A stretch of 64,000 nucleotides of DNA from Nitrospirota bacterium (lineage in GTDB: Bacteria; Nitrospirota; Nitrospiria; Nitrospirales; Nitrospiraceae), in the NCBI GenBank assembly GCA_963701855.1, contig CAVPBK010000006.1, positions 736,001 to 800,000 of the forward strand, in the 5' to 3' direction. Of the stretch, positions 1 to 64,000 are shown piece by piece. Numbering within the stretch: position 1 is the first letter of the stretch; every line of letters starts with the position of its first letter. Below the pieces are notes generated by a model. It was not told the origin of the DNA, made no database searches, and saw nothing but the letters and a program-made list of their open reading frames with translations. Both the position numbers and the translations under genes were made by a program.

Positions 1-355
1 CGGGATACAGATCGCGGTTGAACATCCCTGGGGCAAGCGAACGAGGCTCTTTACAGACATTTAGTTGGACTTGATCATGAAAAGTGCCGTCACCGTTGCC
101 TAGGAGAATCGAAAGAGTATTGCTGCCGATATTGGTTGTGATCAGATCGGTAAAACCATCTTGATTGACATCAGTGGGGGTGACAGTCGTCGGGTTCTTA
201 CCGACTTTGTAACTGGCAAAATAGTAGAAGAGGTCTGGTGGGGCGTAGGGATCTTGCTTGGTACAGCCGCTTGCCATAAGCAGGAAGACACTTGTCGCCA
301 CGACCACAAGGTTCCTGGCCCTATGCCTGTTGTGGCCTTCAGCGCTTATGCTCAC
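1..355 (-). CDS. FG-GAP/VCBS-repeat lipoprotein, N-terminal part (runs off window)
   Basis: Translated by hand from GTG at 355 after GAGGAGG: lipobox-like MASGC, then DVNQDGFTDLITTN and SILLGNGDGTF (FG-GAP motif). Confidence 0.8.
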   Translation of the reverse strand, partial: MSISAEGHNRHRARNLVVVATSVFLLMASGCTKQDPYAPPDLFYYFASYKVGKNPTTVTPTDVNQDGFTDLITTNIGSNTLSILLGNGDGTFHDQVQLNVCKEPRSLAPGMFNRDLYP

Positions 356-603
356 GCACTCCTCCTCACGTGAGGGACCAGAGACGTGGTGATTCATCCG
401 TATGCGCACACGCCCCTCAACCAGGCCTTCCCGCCAAAATGAGCGTGGCCAGTATACAGACCACTGCTTTCTCCTGGCAATCGATCCAGTTGCGCAACAA
501 TCCCCGCCAAACGCGGTTTCCCAAAATCTAAGCCCATTCAGCGAAGGCTTTGAAAACGGGACAGGGTTTGAGGTACACTGCCAGTCTTGGTAAGGAGGAC
601 TCC

Positions 604-924
604 ATGAGCAAGATGATGAAGATTGAGTTGTCGATGTACGGAATCGCCGAGATACTACATTGGTGTCACGACCGCAATAAAGGCCGCGTTCCCGGGGTGG
701 ATACGGCAGGCTTCGATACAATGAAGGCGCTCTTGGCTGAGAAGCCGCAGTCAGGTGATTATTTTACCCTCGATCAGTTTTGGAAGAAGCGGGTAACCTT
801 GGACCTGACCGAAGATGAAGTGGCAACGATTGATCGCTGTCTCTACGATATCCCAAATTTCGATAGCGAGCCTCTCCCGCAAATCCGGCATAAGTTTTGG
901 CCGCAACAGACGGCTGCCCACTGA
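604..924 (+). CDS. hypothetical protein (106 aa)
   Basis: AAGGAGG RBS before ATG 604; protein-like composition. Confidence 0.7.
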   Translation: MSKMMKIELSMYGIAEILHWCHDRNKGRVPGVDTAGFDTMKALLAEKPQSGDYFTLDQFWKKRVTLDLTEDEVATIDRCLYDIPNFDSEPLPQIRHKFWPQQTAAH

Positions 925-1144
925 ACACAGGGGCCGCCCTCAAGTGGCCCCTGCTCTGCCTCATACCGACTCGTCCGGCCTGCTCTGGGCCTAGACAGGG
1001 TCGAGAGCAGCGTGAGGAACTCGTTGCGTTTTTGTGCAAGCTCGCAAGGAGAACTATCTGGCGGAATCAGCAGCCTTCCGACTACGGAAAAACTGTTTCG
1101 GCGCAACAAAACTTCGATGGTCCACACATCTGAGACAAGCTCGG

Positions 1145-1257
1145 TCTGGATGGTCCATCTGGTGTTTTGTTCATCTAGCTGGTCTTGTATAACCAAACAA
1201 ACGAGACAAACCAAATAACCGTCTTCTTCTGCTGTCGAACTGTTTCAGCATCCTGCT
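1145..1257 (-). repeat. MITE-like repeat with AACCAGA-type short tandem units (family D)
   Basis: Reverse complement gcaggatgctgaaacagttcgac...ggttatttggtttgtc matches 28783-28835. Confidence 0.65.
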
Positions 1258-2266
1258 AGAGCGTCCCTTCTCCTTTAAGATAGCGGCGAAAGCGGTCCAT
1301 CAAGTCTGTGCCCAATGTCCCACCTTCCGGTTTCTTGAGATCCGGATCAGCAAAATGCCCGCGAATTTCCTGGAGGCGTTTTTCCGCCTGCTCATTTCCC
1401 TGCAACCGCTTAGTCTTCTCCAGCGCCGTATCGAACGCTTCAAACGTCAGCTCGTTGTACCCAAACGAGCGAATCCGTTTAACGGCTTTCATCATGGCCT
1501 GATTTCGGAAAGTCGTCAGGTGTTCCGAATCGATCTCTGCGAGCCCGAGCTTCCGCGCCCTGCGCTCAGCGGCCTTACGGATTCCGCTACGCACAAAATC
1601 TGGGGACGTTTGCAGCCGTTTCCATGCTTCATCGGTCCACACAACTCGTTCCTGGGGTGCATCCCACAATTGAAGCAGTGTCGACTCGTCGATCCGCGTC
1701 ACACCTCTCTCTCTCGCTAAATCTTCGGTGTCTCGCCTCAACATGTCGGTCACGAATTCTACGGCGATCGGCGGTGACTGTTTTAATTTCTCGTGAAGGT
1801 GGGCCAACGCCCCCTCGCTCCACTTCAACGGAGGGCCTGAGGCCTCGCGGAGATCGCCCAGTGCCTCCACCTTTTCGAAGAGTTCGACATTCACCTCGAG
1901 ATGGCCCCGCTCCCTGGCGATCTCTTCGGCAATCTGCTTGATCATGTGGCGCATGAATTCCGGAACTGTGTTCAGGCGTTCCTTGGCAGAGGCAGTCCAG
2001 GGGAGATGGCCTTGCGCTATTTGCTCCGCCGCATCGGCCATGCCGGATTCGCCCCCCATACCACCCATCATTTGATTCTTGAATTGATCCAGAAGGTCCC
2101 CCGTAATCTCCGCGCAGCCAAGTTCCCGAGCTTTTTTCTCAGCCAAACGGCGAACCATGCCGCGTAGAAATAGCGGTGCCCGCTCTAAACGTTTGGAGGC
2201 CTCGTCCGTCCAACGGACATCTATCCCGACCGCCTCGTGAGAGTCTGGTGCATTCATGATAAACAC
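1256..2266 (-). CDS. protein with four tandem PCP_red (protochlorophyllide reductase C-terminal-like) domains
   Basis: Four W(T/S)xxAxxxLxxxPxxxx units: WTDEASKRLERAPLFLR, WTASAKERLNTVPEFMR, WSEGALAHL, WTDEAWKRLQTSPDFVR. Confidence 0.8.
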   Translation of the reverse strand: MFIMNAPDSHEAVGIDVRWTDEASKRLERAPLFLRGMVRRLAEKKARELGCAEITGDLLDQFKNQMMGGMGGESGMADAAEQIAQGHLPWTASAKERLNTVPEFMRHMIKQIAEEIARERGHLEVNVELFEKVEALGDLREASGPPLKWSEGALAHLHEKLKQSPPIAVEFVTDMLRRDTEDLARERGVTRIDESTLLQLWDAPQERVVWTDEAWKRLQTSPDFVRSGIRKAAERRARKLGLAEIDSEHLTTFRNQAMMKAVKRIRSFGYNELTFEAFDTALEKTKRLQGNEQAEKRLQEIRGHFADPDLKKPEGGTLGTDLMDRFRRYLKGEGTL

Positions 2267-2270
2267 CCTG

Positions 2271-2552
2271 TTATGACTGGTTCAGGAGTTCCTTCAATTC
2301 CTTGCCGGCTTTGAAAAACGGGACCTTCTTGGCAGGGACCTCCACGGTCGCGCCGGTCTTGGGGTTCCGCCCTTCTTTCATCCGACGTGCCCGCAGCCGA
2401 AAACTGCCGAATCCTCGGATCTCCGTCTTATCGCCATTTTTCAATGAATCGCGCACACAGTCGAAAATCGTATTGACGACGACTTCCGCCTGCCGCTTGG
2501 TCAAGGTTGTGACCTGTTCGGATACACGCTCGATAATTTGTGCCTTCGTCAT
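2271..2552 (-). CDS. ihfB: integration host factor beta subunit
   Basis: IRGFGSF...GRNPKTG...PFFKAGKEL; follows rpsA-sppA. Confidence 0.85.
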   Translation of the reverse strand: MTKAQIIERVSEQVTTLTKRQAEVVVNTIFDCVRDSLKNGDKTEIRGFGSFRLRARRMKEGRNPKTGATVEVPAKKVPFFKAGKELKELLNQS

Positions 2553-2605
2553 ATTGGGCTCCCCTTTCGTGATGATGAATCGATCTCTGGGCCGATCTAA
2601 CCGTG

Positions 2606-3502
2606 CTAGTACGCCATGAGATACTTGAGTCCAACCCCGGAGTGGAAATCCAACTTGGGGAAGAGCCCCGATATTCGCGATTCAATCAATTCTCTGATCG
2701 AAAACCGTCGGCGAGGCTCAATGACTTTCGGCTCGCCCTCGATGCCTGCCACATCCGCGGCAAGCTGAATGGCAGCTTCGAGATCGCCGAGTTCATCTAC
2801 AAGCTTTGATGCTTTGGCTTGACGGCCCGTGAAGATTCGACCGTCCGCCAAGGCCTGCACAGCCGCCACGTCGAGCCCGCGCCCTTCCGCCACAGCCTCG
2901 ATAAATTGTTGATGGACATCGTCCATAACGGATTGGAGCAACGCCTGTTCTTCATCGCTCATCTTCCGTAGAGGCGATCCCACATCTTTAAATCGTCCAC
3001 TTTTGATCACGACACCTTCGACCCCGATCTTCTTGAGCAGCCCTTCGACATTAGCCATCTCCATGATGACCCCAATGCTCCCCGTCAACGTCCCTGAATT
3101 GGCCATGATCCGATCGGTCGCCACCGCAATATAGTAACCTCCTGATGCTGCCACCGTGCCCATCGAAGCAATCACCGTCTTGTTGCTCTTGTTACGAATC
3201 CGCTGGACCGCATCATGGATTTCTTGCGACGGCACAACCCCACCGCCAGGGCTGTCGATTCGCAGCACGATCGCTTTCACGGAGGGGTTGTCGGCAAAAC
3301 GCTTCAATTCGACGATCGTGGATTGCGCATCTACAATGACCCCTTCAATACGAATTAATCCAACCCGATCCTCCATCGAAAAGTCGAAGTCGGGGAAAAA
3401 CAGGTTCATCAGAAAGAGCAGACCCAGTCCGATGCCGAGCGCCCAGAGCGCTCGGCGCACTATTCCTCGCTTGGCCGGCCTTTCTGCTATTTCATCACTC
3501 AT
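2606..3502 (-). CDS. sppA: signal peptide peptidase SppA (S49)
   Basis: LRIDSPGG, ASGGYY and TGSIGV motifs; N-terminal TM helix. Confidence 0.95.
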   Translation of the reverse strand: MSDEIAERPAKRGIVRRALWALGIGLGLLFLMNLFFPDFDFSMEDRVGLIRIEGVIVDAQSTIVELKRFADNPSVKAIVLRIDSPGGGVVPSQEIHDAVQRIRNKSNKTVIASMGTVAASGGYYIAVATDRIMANSGTLTGSIGVIMEMANVEGLLKKIGVEGVVIKSGRFKDVGSPLRKMSDEEQALLQSVMDDVHQQFIEAVAEGRGLDVAAVQALADGRIFTGRQAKASKLVDELGDLEAAIQLAADVAGIEGEPKVIEPRRRFSIRELIESRISGLFPKLDFHSGVGLKYLMAY

Positions 3503-3572
3503 CGTTCTGTTCGCTCACAGCACCGGAGGACACGAAGACCTCCCGATTCACACTGAAATCTGCGCATCAGAC

Positions 3573-5288
3573 CTACTTATCGTCCTCGGCTTGCTCTCGC
3601 TTCCGGTTCTGCTTCGCCGCACGGCCCAAGCTTTGGTCCAGTGCGCCTTGCGTGGCATGGTATTCATCGACCGTTCGGCGATCGGAATCCATTTGATGGT
3701 CGCGCAGACTGAGCGCGATCTTCCGTTCTTCACGATCGACCTTGATGATCTTAGCCGTCACTTCATCCTGCAGCTTGAATTTCTCTTCGAGCTTGGCCTG
3801 CGGGTCGAGCCCAGCCTCGCTGATGTGAATCAACCCTTCAACTCCTCCGTCCAATTCGACAAAGATGCCGAAGTCGGCGACCTTGCTGACCTTCCCGACC
3901 GCCACATCCCCGACTGCGTACCGGCTTGGAATCTCGTCGTCCCAGGGATCGCTCTTGAGCTGCTTATACCCGAGTGACAACCGCTCCTTTTCCTTGTCGA
4001 TCCGCAAGACCACGGCCTCGACCTTCTGTCCCTTCTTGAAAAGCTCAGAGGGATGCTTGATATGTTTCGTCCAAGACATATCAGAAATATGGATCAATCC
4101 ATCAATGCCCTCTTCGAGTCCAATGAACGCGCCAAAGTCGGTGAGACTCTTCACCTTCCCTTCGATGCGTGTGCCGATAGCGTACTTCCCTTCCACCATA
4201 TCCCAAGGGTTCGGCGCAGTCTGCTTCATGCCGAGCGAAATCTTCCTGCTGGCCGGATCCACATTCAACACCGCCGCTTCAACCTGATCCCCGATGGACA
4301 CGACGCGTGATGGATGCCGCACCTCGTGCGTCCATGACATCACGGAGACATGCACCAGTCCCTCGACGCCAGGCTCGAGCTCGATGAACGCCCCGTAGTC
4401 GGTCAAGCTCACGACACGGCCCCGGACGCGGGTACCGATCGCGTACTTACTAGCCACGCCGGACCAGGGATCGGCGCTTTTCTGTTTCAAGCCGAGTGAA
4501 ATGCGCCCAGTCTCTCGATCGTACTTGAGGACACTCACCTCCACCTTGTCTCCGATGTTGAACATTTCAGACGGATGGCCGACACGCCCCCAGGACATGT
4601 CCGTGATGTGGAGCAGCCCGTCGATGCCACCGAGATCGATGAATGCCCCGTAATCCGTGATGTTCTTCACTACACCTTGAATCAATTGCCCTTCTTTCAG
4701 TGTGGAAAGAGTCGTCTTCCGTTTCGAATCCCTCGTCTCTTCCAAGAGCACACGCCTGGATACAACAACGTTGCCGCGCCGATGATTGATCTTGATAATC
4801 TTGAGAGGAAATGTGCGTCCAACCAACCCGTCAAGATCCCGCACCGGATGAAGGTCGATCTGCGAGCCCGGCAGAAACGCTTTCACGCCGATATCGACCA
4901 TCATGCCGCCCTTGATCCGCGCCACAATCTTGCCGTCGATGCTTTTGCCGTCATTGAAGAGCTTTTCCAGCTCTTCCCAAATCTTCATCTTGTCGGCTTT
5001 TTCTTTGGAGAGAACCAGATTGCCGTCGTCGTCTTCGCACTCCTCGATGTAGACTTGAATCCGATCGCCCACCTTGATGTTCTGCAGTTCCTCTGTGGAG
5101 AACTGATCGTTCGGAATCATCCCTTCGGACTTGTAGCCGATATCCACAACCACTTTGTCTTTGGTCACAGCGACAATCCGGCCCTCCGTAATGGTGCCCT
5201 CTTCGAGGTTTTTGAATGTCTCCTCGTATAAGGCCGCTAAAGCCGTTCGGTCTAACTGTTGGTCACTTGATGGCGAAACCGTACTCAT
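3573..5288 (-). CDS. rpsA: 30S ribosomal protein S1
   Basis: Six S1 repeats (e.g. DYGAFIDLGGIDGLLHITDMSW). Confidence 0.98.
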   Translation of the reverse strand: MSTVSPSSDQQLDRTALAALYEETFKNLEEGTITEGRIVAVTKDKVVVDIGYKSEGMIPNDQFSTEELQNIKVGDRIQVYIEECEDDDGNLVLSKEKADKMKIWEELEKLFNDGKSIDGKIVARIKGGMMVDIGVKAFLPGSQIDLHPVRDLDGLVGRTFPLKIIKINHRRGNVVVSRRVLLEETRDSKRKTTLSTLKEGQLIQGVVKNITDYGAFIDLGGIDGLLHITDMSWGRVGHPSEMFNIGDKVEVSVLKYDRETGRISLGLKQKSADPWSGVASKYAIGTRVRGRVVSLTDYGAFIELEPGVEGLVHVSVMSWTHEVRHPSRVVSIGDQVEAAVLNVDPASRKISLGMKQTAPNPWDMVEGKYAIGTRIEGKVKSLTDFGAFIGLEEGIDGLIHISDMSWTKHIKHPSELFKKGQKVEAVVLRIDKEKERLSLGYKQLKSDPWDDEIPSRYAVGDVAVGKVSKVADFGIFVELDGGVEGLIHISEAGLDPQAKLEEKFKLQDEVTAKIIKVDREERKIALSLRDHQMDSDRRTVDEYHATQGALDQSLGRAAKQNRKREQAEDDK

Positions 5289-5344
5289 AGTATGAATCCT
5301 ACTCTTCCGACTGGAGTCGGGTGCTGATGGTTATACACCGACAT

Positions 5345-6001
5345 TCACTCAGCGTTGCGAATGCCGGCACTGGACTGCTGGGTCGGAGACTCCACTACAC
5401 CTAGTGCAGCGATATGATCCATCACGCTGCAGCTCACCTCCTGATAATATTGCTTGGCATCTCCGCTCTCCCCACTCCAGGGAAACGTGAGCGCCTCTCC
5501 ATAGTAAACGGTCACGGGACGGAAGCGCGGCCATATGGTTCCAGACGGCAACACGTCATGCGTCCCTTTCAAATAGACTGGCACTACGGGACAGCCGGTT
5601 TGTGCCACAATCACACCAATCCCTGGTTTGGGGGACTGCAGCCGGCCGTCCAAACTGCGGCGGCCCTCCGGAAAGATCACCACAACCTTTCCTTCCTTGA
5701 TCAGAGCAACAGCCTTACTAAATGCGTCCCGGTCCAACCGACCGATCCGCAAGGGGATCCATCCCAACCATTGACAGATCGCCTTAAGACCCGGAACCGG
5801 AAAGAGATCGCTGCGCCCCAAAAACCAAGCCCGTCGCCGCATCCCACACCCCAGGAGGGGAATATCCAGATAACTGGCATGGTTCGCCGCAACAATGAAT
5901 CCACCGGTCTGCGGAACTGCCCCAACGACCCGATAGTGAAAACAGAGCCGTCCAATGGTCCGGGCAAGAATCCACAGTATACCGTAGAAAACCGAACTCA
6001 C
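5345..6001 (-). CDS. plsC: 1-acyl-sn-glycerol-3-phosphate acyltransferase
   Basis: NHASYLD and FPEGRRS motifs. Confidence 0.9.
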   Translation of the reverse strand: MSSVFYGILWILARTIGRLCFHYRVVGAVPQTGGFIVAANHASYLDIPLLGCGMRRRAWFLGRSDLFPVPGLKAICQWLGWIPLRIGRLDRDAFSKAVALIKEGKVVVIFPEGRRSLDGRLQSPKPGIGVIVAQTGCPVVPVYLKGTHDVLPSGTIWPRFRPVTVYYGEALTFPWSGESGDAKQYYQEVSCSVMDHIAALGVVESPTQQSSAGIRNAE

Positions 6002-6693
6002 AATTTGGCCGCAACCGCAGCCATCATCAGGTCCACCACCTCCGCGATGGACAACGTTGAGGTATCAATGAACTGGGCATCTTCAGCGGGTACCAGCGGG
6101 GCGATCGAACGAGAACGATCTCGCATATCGCGTCCTGCCAGGTCAGTTGTCGTCTCTTCAAGCACTCCTGAATGTCCCGCCGCAACAAGTTCACGATGTC
6201 GGCGTTGCGCCCTGACCGTCGAGTCTGCTTCGAGAAAAAATTTCACGTCTGCCGAAGGGAATACCTTCGTTCCCATATCCCGCCCCTCAGCCACCACCGC
6301 TCCACCTTGTCCGACTTGCCGTTGGATAGGCAGCAACCAGGCCCGGACTGCTGGAATTGCGGAGACCACCGAGGCCGCAGACGAAACTGTAGGCGTCCGG
6401 AGTTCGCCGCTCACGTCTTTGCCATTGACGATCACTCTCGCAGCCCCGTGATGGAATTGCATCTGAAGCGTGAGGGTGGGCAACAGCACGGTAACCGCCT
6501 CGGCATCTGCCGGATCCAGGCCAGACTCAATGACTGCCCAAGCCGTCGCACGATAGAGTGCTCCTGTGTCGAGATACAGATAGCCCAATCGAGAGGCCAA
6601 TAACTTCGCCACTGTGCTTTTGCCGACACCAGCTGGACCATCGATCGCAACAATCAGCCGGCTTGCTTGCTTTTCTTTCGCAACAGATCCCAC
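5998..6693 (-). CDS. cmk: cytidylate kinase
   Basis: IDGPAGVGKST, DTGALYR, EGRDMGT. Confidence 0.97.
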   Translation of the reverse strand: MGSVAKEKQASRLIVAIDGPAGVGKSTVAKLLASRLGYLYLDTGALYRATAWAVIESGLDPADAEAVTVLLPTLTLQMQFHHGAARVIVNGKDVSGELRTPTVSSAASVVSAIPAVRAWLLPIQRQVGQGGAVVAEGRDMGTKVFPSADVKFFLEADSTVRAQRRHRELVAAGHSGVLEETTTDLAGRDMRDRSRSIAPLVPAEDAQFIDTSTLSIAEVVDLMMAAVAAKL

Positions 6694-6716
6694 GTCGTGG
6701 CCTCACGTAATAGCTG

Positions 6717-8039
6717 TCACCGGCGCTCGCCCAATAATTCCAAGAGTGTGCGATGAAAGTCCGGGAATGATGTCTCAATACAAGCCGACTCGTCAATCAC
6801 AGTTGGAGCCGGAGCGGTCAAGCCCGCGATGGCCAAAGACATCGCCACCCGATGATCTCCATGGCTGCGGCCATGGGCAGCCTGCAATCGACCGTTGTCT
6901 TCTGCTGTGCCAAGTCCCCGCACAACCATCCCGTCAGGCTTCTCAGTGATCTGAGCACCCATCGCGCGCAACTCTGCCGACACCGTCGCAATTCGATCGC
7001 TCTCTTTGACCCGCAATTCTTCGGCCCCGGAGATAATCGTCTCACCCTCTGCAACTGCAGCTGCGACGCATAGAACGGGAAATTCATCGATCGTCTGTGG
7101 GATTAAATCTGGTCCGATCGCCACTCCATGCAGCCTGGCCGACTTCACCCGGATATCCGCAACCGGCTCTCCCGCTTCTTCCCGCCGATTGAGCAATTGA
7201 ATATTTGCGCCCATCCTCATCATCACGTCCAACAAACCTATCCTCGTAGGGTTGATCCCTACTTGTCGAATTGTCACATCCGAACCAGGGACAATGGTCG
7301 CCCCCACAATGAAAAATGCAGCAGCCGAGAGGTCGCCAGGAACAACCAATCGAGACGCCGCATTCCACCCGACCGAGGGTCGTCCATCGATCAGCAGGGT
7401 GGTCCCTTCCCGTCGAAACGCAATATTAAAAAACAGGAATAACCGTTCCGTGTGGTCCCGTGAAAGACGCGGCTCTGTGATGCGGGTCGTCCCTTCAGCA
7501 AACAAGGCTGCGAGCAACAACGCCGACTTGATTTGCGCACTCGCCACCGGAGAGGTGTAGGTGATCGCGTGGAGGCGGCTACCCATCACGGCTAAGGGCG
7601 CAAGTTCACCGCCCTTGCGTCCGGCGATAGCCGCCCCCATTTCCCGCAACGGCTTGACGATCCGCCCCATGGGACGGCGACGAATCGATTCATCGCCGGT
7701 CAGTACCGTAAAAAAATCCTGTCCCGCCAGCAGGCCGGTCAGGAGACGAATACCCGTCCCGGAATTCCCGCAATCAATCGGTCCGCTCGGCTCGGTCAGC
7801 CCCCAAAGTCCCTTGCCATGCACACATAGCTCATCGACCGATTCATCGATGCGCACGCCGAGAGCCTTGAGCGCACGTACCGTATTCAGACAGTCTTCTC
7901 CCCGGCAATAGCTCGCAACCCTGCTGACCCCGTTCGCCAAGGCTGTCAGAATGATGGCGCGATGGGTGATCGACTTATCGCCAGGGACGGAAATCGTTCC
8001 CTGTAACGGACGGCCTGGTGTGATAGTCAAAGACGCCAT
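6717..8039 (-). CDS. aroA: 3-phosphoshikimate 1-carboxyvinyltransferase
   Basis: PGDKSITHR, GNSGT, RVKESDR, DHRVAM; start taken as ATG 8039. Confidence 0.97.
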   Translation of the reverse strand: MASLTITPGRPLQGTISVPGDKSITHRAIILTALANGVSRVASYCRGEDCLNTVRALKALGVRIDESVDELCVHGKGLWGLTEPSGPIDCGNSGTGIRLLTGLLAGQDFFTVLTGDESIRRRPMGRIVKPLREMGAAIAGRKGGELAPLAVMGSRLHAITYTSPVASAQIKSALLLAALFAEGTTRITEPRLSRDHTERLFLFFNIAFRREGTTLLIDGRPSVGWNAASRLVVPGDLSAAAFFIVGATIVPGSDVTIRQVGINPTRIGLLDVMMRMGANIQLLNRREEAGEPVADIRVKSARLHGVAIGPDLIPQTIDEFPVLCVAAAVAEGETIISGAEELRVKESDRIATVSAELRAMGAQITEKPDGMVVRGLGTAEDNGRLQAAHGRSHGDHRVAMSLAIAGLTAPAPTVIDESACIETSFPDFHRTLLELLGERR

Positions 8040-8046
8040 ACGTGTG

Positions 8047-8937
8047 CTACGTAGACACCGCTGATTGCGTGGAGAGCTTCTCTCGTTCCTGCCTTGCTCG
8101 TTCGAGTTCCTTCTCGATGCCTGCGGCATCGCCCACTCGAATGAGCTGCTTCAGTTGGCTCAGCGAACGCTCATAAGTCTCAATGAACGTGACCACATTG
8201 TCGCGGTTCCAGAGAAAAATATCGCGCCACATTTCAGATGAACTGGCCGCAATCCTGGTCGTATCCCGCAACCCGCCACCCGAGTGGCTTGCCAGATCGA
8301 GGGAGGGAATCTGTTGACTGCGTATCTCAGTGAGAGCATTCATCAAAGCAAAGGCTGCCACATGAGGCAAATGGCTCACCGCCCCAAGAATCTTGTCATG
8401 CAGATGGGCATCCATCGTGAGCACCACCGAACCGGTTTCTTCCCACATCGTTCGGATCTGCTCAAGTGACTGTAGGTCCGTCGTTTTTGTTGGAGTGATG
8501 ATGCAGCGCGCCCCCATAAAAAGCTGATCCGATCCGGCAGCCACACCAGTCTTTTCCTTGCCGGCGATGGGATGAGCCCCGACAAAATGAACACCGGCAG
8601 GCATGGCTCGTTCAGCCTGTTCCACCAGCAAACCCTTCACACTTCCGACATCGGTCACAATCGCGCCTTTTTTCAAGCAGGAGGCCCACTCCGTCAGATG
8701 CCGGTCATAGGTGTCGACGGGAGTGGCCAGCACGACCAAGTCGGCATCCCTCACTCCGTCTTTGGGATCCACAACATAGCGGTCAATCGCGCCCAGTTCG
8801 ACCGCAGTTTTCAAGTTTTCTACACGTCTCCCAACCCCGACGACCTTTGCCGCCAACCCCTTTCGGCGGAGAATCATGCCGAGCGAGCCGCCGATCAGCC
8901 CGACTCCAATAATCGTGACCTGGGTAAAATGCAGCAT
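8047..8937 (-). CDS. tyrA: prephenate/arogenate dehydrogenase
   Basis: GVGLIGGS, DVGSVK, HPIAG, VSHLPH, RIAAS. Confidence 0.95.
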   Translation of the reverse strand: MLHFTQVTIIGVGLIGGSLGMILRRKGLAAKVVGVGRRVENLKTAVELGAIDRYVVDPKDGVRDADLVVLATPVDTYDRHLTEWASCLKKGAIVTDVGSVKGLLVEQAERAMPAGVHFVGAHPIAGKEKTGVAAGSDQLFMGARCIITPTKTTDLQSLEQIRTMWEETGSVVLTMDAHLHDKILGAVSHLPHVAAFALMNALTEIRSQQIPSLDLASHSGGGLRDTTRIAASSSEMWRDIFLWNRDNVVTFIETYERSLSQLKQLIRVGDAAGIEKELERARQEREKLSTQSAVST

Positions 8938-9001
8938 CAGTCCTCAATCTGAACCGAAACCGTGTCTAAACAATGAGTCCGTAAACGCATGATCTCTTTG
9001 A

Positions 9002-10015
9002 TTACAGTTCTCGACCAACCGCCACCGCAATCTTTCGCATGTCCTGCATCAGTTCTTTGAATTGGCTCGGCTTAATGGATTCCTCACCGTCGCACAGCGC
9101 ACATTCAGGATTCGAGTGGACTTCGATCAAAAGACCATCCGCTCCTGCAGCCACTGCCGCTTTCGACATCGGCGCCACCAGATTCCACTTGCCTGTGGCA
9201 TGGCTAGGATCGACGATGACGGGCAAATGCGAAAGTTCTTTCAACGTCGGGACTGCAGCCAGATCGAGCGTATTGCGATATTGCGTTTCGAAGGTTCGGA
9301 TCCCCCGCTCGCACAACATGACGTTCTGATTCCCGCGGGACATGATGTATTCTGCCGACAAAAGGAATTCCTTGATCGTAGCCGAAAGTCCCCGCTTCAA
9401 CAACACCGGCTTGTCGTACGCCCCAACCTCCTTGAGGAGTTCAAAGTTCTGCATGTTGCGGGCGCCAATCTGGATGATGTCGGCTTTTTCAAGAAATAAT
9501 TCGATGTCACGGGTATCGAGTATTTCGCTGACCACCGGCAACCCGGTTTGTTTCTTCGCCGCAATCAGATAATCCAACCCTTCACGCCCCAACCCCTGAA
9601 AAGAATAGGGCGAGGTCCGTGGCTTGTAGGCGCCACCGCGCAAAATGCTCGCTCCAGCTGCCTTGACCTCATGGGCAATGCCGACCGTGATTTCAAGCCG
9701 CTCCACTGCGCAGGGTCCTGCCATGATGACCAGCTTGTTACCGCCGATTTTCACGCCGCCCACATCGATGGTCGTGCCTTCCCGCTTAAACTCCCGGCTG
9801 ACAAGCTTCCAGGGTGCGAGAATCGGCAACACGCTTTCAACGCCCGGCAAGGCCGTGAGCGGTTGATTGTGCAGAACCCGATCGTCGCCGATCACTCCAA
9901 TAATCGTCCGTTCCTGGCCGGTCGAGAGTTGTGATTTCAGTCCCAACTCGCGAAGCCGATCGATAATGTGGTCGACTTCCCGTTCGCTTGCCTCTGGTTT
10001 TAATACAATAATCAT
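9002..10015 (-). CDS. aroF: DAHP synthase type I-beta with N-terminal regulatory domain
   Basis: [25 protein letters not shown]. Confidence 0.95.
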
Positions 10016-10033
10016 GTTGCCCTCACCATGCGC

Positions 10034-11116
10034 TCAGTGCGGATAGATTACCCGCTTGAGCGCAGCCAAGAATTCCCTGATTTCTTCTTCCGTGCCGATG
10101 GTCACTCGAACCATCGGCCCCTCAATGTGACGAACAATAATGCCCTCCCTCAGCAGGGCCTCAAACACCGCGCGGCCATCCCGCCTGACATCGACATACA
10201 CAAAATTTGCTTCGCTTGGGATCGGCTCAAACCCGAGCGATGTCAATCCCTTGACCATCTCCTCCATCCCTGCTGCATTCATCGCCCGACTCTGCGCCAC
10301 ATGTTCGTCGTCACCAAGAGCGGCAAGCGCGGCGCGTTGCGCAAGACTATTGGCGTTAAAGGGAGGACGGATTCGGTTCAAAAAATTGGTGATCTCTGGC
10401 GTCGCCACGCCGTACCCAACTCGCAATCCTGCGAGGCCATAGATTTTCGAAAACGTCCGCAGCACGATCACATTCCGCCCCTGATTCACATAAGACATGG
10501 AATCCGGAAACTGCTCGCTCCTGACATACTCGAAATAGGCTTCATCGAACACGACAACGACATGCGCGGGCACGAGTGAGAGCAGACGTTCGACCTCAGC
10601 GGCTGACACCATCGTTCCGGTCGGATTATTGGGGTTACAGAGGAACAGGAGCCTGGTCCGGTCGGTAATGGCATCCGCCATTGCCTGAAGATCGTGCCGC
10701 CACTGCTTCAGGGGAACGATGATAGGTTTTCCGTGGGCTGCCGTCACCTCCATTTTATAGATGACGAAAGTCTGATCGGCCATGACCGCTTCATCTCCCG
10801 GAGCTAAAAACGTCCGGGCGAGCAGGCCCAAGATTTCGTCCGATCCGTTTCCAAGAATAACCTGATCGGGAGTCACCTTCCAACGATCTGCCAGAGCTTC
10901 GCGCAGGCGAAACGCGCCGCCATCAGGATAGCGATGCAGGGTCGAGGTTCCCTCCCTCAACGCGTCGAGCGCCTTCGGGGAGGAGCCTAACGGATTCTCG
11001 TTGGATGCCAGTTTAATGACGCGTGTAAGACCCAATTCCCGTTGGAGTTCTTCAATCGGCTTCCCGGGAACATAGGGACTCAGCGAGGCGATATCTGGAT
11101 GGACCTTCAACGACAT
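10034..11116 (-). CDS. hisC: histidinol-phosphate aminotransferase
   Basis: KLASNENP, NPNNPTG, DEAY, RTFSKIYGLAGLR. Confidence 0.95.
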   Translation of the reverse strand: MSLKVHPDIASLSPYVPGKPIEELQRELGLTRVIKLASNENPLGSSPKALDALREGTSTLHRYPDGGAFRLREALADRWKVTPDQVILGNGSDEILGLLARTFLAPGDEAVMADQTFVIYKMEVTAAHGKPIIVPLKQWRHDLQAMADAITDRTRLLFLCNPNNPTGTMVSAAEVERLLSLVPAHVVVVFDEAYFEYVRSEQFPDSMSYVNQGRNVIVLRTFSKIYGLAGLRVGYGVATPEITNFLNRIRPPFNANSLAQRAALAALGDDEHVAQSRAMNAAGMEEMVKGLTSLGFEPIPSEANFVYVDVRRDGRAVFEALLREGIIVRHIEGPMVRVTIGTEEEIREFLAALKRVIYPH

Positions 11117-11120
11117 GGCG

Positions 11121-12197
11121 TCAACTGTGAGCTGGATAGGAGCCCAGCACTTTCATGAAGAGACAGCGGCCGGTGATTTCTTCAATGGCTTTCTTCACCC
11201 GCTCTTCCTCCATATGCCCTTCGATATCAACAAAAAAAATGTACTCCCAAGCTTTTCGCCTGGAAGGGCGCGACTCAATCTTGGTCATGCTCAAGCCATG
11301 AGAGGCAAACGGACGGAGAAGATCGTACAGAGCGCCGACTTTGTCTTTTACTGAGAGCATTAATGAAGTCTTGTCTTTTCCCGTACGCTCGGGCGGCTTC
11401 TGAGACAACACGAGAAAGCGAGTCACGTTGTTGATATTGTCTTCAATGCGGGCCTTGATGACCTTCAAGCCGTACAGCTGGGCCGACAACTCCGATGCAA
11501 TAGCTGCAAAAGAGGAGTTTTCCACGCACAGTTCCGCTGCCCGTGCCGTGCTCGCCGCCTCCGATACAGGCACATCAGGCAAGTTAGTTTCCAACCAGTT
11601 TCGGCACTGAGCAATGGCATGGGGATGAGAGTGGATCTGTTTCACCTCTTCCATCACGCCGGACTTTGACATCAAATGATGGGACACCTCCTGGAACACT
11701 TCCCCATAGATCAAGAGGTTCGAATCAATGAACATGTCGAGCGTGTGGTTGACCACACCTTCAGTCGTGTTTTCGATTGGGACTACGCCAAAATTGGCTC
11801 GCGCCCGCTCGACTTCACTGAACACATCCTTGATGCTATTGACCGGAATATATTGGGCGGACGACCCGAATTTCTGCATGCAGGCCATGTGGGTAAACGT
11901 TGCTCTGGGGCCGAGATAGGCCACCTTCTGAGGCCCCTCGAGAGAGAGGGAGGCGGACATGATTTCTCGATAGACTGGCCGAATCCCCTCGGATGGAAAT
12001 GGCCCGGTGTTCTGCTGTATGAGGCGCTCGATTATCGCCGCCTCCCGCGCCGCGGTATGGAGATTGGCATCCGTGTCCCGCTGTTTCTTGAGCTTGCCGA
12101 TCTCAATGACGCTTTTGGACCGTTCATTCAGCAGGCGCAAAATCTCGTCATCGATGCGATCGATCACTTTCCGATACTCGGAAAAGTCTCCGGACAT
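11121..12197 (-). CDS. pheA: chorismate mutase/prephenate dehydratase
   Basis: CM domain, PIENTTEG, NVTRF, KIESRP ACT domain; start taken as ATG 12197. Confidence 0.96.
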   Translation of the reverse strand: MSGDFSEYRKVIDRIDDEILRLLNERSKSVIEIGKLKKQRDTDANLHTAAREAAIIERLIQQNTGPFPSEGIRPVYREIMSASLSLEGPQKVAYLGPRATFTHMACMQKFGSSAQYIPVNSIKDVFSEVERARANFGVVPIENTTEGVVNHTLDMFIDSNLLIYGEVFQEVSHHLMSKSGVMEEVKQIHSHPHAIAQCRNWLETNLPDVPVSEAASTARAAELCVENSSFAAIASELSAQLYGLKVIKARIEDNINNVTRFLVLSQKPPERTGKDKTSLMLSVKDKVGALYDLLRPFASHGLSMTKIESRPSRRKAWEYIFFVDIEGHMEEERVKKAIEEITGRCLFMKVLGSYPAHS

Positions 12198-12378
12198 AGC
12201 TAACCCCCTCTTCCCAGCCCAGTGAGGCGGGCACCCGTCCGTCGGCTGGAATGGCACAAGCTAAGTGGGAAATGATACAGGAACTATTCCTGGCAATGCA
12301 AGGAGACCCCCGACGTTTCAAGAGCTTGAGTGAAGATCCCCATCCCCTTGCGCTACCATCAGACCGGGGCCAGTTGTA

Positions 12379-13386
12379 TCACGAAAAAAGGAGGGAGGTC
12401 GGCCTCTTGAAATGATCAAAAGCCAGCTTCGTAACTTGGCGGCCACGGCCAGTTCGTTCGAGGAAGCCGGCCTGAATCAGATAGGGCTCATGAACATCTT
12501 CGAGGGTGCCTCTATCTTCCTGGACTGCGGCCGCCAAGGACTCCACCCCGACCGGCCCTCCAGCGAACTTGTCGATGATAGTCAGAAGAATCTGACGATC
12601 CATCTCATCAAACCCCGCCGTATCGACACCCAGCCATGCAAGCGCATCCTGGGCTACAACCTGGCTGACTCGCCCCTCCGCCTTCACTTGGGCATAGTCG
12701 CGCACCCGTTTGATAAGCCGGTTGACGATGCGAGGGGTTCCTCTAGCGCGACCGGCAATTTCTTTGGCTCCCTCGGAGTCAATCGGGATCCCAAGCACAC
12801 CCGCCGAGCGTGTCACGATGGTCTGCAGATCTGCTGGAGAATAGAACTCCAAGCGGTGAACGAGGCCAAATCGGTCCCGAAGTGGGGAGGTCAGAGCTCC
12901 GGCCCTGGTCGTGGCCCCGACCAACGTAAACCGAGGAAGATCCAATTTCACCGTTCTCGCTGCAGGCCCCTGGCCGATCACGAGATCGAGCTGGTAGTCC
13001 TCCATCGCTGGATAGAGCGCCTCTTCGACAGAAGCAGGGAGTCGGTGAATCTCATCGATAAATAAGACGTCGTGTTCTTGAAGGTTGGTCAGAATAGCGG
13101 CTAAATCGCCCGCATGGGCCAATACGAGACCGGAGGTCGAGCGGAGCGCAGCCCCCATCTCACGAGCAATGATATGAGCAATGGTGGTCTTTCCCAACCC
13201 GGGAGGGCCATAAAAGATCGTGTGATCGAGCGCTTCGTTCCGCTGCTTCGCAGCCTCGATACAGATCCGCAGGGACTCCTTCATCCGCTCCTGGCCGACG
13301 TACTCCTCCAAGGTCTGCGGACGTAGCACCGTCTCGATACTTCGCTCTTCGTCCGTAATCTGCGTGCTGATAACTCGCTCGGCCAT
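12379..13386 (-). CDS. ruvB: Holliday junction helicase RuvB
   Basis: [33 protein letters not shown]. Confidence 0.98.
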
Positions 13387-13408
13387 CGTGAGGGAACCTC
13401 TCTCGCTT

Positions 13409-13595
13409 TAGGAGCCTGTCCGACATTGACCGTTCTACTGCGGCGAACGATCCGCAACCTCCTGCATCGTTCTCGGTCAGAAAAATCCTCAATGTATTCC
13501 AGCGAATACACCTCCGGTTTTTTTCTGGCCTGCGGCCTTGCATCTGGCCGCGCCTCCTTCGCCTCGTCACGAAGGCAATATCGGACAGGCTCCTA
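13409..13595. mobile_element. MITE (family B) with 15-bp terminal inverted repeats
   Basis: TAGGAGCCTGTCCGA ... TCGGACAGGCTCCTA; a solo similar end lies at 53044-53062. Confidence 0.75.
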
Positions 13596-13596
13596 C

Positions 13597-14085
13597 TTAT
13601 TTCTTCTCCGGCGTTGGGAGGTACTTGGGTGGAGGCGGCAAAGCACCCTGCCCAGGCGTTGCTGTGCTCCCGCAATCCGGCGGGCAAGTCTTACCGCCTT
13701 GGGTTGGATCGGGAAGGTTCAGCTCCATCTTCTCCAGCTGACATTGCGTGACCCGCCCTCCATCTTTATTTCCGCAGCGAGACGGCACAGAAGAGTTGCC
13801 GATTTCACGATAGCCCTCGGGGCAGGAACCGCAGACGGACAGCAGATTCGCCCCCAGAGGGACACACTGAACGAGCGTGGGATCGCCGTCCTTGCACATC
13901 TCTTTGGACTCAGTCACGTTCGTGGTCGCATAGCCTTCAGGACATTGACCGCACATCTTGCGAATGCTTTTTGGCTCGCTCGAGTCTTCGGCTTGTACGG
14001 GCATAGCCCCTAGCGCCAATAGGAGCATCACAAGTCCGATGGACCATTGAGTCTGGACCATTCGTTGAATCTGTCTCGTCATCAT
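13597..14085 (-). CDS. Cys-rich exported hypothetical protein
   Basis: Signal-peptide-like N-terminus; two CGxCPEGY repeats; Pro-rich tail. Confidence 0.75.
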   Translation of the reverse strand: MMTRQIQRMVQTQWSIGLVMLLLALGAMPVQAEDSSEPKSIRKMCGQCPEGYATTNVTESKEMCKDGDPTLVQCVPLGANLLSVCGSCPEGYREIGNSSVPSRCGNKDGGRVTQCQLEKMELNLPDPTQGGKTCPPDCGSTATPGQGALPPPPKYLPTPEKK

Positions 14086-14087
14086 CC

Positions 14088-14696
14088 TTACCCCCTTGCA
14101 AGTTCCTTTAGCGATTCACGAATCATATCTTTGAGTACGATGGGCTCGGCATTGGACCTCTTCACTTGTTTCAACGCGTCTTTGGCATCTTGCGGACGAT
14201 AACCCAAATTCACGAGTGCTGACAGCGCATCGTCGAAGACCGCATCTTGCCCCTGCCTGGGTAAATCCCTTGCCTGCGCGAGGCCAGGATTGAGTTTTCC
14301 AACTTTATCCTTGAGTTCCAACACGAGACGGCTGGCCGACTTGTTACCAATTCCTGGAACCGTCGTCAGCTTCTCGACATCTCCCGACTGAATTGCTGAA
14401 ACCAGGTTGGACACCGGAAGAGCCGACAGCACACTCAGCGCCAGCTTTGGTCCGACGCCGGATACGCTCGTCAGCAATACGAATGCTTCTTTTTCCTGCG
14501 ACGTCAGAAAACCGAAGAGCTGAATCGCGTCTTCGCGAACGTGGGTATGCACACTCAGCGAGGTGCTTTCACTGAGATTGGGCAACCCGTAATAGGTGCT
14601 GAGGGGAATACACACTTCGTATCCGACCCCATGCACGTCGAGGATCAGATAGGTCGGCGCCTTGAAGGCCAATCGGCCTGTCAATGAGGCGATCAT
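14088..14696 (-). CDS. ruvA: Holliday junction DNA-binding protein RuvA
   Basis: MIASLTG, GVGYEV, HVREDAIQLFGF, VSGVGPKLA. Confidence 0.97.
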   Translation of the reverse strand: MIASLTGRLAFKAPTYLILDVHGVGYEVCIPLSTYYGLPNLSESTSLSVHTHVREDAIQLFGFLTSQEKEAFVLLTSVSGVGPKLALSVLSALPVSNLVSAIQSGDVEKLTTVPGIGNKSASRLVLELKDKVGKLNPGLAQARDLPRQGQDAVFDDALSALVNLGYRPQDAKDALKQVKRSNAEPIVLKDMIRESLKELARG

Positions 14697-14754
14697 GCGG
14701 TCTCATGCCATCAGCTGGCGACGTAACGTGCAGACAGCGCTGCTGCTGCACACT

Positions 14755-15507
14755 TCATCCAGCGGCGGCCACTTTCTCCATCACCTCGTCGGAAATATCG
14801 AAATTCGCGTGAATCTTCTGCACATCGTCATGCTCGTCCAACACTTCCATCAACTTGAGCATTTGTTCGGCTGCCTTTTCCTCTAGCCTGATCGTGTTCT
14901 GCGGAACAGCTGTGACCTCCGCAAGTACCGTGTCGATCTTCGCATCGGCGAGGGCTTTCTTCACAGCTTCAAACTGGTGCGGGTCCGTGATGACCTCAAA
15001 ACTTTTCTCCCCCACCTTCACGTCCTCCGCTCCTGCATCCAGCGCGAGGGACAGCAGCGTATCTTCGTCAACTCTACCCTTCTCAATCGTCAGCAATCCC
15101 TTCTTGTGAAACTGCCAGGAGACAGCGCCGGCTTCCGCCATGTTGCCGTGATTCTTCGTGAGGAGATTTCGTAGCTCGGCAACAGTGCGGTTGCGGTTAT
15201 CGCTCGTGATTTCCATCAAGATGCCGGTCCCGCCGGGCCCGTACGCTTCCAAACTGAACTCCTCATACACCAAGCCGGGCAATTCTCCCGTGCCGCGCTG
15301 AATGGCTTTTTTCAGCGTATCGCCAGGCATGTTGGCCTCTTTGGCCTTCAAGATGGCCAGCCGGAGCCGTGGATTACCGTCTGGATCTGCGCCTGAGCGA
15401 GCCGCAATCGCTACTTCACGGATAATTCTGGTAAAAATCTTCCCGCGCTTGACGTCCTGAGCGCCTTTATGCCGCTTAACTGTTGCCCAATGGCTATGCC
15501 CACCCAT
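14755..15507 (-). CDS. yebC: YebC/PmpR family protein
   Basis: MGGHSHWATVKRHK, NPRLR, YGPGG, SDNRNRT. Confidence 0.95.
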   Translation of the reverse strand: MGGHSHWATVKRHKGAQDVKRGKIFTRIIREVAIAARSGADPDGNPRLRLAILKAKEANMPGDTLKKAIQRGTGELPGLVYEEFSLEAYGPGGTGILMEITSDNRNRTVAELRNLLTKNHGNMAEAGAVSWQFHKKGLLTIEKGRVDEDTLLSLALDAGAEDVKVGEKSFEVITDPHQFEAVKKALADAKIDTVLAEVTAVPQNTIRLEEKAAEQMLKLMEVLDEHDDVQKIHANFDISDEVMEKVAAAG

Positions 15508-15638
15508 GCTCACCCCATGCAGCCGAACTCAGGACAACCGACTGCGCAAAAACATATTGTCGATCGAAAAGAGTTCGTACTCGTAGCACAGGGTTTGGAA
15601 AGGTGTCAATTACACTGGGGAGCATTCTGCAGGCACAG

Positions 15639-16484
15639 TTACTCTGAATATATCAGCAACTGTATCCCGATGAGCAGAATCAAGCCGGCCCAGGGCAATT
15701 CCCACTTGGAAGACCCTATGTTCGACGGGGAACGGAACCAATCAGCCAGCAGTTTGGACGAACCAGCTGTCACCGCCATGGTGCCCATAATCGCGTGGTC
15801 CATTGCAATCTGATGGGCTGAAGGATGGTCGCCGTGGGAATGGGCAAACAACATCAGCCCCCCGATGATGGCAAACAGAGGTAACGGTGCGGCCCAAACC
15901 GCATGACGGATCTGTCCAAACCTGCGGAGCAGTTCGGTGATACCAACCGTCAACGACAAGAGCCCGTAACTCTTATGTTGAATGATCTCCGAGTCGCTAC
16001 CGAAGAAGGTCTGCACAAAGCTGAGCGATCCGATCGGCCACGCATTATGGTCGCTCCAGACAAGTAGGAAAGAGCCCGCTGCGAGCAAGGCTCCGGGCAG
16101 AAAAAACCTGGTCCAAGCCCAGTATGGGATGGCCAGTGCCTGGCGCAGTTCACTGAGTCCAATGATGAGTATCAAGATGCCGCTGAGGTGATGATTGAAT
16201 TCAGAATAGGCAATGCCTGCGATGGACCCTTCCCAGCCGGCTGGGGAATCAACAACACCATGATGTCCGTGGTCAGTTATGACCTCTTCATCCACCGATC
16301 TCTGATCATGTCCACTATGCTGCGCCCATAGTGGCAGGCCTGACAAGAGCAGGCTGAGCAGAATGACGAACCCCACCCAGCAACTCCGGTGCGATCCGTG
16401 CCATATAATACCGCCATCACGACTGTTGCGTAATAGAAGAAAGGCCCGTCCAGCTAACTGGACAGGCCTCTGTACCATCCTCAT
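15639..16484 (-). CDS. His-rich multi-pass membrane protein, possibly metal- or heme-binding (resembles C-terminal region of CopD fusions)
   Basis: His-rich N-terminal loop; SEFNHH, IQHK, FAHSH and DHAIMG in about 6 TM helices; start uncertain. Confidence 0.6.
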   Translation of the reverse strand: MRMVQRPVQLAGRAFLLLRNSRDGGIIWHGSHRSCWVGFVILLSLLLSGLPLWAQHSGHDQRSVDEEVITDHGHHGVVDSPAGWEGSIAGIAYSEFNHHLSGILILIIGLSELRQALAIPYWAWTRFFLPGALLAAGSFLLVWSDHNAWPIGSLSFVQTFFGSDSEIIQHKSYGLLSLTVGITELLRRFGQIRHAVWAAPLPLFAIIGGLMLFAHSHGDHPSAHQIAMDHAIMGTMAVTAGSSKLLADWFRSPSNIGSSKWELPWAGLILLIGIQLLIYSE

Positions 16485-16508
16485 TATGTATATTTTCGCC
16501 TTACCCGC

Positions 16509-17268
16509 TTACATGAACTTCATAAACTTATCTTTTGTCTCGTCCATCACTTGAGCCGTAATGGTCGCCAGTCCACGTTCCTTCGCCACCCGCTCAACTT
16601 CTTTTCGAGCCATGGGACGGATAAAGTCCGGGATATTTTCAAGCCGCTTTTCAGCTTCCGGCGTCCAGGCGATCCCATTGCTCGAATCGTTCTTGGAATC
16701 GTCCATCACTTGCAGGGTGATCGTCTTGTAGCCCTGCTTGCGAGCAAAGGCCTCCACACTGCTCTGCACCATCGGCTTCACGAACGAGGGAAGGCGGTCG
16801 AGTTTTTCCTTCGCATCGGCCGACCAGGCAAACTCTGAGATCGTCGGTCCAGCATCGCCGGGCTTACCGCCTGAGCGTGAATCCCATTTCAGCCACCATC
16901 GCAGAGAAGGGGCAGCCGCCGCCGGACTTCTCTCCAGGCTTGGCTGCCGGTGCAGCCGTCGCTGCGGCGACCGCCGGCTGACCACCTTGGATCTTCTCGT
17001 TCAAATACGCCGCCATCTGACCAGCGCCTGCGGCTGCTTCGTCTTTCAGCGTACCCCGCGTCATCTCAAAAGGCTCGGCCTCAACAGTACGCCCACCCAG
17101 CTTCACCCCGAGAGAACTGACCATCTGGGTTTCACCTGGATTCGTCACCATCGAGAACTTGGCATTGCAAGACGGACAGCCGAAGAACACGCCGAGCGTG
17201 CCCTCCCCTGGCTTCTCCACCTTCTCAAAGTTCATGTAGGTTTCACAGTTGAGGCACACAAATTTCAT
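16509..17268 (-). CDS. Zn-ribbon + two PCP_red domains protein (one apparent frameshift near 16875)
   Basis: CLNC...CPSC N-terminus after GAGGAG RBS; removing one base joins GGCPFSAMVAEMGFT to SGGKPG...WSADAKEKL...WTPEAEKRL. Confidence 0.75.
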
Positions 17269-17360
17269 GGCGTCTCCTCTTTGCTGGCTACGGAAAAACT
17301 CGTTTATACACAATACATCTTTGGAATCTTACATTATGGTGATGATGCCAGAATACCCTG

Positions 17361-17481
17361 AGGATGCTCAAAAAGTCCGTCCAGCAAGGCCGCAGCGAGC
17401 GAAGAGGCGAGGCGTACGCTTCGGTACGTTGAGCCTCTGAGCGATGCGAGAACGATGCTGGTGGACTTTTTCAGCATCCTG
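17361..17481 (+). mobile_element. MITE (family A)
   Basis: AGGATGCTCAAAAAG ... CTTTTTCAGCATCCT ends; core CAAGGCCGCAGCGAG...GAGGCGTAC...GTACGTTGAG...GATGCGAGAACG. Confidence 0.85.
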
Positions 17482-17495
17482 TTAGGTACGTGACA

Positions 17496-18418
17496 TCATA
17501 GCTTGTCGGCCAGCACCTTCTTGTAATCGATGAGCGTCCTGATGCGCCCGGCAATTTCCTGGTACCGTTGAATCGTCGGGTACGTGTCGTCGAGCAATGG
17601 CTCTCCCTTGTCGAACGTGCGCGCGAGTTTCCGGTCGAATGGAATCCGTCCGAGCAACGGCAAGTCCAGCATCTCGCACATCGCCTCGGTGTTGCCTTCG
17701 AATAACTCGTTCACTTCACCACAAGAAGGACAGCGATACTCGCTCATATTTTCGACCATGCCCATGACCTTGATACCTATATCGCGGGCATAGGTGACCG
17801 ACTTCTGCACCACATCCGATGCCACCTCTGATGGCGTCGTGACGACAATCGCTCCTGCCAGGTCAGGAATAAACCCGGCAATGACCGGCGGCTTGTCCGC
17901 CGCGGCCCCCGGAGGGAGATCGACCAGCAGATAATCGAGCTCACCCCAGACGACATCGGCCAAGAACTCTCGAATGACATTCATTTCCATCAGCCCCAAC
18001 CACACCGGGCTGACATCCATCGGCCCTTTCCAGCGAACCGGCGACGCATCGTCCAGGAAGAAATCCATCGACGCGACTTTCACCCCGAGCGGTCCGACCG
18101 GAGGGAATCGCCCCCTCAGGCCTCATCGTCAACGACTGGCCGTGCATGCCCAACATGCGAGGCACGCAAGGTCCGTTCAGGTCCACGTCCAAGAGTCCGA
18201 CCTTCGCGCCCTGCCGAGCAAAGGCCAACGCCAAGTTGACCGTGGTCATGCTCTTACCCACGCCGCCTTTTCCGCTCATGACCACCAGCTTGTGCTTGAT
18301 GCCGGCCATGCGAGCATGAACCAGTTTGGTATTTTCCGAGATCTGTGCGAGCACTTTGGCGTCGTCTGAGTACTTCAAATTTGCCAAGAATGGCCTTCAG
18401 ATCTTTTTCAACCGCCAT
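17496..18418 (-). CDS. mrp: Mrp/ApbC (NBP35) Fe-S carrier ATPase (apparent frameshifts near 18390 and 18105)
   Basis: [44 protein letters not shown] spread over three frames. Confidence 0.85.
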
Positions 18419-18529
18419 AACGGAAACCTCTCGCTAACTATACGAATACACAGAGGATGACCGTAACACAGGGATTTCCGGGGAGTCAAACTCCATACAT
18501 CCAGTCCGCCAGATGGCGCATATTCCGAT

Positions 18530-18596
18530 GCCTAACGTTTGAGGTGAGCCGCAGCGCCACCCTGACGGCGACGTCGACTGGAGCGATTTGTTATGT
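18530..18596 (-). other. integron attC site (cassette 2)
   Basis: Minus strand ACATAAC-aaatcgctccagtcgac...gcggctcacctcaaac-GTTAGGC; AAC...GTT cores with an imperfect internal palindrome, 67 bp. Confidence 0.9.
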
Positions 18597-18620
18597 TCAC
18601 ACATGAAATTCACTCCTTCC

Positions 18621-19499
18621 TTACACCCGAAGTGGTATCTCAGATGTAAGCACTTCAATATCTCCATATCCATGCTCGGAGAGCATAAGCTCAAGTGATC
18701 GAGTCTCAGAATCGGGATCTCTACATGGACCGATCATGATTGATTGTATGGGAAGCTTTCCTTTCTGAAGGAATCCGATCTCGACGTATGGAGTCAGACC
18801 AAATCGTCCCATTCGGTACTTTGCGTCCAGCGAGAGAGTTGAAGTGGCAGGCTGGTAGATCTGTCGGTATTCGTTCTCCTCTTCAAAGGCGGAATGCTTG
18901 ATGATACAGGCTACGTTGTTGAAGATGCCCTCCAACATCCCCATGAGATAACCAACCTCAACTTCCCCAAAGTCCTGGTCGCCAAGATATTTGTTAACGC
19001 GTGCTAACAACAGTGAAAGAACCGATTCGGCAGTAGTCTTGGAGTAGATAACCTTCTCTAGCAGAGGCATTCGACCATCTATCGTGGCCATCTCGCTTGT
19101 CTTGAGCCCAATACAGTAGCCAGTTCCTGTCCCGGAGTACGCGCGCCATTGGCTAAGCACATCTGCGGTGGCAGAGTAGCATGCGATAAAGGTATCGACA
19201 GATCGGAGCTGAGAGATTGCTTTGTTGATAATTGCTTTAGATGCTCGTTGAAGGTTAGCTCCAATAAAGTTTGTGACAAAAGATACGCCTATTTCGTACT
19301 CCATTGCGTCGTTTAGACGAGACACATGCGTCGCCCAAATTCGCCCGGAGGCAATCATGCCGATTAGTGCGCGTACATCCGTGTAATGATATATGACCTT
19401 CGGTGGGTTCTCAGAAATCAACTTGGCGAGCTCTTGTCGGACCGATTCCGACCATTCATTCATGATCGCAATTCGGCCTTCGTACTCAGCGTGATCCAT
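18621..19499 (-). CDS. DUF2971 domain protein (integron cassette)
   Basis: YHYTD, LNDAME, LSQWRAYS, KHSAFEEENEYR, IMIGP; appears lower in GC than its neighbours. Confidence 0.8.
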   Translation of the reverse strand: MDHAEYEGRIAIMNEWSESVRQELAKLISENPPKVIYHYTDVRALIGMIASGRIWATHVSRLNDAMEYEIGVSFVTNFIGANLQRASKAIINKAISQLRSVDTFIACYSATADVLSQWRAYSGTGTGYCIGLKTSEMATIDGRMPLLEKVIYSKTTAESVLSLLLARVNKYLGDQDFGEVEVGYLMGMLEGIFNNVACIIKHSAFEEENEYRQIYQPATSTLSLDAKYRMGRFGLTPYVEIGFLQKGKLPIQSIMIGPCRDPDSETRSLELMLSEHGYGDIEVLTSEIPLRV

Positions 19500-19523
19500 C
19501 GCTACGTAGCTCGCCCAAAGTGA

Positions 19524-19595
19524 ACATAACGTCGTCGCTCACCGGCGCCGAGGCGCGCTAGCGCCGAAGGCGTCCGGTGCAGCGGCTGGTTAGCT
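19524..19595 (-). other. integron attC site (cassette 1)
   Basis: Minus strand AGCTAAC-cagccgctgcaccggacgcc...ggcgccggtgagcgacgac-GTTATGT, 72 bp; the upstream stop codon lies in the inverse core. Confidence 0.9.
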
Positions 19596-20523
19596 GCCAT
19601 AGTTTGCGATCCCAAACGGCACATGGACACATGGGGTTGAAGCGGATGCGGGCTTGAGGTGACCAATCTGGTCATCGAAGAAAAATGTGTGGCTTGAGTA
19701 CGTCAAGCACCAGTTTCTTTTCAATCCCACCAAGCAAAAACAGCTCATCCGCATCGATACCAGCACTTGAGAGGGTTTTGATGAGCCGTTCATGCGCTGG
19801 GGCATTTCTGGCAGTAACAATCGCGATTCGCAGCATTTGCGTGTACTGGGCCATGTTCTGAGCTTTCTGCCTTTCGAGCTTCTGAAACTCAGAGATCTTT
19901 AGTAGCAGAGGCATGAGCGGACCGGCTTGCAAGGGCTTGTCCTTGAACTTCTTCTCGTGTTCGTGAAAAAGGTCCAGGTTCCCTGTGTCTTTATAAACTA
20001 CTTCAGCCTCGTCACCTGCAATAACTCCATCGAAGTCGAACGCTATTCGCAGTTGCTTGTCTTCATCGGTCGGAATTGTTTCGCAGGGAAGCACATAGCC
20101 CGCGGGAAAGCCGCTCTGGACGGCTGTGGCAACTTCATCCTTGTTTGTGCTGAGGTAAAGAACCGCACCGACCGATTGCATGTATGGATACGGAACCTGA
20201 CCTGCGAGAAAGAACGATCGAGAAATCTCGAGTTCGTAGTGAGCAACTGCATCCATTACGCGAAGCCCAGCATCGGCATGATTTCTGGACAGAATGACGA
20301 CTTCGATTGGATGTTCGTCTTTATAAATTCTGTTGAGGTGAAGTAACCGCTGAATGAACGGGAACGCAGCGCCGCGTTTCGGAACATCTTTTCTGTGTTC
20401 TCGTTGATACGCGCGAAAATCGTCCACTCCAAGCTTCAAGTAGAGATCGTGTTCAGCCGCCAAATCGAAAAGCGCTGTTGATGAGACAGCGACGACCAGC
20501 TTCCTTTCGATTGGGAATGGCAC
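19590..20523 (-). CDS. 5'-nucleotidase family protein (PF06189-like; integron cassette; apparent +1 frameshift in T-run near 19683)
   Basis: KLVVAVSSTALFDL, LRIAFDFDGVI, VTARNAPAHER, then KPHIFFDDQ..H...HVPFG after frame correction. Confidence 0.85.
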
Positions 20524-20533
20524 GTGCTATGGC

Positions 20534-20595
20534 AGCTAACAATGATTAGGCGGACCTGCATAAGCTGCAGATGTCCGATTTCCTATCCGTCTAAC
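20534..20595 (-). other. putative integron attI site
   Basis: Minus strand CCGCCTAAT-CATT-GTTAGCT with an upstream GTTAGAC direct repeat; no attC-like palindrome. Confidence 0.7.
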
Positions 20596-20717
20596 ACGCT
20601 ATCGATTCTCTTGAAAAGTACGCGATAATCCCTGCGATCTCGGTCAGTTACTGACCATGTTGCGGTTTATCACGGCATCTTATGCGGATCGGCATAATAC
20701 ACCCTTCTTGGATGAGT

Positions 20718-20828
20718 TAACAGCCGGTCCAGCAGACTACGAACGCCCGCCGGTACACGGTTGAGCACATAGGTATAGATCTTCGTCGTCCTCACGTCAC
20801 TGCACCCGAGCAACTCCTAGATCGTGCG
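20718..20828 (-). pseudogene. intI: integron integrase C-terminal remnant
   Basis: Translates RTI*ELLGCSDVRTTKIYTYVLNRVPAGVRSLLDRL, matching the IntI C-terminus (RTVQELLGHSDVxTTMIYTHVLNRGxxGVRSPLD); in-frame stop and His->Cys change. Confidence 0.85.
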
Positions 20829-20902
20829 GCTGAGGAAAACCTGTTTCGTGCAGGAGTGCTTCGATGGCCTGCACGTATGGAACAAGAGGAAAACACCCCC
20901 CG

Positions 20903-21026
20903 CAGGATGCTCAAAAAGTTCGTCCAGCAAGGCCGCAGCGAGTGAAGACCGGAGGCGTACCCTCTGGGGTACGTTGAGGGTCTGAACGATGCGAGAACGC
21001 CGCTGGCGGGCTTTTTCAGCATCCTG
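20903..21026 (+). mobile_element. MITE (family A)
   Basis: CAGGATGCTCAAAAAG...CTTTTTCAGCATCCTG; abuts the cysNC stop codon. Confidence 0.85.
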
Positions 21027-22877
21027 TCAGATCGAATACTGAAAGGTCGGCTTCGCCCCAATCGCCTGAGCCAGAACTCCACGGCGCTTGAGCTCCTCAA
21101 GAATCCGACGAGTGGCCGCATCAAAGTCTGCTGGGCCTGACAGGACGATATCCGTATTGGGAGGGACTTCTTCGGGCGCTTTGCTCATGTGAATGGCGAT
21201 GACTGGGACCGGATGGACGAGCGTCCTGATGGCCTGTGCCGCTTCCGCATAGGCCATGCCGAAGGGATTGGTTGTCGAAACGACGATCAACCCGGTATCG
21301 ACCAGCAGCCGCGCCACTTCGCCATAGCGGCGAGCCATCTCGGTCGCCTGCCCCCGTTCATCCTCCGAAAGGTCTGCATCGAGGCCGCGGCGGAGATTCT
21401 CTCCATCGAGCAGGTACGCATGCCGGCCATCAGCTACTAGCCTCGCCTCGATGGTCCTGGCAAGGAAGGATTTCCCCGTATGCCGCCCGCCGGTCACCAA
21501 TACAATGGCGGCTCGATGACCATATTGCTGCGCGCGATCCTCGACGCCGACTTGACCCTTCACCCAGGCAAAGTCTCGCTGCCGCGCTTCTTCGCGGAGA
21601 AACTCCTGATCGTCATGGACCAGTTCTGTCACGATGCCGCCACCGGCAATGTCATATTCATCCACGAGGACGAACCGGCCGGTCGACTCAAACGAGGCCG
21701 AGAGGTCGAAGGCAACCGGCGTTTTGGCCCGAATCGTCAATTCAGCGACTTGATTCTTATTGACCACGCTACTGCCTTGTTGCTGAGCCAGATCCATCGT
21801 ATCGATGATCCGATGAATGGTCGCCACCTCACAATCGACTTCCCTCGTCGCCACTCTGAGTTGATAGCGCCGCCCCCGTTCCAACGGCTTCCGGCCCAGC
21901 CAGAACACATTGGCTCGAAAGGCCGTCGACACCAGCGGGAGTTGTTCTTGATGCGAGGCTACCTCTCCTCGTTCGACAAAGATCTGCTCATCGAGCGTGA
22001 CGCCGACTGATTGGCCTGCATGACCCTCTACTGGCGGAGGATCGATATTGAACGCTTCAACGGACTTGACCGTCGCCCGTTTGTTCGACGGCGAAAAAAC
22101 CAGGGAGTCGCCGACCTTCACACGCCCGGCTGTGACGCGCCCTGCAATGATGCGGCGGGCGTCGAATTTATACACATCCTGAACCGGCAGACGAAGCGGT
22201 TGTTCGAATCGTCCCGGTTCCTTCCGAAAGGCGCTGAGCGCGTCCAATACCGTCGGACCGCTGTACCAGGGCATCTGCTCGCTCCGGTTGGCAATATTAT
22301 CTCCAAGCTTGGCGCTGACCGGAATGATCTGCTGTGGTACCGCCTTGAACTGTCCGAGGAACTCTCGATATTCCTTTTCGATCCCATCGAACACATCCTG
22401 TCGGTAGCCGACCAGATCCATCTTATTCACCACGACGGCAAACTGGCGTACGCCCAGGAGCGATAAGAGATAACCATGTTTTTTGGACTGTTCCTTCACG
22501 CCCTCCAAGGCATCGATCAGCAGCAACGCCCCTTCAGCCCGGGCTGCTCCGGAGATCATGTTCTTGAGAAACTCCTTATGACCCGGCGCATCGATGATGA
22601 TGTAGTGCCGGCCCTTCCAGCCGAAAAACGTCCGCGCCGTATCGATGGTGATTCCTTGCTCCTGCTCCTCAAGAAAGGCGTCGAACAGAAATGCGTACTC
22701 AAATTCCTTGCCCTGCTGGCGGCAGATCGCTTGAACTTTTTCAAGTTTGCCGTCTGGCAACGATCCTGTATCGGCATAGAGACGCCCCAGCAAGGTGGAC
22801 TTCCCATGGTCCACATGCCCGACAATGACGATATTCAAATTGTCTGATGGTTTCATAGTCGTTGTTGTCATTCGCAT
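21027..22877 (-). CDS. cysN: sulfate adenylyltransferase subunit 1 fused to a degenerate APS-kinase domain
   Basis: [28 protein letters not shown]-terminal GKS...[10 protein letters not shown]. Confidence 0.92.
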
Positions 22878-22880
22878 GCT

Positions 22881-23008
22881 CCAGAATGCTCAAACGAGCA
22901 GGCCAGCGAGGCCGCAGGGAGCGAGCTAAGTGAGGCGTACCCTCTGGGGTACGTCGCAGCGAAGGTCGCGACTGAGAACGAAGCTGGATGCTCGTTTCAG
23001 CATTCTGG
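22881..23008 (+). mobile_element. MITE (family A, diverged) between cysD and cysN
   Basis: CCAGAATGCTCAAACGAGCA...TGCTCGTTTCAGCATTCTGG ends; GAGGCGTACCCTCTGGGGTACG core. Confidence 0.75.
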
Positions 23009-23010
23009 GC

Positions 23011-23808
23011 CTACATGTAGCCGTCTTTGCGGAGTAGCTCCATCCCGCGCCCTTCATCCTGCGCACGGCCTGATCGCTCTGCCACCGTGGTGTGCCGCAA
23101 CTCGTCAATGATGTCGTCCACGGATTTTGCCGTCGATTTGATCGGAGTCGTACAGGGCGCACAGCCGAGACTGCGATAGCGGGTCCCCTCCCCCTTGTCG
23201 AGATAAAGATCGATGAAGGGAATGTTCTCGAACTTGATGTATTCCCAAATATTGATTTCTGTCCAATCCAGCAGCGGATGGATCCGGATATGTGTTCCCG
23301 GAGGAAACGTCGTTTTGAATTGATCCCAAAGCTCCGGCGGCTGATCGCGAAAATCCCAATCGCCATGTTTGTCACGAGGCGAGAAATAGCGTTCCTTGGC
23401 TCTCGTCCCTTCTTCGTCTGCGCGCACACCGAGAATGATGCCCGTATAGCCCTTTTGCTCGATCAATTGCTTGAGGCCATTGGTTTTCAGAGCCGTACAA
23501 CAGTTGACGCGGCCCAGCGTATGATTCATCCCGGCCGCGAGCGCTTCCTTGTTTTGCCCTACGACCAACTTGAGGCCCCACTCACGGGCCACTCGATCTC
23601 GATATTCGATCATGGCGGGAATTTTGTAACTCGTGTCGACGTGCAGCAGAGGGAAGGGAACATGGCCGAAAAAGGCCTTTCTGGCCAACCATAATAAAAC
23701 AGTCGAATCCTTCCCCATCGACCACAGCATAGCCAGGTTGTCGAAATGCTTATAGGCTTCCCGGAGAATGTAGACGCTCTGGTCTTCTAATTGACGAAGA
23801 TGTTGCAC
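23011..23808 (-). CDS. cysD: sulfate adenylyltransferase subunit 2
   Basis: [34 protein letters not shown]. Confidence 0.96.
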
Positions 23809-23829
23809 GGACTCGATTCCCTCGTATGG

Positions 23830-24891
23830 TCAATATATTCGGCCGGTCACACCGATACCCACCGGCTCTTGAGTCAACTCCTCCAGCTTTTTGGCCGCCG
23901 CCCCCTCTTCGAGCGCTCGACGCGCCAGCGGAAGGCACGACGCCCATGTCGCCCCTTTGCCTGCGGCGTACAGAATCAATGCCGCATTCATCAAGACCCA
24001 GTTGCAAGAACCACCAGGCACTTGATTATGGAGAATCCGTCGGAGCAGATCCGCCTCCTTGTCTCGCTGGTTCGATGGGAAGCCCGCCATGTCTCGTGGC
24101 GTACCCAGGGGCAATCCGACATCTTTCGATGCAAACGAGAGGGGTGTAATCCGCTCATCTCGCAATTCCAGCACCCTTGTGAGCCCGGCAACCGATAGCT
24201 CCGGATCGCCTTCAACGCCACTGACCACCAGCGCCCGCGGGGAAGCCAGCATCCGCAACACTTCAGCCGTCTTTTCAAAATGAGGAGGATGGGATAGGCC
24301 GACGACCTGCGACAAGGCGCGAGCCGGATTCAGGAGCCTTGCAATCGGATGAAAGATATTCCGCGCTCCCAGCTCCTGGCGCATCTCTAGAAAGCGATAG
24401 ACCGGAGGGTGGTAGAGGGCAATATCGAGATAGGCGAATCCGTGCCGCGTCACGGACTCTGCCGCCGCTTTTGGTTCCATCTCGACCGGCAGGCCCAAGG
24501 CCTTGAGCACCCCGGCATTCCCTGCACGGCCGGGAATTCCATCATACCCATGCATCAAGACCGACGCGCCTGCCGATGCAGCCACAATGGCGGCAGCCGC
24601 AAGGGCATGGAAGGTGTCCTGTTTCCCCGCGTAGCTCGGCAGATCGACAACGCCAAGCTCTCGCGGGATAGGCACAGGCGCCACATAGGAGCGCGCGGTC
24701 GCGGTCATCGACGCCAGTTCGGTGACGGATTCCATCTTGATCCGCATGGCCATGAGAAAGGCCCCCACCTGCGCTTGCGTGGCCTCTCCTTCAATGAGGG
24801 CCTTCATCGCCCGCTTCGCTTCGTCCCAGGTGAGATCCTTGGCAGCTCGTGGCCCCTTGGCAATTTTTGCGATAAGTTCCTGCATCGACAT
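23830..24891 (-). CDS. anthranilate phosphoribosyltransferase-like (TrpD2/YbiB, glycosyl transferase family 3) protein
   Basis: QVGAFLMAMRIKMES, R.ELGARN..HPIARLLNP; the canonical GTGGD is replaced by SYAGK. Confidence 0.8.
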   Translation of the reverse strand: MSMQELIAKIAKGPRAAKDLTWDEAKRAMKALIEGEATQAQVGAFLMAMRIKMESVTELASMTATARSYVAPVPIPRELGVVDLPSYAGKQDTFHALAAAAIVAASAGASVLMHGYDGIPGRAGNAGVLKALGLPVEMEPKAAAESVTRHGFAYLDIALYHPPVYRFLEMRQELGARNIFHPIARLLNPARALSQVVGLSHPPHFEKTAEVLRMLASPRALVVSGVEGDPELSVAGLTRVLELRDERITPLSFASKDVGLPLGTPRDMAGFPSNQRDKEADLLRRILHNQVPGGSCNWVLMNAALILYAAGKGATWASCLPLARRALEEGAAAKKLEELTQEPVGIGVTGRIY

Positions 24892-25599
24892 CACGAGGCC
24901 TTGTGTAACCCGCACTCAGTCTTAGTAAAGTTCTTCCACCGTCCCGCACGAGTGTCTTCGCCGGGCATCACCGGGCTTGTGCAATAGGTGCAGCCGATAC
25001 TGGGATAGTTGCGGTCATGCAATTCGTTGTAGGGAACTTCATAGACACGAATGTAGGTCCAGACATCCTCCCAGCTCCACTTCGCAAGCGGATTGACCTT
25101 CGCCAACTGAAATTTCTGGTCCCACTCGATCAACTTGGCATTGGCTCTCGTGGGAGACTGATCTCGTCTGATCCCGGTGATCCATGCGTCGAATCCCTTG
25201 AGTACTCGGGTGAGCGGCTCCACCTTGCGCAACTCACAACATTGATCAGGCTGGCGTGCCCAGAGGGCCTCACCATGCTGGTCCGCTTGTTGTTCCGGCG
25301 TGAGCAACGACTTCACCTGAATGACCTGCTGCGGTTGCAACCCATAGCGTTCGATCGACGCGATCGCGCGTGGCATAAGTCTCAGGAAAAAGAAACTCCG
25401 TGTCGAGATAGAAGAGCGGCACAGAGGGATCGATGCGGTGGACCATATCCAGGAGCACGACGTCCTCCGCTCCGAAACTGCAGGCCAGCACGATCTTCGA
25501 CGGGTACCGCTCAATCGCGGCAGCCAGGATCTCTTGCGGCTGCTTCGCTTCGAACGACTCGCCCCAGGCCTTCAATTCTTCTGATGAGAGATTTGCCAT
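24891..25599 (-). CDS. cysH: APS reductase-type CysH (apparent frameshift near 25357)
   Basis: CSFGAED, LDTEFLFPETY, QCCELRKVEPL, SIGCTYCT, KTECGLH; CC and CxxC Fe-S ligands present. Confidence 0.9.
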
Positions 25600-25639
25600 T
25601 GGGCTCTTTCTACTTTCACTCACACTTCAAGCGGCGAGA

Positions 25640-25713
25640 GGGATGATTTCCAACTGCGCGCGTCCAACGAGGGCCTTCTGAGGCCGCGCGTTGCGCGAGC
25701 AAGGAAACATCCC
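25640..25713. repeat. intergenic palindromic element
   Basis: GGGATGATTTCC ... GGAAACATCCC ends, between sir and cysH. Confidence 0.5.
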
Positions 25714-25722
25714 TTCGCCGCA

Positions 25723-28218
25723 TCATTCCACTTTTTCGACCAAAATCCGATAATGATCCGCGGCGGCTTCGAGTGGTTCCTGCAGCAACAACAAATGCCC
25801 ATCGTTTTTCAAACTTAGGGGCACGTTCTTGATGGGTTCGCCCGCATCGAGCCAGACTTCCAAACGTTCACCCGCATCCATCATCTCCAGCTTCAGCTTG
25901 GTCTTCACATAATTCATGGGACAGGCAACCCCGCGCAAATCGTAGACCGGCGCGGTGGATGCAGCAGGCGCGGTCACAGAGACGACAGCCGGCTTGACCT
26001 CGGATGGCGCATTGGTCGTGACCACCTCTGCCTTGTCCGCCGGCGCCAATTTGAGATCTTTACCCATCTGCTCAGTGGCTGCACGACAGGCGTCGACGAA
26101 TCCCTTGGCAAAGGCCATCTTGTCGCGGGCCGATTCACCCGTCGTGTCCTTGGGCCCTAAATCGCCGACCCGCTTCCTCAGTTCCCGATACATTGTTGGA
26201 ACGATGCCTTTCTGCGCAATCCGACTGTCGAATTCGATAAAAGTTTCCGCATCCGTCGAAGGCTCAAGTCCTTCCGTGACGAGTAACGCCTTGGCAGCAG
26301 CCAATATGGCGCGATAAGACTTGTTCACCGAGACGGAATATTGATGATTATCGACAAGCAGTTTTGCCTGATACAGCTCTTGGTCAGCTTCAAGAATTCC
26401 GTTTTCGATCATTTCAAGCGCGCCACCCGCACATTCTCCAGGCCCAAGATCCTCCAAGACAAACTCTGCTTCTCCTTCCCAATCGTAGTAAAATGTCGCG
26501 TCGTCTTGAAAGGACGGAACGATGGTGTAAGGAATCAATTCGTCCTTGAGTTTGACCTTGCCGACACGATCGATGAAGGCCGGCAGCCCTTCCCCGGAGA
26601 GACGATCCCGCCGATATACGTCAATCAAGTGCGTGATCGCAGCCGACACACTCTTGGCCGGCAACTTGACCACCATCTGTCCGATCTTCGCTGTCCCGTT
26701 GACCTTCCCGCCCAAATGCAATTCATAGAAGGGCGCGACATGCTCGCCAATACGTTTCCCCACTCCATGCAAACCGATCGTGGCGATATGGTGCTGGGCG
26801 CAGGAGTTGTGGCACCCGCTGATCTTGACCGTCACATCCTTCAGATCCTCGGGGACCCGGCCGGCCGGAAATACCTCAGCCAAGGCTCGCGCGAGACCCT
26901 TTGAGGACGTGATCCCTAATCCGCACGTGTCGGTGCCGGGACAGGCGATAATATCTTCGACCAACTCGGCGCCGGGATCGGCCAAGCCCTGTGAGGCCAA
27001 GTCGGCATAGAGGTCGGCGATGCGCGACTCCGGTATCCATCGAATGATCATGTTTTGATTGATCGTCGTCCGAATGTTGCCATTGGAGTAACGATCCGCA
27101 AGGTCAGCGATGAGCAGCATCTGCTCTGCCGTAAGATCGCCCATGAATAATTTAGTCACTGCGGCGACGTAGCCCTCTTGCTTCTGGCGCACCACATTGG
27201 TCCGCCGCCACATCTCAAATGGCGTCTCCGTCGGCGCCCCGTTTACATGCCCGTTGGCCTGCATCGCTGTCTGCTTCGACCCATTCGACATCGGCATGAT
27301 GAGAGGAACTGGTTCATCCGGATACGACAGTAACTTGATGGGCTCATGGGTGGGACGGGCATGCCCCATCGACATGTAGGCCTCCTCCCATCGACGTTTG
27401 AACTCCGCAAAGCCCAGCTTTTCGATCACAAACTTCATCCGGGCCTTTGTGCGATTTTTTCGATTGCCCAGGGTGTCGAACACCCGAATCACGGCTTCCA
27501 CACTTGGGATGAGCTCATCCATCGGGGTAAACTCCCGAAGGACCTGCGCGAGCCGAGGGGCCGAACCGAGTCCGCCGCCTGCGACCATGCGAAAACCGAC
27601 GACTCCATCCGCGCGCTTGGCTGCGAGAAGCCCGATATCGTGAATCGGTGTGAGCGCACAGTCCTGCTTACAGCCGGAGAAGGCAATTTTGAATTTACGC
27701 GGAAGGCTCTGATTGAGCGGATTCCGCAAAAGATGGAGCGCGACAGTTTTCGCATAGGGCGTCACGTCGAACACTTCCCCCTGGCAGATCCCGGCAAGAT
27801 GACAAGCCGTCACGTTACGAACCGTATTGGCGCAAGCTTCTCTGGTGGTCAAACCGACCTCAGCAAGCCCGCGCATGATCGTCGGCACATCCTTTAATTC
27901 AACAAAATGCAACTGGATATCCTGGCGCGTGGTGACATGCCCGACGCCGGTGGCATATTGCTCGGTCAGTTCTGCAACCCGACGCAATTGATTGGCCGTG
28001 ACCCCGCCGAAGGGAATCTTGATACGGATCATCTGGACACCGGCTTGCCGTTGGCCATAAATGCCGTACTGGAGACGAAAGGGCCTGAATAGATCGGCTG
28101 AGACGTCGCCCGAAACCATGCGCATTGCCTCAGCCTCGAATGTCTCGATCTCCTCGACAACAGCAGGAGGAATGGGCTCTGTTTTGATGGGAACCGTACT
28201 GAGTGGTGTGCGATTCAT
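25723..28218 (-). CDS. sir: ferredoxin-type sulfite reductase with C-terminal HEPN-like and TusA domains
   Basis: TTRQDIQ, LPRKFKIAFSGC, CPGTDTC and ISGCHNSC (siroheme/4Fe-4S); terminal YDLRGVACPMNYVK TusA motif. Confidence 0.88.
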   Translation of the reverse strand: MNRTPLSTVPIKTEPIPPAVVEEIETFEAEAMRMVSGDVSADLFRPFRLQYGIYGQRQAGVQMIRIKIPFGGVTANQLRRVAELTEQYATGVGHVTTRQDIQLHFVELKDVPTIMRGLAEVGLTTREACANTVRNVTACHLAGICQGEVFDVTPYAKTVALHLLRNPLNQSLPRKFKIAFSGCKQDCALTPIHDIGLLAAKRADGVVGFRMVAGGGLGSAPRLAQVLREFTPMDELIPSVEAVIRVFDTLGNRKNRTKARMKFVIEKLGFAEFKRRWEEAYMSMGHARPTHEPIKLLSYPDEPVPLIMPMSNGSKQTAMQANGHVNGAPTETPFEMWRRTNVVRQKQEGYVAAVTKLFMGDLTAEQMLLIADLADRYSNGNIRTTINQNMIIRWIPESRIADLYADLASQGLADPGAELVEDIIACPGTDTCGLGITSSKGLARALAEVFPAGRVPEDLKDVTVKISGCHNSCAQHHIATIGLHGVGKRIGEHVAPFYELHLGGKVNGTAKIGQMVVKLPAKSVSAAITHLIDVYRRDRLSGEGLPAFIDRVGKVKLKDELIPYTIVPSFQDDATFYYDWEGEAEFVLEDLGPGECAGGALEMIENGILEADQELYQAKLLVDNHQYSVSVNKSYRAILAAAKALLVTEGLEPSTDAETFIEFDSRIAQKGIVPTMYRELRKRVGDLGPKDTTGESARDKMAFAKGFVDACRAATEQMGKDLKLAPADKAEVVTTNAPSEVKPAVVSVTAPAASTAPVYDLRGVACPMNYVKTKLKLEMMDAGERLEVWLDAGEPIKNVPLSLKNDGHLLLLQEPLEAAADHYRILVEKVE

Positions 28219-28226
28219 AGGTAACC

Positions 28227-28676
28227 TCAAATGTGGTACATCAACGACCGCTCTTCTTCAAGCACTCGTTGCTGTCCGGCTAATTCTTCCACGCTGATGG
28301 CTTCAAGTACATGGCGTTCTGCTTGATAAACCTGCTCCCAAACCCTCCCAAGCAGAAGTTCCGGTTTGCTGAGTCGTCGCCCCTGTGTACGGCCAGCTCC
28401 GCCACTCGGGAGTGAAAGCGGACCATCAAGTGCCTCGATGATTTCGACAACCGATAGCTCGGACGGTTTCTTCGAAAGCACATACCCTCCCTGCGCTCCT
28501 CGAAGGCTCGATACAAGACCGGCCTTCTTCATCCCATAAAGAACTTGCTCGAGAAATCGAGCAGGGATGGCCTGTCGACGCGCAATTGATTTTGCTTGAA
28601 CTGGCGCTGTTCCGAGATGCATCGCTAGATCGACAGCTGCCATGATTCCATAGGTAGCTCTGAGGGACACCTTCAT
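28227..28676 (-). CDS. Rrf2 family regulator (CymR-like, no Fe-S cysteines)
   Basis: YGIMAAVDLA, FLEQV, SLRGAQGGYVL, LMYHI end; heads the cys operon. Confidence 0.92.
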   Translation of the reverse strand: MKVSLRATYGIMAAVDLAMHLGTAPVQAKSIARRQAIPARFLEQVLYGMKKAGLVSSLRGAQGGYVLSKKPSELSVVEIIEALDGPLSLPSGGAGRTQGRRLSKPELLLGRVWEQVYQAERHVLEAISVEELAGQQRVLEEERSLMYHI

Positions 28677-28684
28677 ACATGAGT

Positions 28685-28745
28685 ATTCCGGTAGGAATTA
28701 AAACACATGTCGTGTCTTATACTCCCTGAAAGACTCTACTGTCAA
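28685..28745 (-). promoter_or_regulatory. sigma70-like promoter and possible Rrf2 operator
   Basis: TTGACA-N18-TATAAG on the minus strand; ATTCC-N4-GGAAT inverted repeat at 28685-28698. Confidence 0.45.
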
Positions 28746-28782
28746 GCGACCTCTCGCTGAAAGTCCCGAGTGCGCAGTCTTG

Positions 28783-28917
28783 GCAGAATGCTGAAACGGT
28801 TCGCCGACGGAAGAGGATTGTTATTTGGTTTGTCTGGTTTTGTTCGTTGAACGAAACTAACCAGATGAACCAACCGTCCAGATAAACAAAACAAACCAGA
28901 TCAACCAGACAAACCAG
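28783..28917 (+). repeat. MITE-like repeat, family D
   Basis: GCAGAATGCTGAAAC end followed by AACCAGAT/AACCAGAC tandem units; homologous to 1145-1257. Confidence 0.65.
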
Positions 28918-29208
28918 GCCTGTCCCACATAAGTGGACCCTCTATGTTCTCGCCTGCCAAAGGAGTATCCCGGCAGCCTGATCGAGAGCAGCCTGCGTTA
29001 GCCAGGAATGAATTTGTCGAGAGGATTACTGCACGTACATGCTAGTCGAATGAAATGGGCACGGCACAGAAACAGTCGGACCAGTGAAGCGTTTCTCCCA
29101 AAACATCGATCCTCATTCGCTAAGACAAGACCGCCCACCCGGCGAGAAAAAACCATTCAGTTTTCCGTGCTCAGTTCAGCAAGAACCGCTCTCTCTATAT
29201 TTTCCCGG

Positions 29209-29237
29209 TTGACATCAAATTGGCTCTGGGCAATAAT
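29209..29237 (+). promoter_or_regulatory. sigma70-like promoter
   Basis: TTGACA-N17-AATAAT. Confidence 0.55.
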
Positions 29238-29273
29238 CACCCCGCTTCACCGATTTTTTCTCCAGGAATCTTC

Positions 29274-29864
29274 ATGTCGTCTACGTCATCTGGCTTCAGC
29301 ATTTTGTTGCTCAGTGGTGACCCGGATATCCAGAGTCAGTTTAAGCACGCGTTCAAAGATGCTTCCGTGACTGTTGCGAAATACTCGTCCACGCTACCGA
29401 AGGACGTGACCCGACGCACGTTTGATGCGGTCATCATCGAATTGAAACCCGGCTCATCCAGTGGAACCTCCATCATACCTGCCAACATTGATCTCACGCA
29501 CACCTTGGTGATCGTCGGTTCTCGAACTGTGCTGAAACGAGCCTCCAAGTTCATGCTAGCGACGGCGCAACGGAAAATTGCGGAAGCCAATGGGAAAGAA
29601 GCCTTATCTCTTGAGGACTATCTCGAATGGAAGATGGGGGACTTTGTAAAAGGGATGAGAAACGGTTCCGGGCAGAACCTACATCCCATGTTGATCAGTG
29701 CCATTGAACGTCCCTTGATCACCAAAGCACTTCAGGAAACCAGGGGCAACCAGATTCAGGCAGCAGAACTGTTGGGCTTGAATCGCAATACCCTCAGGAA
29801 GAAAATCCATGACTTGCACATTCCCATGAAACGGAATAGGACCACGCAGATGCGAGAGGCCTGA
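29274..29864 (+). CDS. Fis-type HTH protein with degenerate receiver-like N-terminus
   Basis: IERPLITKALQETRGNQIQAAELLGLNRNTLRKKI. Confidence 0.85.
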   Translation: MSSTSSGFSILLLSGDPDIQSQFKHAFKDASVTVAKYSSTLPKDVTRRTFDAVIIELKPGSSSGTSIIPANIDLTHTLVIVGSRTVLKRASKFMLATAQRKIAEANGKEALSLEDYLEWKMGDFVKGMRNGSGQNLHPMLISAIERPLITKALQETRGNQIQAAELLGLNRNTLRKKIHDLHIPMKRNRTTQMREA

Positions 29865-29968
29865 TATGTCTGCGCACGTTCCCGAAATGCCGGACTCATA
29901 TAGATGCGGTAACAGCAAACGTCGGTGACAAGGAATCGCGTAGTTCAACTCAAAATAGGAGGGGCACG

Positions 29969-30241
29969 ATGACAAAAGAAGAGCTGATCGCAAAGATGGC
30001 GGCATCCGCCGGCATCACGAAAGTTGCGGCAGGCACTGCATTACAGGCCTTCACCGGAGCGGTGACCACGTCCCTGAAGAAAGGGCAGCGCGTCTCCCTA
30101 GTGAATTTTGGTACCTTTACGGTAGCTAAGCGGAAGGCTCGTCTCGGGCGGAATCCAAGAACCGGTGAGGCGTTGCGGATTCCCGCAGCCAAAGTCCCGA
30201 AGTTTTCGGCAGGGAAAATCTTGAAGTCAGCCGTCAGGTAA
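29969..30241 (+). CDS. hup: DNA-binding protein HU
   Basis: MTKEELI, NFGTF, RKARLGRNPRTG, PKFSAGK. Confidence 0.93.
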   Translation: MTKEELIAKMAASAGITKVAAGTALQAFTGAVTTSLKKGQRVSLVNFGTFTVAKRKARLGRNPRTGEALRIPAAKVPKFSAGKILKSAVR

Positions 30242-30282
30242 CGTCGTGCGATCATCAGATCGCGCATCTGGCAAGCAAGAGA

Positions 30283-30320
30283 GAAGGCGGCGTACTCCAC
30301 CAAAGGAGTACGCCGCCTTC
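30283..30320 (+). terminator. strong hairpin downstream of hup
   Basis: 16-bp perfect stem GAAGGCGGCGTACTCC/GGAGTACGCCGCCTTC. Confidence 0.7.
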
Positions 30321-30349
30321 ACATTTGCGTTTCAGTATGACATCTCCTT

Positions 30350-30462
30350 GACCGGTGCGGTAACCTGAGCAGTGGCTGTAAAACGAAAACGATCGGCCAC
30401 ACATGTAGATCTGCTGTGCGGACGGTCTTCGAACCCGGGTTCAACTCCCGGCGCCTCCACCA
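30350..30462 (+). ncRNA. ssrA: tmRNA 3' segment only (5' part not found)
   Basis: ...CACACATGTAGA...CTTCGAACCCGGGTTCAACTCCCGGCGCCTCCACCA matches tmRNA P2/T-arm/acceptor 3' strand; 5' boundary approximate. Confidence 0.75.
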
Positions 30463-30736
30463 AAAACAACTCGCGAGGGAATGGGAGAGGGCAACCCGTC
30501 CCCCGCTCGGTCATGGCGGGCCCCAGACAGTCATGCGGGCTTCGCCGGTAAGTCGAAGGGGGCTCCAACCCTCGTCGCGGAACTTACGCTCGCGAGTCCC
30601 GTCCCCTCTTGTTTGTGCCCGAGTGTTCCTATGTTCACCCTAGATTTGTCCGCCTCTTTTCGTTACTCTGACGGGCATGCCTTGCGCCGTCGTGAAATTG
30701 AATTCCGTTGCGTGTTGAATCTGGAGTGACAGGAGC

Positions 30737-31702
30737 ATGTGGGCTCAACGGATGGTTCCCGTCGTGGTGATCAGTCTGTGGGTGGCGGGGTGGTTCCTCG
30801 GCCTCGCCCTTGCCAACGAGCCGGTCCCTGCCAAACCAGAATCAACCCCAGTCAAGCCTGAATCGGGTCCGGCAAAGTTGGAGTCTTCGCCGGTCAAACC
30901 ACGCTCAGCAGGGAGTGACACAAAGCCGGCGGAGAAGACGCAACATCCGACCAACGGAAGCCCCGCCTCGAAAGCCACTGTCCTCCCAGCGACGATCCTC
31001 GGCAAGGATGGGGCACCCATGGTGCTGGTGCCGGCCGGGGAGTTTCCGATGGGGAGCGAGCAGGGCGATGACGACGAGCAGCCCGTCCACCGCGTCTTTC
31101 TCGACAGTTTTTATCTGGACACGTTCGAAGTGACGAACGGGCAGTTTGCGAAGTTTGTCGTCGCGATTCAGAGTGAACCACCGTGGGGGTTTGCGGACCA
31201 GGAGACGCCGGTGCTCCATGCCGAGCGGCCGGTGCGCTGGGTGAACTGGCTGGAGGCCACGGGCTATTGTCTCTGGGCGGGGAAGCGCTTGCCGACCGAA
31301 GCCGAGTGGGAGAAGGCGGCCCGGGGCCCGGAGGGCCGCCTCTATCCGTGGGGGAGCGATCCCCCGACGCCCCTGCATGCGGTCTTTGGGTTGAAGGAAG
31401 GGACGGAGACGGTCTCGCCCATTGGGGATCGGAACAAGGGCACCAGCCCCTATGGGGTCCATGATCTGGCCGGCAATCTCTATGAATGGGTCGCCGACTG
31501 GTACGACGATGCGTTCTACACGCCGCTGCCTGCGCTCAATCCCCGGGGCCCGATGGAGGGCACGACGAAGGTACAGCGCGGCGGCTCGTACATCAATGGG
31601 CCGTATCGGCTCCGGGCCGCCTTTCGGACAAAAAGCGACCCCACCGAGCATGACCCCCACGTCGGCTTTCGCTGTGTGCAAGACGTGCCGCCCCTGCCGT
31701 AG
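30737..31702 (+). CDS. formylglycine-generating enzyme (SUMF1/EgtB/PvdO) family exported protein
   Basis: PAGEFPMGS, EVTNGQF, RLPTEAEWEKAARG, DLAGNLYEW, GFRC; signal peptide plus KPES repeats. Confidence 0.92.
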   Translation: MWAQRMVPVVVISLWVAGWFLGLALANEPVPAKPESTPVKPESGPAKLESSPVKPRSAGSDTKPAEKTQHPTNGSPASKATVLPATILGKDGAPMVLVPAGEFPMGSEQGDDDEQPVHRVFLDSFYLDTFEVTNGQFAKFVVAIQSEPPWGFADQETPVLHAERPVRWVNWLEATGYCLWAGKRLPTEAEWEKAARGPEGRLYPWGSDPPTPLHAVFGLKEGTETVSPIGDRNKGTSPYGVHDLAGNLYEWVADWYDDAFYTPLPALNPRGPMEGTTKVQRGGSYINGPYRLRAAFRTKSDPTEHDPHVGFRCVQDVPPLP

Positions 31703-31712
31703 GCCGCGCGGC

Positions 31713-32438
31713 CTAGCGTGCCGCCTTGGCCTCGCGTTTCGTCGGGCTGCCGGCGGGCGGACCGGCAAGGAAGGGATAGACCACGCCTGCAAGGGCGCCG
31801 CCCAGGATCGGCGCGACCCAGAAGAGCCAGAGTTGTTGCAGGGCCCAGCCGTCGGCAAAGACGGCCGTGGCGGTGCTGCGCGCCGGGTTGAGGGAGAGAT
31901 TGGTGACCGGAATCCCGGCCCAATTGATCAGGGCCACGGCGAGGCCGATGGCCAAGGGGGCGAAGCCCTGGGGGGCCCGGCTGTCCGTCGAGCCCAGAAT
32001 GATCAGGAGGAAAAAAAAGGCGAAGACGGTCTCGGCGCAGAACCCGGCCAGCAGGGAATAGCCGGCTGGAGAGTGCTCGCCATAGCCATTGGAGGCGAAG
32101 CCGCCGGGGACGAAGCCGGCCCGCCCGGTGGCGATGAGATAGAGCACCCCGGCCCCGAGAATCCCGCCGATCACTTGGGCGGCAAGATAGCCCGGGACTT
32201 CGTGGGCGGGGAAGCGCTTGCTGAGCAGGAGCCCGATGGTGACCGCGGGGTTAATATGGCAGCCCGAGATATGGCCGAAGGCGTAGACCGCCGTGACCAC
32301 GGCCACTCCGAAGGCAAACGCGATCCCGACGACCCCGATGCCGAGCTGCGGAAGGCCGGCGCTCAGGAGGGCGCTCCCGCAGCCGGCAAAGACTAACCAG
32401 AAGGTGCCGAGCGCTTCGGCGGCGAGTCGTGGCCCCAT
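31713..32438 (-). CDS. aqpZ: aquaporin Z
   Basis: [11 protein letters not shown] and [12 protein letters not shown] motifs; [12 protein letters not shown]. Confidence 0.95.
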
Positions 32439-33233
32439 CGTGCCTCCTCGGATCGTGTCGTGCGATTTCCCGCACTATGCCCGGAGCCGTGCCAAAGTGC
32501 AAGCGGCCTTGGAGCCAGGCTGGCGAGGGTCGTCGCTCTTCGGACTAGCCTATGATCGGGAGGAGACAATGAGCAAAAAGGAGGCGAAGAATTACAGGCT
32601 ATCAAGCGATACCAATGTGAGTTCAATCCTGCTCCAGCCTGAAATCAAACTCTCCCAATACGGCCATAGCAACTTCTTTCTTCCGCGATCACTTCGCCGA
32701 TATCCAGCAATCCCCGTGGGTATGTTTTATGCGGATGTGTCAAAGGGAGAAATAAAATTCTCCATTGACACATTTTTCTAATGGGCGTAAGAGAAATCTA
32801 CGGCCCATTCATTCACTCGATCAGGGGGACTGGACAGGGCGCGCGACTGTTAACGGGTTCCCCCGCCAACTTTCCAAAGAGAGGAGGGTAGCGATGGATG
32901 ACCTGACTCCACCTGGCCACACAGGCCCGCCGATTCGAGGGCGGGTTTCTGATCGGTCGTGCTAGCCGGTTCTCCACTGGCTGTGTCGTAACGACAGCAA
33001 AGACCAATAGGTTACTAGCCGATTTTCATCTTGGAGAACTCGACGCTGGCACGAGGAACATAAGCGCCTGGGATGATTTTATTTTCTCCCGATCAGCAGC
33101 CCAATGCTTTAGTTGTCGCGCGGGCCTCAGTTTTATTAGCTGGGCCGAGACAATCACATAGCTGACCCGGCGTCCTAAGCGCCACGAACGGGCGACCTCC
33201 CACCTCAGTGCAGGGTCGCCCGTGCCGTTCTAA

Positions 33234-33511
33234 CAGGCTGTTGAAAAAGTCGTTCTTCTCACCCGCCCAACCCAGGCGGATATTTCACCCACCCACCCTG
33301 AGTCTGCCAAGACAGCCTCTTTGCCCAGGGACGCACCTTTTCTCATGCAGCGTTCTCACATCGTTCAGATCCTCCAGGTACCCCAGAGGGTAAGCTCTCG
33401 GCCCTTCACTCGCTGCGGCCTTATTGAACAGCCTGCGGGTTCAGCTGAGACCTTCCGTGAGTTCACCCAATCCTGGATTCTTCTAGTCCACAGTAACTCT
33501 TCAGCATCCTG
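33234..33511. mobile_element. composite MITE (family A core)
   Basis: CAGGCTGTTGAAAAAG start, reverse family-A core, TTCAGCATCCTG end. Confidence 0.65.
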
Positions 33512-33520
33512 CTAGATTTG

Positions 33521-34888
33521 TCAGGGTTTGTGCTGGGGAAACGTACGGCGTTTGCGCCAGAAATAATAGAGCGGAATTCCACTCAGGACAGTCACCGCGC
33601 CATACAACGATTCTGTAGGACGTTGGACGAGACTGTAAATAACCAATGTAGCGGCTCCGATGACGAGAACTGCGGGCAAGAATGGATAGAGTGGGATGTG
33701 GTATTGGTGGGGGTTCGCGACGCTTGTAGGACGAAGACGAAAGATCGTGGAGAGAGTCAACGCCATGAACAATGAGAGAACGAGGCCACTGTAAACAAGG
33801 AGTTGCTCGAAGGTTCCGCTCAGAATGAGCAACGATGCCCAGAGGCTTTGAAAGACGATGGCGCGAACCGGCGCCGCAGTGCCGGGATGAAGATGCGCAA
33901 GCCATGAACCGATCATGCCGTCGCGAGCCATGGCCCAATAGACGCGAGGCCCTGCCCAGGTCATGGCGCTTACTGCCCCTGCAATGGAGAGACAGAGAAT
34001 GGCGGCCACAAGCCGCCCGCTCTCCGGCCCCCACAAAGCTGTGGCTGTCTTCTCCACGACCGGGATAATCGGTTCCTGTGCCAGCTCCGTGATCGACAAC
34101 GCCGATAGATAGACGACGTTCAGCAGCAGATAGATCGTGGCGACGAAGGCAGTGCCCCCGATCATGATCTTCGGCAAAGTCTGCCTGGGATCGACCATGT
34201 CGCCGGCAATGTACCCTGCAACGTTCCAGCCTAGATAACAGTAGGTCACAATCACAAGCGCAATGGCAGATGCCCCAAGCGTCGGCTGTTGCATGGTGGA
34301 CCTGACAAGGAGATTGTCCCCGTGCCCAATCACCGCTGCGAACCCACCGAGAATCAATCCCCCAATGGCGACGACCTTTGTAGTCGTCAACAGCAATTGC
34401 ATGCGGCCGCCAGCTCCCACACCTCGACAATGCATGGAGGTTAGTATCCACAGCAGAGAGAGCGAGAGACCCTTCGCCACCCATCCCTGCGCATCTTCGA
34501 TCGGGACGACGCGCAGAGCATAGGACGAAAAACTGATGGCTGAGGCCGCGACTGCCGCACCAAAGCCGATCGTAAAGGAGGTCCAGCCACTGAGAAATGC
34601 CACCAGTGGTCCGTAGGCCTCTCGCAGGTAGACGTAATCGCCTCCCGCATGAGGTAGAGCGGCTCCCAGCTCTCCATAGACCATGGCACCACCGAGAGCA
34701 AAGAGCGCTCCGACGAACCACAACAGGAGAATCAGCATCGGGTCACCGAGATCGCGGGCCATCAATCCCGTGGTGGTGAAGATCCCGCCCCCAATGATGT
34801 TGCTCACCAGGACGCAGGAAGCTGTGAACCAACCGATCTTCTGCGTGGTTGATTTGAGGCTTGGCTCGCTGATTGAGAAATGGCTCAT
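33521..34888 (-). CDS. APC-superfamily amino acid permease
   Basis: NIIGGGIF, ELGAALPHAGGDYVYL, RVYWAMARDG; about 12 TM helices. Confidence 0.92.
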   Translation of the reverse strand: MSHFSISEPSLKSTTQKIGWFTASCVLVSNIIGGGIFTTTGLMARDLGDPMLILLLWFVGALFALGGAMVYGELGAALPHAGGDYVYLREAYGPLVAFLSGWTSFTIGFGAAVAASAISFSSYALRVVPIEDAQGWVAKGLSLSLLWILTSMHCRGVGAGGRMQLLLTTTKVVAIGGLILGGFAAVIGHGDNLLVRSTMQQPTLGASAIALVIVTYCYLGWNVAGYIAGDMVDPRQTLPKIMIGGTAFVATIYLLLNVVYLSALSITELAQEPIIPVVEKTATALWGPESGRLVAAILCLSIAGAVSAMTWAGPRVYWAMARDGMIGSWLAHLHPGTAAPVRAIVFQSLWASLLILSGTFEQLLVYSGLVLSLFMALTLSTIFRLRPTSVANPHQYHIPLYPFLPAVLVIGAATLVIYSLVQRPTESLYGAVTVLSGIPLYYFWRKRRTFPQHKP

Positions 34889-34955
34889 AGCGTTGGTGGT
34901 TGGATGAGAATCGGGGGCTTTCTTTTCTTCCTCTCCTTCCCTACCATACTGAGCG

Positions 34956-35951
34956 ATGCCTGGGAAGCAACCAAAAGCCCCCCGTGCCGTCGGTGTCGTG
35001 CGACGTCGTCGCCAGCCTGCCCATGTGTCGGCCGGTTTGAACGCGATCGAACTCCAAGCCGCTGCGCCTCCGAACGATGTTGCTGACCTGCATAGAGCGA
35101 TCGAGGGTGATGGCGGGAAGGTTTTCGCGATCTATCGGGAGCCCTATGGTGGACGCTGGCTGTTGCTGGCAGCCTTGCCGATTGCACTCGTTGAGCCGAC
35201 CCCTTTTCAGCGCAATCTCTCCGAAACGCACGTTCGCAAGCTAGAGCTCGTAATCGGCAAGATCGGACGATTTCTCGATCCGATCATTGCGGTGCGCGCG
35301 CCAAAGAGTGAGCAGGCCGCGAGATACTGGACCCCCAACGGCAACCATCGGCTCTCGGCGATGAAGACGCTGATGGCGAAGAGCATTGTCGCGATTGTAG
35401 TGCCGGAGGTAGCCGTGGCCTATCAAATTCTGGCATTGAATACGGAAAAGGCGCATAACCTGCGGGAGAAATCGCTGGAAGTGATTCGGATGTACGAGGA
35501 GCTGGCCCATCTCGATGACGCGACCGAAGAGATCTACGCGCTGGAGTTTGAAGAGCCTAGCTTCATTACGCTCGGTCTCTGCTACAAAGAACGGCCACGA
35601 TTCAGCGGCGGAGCTTATCATCCCGTACTCAAGCGAGTAGAGGAGTTTCTCAAGAAGCCGATGCGCACGACGATTGAACTGCGGCGGAAGCGGGCGCGCA
35701 CGGTGCTCGTACTTGACGATGAGATTGTGAAGCAAGTCGAGGCGCTCAAGGCACGGGGATTGACAAGTCCTTATCTGAAGAGCTTCCTGGTCGCGCGTGT
35801 GAATCCCATCCGCTTCCGGCCAAAGGATGCTCCTCCCCTGTCATTCGATGACGCACTGGATCGGATGACCAAAGCCGCGGAGAAATTCAATCCCGAGAAG
35901 ATCAAGCTTGACGATCTGGCAAAAACAGGCGGCGCGCCGGACGAAGGCTAA
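34956..35951 (+). CDS. ParB N-terminal (ParB/Srx) domain protein
   Basis: PTPFQR, FLDPII, TPNGNHRL, ALNTEKAHNL. Confidence 0.75.
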   Translation: MPGKQPKAPRAVGVVRRRRQPAHVSAGLNAIELQAAAPPNDVADLHRAIEGDGGKVFAIYREPYGGRWLLLAALPIALVEPTPFQRNLSETHVRKLELVIGKIGRFLDPIIAVRAPKSEQAARYWTPNGNHRLSAMKTLMAKSIVAIVVPEVAVAYQILALNTEKAHNLREKSLEVIRMYEELAHLDDATEEIYALEFEEPSFITLGLCYKERPRFSGGAYHPVLKRVEEFLKKPMRTTIELRRKRARTVLVLDDEIVKQVEALKARGLTSPYLKSFLVARVNPIRFRPKDAPPLSFDDALDRMTKAAEKFNPEKIKLDDLAKTGGAPDEG

Positions 35952-35965
35952 TAAAGGAGGTTACA

Positions 35966-36375
35966 TGCCCTATTTTATTCTTGGCTTGTCATTGATACTG
36001 TATGGGCTCAGTCTAAACCCGTCTGCGCTGGCCGCCGAGATCATGCCCATTGCCAAGATTATGGAACGTCCTGCGGACTATCAGGCCAAAGTCGTAATCG
36101 TGGAGGGACGGGCGAGGGAGGTGATGGAGCTGCCACCTCGATTCAGGGTGCATCGCTGCGCCGGGGGACCCGTCTACGACGCACAACTGTTCACGCTGCA
36201 GGACCAATCCGGGTCCATCCAGGTAGGAGTGGCCGGGACTTGCAAGCCGAATGCGATGCAACCGGTTGTCGAGGATGAACGTTTGCGCATCCGTGGAGTC
36301 GCGGTCGCAGATGAACAGGATCCTCGAGGGATTCCCATCATTTACGCAGACGCCATCGACCGCATGACACCCTAA
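35966..36375 (+). CDS. exported OB-fold-like protein
   Basis: AGGAGG RBS; signal peptide; PADYQAKVVIVEG...FTLQDQSGSIQV. Confidence 0.6.
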
Positions 36376-36402
36376 TCTGAATCTACTTTTGAAGGGAGAA
36401 TC

Positions 36403-36756
36403 ATGATGAGCTTAGCCGACAATACATGCGTGCCCTGCCGAGGTGGGGTGCCGCCGCTTCCTGCCGATCGGACACAGGCGCTCTTAAAGGAACTCGGCCG
36501 CGGCTGGTCGTTGAATGCCCAAGGACATCTTGAGCGCTTGTATACGTTCAAGGATTTTGCCCAGGCCTTGGCCTACGTGAACAAGGTGGGTGCCGTGGCA
36601 GAAGCGGAAGGCCACCATCCTGATCTCTATCTTGCCTGGGGTAAGTGCAGGGTCGAAATATGGACGCACAAGATTAACGGCCTGACGGAGAGCGATTTTT
36701 ACATGGCCGCCAAAGCTGATCGCGAGTTTGAACCGTTTCGCGGAGCTGCCAGTTAA
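36403..36756 (+). CDS. phhB: pterin-4-alpha-carbinolamine dehydratase
   Basis: CVPCRGG, FKDF, AEAEGHHPDL, WTHKINGLTESDF. Confidence 0.95.
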   Translation: MMSLADNTCVPCRGGVPPLPADRTQALLKELGRGWSLNAQGHLERLYTFKDFAQALAYVNKVGAVAEAEGHHPDLYLAWGKCRVEIWTHKINGLTESDFYMAAKADREFEPFRGAAS

Positions 36757-36799
36757 CCGCAAATCAGGATGGTTGCACCATGAACCCACAAGGCAACAG

Positions 36800-38659
36800 A
36801 TGAGCGACAAGGCCCAGGTGGCGCTCGTCAATATGCCGTTCAGCTACTCGAAGTATCCCTCGATCCAACTGGGCACACTCTCGGCGCTGCTCAAATCAAA
36901 GGGCATCCCCGTCGATTGTCATCATCTCAACGTCCGTTTTGCCCACAAGATCGGCGTGCCCCTCTATGAAATGGTCTGCGAAAAACGGGCTCTGTTTGGC
37001 GAATGGATTTTTTCATACCTCTTGTTCCGCGACAACCCGAAACGCGCTGAGTATCCTCACCTGTTTAAGCCGGTGTTCGAGCAACTCGCCAAGGAAAGCG
37101 GCCATCCAGCCTCATTCTTCGAAAACATGGCGGCGAGAAGTGCGCCACAGTTCTTAACCTGGGCTCTAACCTCCATCGACTGGGGGCAATACAAGATTGT
37201 CGGCTTCACTTCCACGTTCGATCAAAATGTCGCGAGCCTGACGATGGCAAAACTCATCAAGGATCTCTATCCCAACGTGATGATCGTCTTCGGCGGAGCA
37301 AACTACGATGGCGAGATGGGACTGGAATACTTCCGAGCTTTCCCCTTCATCGACCATGTCGTGGTGGGAGAGGGAGAAGAGGTGTTCCCGGAATTGGTTC
37401 GATATCTCCTCGCAGGAAAAGTCGGGACCATTCCCACAGGCGTGACGTATCGAGAAGGAGCGGCGATCTCGTTCACTCCCAACCACTCGCTCTTCTCAGA
37501 CTTCGCGAAGACCGGTCCACCCGACTATGACGACTACTATCATCTGCTGGCGGAGTTGGGCGAAGCGGCACAGGGGCTCGATCGAATCTTGTTGTACGAA
37601 GGTTCGCGAGGCTGTTGGTGGGGGGAAAAACATCACTGTACGTTTTGCGGGTTGAACGCGCAAAGCATGAAATTTCGGGCTAAATCGTCCGAGCAAGCGG
37701 CCCGGGAGATGGCCTACCTTTCTAACCGCTACGATACGGCCCGATTTCGCCTGGTGGACAACATCATTGATATGAAATATATCGAGAGCCTCTTCGGTCG
37801 GTTTGCGGCTGACCATTGTGACCTCGATGTATTTATCGAAACCAAGAGCAATCTTCAGAAGAGCCAGATTCGAACGCTCGCTGCCGGGGGGGTCAAATGC
37901 ATGCAGCCGGGCTTAGAGAGCCTGAGCATCAATCAACTACAGGCGATGGATAAGGGCGTGACGCCGATGCAGAATATTATCTGTCTTAAGTGGAGTTCCT
38001 ATTATCATGTCGCGGTGTCCTGGAATATCTTGCTCGGATTTCCCGGAGAAACGAATGAGGATTACCGCCGGCAGATCGACCTGATTCCCTCATTGTTCCA
38101 TCTGCACCCACCGGAAGCCACCGGGAAGTTCTGGCTGCAACGATTCAGTCCCTATTACACCAAACCACACGAATATGGAGTCCGCATCACCGGTCCCTGG
38201 ATGGCATACGAGTATGTCTACGATGCCAGGCAGGTGGATTTGAGGAAGATTGCCTACGATTTTGAGTATGAGCTGGACAATTGGAACGTGGACCAGCAGG
38301 TCTACCAAGAATTAGTCGACCTCGTGCAGGAGTGGCAGAAACTGGCCGAATCAAGCGATCGGCCATTCCTCTATTACTCAAAAGCGATGGACTATGTCAC
38401 CGTCTACGATGGCCGAAACCCAAAAGGACCAATACGAAAGCGCTACGATTGGCCTGCAGCGGGAATCATCGAAGTCTGCAACGAAACGGCAAAAAGTGTC
38501 GAGCAAATCCGCACGTTACTGGCAGCCCGACCTGGTAAGAGCGAGAATGTTGATGCAGAAATCAATCAGGCGCTCGTTGTATTGACGGCTGCACGGATTC
38601 TCTACGAAGAGCGCGGAAAGTATTTCACCCTGGCCGTTCCAGAAAACCCCTACCTTTAG
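36800..38659 (+). CDS. B12-binding radical SAM enzyme, RiPP-maturation (rSAM_ocin_1-like) family
   Basis: LVNMPF..PSIQLGTL, GFTSTFDQ, SRGCWWGEKHHCTFCGLN (Cx7CxxC), QPGLESL, WNILLGFPGE. Confidence 0.85.
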   Translation: MSDKAQVALVNMPFSYSKYPSIQLGTLSALLKSKGIPVDCHHLNVRFAHKIGVPLYEMVCEKRALFGEWIFSYLLFRDNPKRAEYPHLFKPVFEQLAKESGHPASFFENMAARSAPQFLTWALTSIDWGQYKIVGFTSTFDQNVASLTMAKLIKDLYPNVMIVFGGANYDGEMGLEYFRAFPFIDHVVVGEGEEVFPELVRYLLAGKVGTIPTGVTYREGAAISFTPNHSLFSDFAKTGPPDYDDYYHLLAELGEAAQGLDRILLYEGSRGCWWGEKHHCTFCGLNAQSMKFRAKSSEQAAREMAYLSNRYDTARFRLVDNIIDMKYIESLFGRFAADHCDLDVFIETKSNLQKSQIRTLAAGGVKCMQPGLESLSINQLQAMDKGVTPMQNIICLKWSSYYHVAVSWNILLGFPGETNEDYRRQIDLIPSLFHLHPPEATGKFWLQRFSPYYTKPHEYGVRITGPWMAYEYVYDARQVDLRKIAYDFEYELDNWNVDQQVYQELVDLVQEWQKLAESSDRPFLYYSKAMDYVTVYDGRNPKGPIRKRYDWPAAGIIEVCNETAKSVEQIRTLLAARPGKSENVDAEINQALVVLTAARILYEERGKYFTLAVPENPYL

Positions 38660-38805
38660 CCTCTAGCAGGATGCTGAAAAATTCCTCCAGCGACTCTTGC
38701 GCGTGACAAGCGCGACGCCAAGCCCCTACTCCGAGTGTCTCGTTTTCCCCGCCAGTCTTGCGCGTCTTATCCCGTTACCCCGGGGGCAGTATTCCCCCGA
38801 TGTGC

Positions 38806-39138
38806 TCACATCGAGAGTTTGTCGGCGACGTTGCGCATCTGGACGCCGTGCGCGAGGGAAGCGCCGCCTCGGATGGCACAAGCGACGTGGACGGCTTCTG
38901 TCATTTCTTCGATATTCGACCCTTTTTCTAAGGAGGCCTGTGTGTAGGCATCAATACAATAGGGACATTGGACTGCGTGAGCGACGGCAAGAGCGATGAG
39001 AGCTTTCTCTCGCTCCGTCAAGGTTCCTTCAGCGAAGACGGCGCTGTAGTAGGCCATGAATTTCTCCCAAAGATCCTTGCTGCCCTTACCCATCTCGGCG
39101 AACTTGCCTAGGTCGTGGGGATGATAATAGGTTTCCAT
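38806..39138 (-). CDS. AhpD/carboxymuconolactone decarboxylase-like peroxidase (arsenosugar-associated type)
   Basis: YY.P.DL.KF, EREKALIALAVAHAVQCPYCIDAY. Confidence 0.88.
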   Translation of the reverse strand: METYYHPHDLGKFAEMGKGSKDLWEKFMAYYSAVFAEGTLTEREKALIALAVAHAVQCPYCIDAYTQASLEKGSNIEEMTEAVHVACAIRGGASLAHGVQMRNVADKLSM

Positions 39139-39232
39139 AAACGGCTCCGTCCATATGGTGAGTGTTCAATGTTGAATGCTGAAGCGGGGTCCGCTCTTCG
39201 TTCACAATTCATCATTCAACATTGCGGTTCGA

Positions 39233-39517
39233 TTACGCGTTGCTAGGCGGTTCGGGATCAGCCTGCGTGAGCACCTGCGAAAACCGCGTGCCGACAATGC
39301 CGGTCACCTTGGCCATGAGGTCGGTCACCTCTTGCCATTCCTGCGGCCGTAAATCCTGTTTCAGTTGTGGATGAATCACCCATTGGGCATCGACTTGTGT
39401 TCCCTTTCGGCTCACGAGCACCCGAAGCAGTTCCACATCCTTGGTGCGTGAATCGGCCCCTGCGTCTTGAGGTGGGTTTCCGTTTGGTTGTCCCGATGGA
39501 AGCGTTGAACGTGCCAT
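39233..39517 (-). CDS. hypothetical protein (94 aa)
   Basis: AAGGAG RBS upstream; protein-like composition. Confidence 0.65.
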   Translation of the reverse strand: MARSTLPSGQPNGNPPQDAGADSRTKDVELLRVLVSRKGTQVDAQWVIHPQLKQDLRPQEWQEVTDLMAKVTGIVGTRFSQVLTQADPEPPSNA

Positions 39518-39659
39518 GCAATCAATCTCCTTCCCTTTTGTAGTAGGAGATCATACTTTATCGTCATTCTGTCTGTATATCTGCCAGGAATCCCTTGTGG
39601 TCGGACTGGACTGTTCGGCCATCTGGCTGGTCTGGTGCGAGGATAGCGGGACTGAGCCT

Positions 39660-39840
39660 TAATCCGCATTATTCGTGAAGATTCGTCCCGAAAGCGTGCG
39701 GACGTGAAGCGAGACAGGCACTCGGAGCCATCAAGCCCTGAGACATACTCGTGCAATATGTCGAAGGGTGAACGGCGAGACTGCCCGTCGTAGCAGCGTA
39801 TCCGCGTTTGCAGCAGAAGCTTCATGAATAATGCGGGTTA
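39660..39840. mobile_element. MITE (family C)
   Basis: TAATCCGCATTATTCGTGAA ... TTCATGAATAATGCGGGTTA; overlaps the suhB stop codon. Confidence 0.75.
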
Positions 39841-40656
39841 AGAGGCAATCGTATTTTCTTTGAGCAGCTCAAGCATGGCTTGCTGGATAGGCCCGTTACT
39901 TGCGACCAGTTCGCGCCCGTAAATAGAGTGCGGAGCACCTTTGAAGTCCGTTACCTGGCCACCAGCTTCGCGGAGAATGACGACTCCCGCCGCCATGTCC
40001 CAAGGGTTCAGTGTCACTTCCCAAAATCCATCGAACCGGCCGGCCGCGACATAGCAAAGATCCAGAGCTGCCGTTCCAGTTCGCCGCAATCCTTGTACTT
40101 TTAGGGCGAATCGCGCGAAGTGATTTAAGTTATTGTTCGGGGTTTCGCGAATGTCGTAGGCAAATCCGGTCACGAGGAGTGCACGGTCGAGATGGTCCGT
40201 CGCGGACACGGAAATGGGGGCTCCGTTGAGATAAGCTCCACAACCGATTCGCGCAGTGAAAAGTTCGTCTCGAGTCGGGTCGTAGACCACCCCGATAATC
40301 CCGCGTCCGTCACATTCCAGCCCGATGGACACGCAGTAGGCGGGAAACCCGTGGGCGAAGTTGGTTGTGCCATCAAGCGGATCAATCACCCATTTGTAAC
40401 GGGATGGAAATTCCTCGGTCAGCCCACGTTCCTCGGCAAGGACATGATGGGTTGGGAACGCCTCGTGGATGACCTCGATGATCCGTTGCTCCGCCTGACG
40501 GTCGGCATCGGTGACAAGATTGATGATCTGCTTATGCTCAATCCGAAAACCAGTGCGCGTGCAATCTGTTAGAACGGCTCCAGCCTGGCGGGCCGCGTCG
40601 ATGGCAACTGAAAGAAGTGTGTCGGAAGGGATATCCTGGTCATACGGTAAGGACAT
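39838..40656 (-). CDS. suhB: inositol monophosphatase SuhB
   Basis: WVIDPLDGTTNF, RRTGTAALDL, PWDMAAG. Confidence 0.93.
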   Translation of the reverse strand: MSLPYDQDIPSDTLLSVAIDAARQAGAVLTDCTRTGFRIEHKQIINLVTDADRQAEQRIIEVIHEAFPTHHVLAEERGLTEEFPSRYKWVIDPLDGTTNFAHGFPAYCVSIGLECDGRGIIGVVYDPTRDELFTARIGCGAYLNGAPISVSATDHLDRALLVTGFAYDIRETPNNNLNHFARFALKVQGLRRTGTAALDLCYVAAGRFDGFWEVTLNPWDMAAGVVILREAGGQVTDFKGAPHSIYGRELVASNGPIQQAMLELLKENTIAS

Positions 40657-40857
40657 GGGACGGCATCATAGCACGAGACTGTTTTTCTACGAATATTCAA
40701 GGAAGAGAACTCTCGAACGGGAAACAATCCAAGTTATTTAGACCAAAACTAACCGATTCTTTGGCATTCTTACTGACCGAGCAGATGACACTGAACGCAA
40801 GTACGGACACGATTTAAAGCGATCATGCCATGCAAGCCACTATTGTAACTTTATATA

Positions 40858-40886
40858 TTGACTTGCTACGCAAGCAATGATATAAA
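40858..40886 (+). promoter_or_regulatory. sigma70 promoter with extended -10 and spacer palindrome
   Basis: TTGACT-N17-TATAAA with TGn before the -10; TTGCT-N5-AGCAA inverted repeat spans the spacer. Confidence 0.6.
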
Positions 40887-40915
40887 GCAAGCATGCTTCA
40901 TCTGGGGGCAAGTTT

Positions 40916-41425
40916 GTGGAAGAACTCACCGACATATTGGTTGGCCTTGAACAGCGAATCAGCGCCTACAAGAACCGGCTGCAGGAGCTTGAAAAGAAGC
41001 GGCGTCGTTTGGACGATGAAATCGCCACGATTAAGAAATACTTGGAGTTGGCAGAAACGCTCTATCGCGTTGAAGCGGACAAGGCCAAGCTCGCTAGTCT
41101 CTCTAGTCAATTTTATTCAGATGAAAAAGGTGCTCGTCAGCGACCGAATACCGATGTCACCGACCAGTCGAGGGAAATCCTCATGGGGCGGAGCAAGTAT
41201 TCGGGTAAAAGCGTGTCGGAAGCCGCGTACGAAATGCTCCGAGAGGCGAATCGTTCGATGCATGCAAAAGAGCTTGTGCAGCGATTAGTCGAGGGAGGGC
41301 TCCAGATCAAGGGGAAAACGCCGCTGACGTCTGTTGCCACGTCCTTGAAGCGGGACAAGCGGTTCAAAAAAGTGGGGCCAAATACGTTCGAGGCATTGGA
41401 AGAATCCCTGATCCATGCAGTGTAG
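40916..41425 (+). CDS. coiled-coil + HARE-HTH (RpoE/delta-like winged helix) protein
   Basis: Heptad N-terminus; AAYEMLREANRSMHAKELVQRL...KGKTPLTSVATSL...F.KVGPNTF. Confidence 0.78.
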   Translation: MEELTDILVGLEQRISAYKNRLQELEKKRRRLDDEIATIKKYLELAETLYRVEADKAKLASLSSQFYSDEKGARQRPNTDVTDQSREILMGRSKYSGKSVSEAAYEMLREANRSMHAKELVQRLVEGGLQIKGKTPLTSVATSLKRDKRFKKVGPNTFEALEESLIHAV

Positions 41426-41474
41426 TGTGTCTGGGCTTGTTAGACCTCAAAATACACGAAGGGGGGTGAGAGTC

Positions 41475-41513
41475 TTGGCGACGAAGAAAGCAGCAAAGAA
41501 GAAGAAGAAGTAG
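41475..41513 (+). CDS. putative 12-aa Lys-rich micropeptide MATKKAAKKKKK
   Basis: AAGGGGGGTGA SD, TTG start, TAG stop, followed by a hairpin. Confidence 0.55.
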   Translation: MATKKAAKKKKK

Positions 41514-41523
41514 TCCCCGCCGT

Positions 41524-41569
41524 GATTCTAGCGTCGGGGGCGAGGCCACTTGCTCCCGACGTTAAATCG
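41524..41569 (+). terminator. hairpin after the micropeptide
   Basis: GATT-ctAGCGTCGGGGGCGA...TTGCTCCCGACGTT-aAATC stem. Confidence 0.5.
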
Positions 41570-41654
41570 TAACTTTATTACCTGCAGGTCATAATTCATC
41601 TCGCCTGAACTGGCAAGACTGTGCACAAGTTTCCATTCAAGAAGATGAGCGGCA

Positions 41655-41830
41655 GCCCGCATTGTTTATGAAGATTCTTCGCAAGAGCGCGTTCCTCGTA
41701 AAACGTATCTCGCATTCGACGATACAGACACACTCGTTCCGTCCTGCGCTCATGCTTCACGAACGACGTTTCACGCGCAATAGCCGCGTATCCACGCTTG
41801 CAGCAGAAGTTTCATGAGTAATGCGGGTTA
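41655..41830. mobile_element. MITE (family C)
   Basis: GCCCGCATTGTTTATGAA ... TTCATGAGTAATGCGGGTTA; overlaps the lpxC stop codon. Confidence 0.72.
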
Positions 41831-42763
41831 AGAGGCTTGGAGAGCTACCAGCGATGCGGGTCGCGATACAGCTACGGCAGAGCGTGGCTCAGACACGGGG
41901 ACTGTCTTGTCGGCGTTGAGCAACACCCAGCTATCAGGATGGGTGAGAATCTGTTGAACGAGGCGTGTATGTATTGCATGCCCAGAACGCTCGGCGATTA
42001 AGTGCCCGATAAAAGGTACACCGAGCAGGGAAAAATCTCCGATCAGGTCCAAGATCTTGTGTCGCACGAACTCATTCGTAAAACGAAGGCCTGACTCATT
42101 AAGAATGCCGTCTTGAGAGAGAACGATCGTATTATCTAAATTTCCGCCCTGACCGAGCCCGCGAGCCCACAGCGCCTCTACTTCCTGCAAGAATCCGAAT
42201 GTCCTGGCATCTGCGATCTCCCGTTCAAATGCATGAGCTGAGTGCTCATAGACGTAGGTCTGCGTCTGGATCAACGGATGATTGTAGTGGATGGAATAGG
42301 TGATCTTGGTAGTCGAGGACGGTTCGATGCGAACTCGACGAGCTCCATCCACCACCTCGAGAGGCCGAGTGATTTTCAGATAGGGTTGCCGCCGGCCCTG
42401 AAGAACAATTCCGGCTGATCGAATCAAGCGAACGAAGTGCGCCGCGCTGCCGTCCATGACAGGAGCCTCACCGGCATCAAGCTCCACATATGCGTTATCA
42501 ATGTCGAGTCCGGCCAAAGCAGCCAAGACGTGCTCAATCGTCTTAACCTGAAACCCGTTTCCGCTGATCGCGGTGCAGAGTTCCGTAGGCACCAAATGCT
42601 CGATGGAGGCCGCGAGAGACGCTCCATCTTTGCCGTTCCGGTTTATAAAGACGACGCCTGTATTTATTGGAGCAGGCCTGAGCGTAAGGGTAACGGGCTG
42701 TCCTGAGTGGAGCCCAACTCCAGCACAACTCACTGCATTCGCTAAGGTTTGTTGAGCTCTCAC
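41828..42763 (-). CDS. lpxC: UDP-3-O-acyl-GlcNAc deacetylase
   Basis: QQTL, GVGLHSG, TIEHVLAA, ARTFGF, RHKILDLIGD. Confidence 0.97.
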   Translation of the reverse strand: MRAQQTLANAVSCAGVGLHSGQPVTLTLRPAPINTGVVFINRNGKDGASLAASIEHLVPTELCTAISGNGFQVKTIEHVLAALAGLDIDNAYVELDAGEAPVMDGSAAHFVRLIRSAGIVLQGRRQPYLKITRPLEVVDGARRVRIEPSSTTKITYSIHYNHPLIQTQTYVYEHSAHAFEREIADARTFGFLQEVEALWARGLGQGGNLDNTIVLSQDGILNESGLRFTNEFVRHKILDLIGDFSLLGVPFIGHLIAERSGHAIHTRLVQQILTHPDSWVLLNADKTVPVSEPRSAVAVSRPASLVALQAS

Positions 42764-42795
42764 ACAGTCACCTCATTAAGTACACAGCGGGTATC

Positions 42796-42811
42796 AGCAA
42801 CTCATGTGCCA
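42796..42811 (-). promoter_or_regulatory. sigma54 (-24/-12) promoter
   Basis: TGGCAC-ATGAG-TTGCT on the minus strand, about 30 bp upstream of lpxC. Confidence 0.7.
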
Positions 42812-43126
42812 GACTGTATTTTTGTGATAAACTATCACATCTTATTGATAATAAACATTATATTGCCGTTAATGGATATGGGGCCATGTTGCAAAAACAT
42901 GACACCTGTGACTTTTCAAAGATTATTGAATCCTAATTCCCTCCTCTATGCAAAACGAACCAGCGAATTGCACATGGAATCGATCATTGCGAGTGGCAGC
43001 AAGAGTTGACGGAGATGACTCACCATCTGTTGACAGCTGACAAGGAAACTGTGGTGATCAGTCGATTTAGGAGAGCTACAAGCCGCTTGTCTGATCAGAA
43101 CGTTTCTACTTGGTGGCCATAGACAA

Positions 43127-43798
43127 TTACGGCCGAGGATCCAGCTCGATGAGTCCTTTCCGAATGGCCAGGATGGCCGCTTGCGTACGGTCATAGACTT
43201 GCAGCTTATGAAAAATGTTCCGCACATGATTCTTGACGGTCTTTTCGCTCAGATCCAAGTTATTGGCAATTTCCTTGTTCGTCTTGCCGTCTGCGACCAA
43301 GCGCAAGACCGTGATCTCTCGCTCCGTCAGATCGTGCTCAACCCACCCAGGCTTTTTCCCCTTCTTCTGTGACATCAAGGAGAACTCCGCCAAGATCTTG
43401 CTCGCGACGGATGGATGGATCAGCGACTCACCCTTGTAGATCGCACGAATCGCGGCGACGATCTGAGAGGACTCGGAATCTTTCAACAGATATCCAGTGG
43501 CCCCGGCGCGCACCAAATCGAAGATGTATTGTTGCTCGTCATACATGGTCAGCGCTACGACTCCGATGTGAGGGAACTCGCGCTTGATTTGTCTAGTCGC
43601 TTCGACTCCGCCCATTCGAGGCATGCTCACGTCCATCAGCACGACGTCGGGAACCAACGTCCTCGCCTTCTCAACCGCTTCCATGCCGTCTTGGGCCTCG
43701 CCTACGATATGAATGTCGTCTTTCGTCTTGAGGATTGCGACCAGTCCTTCGCGTACGACACGATGGTCGTCCGCGATGAGCACCTTAATCTTTTCCAT
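43127..43798 (-). CDS. NarL/LuxR family response regulator
   Basis: LIADDH, DVVLMDVSMP, GATGYLLKD, LTEREITVL...KTVKNH. Confidence 0.96.
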   Translation of the reverse strand: MEKIKVLIADDHRVVREGLVAILKTKDDIHIVGEAQDGMEAVEKARTLVPDVVLMDVSMPRMGGVEATRQIKREFPHIGVVALTMYDEQQYIFDLVRAGATGYLLKDSESSQIVAAIRAIYKGESLIHPSVASKILAEFSLMSQKKGKKPGWVEHDLTEREITVLRLVADGKTNKEIANNLDLSEKTVKNHVRNIFHKLQVYDRTQAAILAIRKGLIELDPRP

Positions 43799-44918
43799 GA
43801 GCGGTCGTCTCCTTTTTAACCAGGGGAATATTGACGACGATCGTCGTGCCACGCCCCTTCTTAGACTTGATCTTGCCTTCACCACCCACCAGTCGAGCCC
43901 GCTCCAGGATTCCGCGAATCCCGAAATGGTCCCATTTGTCGGGATCTCGCAGCACGGTGTCCATATCGAATCCCACACCGTTGTCCCCGATGGTGACCCT
44001 GAGGCGTTTGGTGTCGATGTCCAGCCCCACAGTAACCCGAGTCGCTTTCGCGTGCCGTTCCACGTTGCTCAGAGCCTCTTGCACAATGCGAAACAAAAAG
44101 ATCTTGGTACGCGGAAATAAAATCTGTTCATCGCCGGATACGCGGAACTGCGTCTTGATATGATACTGGGTCTCGTACGAGGTGAGATAGTTGGTCAGAG
44201 CTGGGAGGAGTTCCATCTTGTCGTAGTGAAGTGGGCGGAGATTGAAGATGACCTGCCGCGCTTCATGGATGGCCAGTTTCAGCTGGGCTTTGCTTTCGCG
44301 CAAGGTAGCCAGGCTGGCTTTCGGATCTTTTCGAATCAGTTGCAGGCTCAGATCCAGTTTGAAATTCACCCCGGCCAAGTTCTGCACGAGGCCATCGTGC
44401 ATTTCACAGGCGATGCGTGTCCGTTCCTCCGTCACCACCACACCTGTCTCCTTGACATATAGTCGATAGAGTGATTGATATTTATTCAATGTTTTCTCGA
44501 TATCTGACGTGGCACGAATGCGGGCCTCGATAAGCTCCCACATGAATTTAGCGCTAGCCCCACCAATAATGGTAACGCCCATCCGGTGGAAGTCTTGGAG
44601 CAACTCCCAGACCTTGGTATCACCCGACACATCGATGATGAGATCCACTCGCTCGAGGTCCAGAAGCCGACGGTAATCGCGGGTCACGGGAATGCCGAGC
44701 CGTTTCGCCAGTTCGACGCCCGGAGCGGTTTTCTGAACTTCGGCCACGCACACGATTTTTACCAGTGGGTCTGTCGCAAAGATTTCCATCAGTGCCGTGC
44801 CGCCTCGGCCTGCACCGATAATCGCCACATGCGTACCACTCGGCGCTCCTGCCTTGGGTAGTTGTCCGGGAGACTTGGATTGGATTGCCGGCATCATGAC
44901 GCCTACTTGCGGAGACAT
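43785..44918 (-). CDS. cytoplasmic HisKA_3 sensor kinase with N-terminal Rossmann-like domain
   Basis: IIGAGRGG; EERTRIACEMHDG; QEALSNVERHA; DNGVGF. Confidence 0.9.
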   Translation of the reverse strand: MSPQVGVMMPAIQSKSPGQLPKAGAPSGTHVAIIGAGRGGTALMEIFATDPLVKIVCVAEVQKTAPGVELAKRLGIPVTRDYRRLLDLERVDLIIDVSGDTKVWELLQDFHRMGVTIIGGASAKFMWELIEARIRATSDIEKTLNKYQSLYRLYVKETGVVVTEERTRIACEMHDGLVQNLAGVNFKLDLSLQLIRKDPKASLATLRESKAQLKLAIHEARQVIFNLRPLHYDKMELLPALTNYLTSYETQYHIKTQFRVSGDEQILFPRTKIFLFRIVQEALSNVERHAKATRVTVGLDIDTKRLRVTIGDNGVGFDMDTVLRDPDKWDHFGIRGILERARLVGGEGKIKSKKGRGTTIVVNIPLVKKETTAHGKD

Positions 44919-44994
44919 CGCACCATGTTGTAACCCGACGAACGGCAGAAGGAAAGGAGAGGCCGATAAGGAAAGAGCAGGGATCCCGCGGCCC

Positions 44995-45459
44995 TCATCG
45001 CTCGCGGCGTTGCTGAGCCAACGTTTTCAGCTCATCCATGAACTGGTCGATATCTTTGAATTCGCGGTAGACAGAAGCAAAGCGAACATAGGCGACCTGG
45101 TCCAGTTGATGAAGTTCTTTCATCAACTCTTCACCCACGACCCGGCTCTCGATTTCTGTTTCGCCCATTTCCTGAATACGTTTCTCGATGCGATCCGTCA
45201 CGTCTTCGATGGTGGCGGTACTGATCGGCCGTTTTTCACAGGCCTTCTTGAGACCGGCGAGAATTTTGGTACGGTCGAACGACTCCCGGCGGCCGTCCTT
45301 CTTCACCACCATGGGAAGAATTTCTTCGACGCGTTCGTAGGTGGTGTAGCGACGCTTGCAGCCGAGACATTCGCGGCGGCGGCGAATCACCTCGCCCTCC
45401 TTCGCCATGCGCGAGTCAACGACCTTGTCTTCAAGTTCATCGCAGAACGGACATTTCAC
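44995..45459 (-). CDS. nrdR: transcriptional repressor NrdR
   Basis: MKCPFC...[20 protein letters not shown] cone; [10 protein letters not shown]. Confidence 0.98.
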
Positions 45460-45489
45460 AGGCGGTGATCCTGCCCCGTTTGGCGCGGG

Positions 45490-46752
45490 TTAGTAGGCAT
45501 GAAAGATAGGGAAACGACCGCAGAGCGCTTTGGCTTGAGTGCGGATTTCCTCGAGCGTCGCAGGTTCTTCCCGATGCTGCAGGGCCCGGTCAACCAAGCC
45601 AACAATCTCTTTCATCTCGGCCTCCCGCATTCCACGGGTGGACACAACGGGAGTTCCGAGTCGAATCCCACTGGCGACGGCCGGCGGCTTCTCGTCGTAG
45701 GGCACGGCATTCTTGTTCACGATAATGCCGGCAGTGCCCAAAGCCGCGTCCGCTTCTTTGCCTGTAATACCCTTGTTGGTCAGATTCATTAACATGAGAT
45801 GAGTATCCGTGCCACCCGACACAATCTTATAGCCACGATCGAGGAGCCCTTGGGCCAGCACCTTCGCATTGGCAATGACCTGCTGCTGGTAGCGCGTAAA
45901 AGCCGGTGAGAGGGCTTCCTTGAAGGCAACGGCTTTCGCTGCAATCACATGCATCAAGGGACCACCCTGTATTCCGGGGAAGAGTAATTTGTCGACCGCT
46001 TTGGCATACTCAGCCTTGCACATCACGACGCCACCCCTAGGTCCGCGCAGGGTCTTGTGGGTGGTCGTAGTGACAAAGTCGGCATAAGGAACAGGGTTCG
46101 GATGGAGCCCTGCGGCGATCAACCCGGCAATGTGGGCGATGTCGACCAACAGGTAGGCGCCGACCGACTTCGCGATCTGTTGGAATCGTGGGAAATCGAA
46201 GGTGCGCGCATAGGCGCTGGCGCCGACGACGAGCAGGCGTGGCCTGCATTCCTCGGCCACCTTCTGCACTGCGTCATAGTTGATGGTTTCGGTTTCACGC
46301 TCTACGCCGTAGGAAAACACACGGAACAGTATCCCTGAAAAATTGACCTTGCTGCCGTGGGTGAGGTGCCCCCCTTGGGAGAGGTCCATGCCCAGAATGG
46401 TGTCGCCGGGTTTCAGTACGGACAGATAGGCCGCCATATTGGCTTGCGACCCCGAATGTGGCTGCACATTCACATGCTCCGCCCCGAAAATCTGCTTACA
46501 TCGCTCGATGGCAAGATCCTCGACCGTATCCACATACTGACAGCCGCCATAGTACCTCTTTCCCGGATACCCCTCGGCGTACTTATTGGTCATGATAGAG
46601 CCCTGAGCGGCCAGGACGGCTAGACTGGCGAAGTTCTCCGAGGCGATCAGGAGCAGCCTGTCACGCTGCCGCTCTTCCTCGGCAATAATCGCGGCATAGA
46701 CATCCGGGTCTGTGGCTTTGAGTGCGTCTAAAGAACCGACCGCATCGCTCAT
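45490..46752 (-). CDS. glyA: serine hydroxymethyltransferase
   Basis: [35 protein letters not shown]. Confidence 0.98.
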
Positions 46753-46769
46753 GACAGCTCGTTCCCTCG

Positions 46770-47243
46770 TTAGGCTTCTGCTGGGACCGTTTCGGCGTCC
46801 TGTTTCTTCACGACGTGGATAACCACAGTGGCAGTCACATCCCGTGGAAGCTTAATCGGCACAGTGAAGGTGCCGAGTTCCTTAATCGGGTGATCCAACT
46901 GGATCTTGCGCCGATCCACCGTAAATCCCTGTTCCAGCAATTTTTCCGCAATGTCCTTGGTTGTGACAGACCCGAACATCTTGTCGTCCTTGCCGACCTG
47001 GGCCTGCACTGTGAGCGACACAGCTGAGATGCTCTTGGCGTGGGTTTCGATCTCCAGCTTTTCTTTTTTCGCCCGTTCGCCGGCTACGCGCTTGATATGT
47101 TCAAAGGCCTTGATGCTGCGACTGTCGGCCAGCACAGCTTTTTTTCGCGGGAGCAGAAAATTCCGTGCGTACCCATCTTTCACATCAAGTAGATCTCCGA
47201 GATGTCCGACCCCGTCCATCGTTTCTTGTAGAATGACCTTCAT
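46770..47243 (-). CDS. rplI: 50S ribosomal protein L9
   Basis: MKVIL...[11 protein letters not shown]...FGSVT; start at ATG 47243. Confidence 0.96.
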
Positions 47244-47445
47244 GCCCCTAACTCCTTCTGTTGGAAAGGGAAAGAGGATACTGGGGGACCGGTGAAAAGT
47301 CAATTCGCAATGTGCGGGAAGATGTTCATTGAGACATAGTCGTAGACGATCATGAACGAGAATGTACTCACCTGCCAAACTGGACAGGTGTAATAGGCCG
47401 ACCGTATGATGACGCGCTATACGAGGACTATCACCCAAGAAGCTT

Positions 47446-48897
47446 ATGACCGCGCGAGACCTTCTCGAAACATGGGCGCTCCGCCTTGAAGCCGAACAAA
47501 CACGGGTGAGGGATACAGCACTCGACCAGCCAATTGCTCAAGTGGCAGGCCGGCTTGTGCACATGATCGGCACGCTACAGCTGTATGAGATGACGCTCCC
47601 GCAGGGCTCGTCCATCGCACATGACACCCCTCTCTCAATTATCCCCTCAGACGACATAGAGCCAACCGAAGGCATCGTGCTTGGCGGGCAAGGCAACGTG
47701 GCCCTCGTGCAGACATTTGATGCCATTGGACAGTCCTGTACCGAGGCGACAGTGGTTCCTGATCGAGCCGGACTTCTGGCCACGTCGGCCAAGCGTTTGC
47801 GTGACATGCTTGCGCAACCCGACGCCTATCGACTCGGCCCAGCAGATCGCTTGGCGCCTCTCCTCGAAACACCGACGGGAGCAGGAGAACGTTCCGTGTC
47901 AGACGCCGGGTCGTCGATCCTCACAACCGTTTGGGCGAACGAACTTCCGGTGCGACGACAACGATTAGCTGTGCTGGCAATCGAACTGATTCGCGCTAAT
48001 AAGCGCATTCTGGTGGTCTGTCCTGATCACCAGGCGGCAGACGCACTTGTCGGAACCATCGCGCGAGCCATGAAAGCCGTAGGACTGACGTATAAAACGT
48101 GGGTAAGCCGCTATGAAATGGCCTTGGCCCAGCAGAGCGAGGGCATCGGGATTCAGGAGCTGGGATTCGAAGCGCAGATGCACCAATTCTATGCCAAGTC
48201 TCGCGCAGATAAGGCCGCGCTCCGACGCAAGTACGATCGATTCCGCGAACTGACGCCCGTACTGGCGTATAAGAAGCAGAAGCAAAAAGATCTCGATGAA
48301 GTACGTCTATTGGAATGGCGATTGCTGACGCAACACAGCGACCTACAGGCCAAGATCTCAGACGTGAATGCCACGCTGGCCGAGTATGAGAACCTTCCAC
48401 TCCTTAAGCGGCTCAGCCTGCAGGTTGTCGGGAAAAATGTCGAGTCGCTGCATCAATATCTCGAGCTGTATGAAAGTCAGTGCGCCGAATTGAAAGGGGA
48501 ACTCGATGTCGCCAAGGTGCGCGTCGATGAACTGGTGCCGGAAGCCGCTGTGCCGAAAGACATGCGTCCGGAGTTTGACGAACTCAAGGAAGAGATCCTC
48601 CGGCTGGGCGGTACGAAAAAGATCCGAGAGTTACTCGCGGCGGAAGAAGACACGAACCGCCAGGCCTTCATTCAAAATCGACGGCTTGTGGTCACGACGG
48701 CATCGCGCGTCCTGAACGATCCCCTATTCAGTCGCGTTCGGTTCGATGTCTTGATGGCCGATGAGGCGCCCTGGATCGCGGCCGCCCCATTGCTCGGCGC
48801 CGCCGGGCTCGCCCACGAAAGGATCGTGATCAGCGGCGACCAGCGCGACATCGAATCGGCCGGACTGTGGGCCTCACGCGAGTCAGAGCTGCGATGA
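47446..48897 (+). CDS. degenerate DNA2/NAM7 (SF1) helicase-like protein with coiled-coil insert
   Basis: RILVVCPDHQAADAL, FDVLMADEA and VISGDQ motifs; no recognisable Walker A. Confidence 0.65.
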   Translation: MTARDLLETWALRLEAEQTRVRDTALDQPIAQVAGRLVHMIGTLQLYEMTLPQGSSIAHDTPLSIIPSDDIEPTEGIVLGGQGNVALVQTFDAIGQSCTEATVVPDRAGLLATSAKRLRDMLAQPDAYRLGPADRLAPLLETPTGAGERSVSDAGSSILTTVWANELPVRRQRLAVLAIELIRANKRILVVCPDHQAADALVGTIARAMKAVGLTYKTWVSRYEMALAQQSEGIGIQELGFEAQMHQFYAKSRADKAALRRKYDRFRELTPVLAYKKQKQKDLDEVRLLEWRLLTQHSDLQAKISDVNATLAEYENLPLLKRLSLQVVGKNVESLHQYLELYESQCAELKGELDVAKVRVDELVPEAAVPKDMRPEFDELKEEILRLGGTKKIRELLAAEEDTNRQAFIQNRRLVVTTASRVLNDPLFSRVRFDVLMADEAPWIAAAPLLGAAGLAHERIVISGDQRDIESAGLWASRESELR

Positions 48898-48959
48898 TCG
48901 AAGCCGCTTGCTTGACGGGGACCTCGCGAATTCAGGATAATCCGCTTCCACCTCGATGT

Positions 48960-49046
48960 GCCGAAGTGGCGAAACTGGCAGACGCACTAGATTCAGGGTC
49001 TAGCGCCCGCAAGGGTGTGCGGGTTCAAATCCCGCCTTCGGCACCA
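48960..49046 (+). tRNA. tRNA-Leu(CAG)
   Basis: GCCGAAG acceptor, anticodon arm CTAGA-TTCAGGG-TCTAG, long variable arm, GGTTCAAATCC, CCA end. Confidence 0.97.
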
Positions 49047-49149
49047 CCGTTCTTGCCCTCTTTGTTTTTCATGCTCTTAGCTGTCACTAAACTAGGTTTG
49101 CTAACCAATTGCTAACCAGTGATTGCAACTATCCATGGAGGACTGTCTC

Positions 49150-50400
49150 TGTTGTGCCCCGGTAAAAGGTAGACAGGTCCTCTACGCGAGGAGGGATTCA
49201 TGGACACTGCAGTGAAACCTGTCCAGACTGGTCGAGGGCGGCGGCGACGGTGGAGTGCCGAACAGCAATTGATCGTGCTGCAGGAGTGGCAGACTGGGAT
49301 CCCGCTCGAGGAGATCTGCCGGAAATACGCGATGAATGCCGCGCAGATGTATCGGTGGAAGCGCAGCCTGGACCACGGGCTCAAGGAGCCCGGTGAGCTG
49401 GGGCCGAAGAGTCAGGTGCTGGGCTTGCCGAAACGGGTTGAGGAATTCGAGCGGGCGCTGGGGCGGAAGGCCTTGGAGGGGGAGGTGTTAACAAAAGCCT
49501 TCGCGCTCAAGGGACTCAGATTACCCGAGGGAATAGAAGATGGTTGGCGCGGGTCACGGGATGTTCTAGCGTCTTGGCCTGTCGGGTCTTGGACAAGCCA
49601 CGGAGTTGGTTTGACGACCGACGGTCGTCCGGGCTGGGATGGCCGGTGAGGCGGCCGGACGTGGAAGCGGCGATGGGCCGACTCCTGGGGAGCATCCTAT
49701 GGCTACCGACGGATCCACGCGCTGCTCACGCGCCAGGGACTGACGTGCGATCTCAAGACCGTGTGGGAAACGATGCGTCGGCGTGGCGGGCTCTCGACCA
49801 GTCGCACACGCCTGATCCGGTCTGGGCGGCGACACGAGGGGCAGGTGCGTGTGGCCGAACCGAACCGGCGCGGGACCTTGGACATCACGAGCCTCCGAGC
49901 GTGGGACGGTCGGAAGGGACGCGTGGCGATCATGATCGACGGTGCGGATTGGATGGTGTTGGCCTGGCGCTTCGCCACGCGGATCACCGCCGAGGATCTG
50001 GCCGAGATGCTGCGCGAAGCGATATTCCGGCGATTTGGGGAGACACGAGTCCACGCGCAGGGGATCGAGTTTCTCAGCGACAACGGACCGGAATACACGT
50101 CGCATCGGTTCCGACCGTTCGTGCGAGCCATGGGGCTCATCCCCTGTCACACGCCCCGGCGGAGTCCGCAGTCGAATGGATGAGCCGAGGCCTTCTTCGG
50201 CAGCTTCACACGGGATGATGTGCACCAGGCGTGTCTCGACACAGTGGACGCGGTCCGGCGACAGGTGCCGGCGTGGATCGACCATGACAACCGGGAGGCG
50301 CCGCACAGCGCCTTGACCATGCAGTCGCCGGTCGAGTGCGATGCAGCGTGGTGAGTCAAAAACAAGACACGACCTGTCCACAATTAAGCGGGGCAGTACA
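49150..50400 (+). mobile_element. IS3-family element, degenerate transposase
   Basis: IRs TGTTGTGCCCCGGTAAAAGGTAGACA / TGTCCACAATTAAGCGGGGCAGTACA; orfA HTH, then orfB SDNGPEY with frameshifts and a TGA at 50181. Confidence 0.88.
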
Positions 50401-50740
50401 GTCTTCGGCAAAGGCTCCGCGCTCCACCATGAATGAGAACCAGTCCAGTGCGTGGAGGGAAAGTGTTAGAACACTGACTTGACGCTTATCACCCGTCACT
50501 ATTGGCTTGCGTCGAAATTGAGGCGTGGATGTACTGGATTCCAAAAGGCTGAGACACTTTGCACCCACTTTCACGTAGTCGCGCTCTGTCCATACTATCG
50601 GCTGCTGTTGTTGAGTTACCGGCAATTGGCGCAGAGCCTGTCCGATTTTGGCGGTGTCCTACGTCTATTGATGCATCCGAGCGCCAATGGTAGCATGTCA
50701 CGCATGTGACGAGGCTGGAATTTTGTAGCACCGCCCATAG

Positions 50741-51439
50741 TTACTCGTGGCACATGATTAAATCCGTTAAATCCACATGGTTCATTTGATCCACGAAGGC
50801 AAGATCATAAAAACCCACCAGAAACTCTACGCCTAAGAATTGACCACGAACGACGCAGTACTCACCGAGAACGCCTGCGGTAAGCGCTGCTCCAATGACT
50901 TCTATCTCGACGCCTTGTTTTACGGCTACATAATCCTGTGTCCAGGTCCTAACGAAGCCCGATTTATTCCACTCCTCATGGTTCGTCAGCGCATTCCATC
51001 GCAACCATTTTCCGTCGAGTGAACGCACATCAGCTTCTTTGTTCGTGCGAATAATTACTGTCCCTTTCTGAGCGGCTTCTACTGCGGCTTTAAACGAAAT
51101 GAATGGTATTACCTCCTCTTCTGTTTGGACACCACCGACACTGCTGATGATTGTGTCATATACTGATTCCTTCGATGCAAAGCGGCGATCGGAACTGCGT
51201 ACACCGAGCAAATGTTGCCCAACTGGAACCGAAAAGCTTTTCCTTTTACCGGGACCCAATTCTCCAATGACTTTGGCATCCAGGCGTAACGCACAAGCAA
51301 TGGGAGCATTACACTTTATTAAGAGCTTACCGGATGGCTCAGCCCAAAGCGGGGTATTATGCCAAGGCAGTGAGGATGCTGAGATCATGGCGAGCAAAAT
51401 GAGTATCTTCCGAAATCTGATTAATATACAAAGCAGCAA
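50741..51439 (-). CDS. exported hypothetical protein, possible PEGA-like domain
   Basis: Signal-peptide-like N-terminus; GKLLIKCN...LD...G...VPVGQH. Confidence 0.55.
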   Translation of the reverse strand: MLLCILIRFRKILILLAMISASSLPWHNTPLWAEPSGKLLIKCNAPIACALRLDAKVIGELGPGKRKSFSVPVGQHLLGVRSSDRRFASKESVYDTIISSVGGVQTEEEVIPFISFKAAVEAAQKGTVIIRTNKEADVRSLDGKWLRWNALTNHEEWNKSGFVRTWTQDYVAVKQGVEIEVIGAALTAGVLGEYCVVRGQFLGVEFLVGFYDLAFVDQMNHVDLTDLIMCHE

Positions 51440-52397
51440 AGAATCATCCTCGTTCAGATTAGGAGCTCTTCAGAACATCCGGAGACTTGGTTATAGACTC
51501 CACATTCCGTTACAGAAGTAAGCAGCGAAGACTTTCACCATAAACCACTTCAAAGTATGGCGACAATTTACCTGCCAGCCCAGTTATATTATCAATGATG
51601 GCATTCTTGTCTCCATCCGATAGTCTTCCGGTAAAGATTAATCCCCAGTAAATGAGGAGTGGTCTGGATCGATTTGTCGAGAAGACCTTCGGCCAACTTT
51701 CTAGCCTTCTAATCATCGATATTGCGGTCCTTCGATCTCTGGGAGTACATGCCTCCCCAACCTGGCCAGTTGGATAGGCCTGGCATCGCGTTTCGAAAAC
51801 AGGACCTCTGCCAAACAGGGGAAAATGCTACCGCAAGCAGACTTTTCCTCGAAAACGTGAGCTAGGCTAGGGAAGATTTATCAGAAGGTATCACAACAAC
51901 GCCTGGGTACCTAGGACAAATCATGGTTTCGGCTATACCCCACTCGCACATCAAGTATTGCAATCAACACGCAATCTGCCAAACTGACGCCGAGTGGTTG
52001 CCAGCAATGTGTCTTTTGTTTATTTCGCGTATAAATGCCATGACTCCACAGCATGCCCCTCCGGGGGGTGTGCCGATTAAGGCAGGTGTTAATACAGTGT
52101 TAACGGACGCGACAAAACGGGTTGAAGTGAGACGAACAGGGACAAAGTGAGACAAGTAGCCATGGCGCGAATTGCCTGGAGCGCAAAGGGGATTGCCCAC
52201 GTCATCATAGACTTGAGCAACCCCCTCTGATACAATTCCACCTTCGGCACCAAACAAATCCCCCATGCCCTTCACGCATCATCCCTGCCGCCGCTTTCCT
52301 GTGCAATGTTCCGTGACATATAACGCTGACCCATTTTTAAAGCTGATCCTCGTTTCATATTTCACCCCTCACGGTTTTTATGAGTGACGATCGGATC

Positions 52398-52979
52398 ATG
52401 GGGTTCCGGCTCCCCGTCGCCCTTGCACTGTCGATTGTCTATCTCACCGCGCCTGCGTGGGCTGACTTCAAAGCAGGCATGGACGCCTATCTCCGCAGCG
52501 ATTACGCCACGGCGTTGCGTGAGTGGCAGCCGCTGGCCGAGCAGGGACAGGCCGTCGCGCAATACAATCTCGGTCTGCTCTATGCCAATGGACAGGGTGT
52601 CACAAAGGACGATGCCAAAGCCCGGCAGTGGTACGAGAAAGCCGCCGTCCAAGGACACACGGAGGCTCAGGTTAACCTGGGAATTTTATTGATGTATGCG
52701 CGGGGTGGTCAGCAGGATTACAAGATGGCGGTGTACTATTTACGGCTGGCCGCCAATCAAGGAAACGATTTAGCGCAACGACGACTTGGCCAGATGTTTG
52801 AGCGCGGAGAGGGCGTGCCGCAGGACTATGTCCGAGCCTACATGTGGTACAGCCTTGGGTCAGCAAACGGCGCGGAGGCCGGGGCCAGGCTGCGGGATGC
52901 GCTCGCCAAACGGATGGAGCCTGAGCAAATCACCGAGGCGCAAAAGCTGGCGCGGGAGTGGAAACCGAAAGGGAAATGA
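52398..52979 (+). CDS. Sel1-repeat exported protein
   Basis: AEQGQAVAQYNLGLLYANGQGV repeats. Confidence 0.92.
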   Translation: MGFRLPVALALSIVYLTAPAWADFKAGMDAYLRSDYATALREWQPLAEQGQAVAQYNLGLLYANGQGVTKDDAKARQWYEKAAVQGHTEAQVNLGILLMYARGGQQDYKMAVYYLRLAANQGNDLAQRRLGQMFERGEGVPQDYVRAYMWYSLGSANGAEAGARLRDALAKRMEPEQITEAQKLAREWKPKGK

Positions 52980-53307
52980 GCGACGAATAGGCCACAGAGG
53001 GAACCGTATCCATCGAACAACAACGGCCTCCGTAATCCGAAAAAATATCGGATAGGCTCCTACCTCTCACTCAACATCCACGACTGCATCAGAAACGCTC
53101 TAAAAACATGCGGGCTGAACCTGCAAGAGTTCTGATCCACATACCCTCGAAATTCAAGCCTGCCAAAGTTGGCCGACCGCATCCTTAAGTCAGATGATGG
53201 AGGACAGGTTTAGTCATAGGAGCAGCGGTTTAGGAAAGCGTTTTCACCACCCTACTCCAGCCTATTCCAACTCACTCAGGCCCACTCCAGCCAAGGTTTG
53301 CGCGAAA

Positions 53308-54659
53308 TGATCTTCCCCCGATTTTATAGACACTGGTTTCTGTGTGGACCATCTCCATGTGAAGCCAACCGCGATCTCATGCGTGCGCGCCGCAAAATCG
53401 ACGCACACCATTGATCCAGGATCGACGATCATCACGGCGTCCATACGGTAGACGCCCCCGATTGATGGTATGGGTATTGATGCTCAAAGTCCATCGGGCT
53501 CCGATACCCCAAACGCGAATGGCGTCGGCTTCGATTATAGAAGCCCTCTACGTACTCAAAGATGTCGGCGCGGGCTTCTTGGCGAGTCGCATACTGCCGT
53601 CGGTGAATCAGCTCGGTCTTCAACGTAGCAAAGAAGCTCTCCACGACGGCATTGTCCCAGCAATTGCCGGGGCGGCTCATCGAGCCCCGGATTCCGCAGC
53701 TGACTAACCGGTGCTGATAGGCCACCGCGCCATACTGGCTGCCTCGATCCGAATGGTGCAGGAGCCCGGCCAACACAGGCCGTTGGTGCAGCGCCATCTC
53801 TAAAGCCGTCAGCGTCAGCGCGATCGTCTGCTGTGCATCCATGGCCCAGCCGACCACCCGCCGCGAGTACAAATCGATCACCACGGCGAGATAGAGCCAA
53901 CCCTGGCGTGTGGGCACGTAGGTGATGTCGGCGGCCCACTTCTCATTCGGCCGTGTGGCGGTGAAGGCTCGTCGCAAGACGTTCGCCCGCACCACCGCGG
54001 GAAGCGCGCTGGCCGGTGGGCGCCAGCTCCGCCGTCGAACACTGCGGAGCCCATGCAGCCGCATGAGCCGAGCCACGCGATGGCGGCCGACCCGCAACCC
54101 GTGGGCGCGCAGATCCTGATGAATCCGCGGACTCCCATAGCGGCCGCGCGACGCCTGGTAACAGGTCCGAATATGCGTGACCAGCCATTGATTCTGCTGC
54201 GCGCGTGCACCGAGCGGACGACGGCACCAGGCGTAATAGCCGCTCCGGGCCACGCTGAGGACGCGACACAAGACCTCCACGGGATACGCGGCCTTCTCCG
54301 CCTGGATGAAGCGATACCTCATCCCGACTCCTTGGCAAAGAAGGCCACGGCTTTTTTTAGGATGTCGCGCTCCATGCGGAGTTGCTCGACTTCTCGCCGC
54401 AAGACCTTGAGTTCCTCGGTCGCCAGAAAGCTGTGGGATCCTTGGGGCGCCCCCGCCGCTTGCCGCATCCATCGATTGAACGTCGGTTGGGGAATGCCCA
54501 ACTCCCGCGCCACCTGGCACTCGCTCTTCCCACTGCGTCGGCACAAGTCCACGGCTTCCTGCTTAAACTCTGGCGTGAAACTCCGTCGCTGCTGGCCCAT
54601 GAGGCACCTCCCTTCGCTGATTATGCACGGAAGGTGTCCACAAAATCAGGGAAAGACCA
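53308..54659 (-). mobile_element. IS3-family element, apparently intact
   Basis: IRs TGATCTTCCCCCGATTTTATAGACAC / TGGTCTTTCCCTGATTTTGTGGACAC; AAA target duplication; orfA 54319-54600, A7G frameshift motif, orfB WAADITY...HSDRGSQY...DNAVVESFF ending 53432. Confidence 0.93.
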
Positions 54660-54915
54660 AAAGGCGAACTTTGGCTGGAGTAGGCTGGAATAGGCTGGAG
54701 TGAGTTGGAATTGAGCACAAAATGAGCACAACGTGGTGATGAGAAGATTTTAGTTTATACTGACGATCGATAAAAACCGACATCGAAGAGGTTCTAACTC
54801 CACACTCTTTCCCGGCGGCAATCGAAAGAATTGCTGTCTATCATAGTTGAAGGTAGGATCAAGAACTCGGACAAATGAGTATTACAACATCGCATTGTTG
54901 CGTGAGGAGTACCCT

Positions 54916-55722
54916 ATGGAGACCAAGAAATCCTATGAGGCAATCCAGACTGGACTTTCAAGGCGTAAGATTCTGGTTCGTGGAAGCCAAGTCGTGGCGG
55001 GTATGGGCGTTGCCGCCTTGCTCGGCAACCTAGAAGCTTTACTCAGCAAATCGTATGGAATGGCCCCGGCAGCAACGAACCTGCTCGATTCTCTGATACC
55101 CGGTCGGACGGCTTTACTTGTCATCGACATGCAGCGTGACTTCCTTTCACCGAAAGGGTATGCCGCTCAGGCAGGAGTGGACATTACACCCTTGGTCGCC
55201 GCCATCGCTCCAATCCAAAAGTTGTTAGCCGTAGCACGCCCAGCCGGGTTGCTCATCGTGCACACCCGTGAAGGTCATGTGCCTGACCTGTCCGATTGTC
55301 CGCCCTACAAATTGGAGCGTAGCCGGAAGGCCGGAGCAGAAATTGGTTCAAAAGGTCCGCTCGGTCGTCTGTTGGTTCGGGGTGAAGTGGGACACGATTT
55401 CATCGATACCTTACGTCCGCTTGAGAAGGAAATCGTCATCGACAAGCCGGGCTATAGCGCATTCCCTCACACCACCCTGCAACAGGTCCTTACTAAAAGC
55501 GGGATTGAAACGTTGATCCTGACTGGCGTCACCACGGAAGTGTGTGTGAGTTCGACACTACGGAGTGCCGTTGATCTTGGATACCGTTGCATCACGGTGA
55601 GTGATGCCTCTGCGTCTGGAGATCCGAGCTTGCACAAAGCAGCACTGGCAATGATCGGTGTGGAGGGGGGCATCTTTGGAGAAGTAGCCACCACTTCTCA
55701 GGTCGTCAAACGACTTGCATGA
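54916..55722 (+). CDS. isochorismatase-family cysteine hydrolase, BiuH/GuuH-like, with Tat-type signal
   Basis: IDMQRDF, HTREGH.PDL, GPLGRLLVRGE, IDKPGYSAF, GVTTEVCV, VEGGIFG; N-terminal SRRKIL plus hydrophobic stretch; GAGGAG RBS. Confidence 0.85.
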   Translation: METKKSYEAIQTGLSRRKILVRGSQVVAGMGVAALLGNLEALLSKSYGMAPAATNLLDSLIPGRTALLVIDMQRDFLSPKGYAAQAGVDITPLVAAIAPIQKLLAVARPAGLLIVHTREGHVPDLSDCPPYKLERSRKAGAEIGSKGPLGRLLVRGEVGHDFIDTLRPLEKEIVIDKPGYSAFPHTTLQQVLTKSGIETLILTGVTTEVCVSSTLRSAVDLGYRCITVSDASASGDPSLHKAALAMIGVEGGIFGEVATTSQVVKRLA

Positions 55723-55881
55723 TGTTGCGAGCCTACGGAAGTATAGAAGCGATCCAAAAAGGCTCTTGAGTTCAAAAGGCTATCCCTTTGTTTTACTTCA
55801 GGGCCGAGACCGCATCTAAACAGGGGCAGAAACAACTGCTATTGATCAGTGGGTTTCCTGCATCCGTCTAACTAAGCTACC

Positions 55882-55908
55882 TGTCCCAATTTTAAGTGGG
55901 GCACGACA
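55882..55908. mobile_element. solo IS3-type terminal repeat
   Basis: TGTCCCAATTTTAAGTGGGGCACGACA resembles the right IR at 50375-50400. Confidence 0.55.
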
Positions 55909-56121
55909 TTGAAATACTCACTGGGTGTTCCTGTTTTCTGCTTAATTTGTATTCCTTTTTGATTCTTTGTAGTGAGGTAGGCTTCTATTACATTCCATGA
56001 ATTCGCGGCACGGGTGAAGGTGAGGCACTCGACTTCGCATCAGTTACGAGAGCTGCTCAACCGGATGGGCAGGATCATTGAGGGGCAACGGATCGCCTCG
56101 AAAAGCGACTCGGTAGGAGTT

Positions 56122-57001
56122 CTAACAATACTTCTTTAAATCCTTGTCTCCACAGATGTAGTCATTAGTAAAGACAAGCCAATCCTTTCGAAAGTCCCCT
56201 CCGATGCTATGCGCAAGCTCTAACGCGTGCAAAAAATACTTCCTCGCATTTTGCATATCGCCTTGTTCCCAATACGTCATCCCCATATCGTCGTACATTA
56301 TGGCTTCGAGTTGGCTAAGGCCAATAGGGCTCACTTCCTCTTTTTTGGACCGGGCGATGAATTGTTCCATTTCCTCATAGGAGCCGCCCCATCGAGGTTT
56401 AAGAGAGGCCATATACCGACCGCGAGCCAGCGTATTAATCGGAAGCATCTTATTGGCAGCGATAACTAACCCCCCTTGCAAGCTCCTTGTCTCCTCTCGA
56501 TTTACTTATTTCGAGCAACTGGAACACGCTTAAAAAAGGCTTTTCCGTTAGGTCTAAAGAGTTGCTTAACTCAGTGAACGCGATCTCATTGAGTTGTTGC
56601 ATCCTTTGTATTTTATCTTGCGGTGTTTGGCTGATGTACTTGCCCCCTCTGGCATCTGCGGCTTTTCTTTTGAAATGGACACCTCGTATTAAGTGTGCGG
56701 CATATGATCGTGGGATTGCTTTTTTCCACTCCTCAACTTTTGCAAAGGTTTCTTCGTCTAAATCATAAAACTGTCTATAGATGTTTCTGAGTTGGATTTC
56801 CGACAGCGTTCCATTTTCAAATCTCTCTTGAACCTGACGTGTGGCGGATTCGAGTGTTTCAAACTCTTGCGCCTTTAGCAAAGGAAGTAACCCCGTTTCA
56901 TAGTACTCATTAGAAATGCTGGTGCGCGTCGGCGTACAACCCAAGATAGAGGACAACGCGAAGATACTCAGGAGAACGAGTAGATTTATTTTCAATCTCA
57001 T
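56122..57001 (-). CDS. DUF4034-domain/TPR lipoprotein (apparent +1 frameshift in G-run near 56470)
   Basis: Lipobox ILGC; W....P.SYAAHL.RG, ARG..Y; LKPRWGGSYEEM; TPR-like end. Confidence 0.7.
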
Positions 57002-57206
57002 AATAACTTTGCCGCACAATTAGAAACAAGAGAGGATGTCGAATGACATACAAAAGCCTAGCAGACATCGAGAATTTGGCAATCATGCTGCTATAGCATC
57101 TTGGTTTCCCGTTTAAACTGCTCTTGGACAATTCAGGTTCCTCCGGCGAAGACACCAGTTACTTTGCGCTTTTGAGCTAGGGCTATTTCCCGCGACGCTT
57201 CTTGCG

Positions 57207-57360
57207 GCGACTTTTGCCGCGCAGGTAATCAGAATCATCGACGGCGACGCGATGGAAGTCCTGCACAATCAACGCCCTGAACGCATCCGCCTCAGCAGCA
57301 TCGATTGCCCAGAGAAAGGGCCAGGCATACGGCAAGCGAGCCAAGCACACCGCCTCGGCC
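57207..57360 (+). pseudogene. thermonuclease (SNase) fragment
   Basis: Translates VIRIIDGDAMEVL...ERIRLSSIDCPEKG/QAYGKRAK. Confidence 0.7.
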
Positions 57361-57944
57361 ACGGCAAACGCCCACCGCGTCCGACGTGAAATCGCTTGGA
57401 CACGTAAGGTTCCTAATACATTTGTGCTCAAGCCTACCACAAGGCCTGAAACACTCTGGAGGTAATCGTCTTGTTCCGCCTATGACTTAGGAATGATGAC
57501 AGTGGAACTTGACGGCACTGGTTGAGAGAGGTGAAGAGGATTGAAGGTCATATTCATTTGTTTTTGGAACAGGCCGAAGGATACGTCAATGCCTAAGAAA
57601 AATCGACTTCCCCACTCTCGACATTGGGAGAGGTTTTTGGACACTATGCGTGGAACGACTGAGCAGGGGGAAAGAGGCTGAAGGTCGCGTTGAAAGTTCC
57701 GTTCTTGTACAAACTGGTGAACCCAATCAAAGCTCGAATGAGATACAAGCGGCGGTCGTAAAACGGTCATATACATATAGCAGAGCTACTTTCCGCTCAT
57801 TCCTCCCCACTCAATCTCACTCTTTATCAAATCGCAAGTCGTTGACTTGTTTCCGTAAACTTTGTGAAGGTCGCGTCAACCATTGTGGGGGCTGAATTGG
57901 CATCAAATCCCGCCTTCGGCACTATTCCTCCCTCTTTTGTTCCC

Positions 57945-58069
57945 TAGCCCACATTACTCATGAACGCTTCTGTTGCAATCTCCGATCCGCTGCTGCGACG
58001 AGGCCTCGGCCAGCGGGCTCGCGACTCAGTTCAGCGATTTCGCGACGAACCGTCATGACTAGTGCGGGC
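57945..58069. mobile_element. MITE (family C, diverged)
   Basis: GCCCACATTACTCATGAA ... TCATGACTAGTGCGGGC. Confidence 0.6.
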
Positions 58070-58163
58070 AGAACTCTTCAAGAGTAGAATCCTTACCTGG
58101 TAAAGGCGTGGGCACGGACAAGAGGATTGGTCTTTTCGGCTCCTACCGGAGACCAGGGATTTC

Positions 58164-59082
58164 ATGAGAATCGTGGTCAGCGGCGGAACGGGGTTCATCG
58201 GTCGGCCCTTATGTGCCTCGCTCTGTCAAGATGGGCATCAGATTACCCTCCTCACGAGAAGGATAGGAAAGCGCAACGGTTCTATGGCTTGACCGTCACG
58301 GCTGTCGAGTGGAATGGCCGGGAGGCGGGAGCCTGGGAGCATTGTCTCGAAGGTGCGGATGCTGTCATCAATCTCGCCGGTGCGCCGATTGCCGATGGGC
58401 GCTGGACCGATGCCCGCAAGCAACTCCTCACCGAAAGCCGCGTCCTCACTACTCGTCTACTGGTAGCAGCCTCTGTCCCGCAGCCCCTCGAAACCGCGCA
58501 CGCTGATCAACGCTTCCGGTATCGGCTACTATGGGACCAGCGACGATCGTGTGCTGGATGAGGGCGCCGTGCGCGGCCAAGGCTTTCTGGCCGATCTCTG
58601 TCTCGCGTGGGAGGCGGAGGCGCTTCGGGCCGCGGAGTTCGGTGTGCGAGTCGTCATGTTGCGGACTGGAATGGTGCTCGAACAAGACGGTGGTGCCTTG
58701 CCGAAGATGCTGTTGCCGTTCCAGCTCTTCGCAGGCGGCCCGATCATGCCGGGAACCCAGTGGGTGTCGTGGATCCACCGGCGTGACCACATCGGATCTG
58801 ATCCAGTGGCTGCTCGCAACGCCAAGCGTCTCCGGCCCCGTCAATGCGGTGGCTCCCGAACCTGTGACGATGAACCAGTTCTGCGACGCGCTCGGGCGAG
58901 TCCTCCACCGGCCATCCTGGATTCCCGTGCCGGGCTTCGCGCTGTACGTGGCACTGGGTGAACTGGGGACGCTCATGACCACGGGCCAACGGATCAATCC
59001 GGCAAAGGCGCTCGCCGGGGGATACGCCTTTCACTATCCGACGCTGGAACCGGCCTTGCGGGCGATCGTGACGAAGAGATAA
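58164..59082 (+). CDS. TIGR01777/YfcH NAD-dependent epimerase family (three apparent frameshifts)
   Basis: MRIVVSGGTGFIG, AVINLAG, NASGIGYYG, FLADLCLAWE, SWIH, GPVNAVAP in successive frames. Confidence 0.85.
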
Positions 59083-59195
59083 CGGAGGGTGTAGCATGGT
59101 CCCAGCGATCGATCTATTTAAATCCACTCGTGCCGCCGCGAGGCTCTGTGTACGCGGACTTGCACATCGATTGTCATTCACAAGGAGGCATTCAC

Positions 59196-59684
59196 ATGAT
59201 GACCAAGAAGATCACTGTCACGACCACCGTACTGCTGAGTGTGCTGACTGTCGTGTTGTGTCTGATCTCAGGCAAGACGAGTGAAGTCAGGGCTGCTGAG
59301 GAGCAGGACAAACAAGAGAGTCAGACCCAACGACCACACGAAAACGATGCCAATCTGCCGAAGGGTGTGATTGGGGTCTCACTGCGTGTCGGGGCAGAAC
59401 GTATCGGCGATCCGGCTTCGCTGTATGTGGCCCATGTGCATCCGGAAGGCCCGGCACAGCAAGCAGGCCTCAAGCACGGAGATGAAGTAATGACGGTGAA
59501 CGGTGCGGCAGTCACGGGTAAGACCTATGAGCAGGTGATACAGATGGTGCGTGGGGAAGCGGGCACAGCGGTGAAACTGGGTGTGAAGGGAGACGGTGGT
59601 GTGCGCGAAATTACGATCACACGTGTCGCCGCCGAAAAACTCTATAAAGGCGAGATGGGATCACATGGGAGGCCAGCACGATAG
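59196..59684 (+). CDS. exported PDZ-domain protein
   Basis: GVIGVSL, GPAQQAGLKHGD.V..VNG; AGGAGG RBS. Confidence 0.85.
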   Translation: MMTKKITVTTTVLLSVLTVVLCLISGKTSEVRAAEEQDKQESQTQRPHENDANLPKGVIGVSLRVGAERIGDPASLYVAHVHPEGPAQQAGLKHGDEVMTVNGAAVTGKTYEQVIQMVRGEAGTAVKLGVKGDGGVREITITRVAAEKLYKGEMGSHGRPAR

Positions 59685-59860
59685 TCACCCGTCTGAGCGA
59701 GCGCGAGACCGATCGGTTGTGGCAGGAACAGACTCAAGAGCGCACGGCCAACCCACACACGTGATGGACTGATATCCTAGACGCATGACGTTGACGCGAA
59801 CGCGAGGTTGAACGTTCACCTTTCGCGCATCATAGCTGCCGGCGCACAACAGAAGGCAAG

Positions 59861-60814
59861 ATGACGACCCCGCCACTCCGTCTTGGCATCAGCCGTTGCC
59901 TTCTCGGTGAAGAGGTCCGTTACGACGGGAGACACAAACTGGACAATTTCCTGACGGAGGTGTTGGGCCGCTATGTTGAGTGGATCCCCGTCTGTCCGGA
60001 AGTTGAAGCAGGGCTCGGCACTCCTCGTGAGCCGATGCGGCTGGTCGGCAACCCTCAGAATCCCCGACTCGTGACGATCGAGAGCAGGATAGATCACACG
60101 CGCGCACTGGAGACGATGGCCACGAAGCGGATAGAGGGACTTAAGAGTTTGGACTTATCCGGGTACGTGTTTAAAAAGAACTCGCCGAGCTGTGGTATCC
60201 AGCGAGTTCGTCTCTACAATGAGCATGGAATACCCAGCCGGAACGGAGTCGGGCTATTTGCGCGGGCCTTTATCGAGCAGTTTCCGTTGATTCCAGTCGA
60301 GGAAGAAGGACGGCTCTGCGAGCCTACACTCAGGGAGAATTTTATCGAGCGGATCTTCTGTTACCGCCGCTGGCAGGATCTTGCTCAGAGTGGAGTCACG
60401 AGGCAAGCACTGGTGCAGTTCCACACGATCCACAAATATTTGCTGTTGGCTCATAGTCCACAGCAATACGAGGTGCTCGGACGGCTGGTCGGTCAGGCTC
60501 ATCAGCACCGTCCCAAGGATGTCGCTCACCGGTATGGGGAACTGTTCATGAAGGCATTGGCCGTGAAAGCAACGGTGCGCAAACATGTGAACGTACTCCA
60601 GCACATCCTGGGGTATTTCAAGGAGCGGCTCGGCGCTCACGAGAAAGCCGAGCTATTGGGCGTGATCGGTGATTATCATCAGGGACTCACGCCCTTGATC
60701 GTTCCTCTTACGCTGATCAAGCACTACGTTCAGATCTTCGATGTCGGCTACATTCGTGATCAGGTCTATCTCAATCCGCATCCGAAAGAGCTCATGTTGC
60801 GCAATCATGTGTAG
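59861..60814 (+). CDS. DUF523/DUF1722 (YbgA family, TudS-like Fe-S domain) protein
   Basis: GISRCLLG..VRYDG.H, VCPEV..GLG.PRE, KKNSPSCG, YLNPHPKEL.LRNHV. Confidence 0.9.
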   Translation: MTTPPLRLGISRCLLGEEVRYDGRHKLDNFLTEVLGRYVEWIPVCPEVEAGLGTPREPMRLVGNPQNPRLVTIESRIDHTRALETMATKRIEGLKSLDLSGYVFKKNSPSCGIQRVRLYNEHGIPSRNGVGLFARAFIEQFPLIPVEEEGRLCEPTLRENFIERIFCYRRWQDLAQSGVTRQALVQFHTIHKYLLLAHSPQQYEVLGRLVGQAHQHRPKDVAHRYGELFMKALAVKATVRKHVNVLQHILGYFKERLGAHEKAELLGVIGDYHQGLTPLIVPLTLIKHYVQIFDVGYIRDQVYLNPHPKELMLRNHV

Positions 60815-61016
60815 CGGGCTGTTGAAAAAGTCCGCCGGCATTGTTCTCGCATCGCTCAGATCCTCAACGTACTCCAGAGGGTACACCTCCGGTCCTTCGC
60901 TCGCTGCGGCCTTGCTGGACGGTCTTTTTGAACTGCCTGCTGACAATGCGTGAACTGTCTTCGACCGTCGGCATCCTATGTATCCCTGAGTCCCTGAATT
61001 ATTTTTCAACAACCTG
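60815..61016 (-). mobile_element. MITE (family A core, extended)
   Basis: CGGGCTGTTGAAAAA start right after TAG; reverse family-A core; TTTTTCAACAACCTG end. Confidence 0.75.
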
Positions 61017-61049
61017 GTCATGTTTGTGTATGAAGAAAGGAGTCAGGTA

Positions 61050-61559
61050 ATGGCGACTGTTGTACGGGGAGTGATTCTTGTCGGTCACGGCGGCATTCCC
61101 AAGGGTTGCCCGCAGGAATTGATCACGAAACTGAAACGGCTGGAAGGCCAGCGGCGGGCGGAGGGCACACCGATTTCGGCAGAGGAACATGAATTGGACA
61201 CAAGAATTCGCCAATGGCCGAGGACGTCGGAGACGGACCCCTATCGATCAGGACTTGAAGCGGTGGCTGCTCAGTTGCAGGCCAACCTGGGGGAGGTGCT
61301 GTTTGCTGTCGCCTACAACGAGTTCTGTGCACCGACCTTGGAGGAATCGGTGGAGGAGCTGATCAAGAAGGGCGCGACCCACATTACCGTGACCACAACG
61401 ATGTTTACGCCGGGCGGTTCTCACTCGGAGGTGGAGATTCCAGAAATCCTCGATCATCTGCGGCCACAGCATCCTGGAATCGAACTCCGTTACGCCTGGC
61501 CATTCGACCTGAAGCTTGTCGCGAGTACGTTGGCGGAGCAGGTCAAGCGCTTTTCCTGA
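61050..61559 (+). CDS. single-domain CbiX/SirB-like chelatase
   Basis: VILVGHGG, AYNEFCAPTLEE, FTPGGSHSEVEIP. Confidence 0.8.
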   Translation: MATVVRGVILVGHGGIPKGCPQELITKLKRLEGQRRAEGTPISAEEHELDTRIRQWPRTSETDPYRSGLEAVAAQLQANLGEVLFAVAYNEFCAPTLEESVEELIKKGATHITVTTTMFTPGGSHSEVEIPEILDHLRPQHPGIELRYAWPFDLKLVASTLAEQVKRFS

Positions 61560-61587
61560 GGACAGTTTGCGGTTTCACCACTGCAGA

Positions 61588-64000
61588 CTATTTGGCAACG
61601 GGCAGTTCCGGGTCTCCTCCGTCAGCCGGTGCAGCGAGAATACTTGCGCCAGGCCTACAGGCCGATTCCGGGAAGCAGGGGGGGATCTCGCGCGCCACAC
61701 TCTGATTGTCCGATTTCACGTCGGTCTTCGATTCGGCGACGACCGTCTTAGGGAGATACGTCGACATAACGCTGATTACCGGGGGATCGGACGGCTCGTG
61801 AAGGTACCAGGGCACAACTGAATCGAGGTTGAACGAGGGAGTCAATCCAAAGACACCACCAAAAGGATTGTTGCTCGGAGGGACAGGACAGCCGTTGAAG
61901 CAGACGAGTCCGGGCGGCACGTTCAAGAGCGTGAGGGTGTTACCCGGGAGCACGATTCCCGTTAAGAAGGCGGAGATGCCGGCAACAGCGGTCGTGGAGC
62001 GAATGCTCAGCGTGCCGGGATTCACGTTGACCGTCATGGGCGCCGCTTGTGTCCCCACGACCCCGTTGAGGGCCTGCAGCGCCGAGTTTGCGCCGGCCGT
62101 CACGTTCGTTCCCGAACCAGCCGCGCTCAACACTGAGCCTCCTGCGATGACATTCACCCCTCCACCCGTGCTGAGCGATCCCAACGTCACATCCGTTCCC
62201 GCCGTATAGGTGATGGTGCCGCTGCTGGTGGTCGTGGCGGCGGGGGCCATCGTGATCGAACCGGTCGTCGCTGTCACCATGACGGCACCATTCGCCGTGA
62301 GGTTAGCCGATTGGGCCACCGTATTGACTCCGGTCAAGTTAAGGGTTCCGCCTGTCGAGACTACCGGCCCACCTATAGTCAAGTCGTTGGCGCTGATGGC
62401 GATGTTGCCGGACACCGTTGACGCATTCATCGTCAGGGCGTTGGCGTCTGTCAGTGAGACGTTGTTGCCGTTGGTGATGCCGACGGTGCCGAAGTTGTTG
62501 CTCCCGTTGGTCAAGGTGATGTCGTTGGCTCCAGCAGCCAGGGTTGTGATCCCGGCGATCGTGAGTGCACCAGTCTGCGAGATCGTTCCCCCGGCCGTCG
62601 CATTGAGATTTCCGCTTGCCGTCAGGCTCGGGAACGTGATGGGTGCATTGTCGAACGTCAATGTGAGGTTGCGCAGATTCGTCACACCTGCCAAAGCCGG
62701 GATAGTCGCTCCTGCGTTGAGATTGCGCAATCCGATGTCGCGGATGTTGGTCTGGGTGCCGCCGAAGCCCACGGCGCCACCGAAGTTATTGGCCTGCGTG
62801 TCGAGGAGGATGTCGGAGGCGGCAACAGTAGTCACCAACGTGGTTGCCCCGCCGATCGTCAAGGCTCCGGATTGGGTAATCGAGCCACCAGCCGTGGCGC
62901 TGAGATTGCCGCTCGCCGTCAGGCTCGTGAGCGCGATCGGTGCATTATCGAACGTCAGAGTCAGGTTGCGCAGATTCGTGAGTCCCGCGAGAACCGGAAT
63001 GGTGGCTCCGGCATTCACATTGCGTAGCGATACATCTCGGATGTTGGTCTGCGTGCCGCCAAAGACTACGGCACCGCCGAAGTTGTTCGCCTGGGTGTTG
63101 AGCAGGAGATCGGAGTTCGTCGCGGTGCTTGCGAGAGTGGTCGTTCCGGTCACGGTCAATGCGCCGGACTGGGTCAATGTTCCACCAGTGGTCACAGCGA
63201 GATTCCCGCTGACTGAAGAGGCGCCAAGTACCAGCGCAGTACTATCGGTCAGCGTAACATTGTTGCCACTCGTCACTCCCACCGCGCTGAAATTATTTCC
63301 TACATTGGTCAAGGTGATGTCGTTGGCTCCGGCTGTCAACGTGGTTGTGCTGGCGGCGACGATAGCTCCGGTTTGGGTGATGGCTCCTGTCGACATGATG
63401 CTGAAGGTGCCGGTCGATGTCGTGCCGGTATTGGCACTGACCGTACCGATCGTGACGGGACCAGTTTCGGCCAAGGCAATGTTGCCTCCCGCCACGTTCA
63501 CCAGATCGAAATTATTAGCCGGGTTCGTGAGCGTGACGTTGCCGTGCTTGCCGGCCGTGCCGCCTAGATCCGTGATGGTCAAACTCTGTCCCGCATTCAC
63601 ACTCACCGGCGCACTCTGCGTGAGGTTATAGGTGTTCGTCGTGGTCCCAGTAAAGGTGGGCGCTGCGGTGGTTACCGAGACACTGCCGCCGAAGGTATTG
63701 CTCGCGTTGTTGAGATTTATAGCCTGTGGGAGCAGCGGTGCGCCGGCGAAGGCAGCGGTCGTCCCTGTTGTGTTCACCGTGATGTTGCCGGTGCCGGGCA
63801 GGGGCAGCACGTTGAGATTGGTGTCGGCGCCCAACACAAAGACTGAGCTTCCGCCACCGATGGAGGATTGCGTGCCGCCGATGCGCGTCGTGCCCAGGAG
63901 GCTGACGTTCCCTGCCGATGTCAACGTGGCCTCTCCGACAACGGTGAGTGTTTGGCCAACCGGTAGCGTGAGGTCCCCGACCGTTGTGGTCGCGACAAGA
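61588..64000 (-). CDS. large filamentous-haemagglutinin-like beta-helix repeat protein, C-terminal part
   Basis: Thr/Gly/Asn-rich ITLTNxxNNF repeats; frame open to the window edge. Confidence 0.8.
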   Translation of the reverse strand, partial: LVATTTVGDLTLPVGQTLTVVGEATLTSAGNVSLLGTTRIGGTQSSIGGGSSVFVLGADTNLNVLPLPGTGNITVNTTGTTAAFAGAPLLPQAINLNNASNTFGGSVSVTTAAPTFTGTTTNTYNLTQSAPVSVNAGQSLTITDLGGTAGKHGNVTLTNPANNFDLVNVAGGNIALAETGPVTIGTVSANTGTTSTGTFSIMSTGAITQTGAIVAASTTTLTAGANDITLTNVGNNFSAVGVTSGNNVTLTDSTALVLGASSVSGNLAVTTGGTLTQSGALTVTGTTTLASTATNSDLLLNTQANNFGGAVVFGGTQTNIRDVSLRNVNAGATIPVLAGLTNLRNLTLTFDNAPIALTSLTASGNLSATAGGSITQSGALTIGGATTLVTTVAASDILLDTQANNFGGAVGFGGTQTNIRDIGLRNLNAGATIPALAGVTNLRNLTLTFDNAPITFPSLTASGNLNATAGGTISQTGALTIAGITTLAAGANDITLTNGSNNFGTVGITNGNNVSLTDANALTMNASTVSGNIAISANDLTIGGPVVSTGGTLNLTGVNTVAQSANLTANGAVMVTATTGSITMAPAATTTSSGTITYTAGTDVTLGSLSTGGGVNVIAGGSVLSAAGSGTNVTAGANSALQALNGVVGTQAAPMTVNVNPGTLSIRSTTAVAGISAFLTGIVLPGNTLTLLNVPPGLVCFNGCPVPPSNNPFGGVFGLTPSFNLDSVVPWYLHEPSDPPVISVMSTYLPKTVVAESKTDVKSDNQSVAREIPPCFPESACRPGASILAAPADGGDPELPVAK

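Follow-up and report, generated by a model that had tools for sequence, protein, structure and literature searches.

A decayed chromosomal integron between cysN and mrp in Nitrospira, with the 3′ end of an integrase gene on the cassette strand

Integron integrases (IntI) recombine the attC site of a circular cassette, in the form of its folded bottom strand, with attI at G|TT, and cassettes thereby stack head to tail behind attI. That such gene-capturing elements decay is well known. The available part of one survey puts decay by stop codon, frameshift or large deletion at roughly one in three intI genes (Nemergut et al. 2008, PMC2426708), and in the accessible sections of another, C-terminal intI remnants lie near 15 of 279 clusters of attC sites without an integrase (CALIN; Cury et al. 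2016, PMC4889954). Inverted integrases in Treponema, the precedent invoked when the present locus was first read, are indeed described in the sections available of PMC3607928. For the phylum considered here, the accessible text of the IntegronFinder 2.0 preprint (10.1101/2022.02.28.482270) gives two CALIN and no complete integron, with CALIN present in Candidatus Nitrospira inopinata.

We analysed a 64-kb stretch of a Nitrospira genome (hereafter the window), in which the interval from cysN/C to mrp carries, on the minus strand, a MITE of approximately 200 nt, the 3′ tail of intI, attI and two cassettes of approximately 1 kb, each terminated by an attC site. The original prediction had placed attI, two attC sites and two cassettes on this strand; on inspection of the sequence all were found as described, and every part lay at the coordinates of that first reading.

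21027..22877, minus strand: cysN/cysC fusion gene, upstream flank (616-aa open frame; the gene name is a reading of the translation)
20829..21030, minus strand: MITE, long form (125-nt core at 21030–20904 plus a 75-nt tail)
20721..20828, minus strand: remnant of intI, 36 codons from the 3′ end of an integron integrase gene (TIGR02249, tblastn and DNA identity)
20533..20720, minus strand: attI region, crossover G|TT at 20540|20539 (alignment of seven Nitrospira loci)
19530..20539, minus strand: cassette 1, 1,010 bp, PF06189 5′-nucleotidase-family gene (Pfam E 9e-100)
19524..19596, minus strand: attC1, 49.8 bits, E 8e-10 (model match 19595–19524), full model length, 16 of 16 modelled pairs standard
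18536..19529, minus strand: cassette 2, 994 bp, DUF2971 protein of 292 aa, frame intact at 19499–18621 (PF11185, E 1.7e-9)
18530..18598, minus strand: attC2, degenerate, 27.4 bits, E 2e-4 (model match 18596–18530), full model length, 13 of 16 pairs standard
17496..18418, minus strand: mrp/apbC-type Fe-S carrier gene, downstream flank (NF041136 and PF10609 matches split over two frames)

The feature is very probably a decayed chromosomal integron in which transcription of intI ran towards attI and intI shared its strand with the cassettes. The stub comes first, then attI and then the two cassettes, with the 3′ end of the stub towards attI, and the identity and order of these parts, their layout, the truncation and the homology with intact elements are direct observations.

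To score the attC sites we built a covariance model from six seed sites of similar length, taken from other loci in other Nitrospira genomes, and ran it with filters off over both strands of the whole window. A MAFFT alignment of ten sites of unequal length had misaligned the 3′ arms. A strand-symmetric heuristic hairpin scanner served to pick seed sites only; at weak thresholds it returned many false positives within genes and missed attC2. Scored with this model of our own, both predicted sites were recovered, and they were the only significant matches in the 64 kb (next best 11.2 bits, E 1.9). The same model gave 72 matches in 33 of 80 loci near IntI genes of many phyla and is therefore not tuned to the window locus. 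In the window's own genome it found several further attC clusters without an integrase.

attC1 consists of R″ CAGCTAAC, a 5-nt spacer, L″ GCT[G]CACCGG[A]CGCC, L′ GGCGCCGGTGAGC, a 6-nt spacer and R′ GTTATGT. Its hairpin folds at −23 to −25 kcal/mol (z approximately −2), and its two unpaired bases are placed as in the other attC sites of the genus. attC2 is made up of R″ GAACATAAC, a 5-nt spacer, L″ GCT[C]CAGTCG[A]CG, a poorly matching L′, a 6-nt spacer and R′ GTTAGGC. Its fold is no better than that of shuffled sequence (z +0.3), and it misses E 0.01 in a search of the whole 4.3-Mb genome, being absent from the nine own-genome matches. The 3′ two thirds of attC2 share 93.5% identity with a terminal attC of the relative G015 that folds well, and relatives that carry other cargo, or none, become homologous again at 18537, one base before the GTTAGGC.

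The boundaries of the cassettes were exact. The attI crossover sequence is GTTAGCTG (20540–20533), and across seven Nitrospira loci, four of them behind full-length intI, the conservation of attI extends to GTTAG, and from the following base on the sequences are unrelated; the window copy is the most substituted of the seven. Each cassette start had been read as complementary to the inverse core of its own attC, and this was confirmed in both cases: the attC1 inverse core CAGCTAAC (19596–19589) is exactly complementary to the beginning of cassette 1 (eight of eight bases), and so is GAACATAAC in attC2 (18598–18590) to the start of cassette 2, GTTATGTTC (19530–19522; nine of nine). Beyond the fixed GTT/AAC this amounts to five plus six bases, for which our own arithmetic gives a chance of approximately 4^-11. 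The same complementarity occurs in G005 (10/10 bases) and in G004 (7/7), the latter a genome with full-length intI. A scan for sigma-70 promoters found no promoter-like site in the attI region and a single site in 2.7 kb, against a chance expectation of 2.3.

The gene of cassette 1 scores 357 bits against the PADLOC candidate defence family PDC-S08, and that of cassette 2 matches the candidate family PDC-S31 weakly (32.5 bits). Both cargo genes thus belong to families listed as candidate anti-phage, and a defensive role of the cargo is putative. Defence-like cargo recurs at cysN–mrp: besides these two candidates, a PLD nuclease and an SNF2 helicase were seen at the site in G017.

The co-orientation of the stub with the cassettes, its 3′ end facing attI, was observed as predicted; the arrangement is normal in the integrase clade to which the stub probably belongs. 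Full-length intI was found in 6 of 85 species-level Nitrospira genomes, and at five of the six loci attC lies on the intI strand, 3′ of the gene. Among 33 related loci in which attC was found, 20 share this layout and the other 13 are classical, with none mixed. The co-oriented layout is the usual one for this clade and no oddity of the window locus. An attC-like match in one related locus (L043; 15393–15471, 27.7 bits) breaks with the simple layout, being located on the other side of intI.

Comparison of the mrp–cysN interval in relatives, proposed as a check on the first reading, yielded homologous stubs, attI sites and other cassettes. The 3′ end of cysN/cysC, 83–94% identical in relatives, marks the same locus there. 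G015 shares the MITE–stub junction with the window; beyond 20756 its stub diverges, and no homologue of attI was detected. In G005 the stub is shorter and is truncated by a different MITE, with attI and one cassette present as well; G018 and G011 retain attI only; and in G013, G003, G016 and G001 the interval is 130–370 bp with no integron parts. When full-length IntI was searched by tblastn against 11 cysN–mrp loci from relatives, remnants were detected in G005 and G015 only, besides that of the window. The copies that would point to vertical inheritance at cysN–mrp are all decayed: of the ten Nitrospira loci at which long intI matches occur, none lies at cysN–mrp, none has cysN, mrp or either cassette in the surrounding sequence covered, and no intact version of the window locus was found.

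These comparisons bear on whether the platform is still in use, with a dead resident integrase and with attI and attC recombined in trans by an integron integrase that an incoming element or other cells of the population provide, so that cargo turnover continues. The MITE–stub junction is common to G000 and G015, as is the 3′ portion of the terminal attC; the flanks of the two show 93–94% identity, and the 1.5–2.2 kb between is unrelated; the cargo is different in every relative examined at cysN–mrp; full-length IntI of the same clade is encoded in five other genomes of the genus; and the window's own genome holds further attC clusters without an integrase. That genome, however, lacks an integron integrase, and the window attI has diverged further than the other six in the alignment and attC2 is degenerate. 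Homologous recombination via the conserved flanks, or the loss of different parts of a larger ancestral array, could likewise produce differences in cargo, and the divergence of the G015 stub beyond 20756, together with the lack of a detected attI homologue, fits replacement by recombination as well. On balance we regard continued use as possible but unlikely, and we are equally hesitant about its wider form, in which cysN–mrp is a hot spot for cassettes in a subclade of Nitrospira and cargo exchange goes on there after the death of the resident integrase. If true, integrase-less platforms would be shared docking sites, served in trans by integrases passing through the population.

The reading we prefer is that of a once-working integron that has lost all but the last 36 codons of intI, with the break at the MITE and with a stop codon and a His-to-Cys change in what remains. 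Since the remnant is dead and no full-length integron integrase was found elsewhere in the genome, the cassettes are fixed in place unless an integrase comes in trans; given one, attI and attC1 look usable, judged from their sequence, and attC2 doubtful. The search for an alternative integrase in this genome gave nothing over the family cut-off (best 80.8 bits versus 265) and no match at E 1e-30.

The stub itself is present as predicted and shorter than first read, its IntI homology covering residues 372–405 of 407 only. An upstream extension containing a box-II-like HTCR or HTCRPS motif was considered and rejected, as this stretch forms the tail of the long-form MITE. A tblastn search with G004's IntI (407 aa) returned a single match in the window (20828–20727, 70.6% identity). 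At the DNA level, a 154-nt alignment with the 3′ end of G004's full-length intI shows 76.6% identity, and the full-length Nitrospira intI that it matches is followed by the same attI. Its identity to the IntI C-termini of more than 80 loci is 60–77%. Only 9% of the gene is left, and the part expected to hold the IntI-specific additional domain is absent. The remnant is further damaged by an in-frame TAG at 20819–20817, where relatives have CAG, and by a change of LLGH to LLGC, the replaced histidine being one that we take to be catalytic. The ancestral stop reads TTA at 20720–20718, so that the frame runs on to 20670.

Against TIGR02249, the integron integrase family, the stub scored 38.5 bits (profile positions 280–315 of 315; family cut-off 265 bits) and against NF011946 26.5 bits, compared with 15.6–19.2 bits for XerC, XerD and generic recombinase models in the same family scan. 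The proposed comparison of IntI with XerC/D thus came out in favour of the integron integrase. A Pfam scan reported no Phage_integrase match for the stub, and a search against the other tyrosine recombinases of its own genome gave no significant match (best E 0.89). By tblastn the five best matches, and 11 of the 17 best, are co-oriented loci, the other six being of unknown layout; over only 36–52 residues, IntI of classical layout score nearly as well.

It could be supposed instead that the cassettes are a CALIN formed by insertion at a secondary site and that the neighbouring fragment is the remnant of an unrelated Xer or phage integrase. Integrase-less attC clusters are common, several others lie in this very genome, and in the available part of PMC4889954 just 15 of 279 are near an intI pseudogene. 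The fragment nevertheless scores twice as high on the integron-integrase model as on Xer models, its DNA matches the end of a full-length intI at 76.6% identity, the conserved attI that follows it is the one also present in four full-length elements, and cassette 1 begins exactly at the GTT of that attI. The Xer or phage-integrase origin is already contradicted by the profile scores, the DNA identity and the conservation of attI, and we consider this explanation very improbable.

We then return to the truncated integron and its 5′ break. The MITE beside it is short and non-coding, with 16-nt terminal inverted repeats bounding its core (CAGGATGCTGAAAAAG / CTTTTTGAGCATCCTG) and many copies. The window holds six copies, full or partial, further ones being at 17485–17361, 60817–60940, 33347–33422 and 22954–22882, and copies are numerous across the genus. 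Alignment with six long-form copies from four genomes places its end at approximately 20828 ± 5 nt. The original prediction had the 5′ part of intI deleted near a MITE: the break does adjoin the element, and the MITE may have caused the deletion.

Two genes at the locus are frameshifted as assembled. The gene of cassette 1 matches profile positions 1–275 of 302 in one frame and the last 47 positions in another, the frame changing within a T run near 19680; the stop of the shifted frame, TAA at 19592–19590, falls within the attC1 inverse core. mrp has two frameshifts, from single-T insertions at 18379 and 18102 that are absent in four of four relatives. Since three single-base insertions cluster within 2.9 kb, an assembly error may account for the frameshift in cassette 1. 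This clustering and the repeats (MITEs) that flank the stretch would also suit a chimeric contig joining an integron fragment to cysN and mrp, the least probable explanation of all, as independent assemblies show cysN, MITE, stub, cargo and mrp in the same order in another species (G015) and MITE, attI, cargo and mrp in G018, and a short contig of G005 shows stub, attI, cassette and mrp.

Taken together, the scoring of both sites by the attC model and the better fit of the stub to integron integrases than to Xer support the initial reading of a decaying integron. The element documents integron death: the gene is truncated next to a MITE, after which attI and attC decay slowly. The comparative data show that Nitrospira has full-length integrons of the co-oriented clade, that one chromosomal site holds differently decayed versions in several species and that the cargo comes from candidate phage-defence families. 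The understanding of integrons is unchanged; the use of the locus lies in annotation and as material on cassette turnover without a resident integrase.

The locus resembles several described systems. As in integrons of the Treponema denticola type, for which we refer to the available sections of PMC3607928, intI, attI and cassettes share a strand, and intI points its 3′ end at attI. The relatives of Nitrospira IntI include Treponema IntI proteins (50–61% identity), and in one Treponema locus (L090) we found an attC match on the intI strand, 3′ of the gene. In contrast to the T. denticola type, the integrase of the window is reduced to 36 codons, and the element has a Nitrospira host, two cassettes and a cysN–mrp site. 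As in a complete integron, attI lies beside intI and the first cassette is joined at G|TT, but a functional integrase is lacking, with residues 372–405 of 407, 38.5 bits versus 265 and an in-frame TAG. The element is an ordinary decayed integron, a CALIN (attC cluster without integrase) with an intI pseudogene: by our own six-site model rather than IntegronFinder thresholds, two attC sites lie 1.07 kb apart (<4 kb) with no integron integrase nearby, no working intI and an intI remnant within 1.2 kb. Unlike a CALIN, it has an attI still recognizable by homology, which makes it a truncated integron rather than an orphan array. Its decay is like that of the ‘pseudo-integrons’ in the accessible part of PMC2426708 (stop codon, large deletion) and more extreme, with 9% of the gene left and the break at a MITE. 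A literature search on Nitrospira together with integron integrase and attC found one report, the available text of which gives two integrase-less clusters only (10.1101/2022.02.28.482270). The window locus is like the Candidatus Nitrospira inopinata CALIN of that text in being an integrase-less attC cluster in the same genus, a likeness of description, and goes beyond it in the intI remnant and attI at the site and in the full-length intI found elsewhere in the genus.

The interval between cysN/C and mrp is a decayed integron, of a layout already known and probably of a known clade, and the original prediction of such an element was correct in both its observation and its reading. On the minus strand the locus (w, window coordinate) has the following order:

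w22877-21027, minus strand: cysN/C (open-frame reading)
Between cysN/C and the recombinase-like frame, in minus-strand order: MITE
w20813-20670, minus strand: short recombinase-like open frame
w20540-20533, minus strand: GTTAGCTG, the 3′ end of a non-coding stretch
w20523-19672, minus strand: 5′-nucleotidase-family gene PF06189 (cassette 1; Pfam E 9e-100)
Between the PF06189 and DUF2971 genes, minus strand: GC-rich imperfect palindrome (attC1)
w19499-18621, minus strand: DUF2971 gene (cassette 2; Pfam family scan)
w18536-18530, minus strand: terminal GTTAGGC of a second, weaker palindrome (attC2)
From w18418, minus strand: mrp/apbC (family-profile matches)

As had been claimed, each cassette start is exactly complementary to the inverse core of its own attC: GTTAGCTG to CAGCTAAC (w19596-19589) for cassette 1, and GTTATGTTC (w19530-19522) to GAACATAAC (w18598-18590) for cassette 2.

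The integron-integrase profile TIGR02249, applied at its curated cut-off to 85 same-genus species-level genomes, matched in six, the window's own genome not being among them. Seed hairpins with attC architecture were picked around these six and four partial matches, and an alignment of six that had similar lengths and came from other genomes, none from a cysN-mrp locus, gave a covariance model of 16 pairs (4 in the R box; 9 in the L box, interrupted once by an unpaired base; 3 more after a further unpaired base). Run without filters on both strands of the whole 64 kb, the model returned two significant matches, each full-length and on the minus strand: attC1 (w19595-19524, 49.8 bits, E 8e-10, no non-standard pairs) and attC2 (w18596-18530, 27.4 bits, E 2e-4, three non-standard pairs). 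The third-best match scored 11.2 bits (E 1.9). Nor is the model fitted specifically to this locus: of 80 loci encoding relatives of a Nitrospira IntI, from Planctomycetota to Pseudomonas, 33 gave a total of 72 attC-like sites.

attC1 is close to the genus pattern, R''-5 nt-GCT[N]NNNNNN[A]...-6 nt-R', with its two unpaired bases at the same positions as in the seeds. attC2, by comparison, is damaged. The 5′ arm agrees with the pattern and the 3′ arm is poorly paired; overall the site is no better at folding than shuffled sequence (z +0.3) and is missing from the nine whole-genome model matches at E 0.01. Over its 3′ two thirds it shares 93.5% identity with the terminal attC of G015 (G numbers are Nitrospira genomes), which folds well and scores 42.8 bits.

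The recombinase-like frame was translated through its in-frame TAG as X and the 77 residues scanned against family profiles. The stub fits IntI better than XerC/D: TIGR02249 scored 38.5 bits (E 8e-10) over its final 36 profile positions and NF011946 26.5 bits, as against 15.6-19.2 bits for XerC, XerD and generic recombinase models. When the 407-aa full-length IntI of G004 was compared with the window by tblastn, the single match joined residues 372-405 to w20828-20727 (70.6% identity), and the stub DNA and the 3′ end of that gene share 76.6% identity across 154 nt. Against the genome's other tyrosine recombinases nothing was significant (best E 0.89). The stub carries TAG at a position that is CAG in relatives, LLGC instead of LLGH, whose His we take to be catalytic, and TTA at the ancestral stop codon.

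A box-II-like HTCR... stretch upstream of the stub was rejected as integrase: an alignment of six copies from four genomes identifies it as the 75-nt tail of the MITE long form, which ends at about w20828. Therefore only about 9% of intI is left, and the break adjoins the MITE. Deletion of the 5′ part near a MITE is borne out to this extent, whereas the MITE as its cause is something we only infer. Two MITE families are very abundant across the genus. The first has a short form of 125 nt and a long form of 200 nt, with window copies at w21030-20904, 17485-17361, 60817-60940, 33347-33422 and 22954-22882; the second type (loci L012 and L030-L031) adjoins the intI stub in G005. The same intI gene is cut at different points in different species, each point with a different MITE.

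In G004, 170 nt follow the intI stop and end in ...CCGCCTAAACATTGTTAG, where the first cassette starts; the attC inverse core of that cassette, ATCTAAC, is complementary to its start. This stretch is alike in seven Nitrospira loci, including the window's, as far as GTTAG, and unrelated from the next base onward. Homology with these working-looking elements thus identifies the attI and crossover point of the window, whose copy has the most substitutions among the seven aligned. An orphan attI-like site in the same genome (C6:634627-634699; L150 1501-1573, minus strand) is 79% identical to the G004 attI core and terminates in ...ATAGTTAGCC; the 1.5 kb around it held no attC match, and inspection of 500 bases revealed no integrase remnant.

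Comparison of the mrp-cysN interval agreed with the predicted element: stubs occur in G015 and G005, attI or attI-like sequence in G005, G018 and G011, and the cargo varies:

G015: same MITE-stub junction and terminal attC remnant as the window; intervening 1.5 kb unrelated
G005: shorter stub with a different MITE at the cut; attI; a single cassette, whose attC is of textbook form (47.3 bits)
G018: partial attI abutted by a MITE, followed by 1.9 kb of different DNA
G011: attI-like sequence plus about 700 bp
G014: small insert; attC-like hairpin seen by eye, unreported by the attC model
G017 (L023 917-7376): 6.6 kb; three large frames (650, 786 and 840 aa) share one orientation, and an attC-like site follows (38.3 bits)
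G013, G003, G016 and G001: 130-370 bp only, mostly MITE

Two of the three G017 frames have PLD-like nuclease and SNF2/helicase domains, and the insert would be an unusually large, defence-like 'cassette'. Downstream homology of the matching relatives (G005, G018, G014, G015 and G017) restarts at or before w18537, one base ahead of GTTAGGC. The cysN-mrp site is thus variable in content, and crossover points of the integron form its limits. The integrase is dead or absent in all copies examined. The ten loci with long intI matches all lie away from cysN-mrp, so descent of these copies from one ancestral integron there is likely rather than established.

The window's own genome (G000) contains no integron integrase (the best match reaches 80.8 bits, the cut-off being 265; no match at E 1e-30), and the cassettes are incapable of moving on their own. 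Outside the window, attC-model matches of 23.5-40.7 bits at C6:859862-861159 (three sites), C13:80065-81557 (two), C14:43157-43253 (one), C14:91324-91586 (two) and C6:175491-175548 (one) are further integrase-less cassette clusters. Comparison of G000 with G015 gives a hint, short of showing it, that dead platforms might still exchange cargo via integrases supplied in trans, which is the boldest reading. The cassette 1 protein matches the PADLOC 'phage defence candidate' family PDC-S08 (357 bits, E 1.6e-107) and that of cassette 2, weakly, PDC-S31 (32.5 bits); on these matches both are candidates for phage defence.

In cassette 1 the frame shifts by one base within a T run, 27 codons before its end, and the shifted frame stops at a TAA inside the attC1 inverse core. 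Three minus-strand single-T insertions within 2.9 kb (w18379 and w18102 in mrp, about w19680 in cassette 1) may be real decay or a local assembly error. The two in mrp, which is split into three frames, are missing from all four relatives; two mrp paralogues lie elsewhere in the genome (40-44% identity), and the other window genes are mostly full length. Neighbouring overlapping frames at w58127-59079 and 56125-57019, possible split genes (a DUF1731-type C-terminus in the second of two frames; TPR/DUF4034), bear on the assembly's indel error rate. Transposase fragments (HTH_Tnp_1; rve integrase core with HTH_21) next to unannotated frames at w49200-54544 form an insertion-sequence region with no relation to the integron.

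The predicted reverse layout was confirmed: stub, attI and cassettes share one orientation, with the intI 3′ end facing attI. In five of six full-length Nitrospira intI loci (G004, G038, G057, G043 and G089) attC sites likewise lie 3′ of intI and on its strand, G004 having one extra weak match beyond the 5′ side of intI that is inconsistent with this layout. In contrast, G086 (L048 3636-9716) is classically divergent, with intI on the plus strand and, upstream on the minus strand, five attC matches; both layouts are therefore present in Nitrospira. Among the 80 wider relatives, the 33 loci with attC matches comprised 20 co-oriented, 13 classical and no mixed cases, although many loci have one flank only, so that absence of attC on the opposite side was not always tested. 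The nearest relatives of the Nitrospira IntI are co-oriented loci, and this layout is a property of the lineage, not a peculiarity of the window locus.

Decay of this kind has precedent. In one survey, pseudogenes account for about one third of intI genes (PMC2426708); in another study, attC clusters without integrase equal integrons in frequency, with an intI remnant close to 15 of the 279 (PMC4889954). The IntegronFinder 2 preprint lists two integrase-less clusters for Ca. Nitrospira inopinata and, for the whole phylum, no complete integron (10.1101/2022.02.28.482270); literature on Nitrospira or Nitrospirota and integrons, supplements aside, yielded nothing more specific. The co-oriented layout itself is published for Treponema, whose integrons have the same intI-towards-attI layout as the window element (PMC3607928).

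Follow-up and report, generated by a model that had tools for sequence, protein, structure and literature searches.

The window analysed here is a stretch of 64,000 nucleotides from contig CAVPBK010000006.1 of a Nitrospirota bacterium, and all positions are given in this window. An intact open reading frame on the forward strand, from the ATG at 54916 to the TGA at 55720-55722, encodes a 268-residue isochorismatase-like cysteine hydrolase, hereafter referred to as the hydrolase. The gene is assigned to a tRNA-bounded island because the last 20 nucleotides of a tRNA-Leu gene recur exactly at the right border and as an 80% copy in between (Table 1). In blastn comparisons, homology to five related genomes stops at 49046-49061 and returns at about 58162-58182; the tRNA island proposed in the initial annotation is thus borne out by both the exact repeats and the synteny break at the tRNA. 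In one related genome (G039), the tRNA is directly followed by DNA matching 52234-52980, and the homology of its hydrolase orthologue begins at 54899. The internal repeat may mark where two tandem insertions meet. G039 has an insert of approximately 4.3 kb at this tRNA, and another genome (G074) has one of 16.4 kb. The IS3-family element, comprising inverted repeats (53247-53301 and 54664-54711), orfA (54319-54600), and orfB (53432-54544), ends approximately 200 nt before the hydrolase gene starts. Among the open reading frames at 49100-57900, only IS3-type transposase genes carry a Pfam recombinase domain, and an island integrase was not found.

Table 1. Features of the tRNA-Leu island and of the hydrolase gene, with positions in the window.
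Feature	Position	Strand	Basis
tRNA-Leu(CAG), left island border	48960..49046	+	ARAGORN; blastn of relatives' loci
Direct repeat copy 1, tRNA 3′ end, TCAAATCCCGCCTTCGGCAC	49025..49044	.	Repeat family D1
IS3-type remnant: HTH_Tnp_1 ORF (49200-49649), rve ORF (49761-50183)	49200..50183	+	Pfam
80% copy of the tRNA-end repeat	52231..52250	.	Repeat search
Sel1-repeat protein, signal-like N-terminus, island cargo	52380..52979	+	PF08238, E 5.9e-30
IS3-family insertion sequence	53247..54711	-	Inverted repeats I1-I3; Pfam rve/HTH_21/HTH_Tnp_1
Shine-Dalgarno-like GAGGAG, six bases 5′ of the ATG	54904..54909	+	Read from sequence
Hydrolase gene, Glu/Tyr subclass (P0001)	54916..55722	+	ATG 54916, TGA 55720-55722
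Leader, residues 1-48: variable n-region, RR motif, Gly/Ala-rich h-region, conserved Gly48	54916..55059	+	Sequence, homologues, AF2
Twin-arginine motif S15-R16-R17-K18-I19-L20	54958..54975	+	RR kept in 117/120 homologues
Asp71, catalytic triad (BiuH D36)	55126..55128	+	Alignment to BiuH
Lys177, catalytic triad (BiuH K142)	55444..55446	+	Alignment to BiuH
Tyr180, replacing BiuH substrate-binding Lys145	55453..55455	+	Alignment to BiuH
Cys210, catalytic nucleophile (BiuH C175)	55543..55545	+	Alignment to BiuH
Glu250, replacing BiuH Gln215 / TrtA Gln202	55663..55665	+	Alignment; proposed determinant of substrate choice
Two small low-GC genes (TPR; DUF4034, lipoprotein-like N-terminus), island cargo	56122..57019	-	Pfam; GC 0.46-0.47
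Direct repeat copy 3, exact 20-nt tRNA 3′ end duplicate, right border	57903..57922	.	Repeat search

The hydrolase domain and its integrity

The product had been named an isochorismatase in the initial annotation, and the Pfam model PF00857 (Isochorismatase) indeed matches residues 65-260 with an E-value of 1.5e-41 (142.8 bits vs. a cut-off of 27), with the triad D71/K177/C210 in place. The closest solved structures in HMMER searches belong to Rhizobium leguminosarum BiuH, a biuret hydrolase (6azo, E 3.1e-58), followed by BiuH from Rhodococcus (6xjm, 1.3e-57) and the triuret hydrolase TrtA (6xix, 2e-54). The AF2 model of the hydrolase (pTM 0.78; pLDDT ≥90 at 205 residues) superposes on BiuH 6azn with an rmsd of 0.9 Å over 210 columns and a TM of 0.91, and the fold predicted by the model is that of the isochorismatase-like hydrolase superfamily. 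The near-identical cluster around the hydrolase comprises 110 sequences, and over 100 other clusters are found at 74-90% identity; homologues are named “biuret amidohydrolase” in some sources.

A riboswitch was not found in 54500-56100 (Rfam, E ≤5; two chance-level matches only), and a promoter or terminator consensus was not found in 54600-56100. Four metatranscriptome runs, searched as contigs, yielded short RNA pieces at 54726-54919, 55191-55454, and 55546-55696 with depths of 2-9, for which DNA carry-over is possible; pieces at 54660-54730 correspond to the IS end repeat. Such fragmentary RNA evidence, the missing consensus elements, the position of the gene between IS3 copies, and an island devoid of Pfam-recognised recombinases beyond the IS transposases would suit a gene carried along without function on an island in decay. 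This view is nevertheless scarcely credible, since the reading frame is intact, the numerous close homologues speak against decay, and the mature domain is under strong purifying selection, with 1043 synonymous vs. 342 non-synonymous codon differences in 12 pairs.

The Glu/Tyr subclass and its relatives

BiuH residue numbers are those of the hydrolase minus 35. The D/K/C triad is invariant in all 86 aligned rows, and the HMMER alignment to 6azo reproduces two motif changes read in the initial annotation, from “mqggvfg” to “veggifg” and from “dkpgkg” to “dkpgys.” Glu accompanied by Tyr or Phe is found in 57 of the 86 rows and Gln accompanied by Lys in 28; the position of BiuH Lys145 is Tyr or Phe in each of the 57 Glu-class rows, and all eight Nitrospirota rows have the Glu/Tyr pair. 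The replacement of Gln by Glu at the site of BiuH 215 reportedly distinguishes the guanylurea hydrolase GuuH from BiuH. This rule, on which the initial annotation relied, holds for GuuH-MET of Pseudomonas mendocina MET (GEGHIFG, DKPGYG) and is verified for that enzyme only. In the available portion of PMC7948467, Gln202 of TrtA and Gln215 of BiuH are proposed as the specificity determinant, BiuH activity is reported to need both Lys145 and Gln215, and a TrtA Q202E mutant is reported to have a biuret activity still far below its triuret activity. Because Glu250 and Tyr180 take the places of the Gln and Lys found in hydrolases of biuret and triuret, the pocket of the hydrolase may suit a cationic partner group such as guanidinium.

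A carefully built tree of 68 rows sets the Glu class apart from the Lys/Gln class, including BiuH and TrtA, with a support of 100/99. The hydrolase groups on the GuuH-MET side of this split, in agreement with the affiliation expected from the initial annotation, and a quick tree of 86 rows separates Glu from Gln at 96 SH-aLRT. Rooting via a distant third Rhizobium hydrolase yields a branch length of 10 and is unreliable, and the trees are read as unrooted. The Nitrospira clade groups with a Burkholderiales sequence (99/88 in the 68-row tree), GuuH-MET not being the nearest branch. Among 72,556 plasmids, the best matches are on three wastewater Pseudomonas plasmids, with 60.6% identity over residues 61-268. 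The GuuH-MET gene resides on pMET-2 of P. mendocina MET (CP098607, 20653-21288; protein UZZ13643.1, corresponding to BB_00025), and identical plasmid matches are from Pseudomonas sp. KHPS1 and P. hydrolytica KHPS2. The pMET-2 gene adjoins a nucleoside deaminase gene, with IS66 transposase genes approximately 3 kb downstream within the plasmid segment examined; it is equated with the published BB_00025 because this neighbourhood fits the description in the accessible part of PMC9800807.

According to the same text, BB_00025 hydrolyzes guanylurea at 11 μmol/min/mg with an apparent kcat of 4.4 s-1 and biuret at 0.4 nmol/min/mg (PMC9800807), and the enzyme later served as the coupling enzyme for guanylurea (PMC10927577, in part). 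Guanylurea hydrolases are described there as having up to 65% identity to differently annotated family members (PMC9800807), and a sequence identity of 60.6% does not settle a substrate. Eight of nine class-discriminating residues are common to the hydrolase and GuuH-MET, which supports the assignment of the hydrolase to the same Glu/Tyr subclass as this experimentally proven guanylurea hydrolase. The two proteins share the D/K/C triad, Glu at BiuH position 215, and Tyr at position 145, and insertion sequences adjoin both genes. By contrast, GuuH-MET has no leader, only a single residue preceding its domain; its GEGH corresponds to VEGG in the Nitrospira hydrolase, and its gene belongs to an operon with genes for a LysR regulator, an NMT1-type binding protein, a nucleoside deaminase, and an ABC transporter. 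Another GuuH, that of Pseudomonas mendocina GU, was reportedly described by Tassoulas et al. in AEM in 2021. It belongs to the same superfamily with the same proposed reaction, and its identity to GuuH-MET is given as only 44.8% (PMC9800807, accessible part).

BiuH (Rhizobium leguminosarum bv. viciae 3841, 6AZN/6AZO/6AZQ; Rhodococcus sp. Mel, 6XJM) resembles the hydrolase in its fold, with 47% identity, the same triad, and the same Phe41 equivalent, although it has Lys145 and Gln215 instead of Tyr and Glu, is devoid of a leader, and lies on the opposite side of the tree split. TrtA (Herbaspirillum sp. BH-1, 6XIX/6XJE) likewise shares the fold, with 45-46% identity, and in both proteins Glu occupies the site of BiuH Asp173 and Ile that of Val218, whereas TrtA keeps Lys132 and Gln202, is clustered with biuH, and has no export leader. 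The hydrolase has no biuH partner and is the sole PF00857 gene of its genome. Furthermore, leaderless BiuH/TrtA-type pairs with 45-47% identity are found in comammox and other Nitrospira (13 of 85 genomes), where they are collocated with atzF and transporter genes and proposed as an organic-nitrogen route into nitrification (PMC12625717, in the portion available). The hydrolase represents a separate, solitary, leader-bearing lineage, which goes unmentioned in the available portion of that floodplain nitrifier study (PMC12625717).

The nearest solved structures, the “biuret amidohydrolase” label, and the occurrence of such pairs in the genus could be taken to indicate an exported biuret or triuret hydrolase feeding urea-derived nitrogen to the nitrifier. 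This is very improbable. The NCBIfam BiuH equivalog NF050097 gives the hydrolase 244.3 bits vs. a cut-off of 370 (Rhizobium BiuH, 424.5; a TrtA-like protein, 239.9; GuuH-MET, 271.4), and the residue pair and the side of the split also argue against it, as does the nanomole-range biuret activity of GuuH-MET, which has the same pair. Moreover, the host assembly, which is 97% complete, contains no allophanate hydrolase above the cut-off (best TIGR02713 match, 230.6 bits vs. 511).

The twin-arginine leader

An SRRxIL twin-arginine leader had been noticed in the initial annotation and is present upstream of the domain as SRRKIL, followed by VVAGMGVAALLG. The RR leader of the 117 homologues (among 120 close homologues) has the consensus [PS]-[ST]-R-R-[EDK]-[ILV]-L, and the median best 12-residue hydropathy value is 2.18. 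A twin-arginine leader is found at all seven Nitrospirota loci and at none of 73 other loci; a Tat-like flag was raised at 6 of 80 loci, all of them Nitrospirota, and at none of the 73 others. Conservation of the RR leader in these homologues, together with the Glu/Tyr pair in every Nitrospirota row, argues that the observation is not due to chance, and the in silico evidence supports a conserved, Nitrospirota-specific leader.

If the true start were Met49 (or Met30), the leader would be untranslated and the enzyme cytoplasmic like its relatives. Met49 is kept in one subgroup and stands at the start point of the cytoplasmic homologues, the leader evolves fast (150 synonymous vs. 293 non-synonymous codon differences), and the Tat-signal profiles of Pfam and NCBIfam (PF10518, TIGR01409) do not match the hydrolase leader at E ≤10; one orthologue leader gave sub-threshold matches only, to Rieske and formate-dehydrogenase Tat models. 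A downstream start is nonetheless highly unlikely. The frame is open with an in-frame ATG upstream of the RR at all 14 orthologous loci, which speaks against a real start downstream of this motif, a possibility raised in the initial annotation, and the RR and the hydrophobic stretch persist despite sequence turnover. Indels of the leader observed in the alignment are all whole codons, and the alignment changes by codon position number 180/160/263, the third position being dominant. Furthermore, one subgroup (L008/L010/L011) has Ala instead of Met at the aligned position, and GAGGAG precedes the ATG at 54916.

These features suggest that the hydrolase is exported by the Tat system, and the genome has two TatC genes (205 and 194 bits). 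In the AF2 model, pLDDT is below 50 for residues 1-51. A canonical A-x-A cleavage site is absent from the leader, and cleavage may occur after S-Y-G48. A catalytic thiol in the oxidising periplasm would be unusual; as far as our searches show, the hydrolase would be the first exported member of the BiuH/TrtA/GuuH group.

Distribution, genomic partners, and candidate substrate

Within the genus, only 10 of 85 genomes contain the hydrolase gene, in differing contexts, and this patchy spread, together with the tRNA-Leu island, is consistent with the horizontal acquisition suggested in the initial annotation. Conserved neighbours were not found among the Nitrospira loci, where the gene lies beside Usp/CBS genes (L007, L009), NDH-2 (L010, L011), cytochrome c and PilZ genes (L098), seryl-tRNA synthetase and defence-type genes (L008), or an SRPBCC gene (L006, L099, L101). 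The gene for the Burkholderiales sequence and most other Glu-class genes examined lie in a cluster with SDR, fatty-acid-desaturase-like, EamA, creatininase, hydrolase, metallo-beta-lactamase (MBL), and NMT1-ABC genes; creatininase is present at L017, L036, L042, L043, and L014, and MBL at L017, L027, L034, L042, L043, and L066. A literature search on the proteobacterial creatininase/MBL/desaturase cluster returned nothing relevant. This operon suggests a natural substrate of the class, probably other than guanylurea.

The host genome contains amoA (309 bits), a guanidinase gene scoring 824 bits to 9FEK (N. inopinata guanidinase), and a guanidine-I riboswitch (89.7 bits; gathering score 63), which precedes an AA_permease_2 gene adjacent to that for guanidinase. 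These in silico findings support a comammox-type Nitrospira with guanidinase, guanidine riboswitch, and APC-type permease. Of the genomic partners named in the initial annotation, guanidinase and amoA are present, and urease was not found in the host assembly; with neither urease nor an allophanate hydrolase above the cut-off, any complete use of guanidine nitrogen is putative. Within the genus (85 genomes), the hydrolase has no clear association with amoA or guanidinase: of the ten carriers, six have amoA and seven have a guanidinase of at least 90% identity, and each gene is present in 38 of the 75 non-carriers. The host genome has no creatininase-family gene, and since the hydrolase is also its only PF00857 gene, the enzyme would work without the partners of its proteobacterial relatives.

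The physiological substrate of an exported Glu-class hydrolase could be another small cationic ureide or amide, with guanylurea at most a side activity; candidates are a ring-opened product like that of the proteobacterial creatininase-family partner, or an oxidised-purine fragment. The Glu class is broad, extending over many proteobacterial genera, and is embedded in the conserved operon with creatininase, MBL, SDR, desaturase-like, and transporter genes. Guanylurea is known mainly from man-made compounds, as stated in the available part of PMC11410670, GuuH-MET is presented as probably acquired recently and bordered by insertion elements (PMC9800807, in part), and co-occurrence of the hydrolase with guanidinase is not tight. 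By contrast, guanylurea is the only substrate demonstrated for any Glu-class member in the accessible part of PMC9800807, and the Glu/Tyr pocket would fit a guanidinium group. The host has neither a creatininase partner nor a second family member, so the substrate would have to come ready-made from outside. On balance, a substrate other than guanylurea is a real possibility that falls short of being probable.

We hold with middling confidence that the hydrolase is a periplasmic cysteine amidohydrolase of the BiuH/TrtA/GuuH branch with a Tat leader, for which sequence comparisons point to guanylurea as the most likely substrate. It would be an exported form of a familiar type of enzyme, and guanylurea is the foremost candidate for its substrate. 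In the proposed mechanism, the hydrolase would fold in the cytoplasm and be exported by the Tat system, and the leader would be cut near Gly48 or kept as a membrane anchor. In the periplasm, Asp71 and Lys177 would activate Cys210 for an attack on the terminal carbamoyl of a small ureide, which would release ammonia and, after decarboxylation, the remaining amine; guanylurea would thus yield ammonia, CO2, and guanidine. Ammonia freed on the periplasmic side could reach ammonia monooxygenase, and guanidine may be taken up via the riboswitch-controlled APC-type permease and subsequently split by guanidinase. More tentatively, Nitrospira, including both comammox organisms and strict nitrite oxidisers, may have evolved a dedicated periplasmic guanylurea hydrolase by equipping a cytoplasmic enzyme of Proteobacteria with a Tat leader, the enzyme spreading among Nitrospira as a single-gene module.

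Both metformin and dicyandiamide, a fertiliser additive, give rise to guanylurea; comammox has been shown to grow on guanidine, and a role in metformin removal is only speculated on by the same authors in the available part of their article (PMC11410670). If the proposed function is correct, the periplasmic enzyme of Nitrospira would provide the first step before guanidine use that has been missing so far, and would tie a pharmaceutical and an agrochemical residue directly to nitrification. In that case, guanylurea, a persistent product of metformin and the nitrification inhibitor dicyandiamide, would be consumed by nitrifiers themselves. Even with another substrate, a mobile single-gene hydrolase that bears a leader and scavenges nitrogen could usefully serve as a marker of organic-nitrogen use in nitrifiers.

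Class and fold of the hydrolase

The hydrolase gene has GAGGAG six bases 5′ of its ATG, and its product carries a single Isochorismatase domain (Pfam, residues 65-260, E 1.5e-41). The closest solved structures are BiuH of Rhizobium leguminosarum (6azo, E 3.1e-58) and of Rhodococcus (6xjm, 1.3e-57), followed by the triuret hydrolase TrtA (6xix, 2e-54), with RutB much weaker (1e-26). In an AlphaFold2 model computed from an input alignment of 38 sequences, the domain is confident (205 residues with pLDDT of at least 90) and superposes on BiuH 6azn with an rmsd of 0.9 Å over 210 columns (TM 0.91, 47% identity); residues 1-51 are unstructured (pLDDT below 50). The HMMER alignment with 6azo, in which 'mqggvfg' is paired with 'veggifg' and 'dkpgkg' with 'dkpgys', bears out in every detail the triad, VEGGIFG and DKPGYS described in the initial annotation. 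With BiuH numbers equal to window numbers minus 35, the BiuH triad D36/K142/C175 corresponds to D71/K177/C210 and F41 to F76, and K145 and Q215 are replaced by Y180 and E250, respectively. In alanine scanning, BiuH is reported to be inactive when D36, K142, or K145 is replaced and to lose more than 90% of its activity when F41 or Q215 is, and BiuH Q215/TrtA Q202 is the proposed determinant of the choice between biuret and triuret (PMC7948467).

Among 72,556 plasmids (tblastn), the best matches are wastewater Pseudomonas pKHPS1, pKHPS2, and pMET-2, each with 60.6% identity over residues 61-268. The pMET-2 gene (20653-21288) comes after a nucleoside deaminase gene, with IS66 transposase genes approximately 3 kb downstream within the stretch inspected. 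This context fits what has been published on BB_00025 (GuuH-MET), called the 'new guanylurea hydrolase' of P. mendocina MET (PMC9800807). BB_00025 reportedly acts on guanylurea at 11 µmol/min/mg (apparent kcat 4.4 s-1) and on biuret at 0.4 nmol/min/mg (PMC9800807), and later served as the guanylurea coupling enzyme (PMC10927577). Only 44.8% identity is reported between it and GuuH of strain GU, the first such enzyme, and the same authors warn of up to 65% identity between guanylurea hydrolases and differently annotated relatives (PMC9800807). The GuuH-MET translation contains GEGHIFG and DKPGYG, i.e., Glu and Tyr at both sites, as in the window protein; the rule stated initially, that a Gln-to-Glu change separates GuuH from BiuH, is therefore verified for this second enzyme only.

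The comparison was extended to 86 rows, comprising 80 genome loci of relatives, the window protein, GuuH-MET, a Nitrosospira plasmid homologue, and three Rhizobium plasmid proteins assigned via PDB and NCBIfam (BiuH, a TrtA-like protein, and a third hydrolase). Glu occupies the Q215 site in 57 of the 86 rows, and the K145 site of these rows invariably holds Tyr (50) or Phe (7) (Glu class); 28 rows have Gln and Lys (Lys/Gln class), and the remaining row is the distant third Rhizobium hydrolase. Nine columns tell the classes apart (at least 85% conservation), and the window protein equals GuuH-MET at eight. In a rapid tree that includes all 86 rows, a single branch (96 SH-aLRT) sets the Lys/Gln rows apart from the others. 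A careful tree of 68 rows, from which the long-branch third hydrolase and 17 others (L006, L009, L010, L023, L028, L037, L040, L045, L053, L064, L067, L075, L076, L078, L080, L082, and L084) were omitted, used 207 columns, both marker columns included, and gave a class split of 100/99 with a bootstrap that is not fully settled. The window protein lies on the Glu side with GuuH-MET, in agreement with the affiliation proposed at the outset. The Nitrospirota rows fall into one clade (100/97) joined to a Burkholderiales sequence (99/88), and GuuH-MET is placed elsewhere on the Glu side, nearest to a gammaproteobacterial MAG (71% identity). Scores against the NCBI BiuH equivalog (cut-off 370 bits) agree with the split: window protein 244.3, GuuH-MET 271.4, TrtA-like protein 239.9, and true BiuH 424.5.

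Leader and probable export

Residues 15-20 read SRRKIL, followed by VVAGMGVAALLG, and the twin-arginine leader noticed earlier is conserved among close homologues. Among 121 homologous proteins, of which 120 contain the domain anchor (P0120 was excluded), RR occurs in 117, with the consensus [PS]-[ST]-R-R-[EDK]-[ILV]-L; of the other three, one has R-P instead and two are shorter gene calls that start past the motif. A true start downstream of RR is made improbable by all 14 orthologous loci (12 distinct contigs), where the frame is open with an ATG upstream of RR. Against 12 orthologues, differences at codon positions 1/2/3 number 180/160/263 in the leader (150 synonymous and 293 non-synonymous codons) and 354/157/1176 in the mature part (1043 and 342, respectively), and leader indels are whole codons in every case seen. 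On sequence evidence, this pattern is that of a translated signal peptide retained for its physical features.

A Tat-like test (RR-x-hydrophobic-hydrophobic, then a 12-residue stretch with mean hydropathy of at least 1.5) was positive in 6 of 80 loci, all Nitrospirota, and in 0 of 73 non-Nitrospirota loci; the seventh Nitrospirota locus, L009, has SRRELL and was negative, its hydrophobic stretch looking weaker in the alignment. GuuH-MET, Rhizobium BiuH, and the Rhizobium TrtA-like protein differ from the window protein in lacking such a leader. Cleavage is tentatively proposed at Gly48 because this residue, kept in both leader subtypes (S-Y-G before M or A-W-G before A), fits the -3/-1 rule. 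Two TatC genes are present in the host genome. On the other side, the window leader matched no Tat-signal model in Pfam and NCBIfam scans, and one orthologue's leader gave sub-threshold matches only, to Rieske (E 0.0059) and formate-dehydrogenase Tat models. Export of the window hydrolase is likely. No paper on an exported member of the BiuH/TrtA/GuuH group was found, supplements aside, and figure S10 of PMC12625717 may include the lineage.

Genomic setting and mobility

Features of the window and of the host genome
Feature	Coordinates	Strand	Remarks
tRNA-Leu(CAG)	48960-49046		
Degraded IS3 copy	49200-50183		same island
tRNA-end repeat	52231-52250		80% identity to last 20 nt of tRNA-Leu
Complete IS3-family element	53247-54711		inverted repeats, orfA/orfB; ends ~200 nt upstream of hydrolase gene
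Hydrolase ORF	54916-55722	+	intact, 268 codons, ATG to TGA
Short sequences (~75-155 nt)	57235-57359; 57548-57702; 57944-58069		right end of island
tRNA-end repeat	57903-57922		exact, last 20 nt of tRNA-Leu
Overlapping ORFs	58127-58561; 58531-59082		different frames, right of island (58127-59082)
amoA	host genome		309 bits
Guanidinase (arginase family)	host genome		824 bits to 9FEK (N. inopinata guanidinase); 567 bits to Synechocystis enzyme
Guanidine-I riboswitch with permease and guanidinase	G000 (host genome):C11:25912-29343 (L097 5913-9343)		89.7 bits, gathering score 63

The tRNA island of the initial annotation is confirmed by a tRNA 3′-end repeat exact at both borders and by a synteny break at the tRNA. 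Besides the hydrolase gene, the interval between the repeats holds two IS3-type sequences (a remnant and a complete element), low-GC ORFs, and genes for Sel1, TPR, and DUF4034 proteins, with GC content down to 0.46-0.53 vs. 0.56-0.62 in the flanks. The left flank matches five related genomes at 84-97% identity up to 49046-49061, and the right-flank match restarts near 58162-58182. The single-contig gap at the site is approximately 4.3 kb in one relative (G039) and 16.4 kb in another (G074), and the site is therefore a variable integration spot. The closest orthologue (92% protein identity) is located on a different contig of G039, with DNA homology confined to window 54899-55844, and the neighbouring genes vary from locus to locus; hence the mobile unit is this single gene. 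Such mobility, together with nesting among Betaproteobacteria, supports the horizontal acquisition suggested earlier. Orthologues with at least 78% identity occur in 10 of 85 species genomes of the genus, two as partial matches. The complete IS3 copy could influence transcription of the hydrolase gene.

Each of five related Nitrospira genomes contains dozens of matches (70-91% identity) to the short sequences at the island's right end; these sequences look like a small dispersed repeat family, MITE- or REP-like. The overlapping ORFs beyond them together resemble a single epimerase-family gene ending in DUF1731, which may be frameshifted or have had its 5′ end cut by insertion.

Possible substrates and host physiology

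In Beta- and Gammaproteobacteria, at loci without a leader, the Glu-class gene usually lies within a conserved cluster, of which no description was found in a literature search. This cluster encodes one or two SDRs, a fatty-acid-desaturase-like protein, an EamA transporter, a creatininase-family amidohydrolase (L017, L036, L042, L043, and L014), the hydrolase, and a metallo-beta-lactamase-fold protein (L017, L027, L034, L042, L043, and L066), often with an NMT1-type ABC transporter or a PAS-GGDEF-EAL protein. Two of the loci closest to the Nitrospira clade outside Nitrospirota, L013 and L014, are of this type, and an allophanate hydrolase lies near the L014 gene. This conservation weakens the guanylurea reading: a ring-opening partner probably makes the compound on which the Glu class naturally acts, GuuH-MET may have been recruited, and the cluster's substrate may define the whole class. 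The Nitrospira gene has lost all cluster partners; this is consistent with the scavenging of an external compound that arrives ready-made, but does not name that compound.

A leaderless Glu-class hydrolase (L003 7900-8592, 62% identity to the window protein) is also encoded on pNRS527-2, a small, mobilisable-looking plasmid of the ammonia-oxidising isolate Nitrosospira sp. NRS527, with a LysR regulator and part of a second isochorismatase gene as neighbours. In Thiobacillus and Sulfurisoma (L019, L020, L023, L025, and L038), the hydrolase frame is open some 270-300 codons further upstream; the extended ORFs of L023 and L038 have 488-489 aa, and Pfam at E of at most 1e-10 named Isochorismatase only. 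The extension is either a fusion or read-through of naive ORF extension.

The host, whose assembly is 97% complete, is a comammox-type Nitrospira. Of the genes to be sought in it, amoA and guanidinase were found and the urease alpha subunit was not (PF00449, TIGR01792). The genome, in which no urease was detected, has a guanidinase, whose product is urea. It contains no other PF00857 gene and no creatininase-family gene, and its best allophanate hydrolase match (230.6 bits) is below the cut-off of 511. The guanidine-I riboswitch lies upstream of an AA_permease_2 (APC-type) permease gene, convergent with the guanidinase. Across the 85 genomes, amoA is present in 6/10 carriers of the hydrolase gene vs. 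38/75 non-carriers, and a guanidinase of at least 90% identity in 7/10 vs. 38/75; the hydrolase gene does not follow either. Leaderless BiuH/TrtA-type genes, which are reported in Nitrospira (PMC12625717), were found at 45-47% identity in 13 of the 85 genomes (11 with a pair of matches and two with a single match).

The literature search, supplements aside, found no paper on a guanylurea hydrolase candidate in Nitrospira, and the comammox-guanidine paper (PMC11410670) does no more than speculate on a role of comammox in metformin removal. In the proposed route, the enzyme would fold in the cytoplasm and be exported by Tat. In the periplasm, by analogy with the family, Cys210 would attack the terminal carbamoyl carbon of the substrate, ammonia would be released, the thioester hydrolysed, and the carbamate would lose CO2. 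With guanylurea as substrate the product would be guanidine, Glu250 and Tyr180, in place of Gln and Lys, accepting the guanidinium group. The ammonia would be set free at the periplasmic face of the membrane; the guanidine would switch on the riboswitch-controlled permease and would be cleaved by guanidinase. The hydrolase gene of the window is genuine, conserved, and mobile and encodes a leader-bearing enzyme of the Glu class; guanylurea is its best-supported but unproven substrate.
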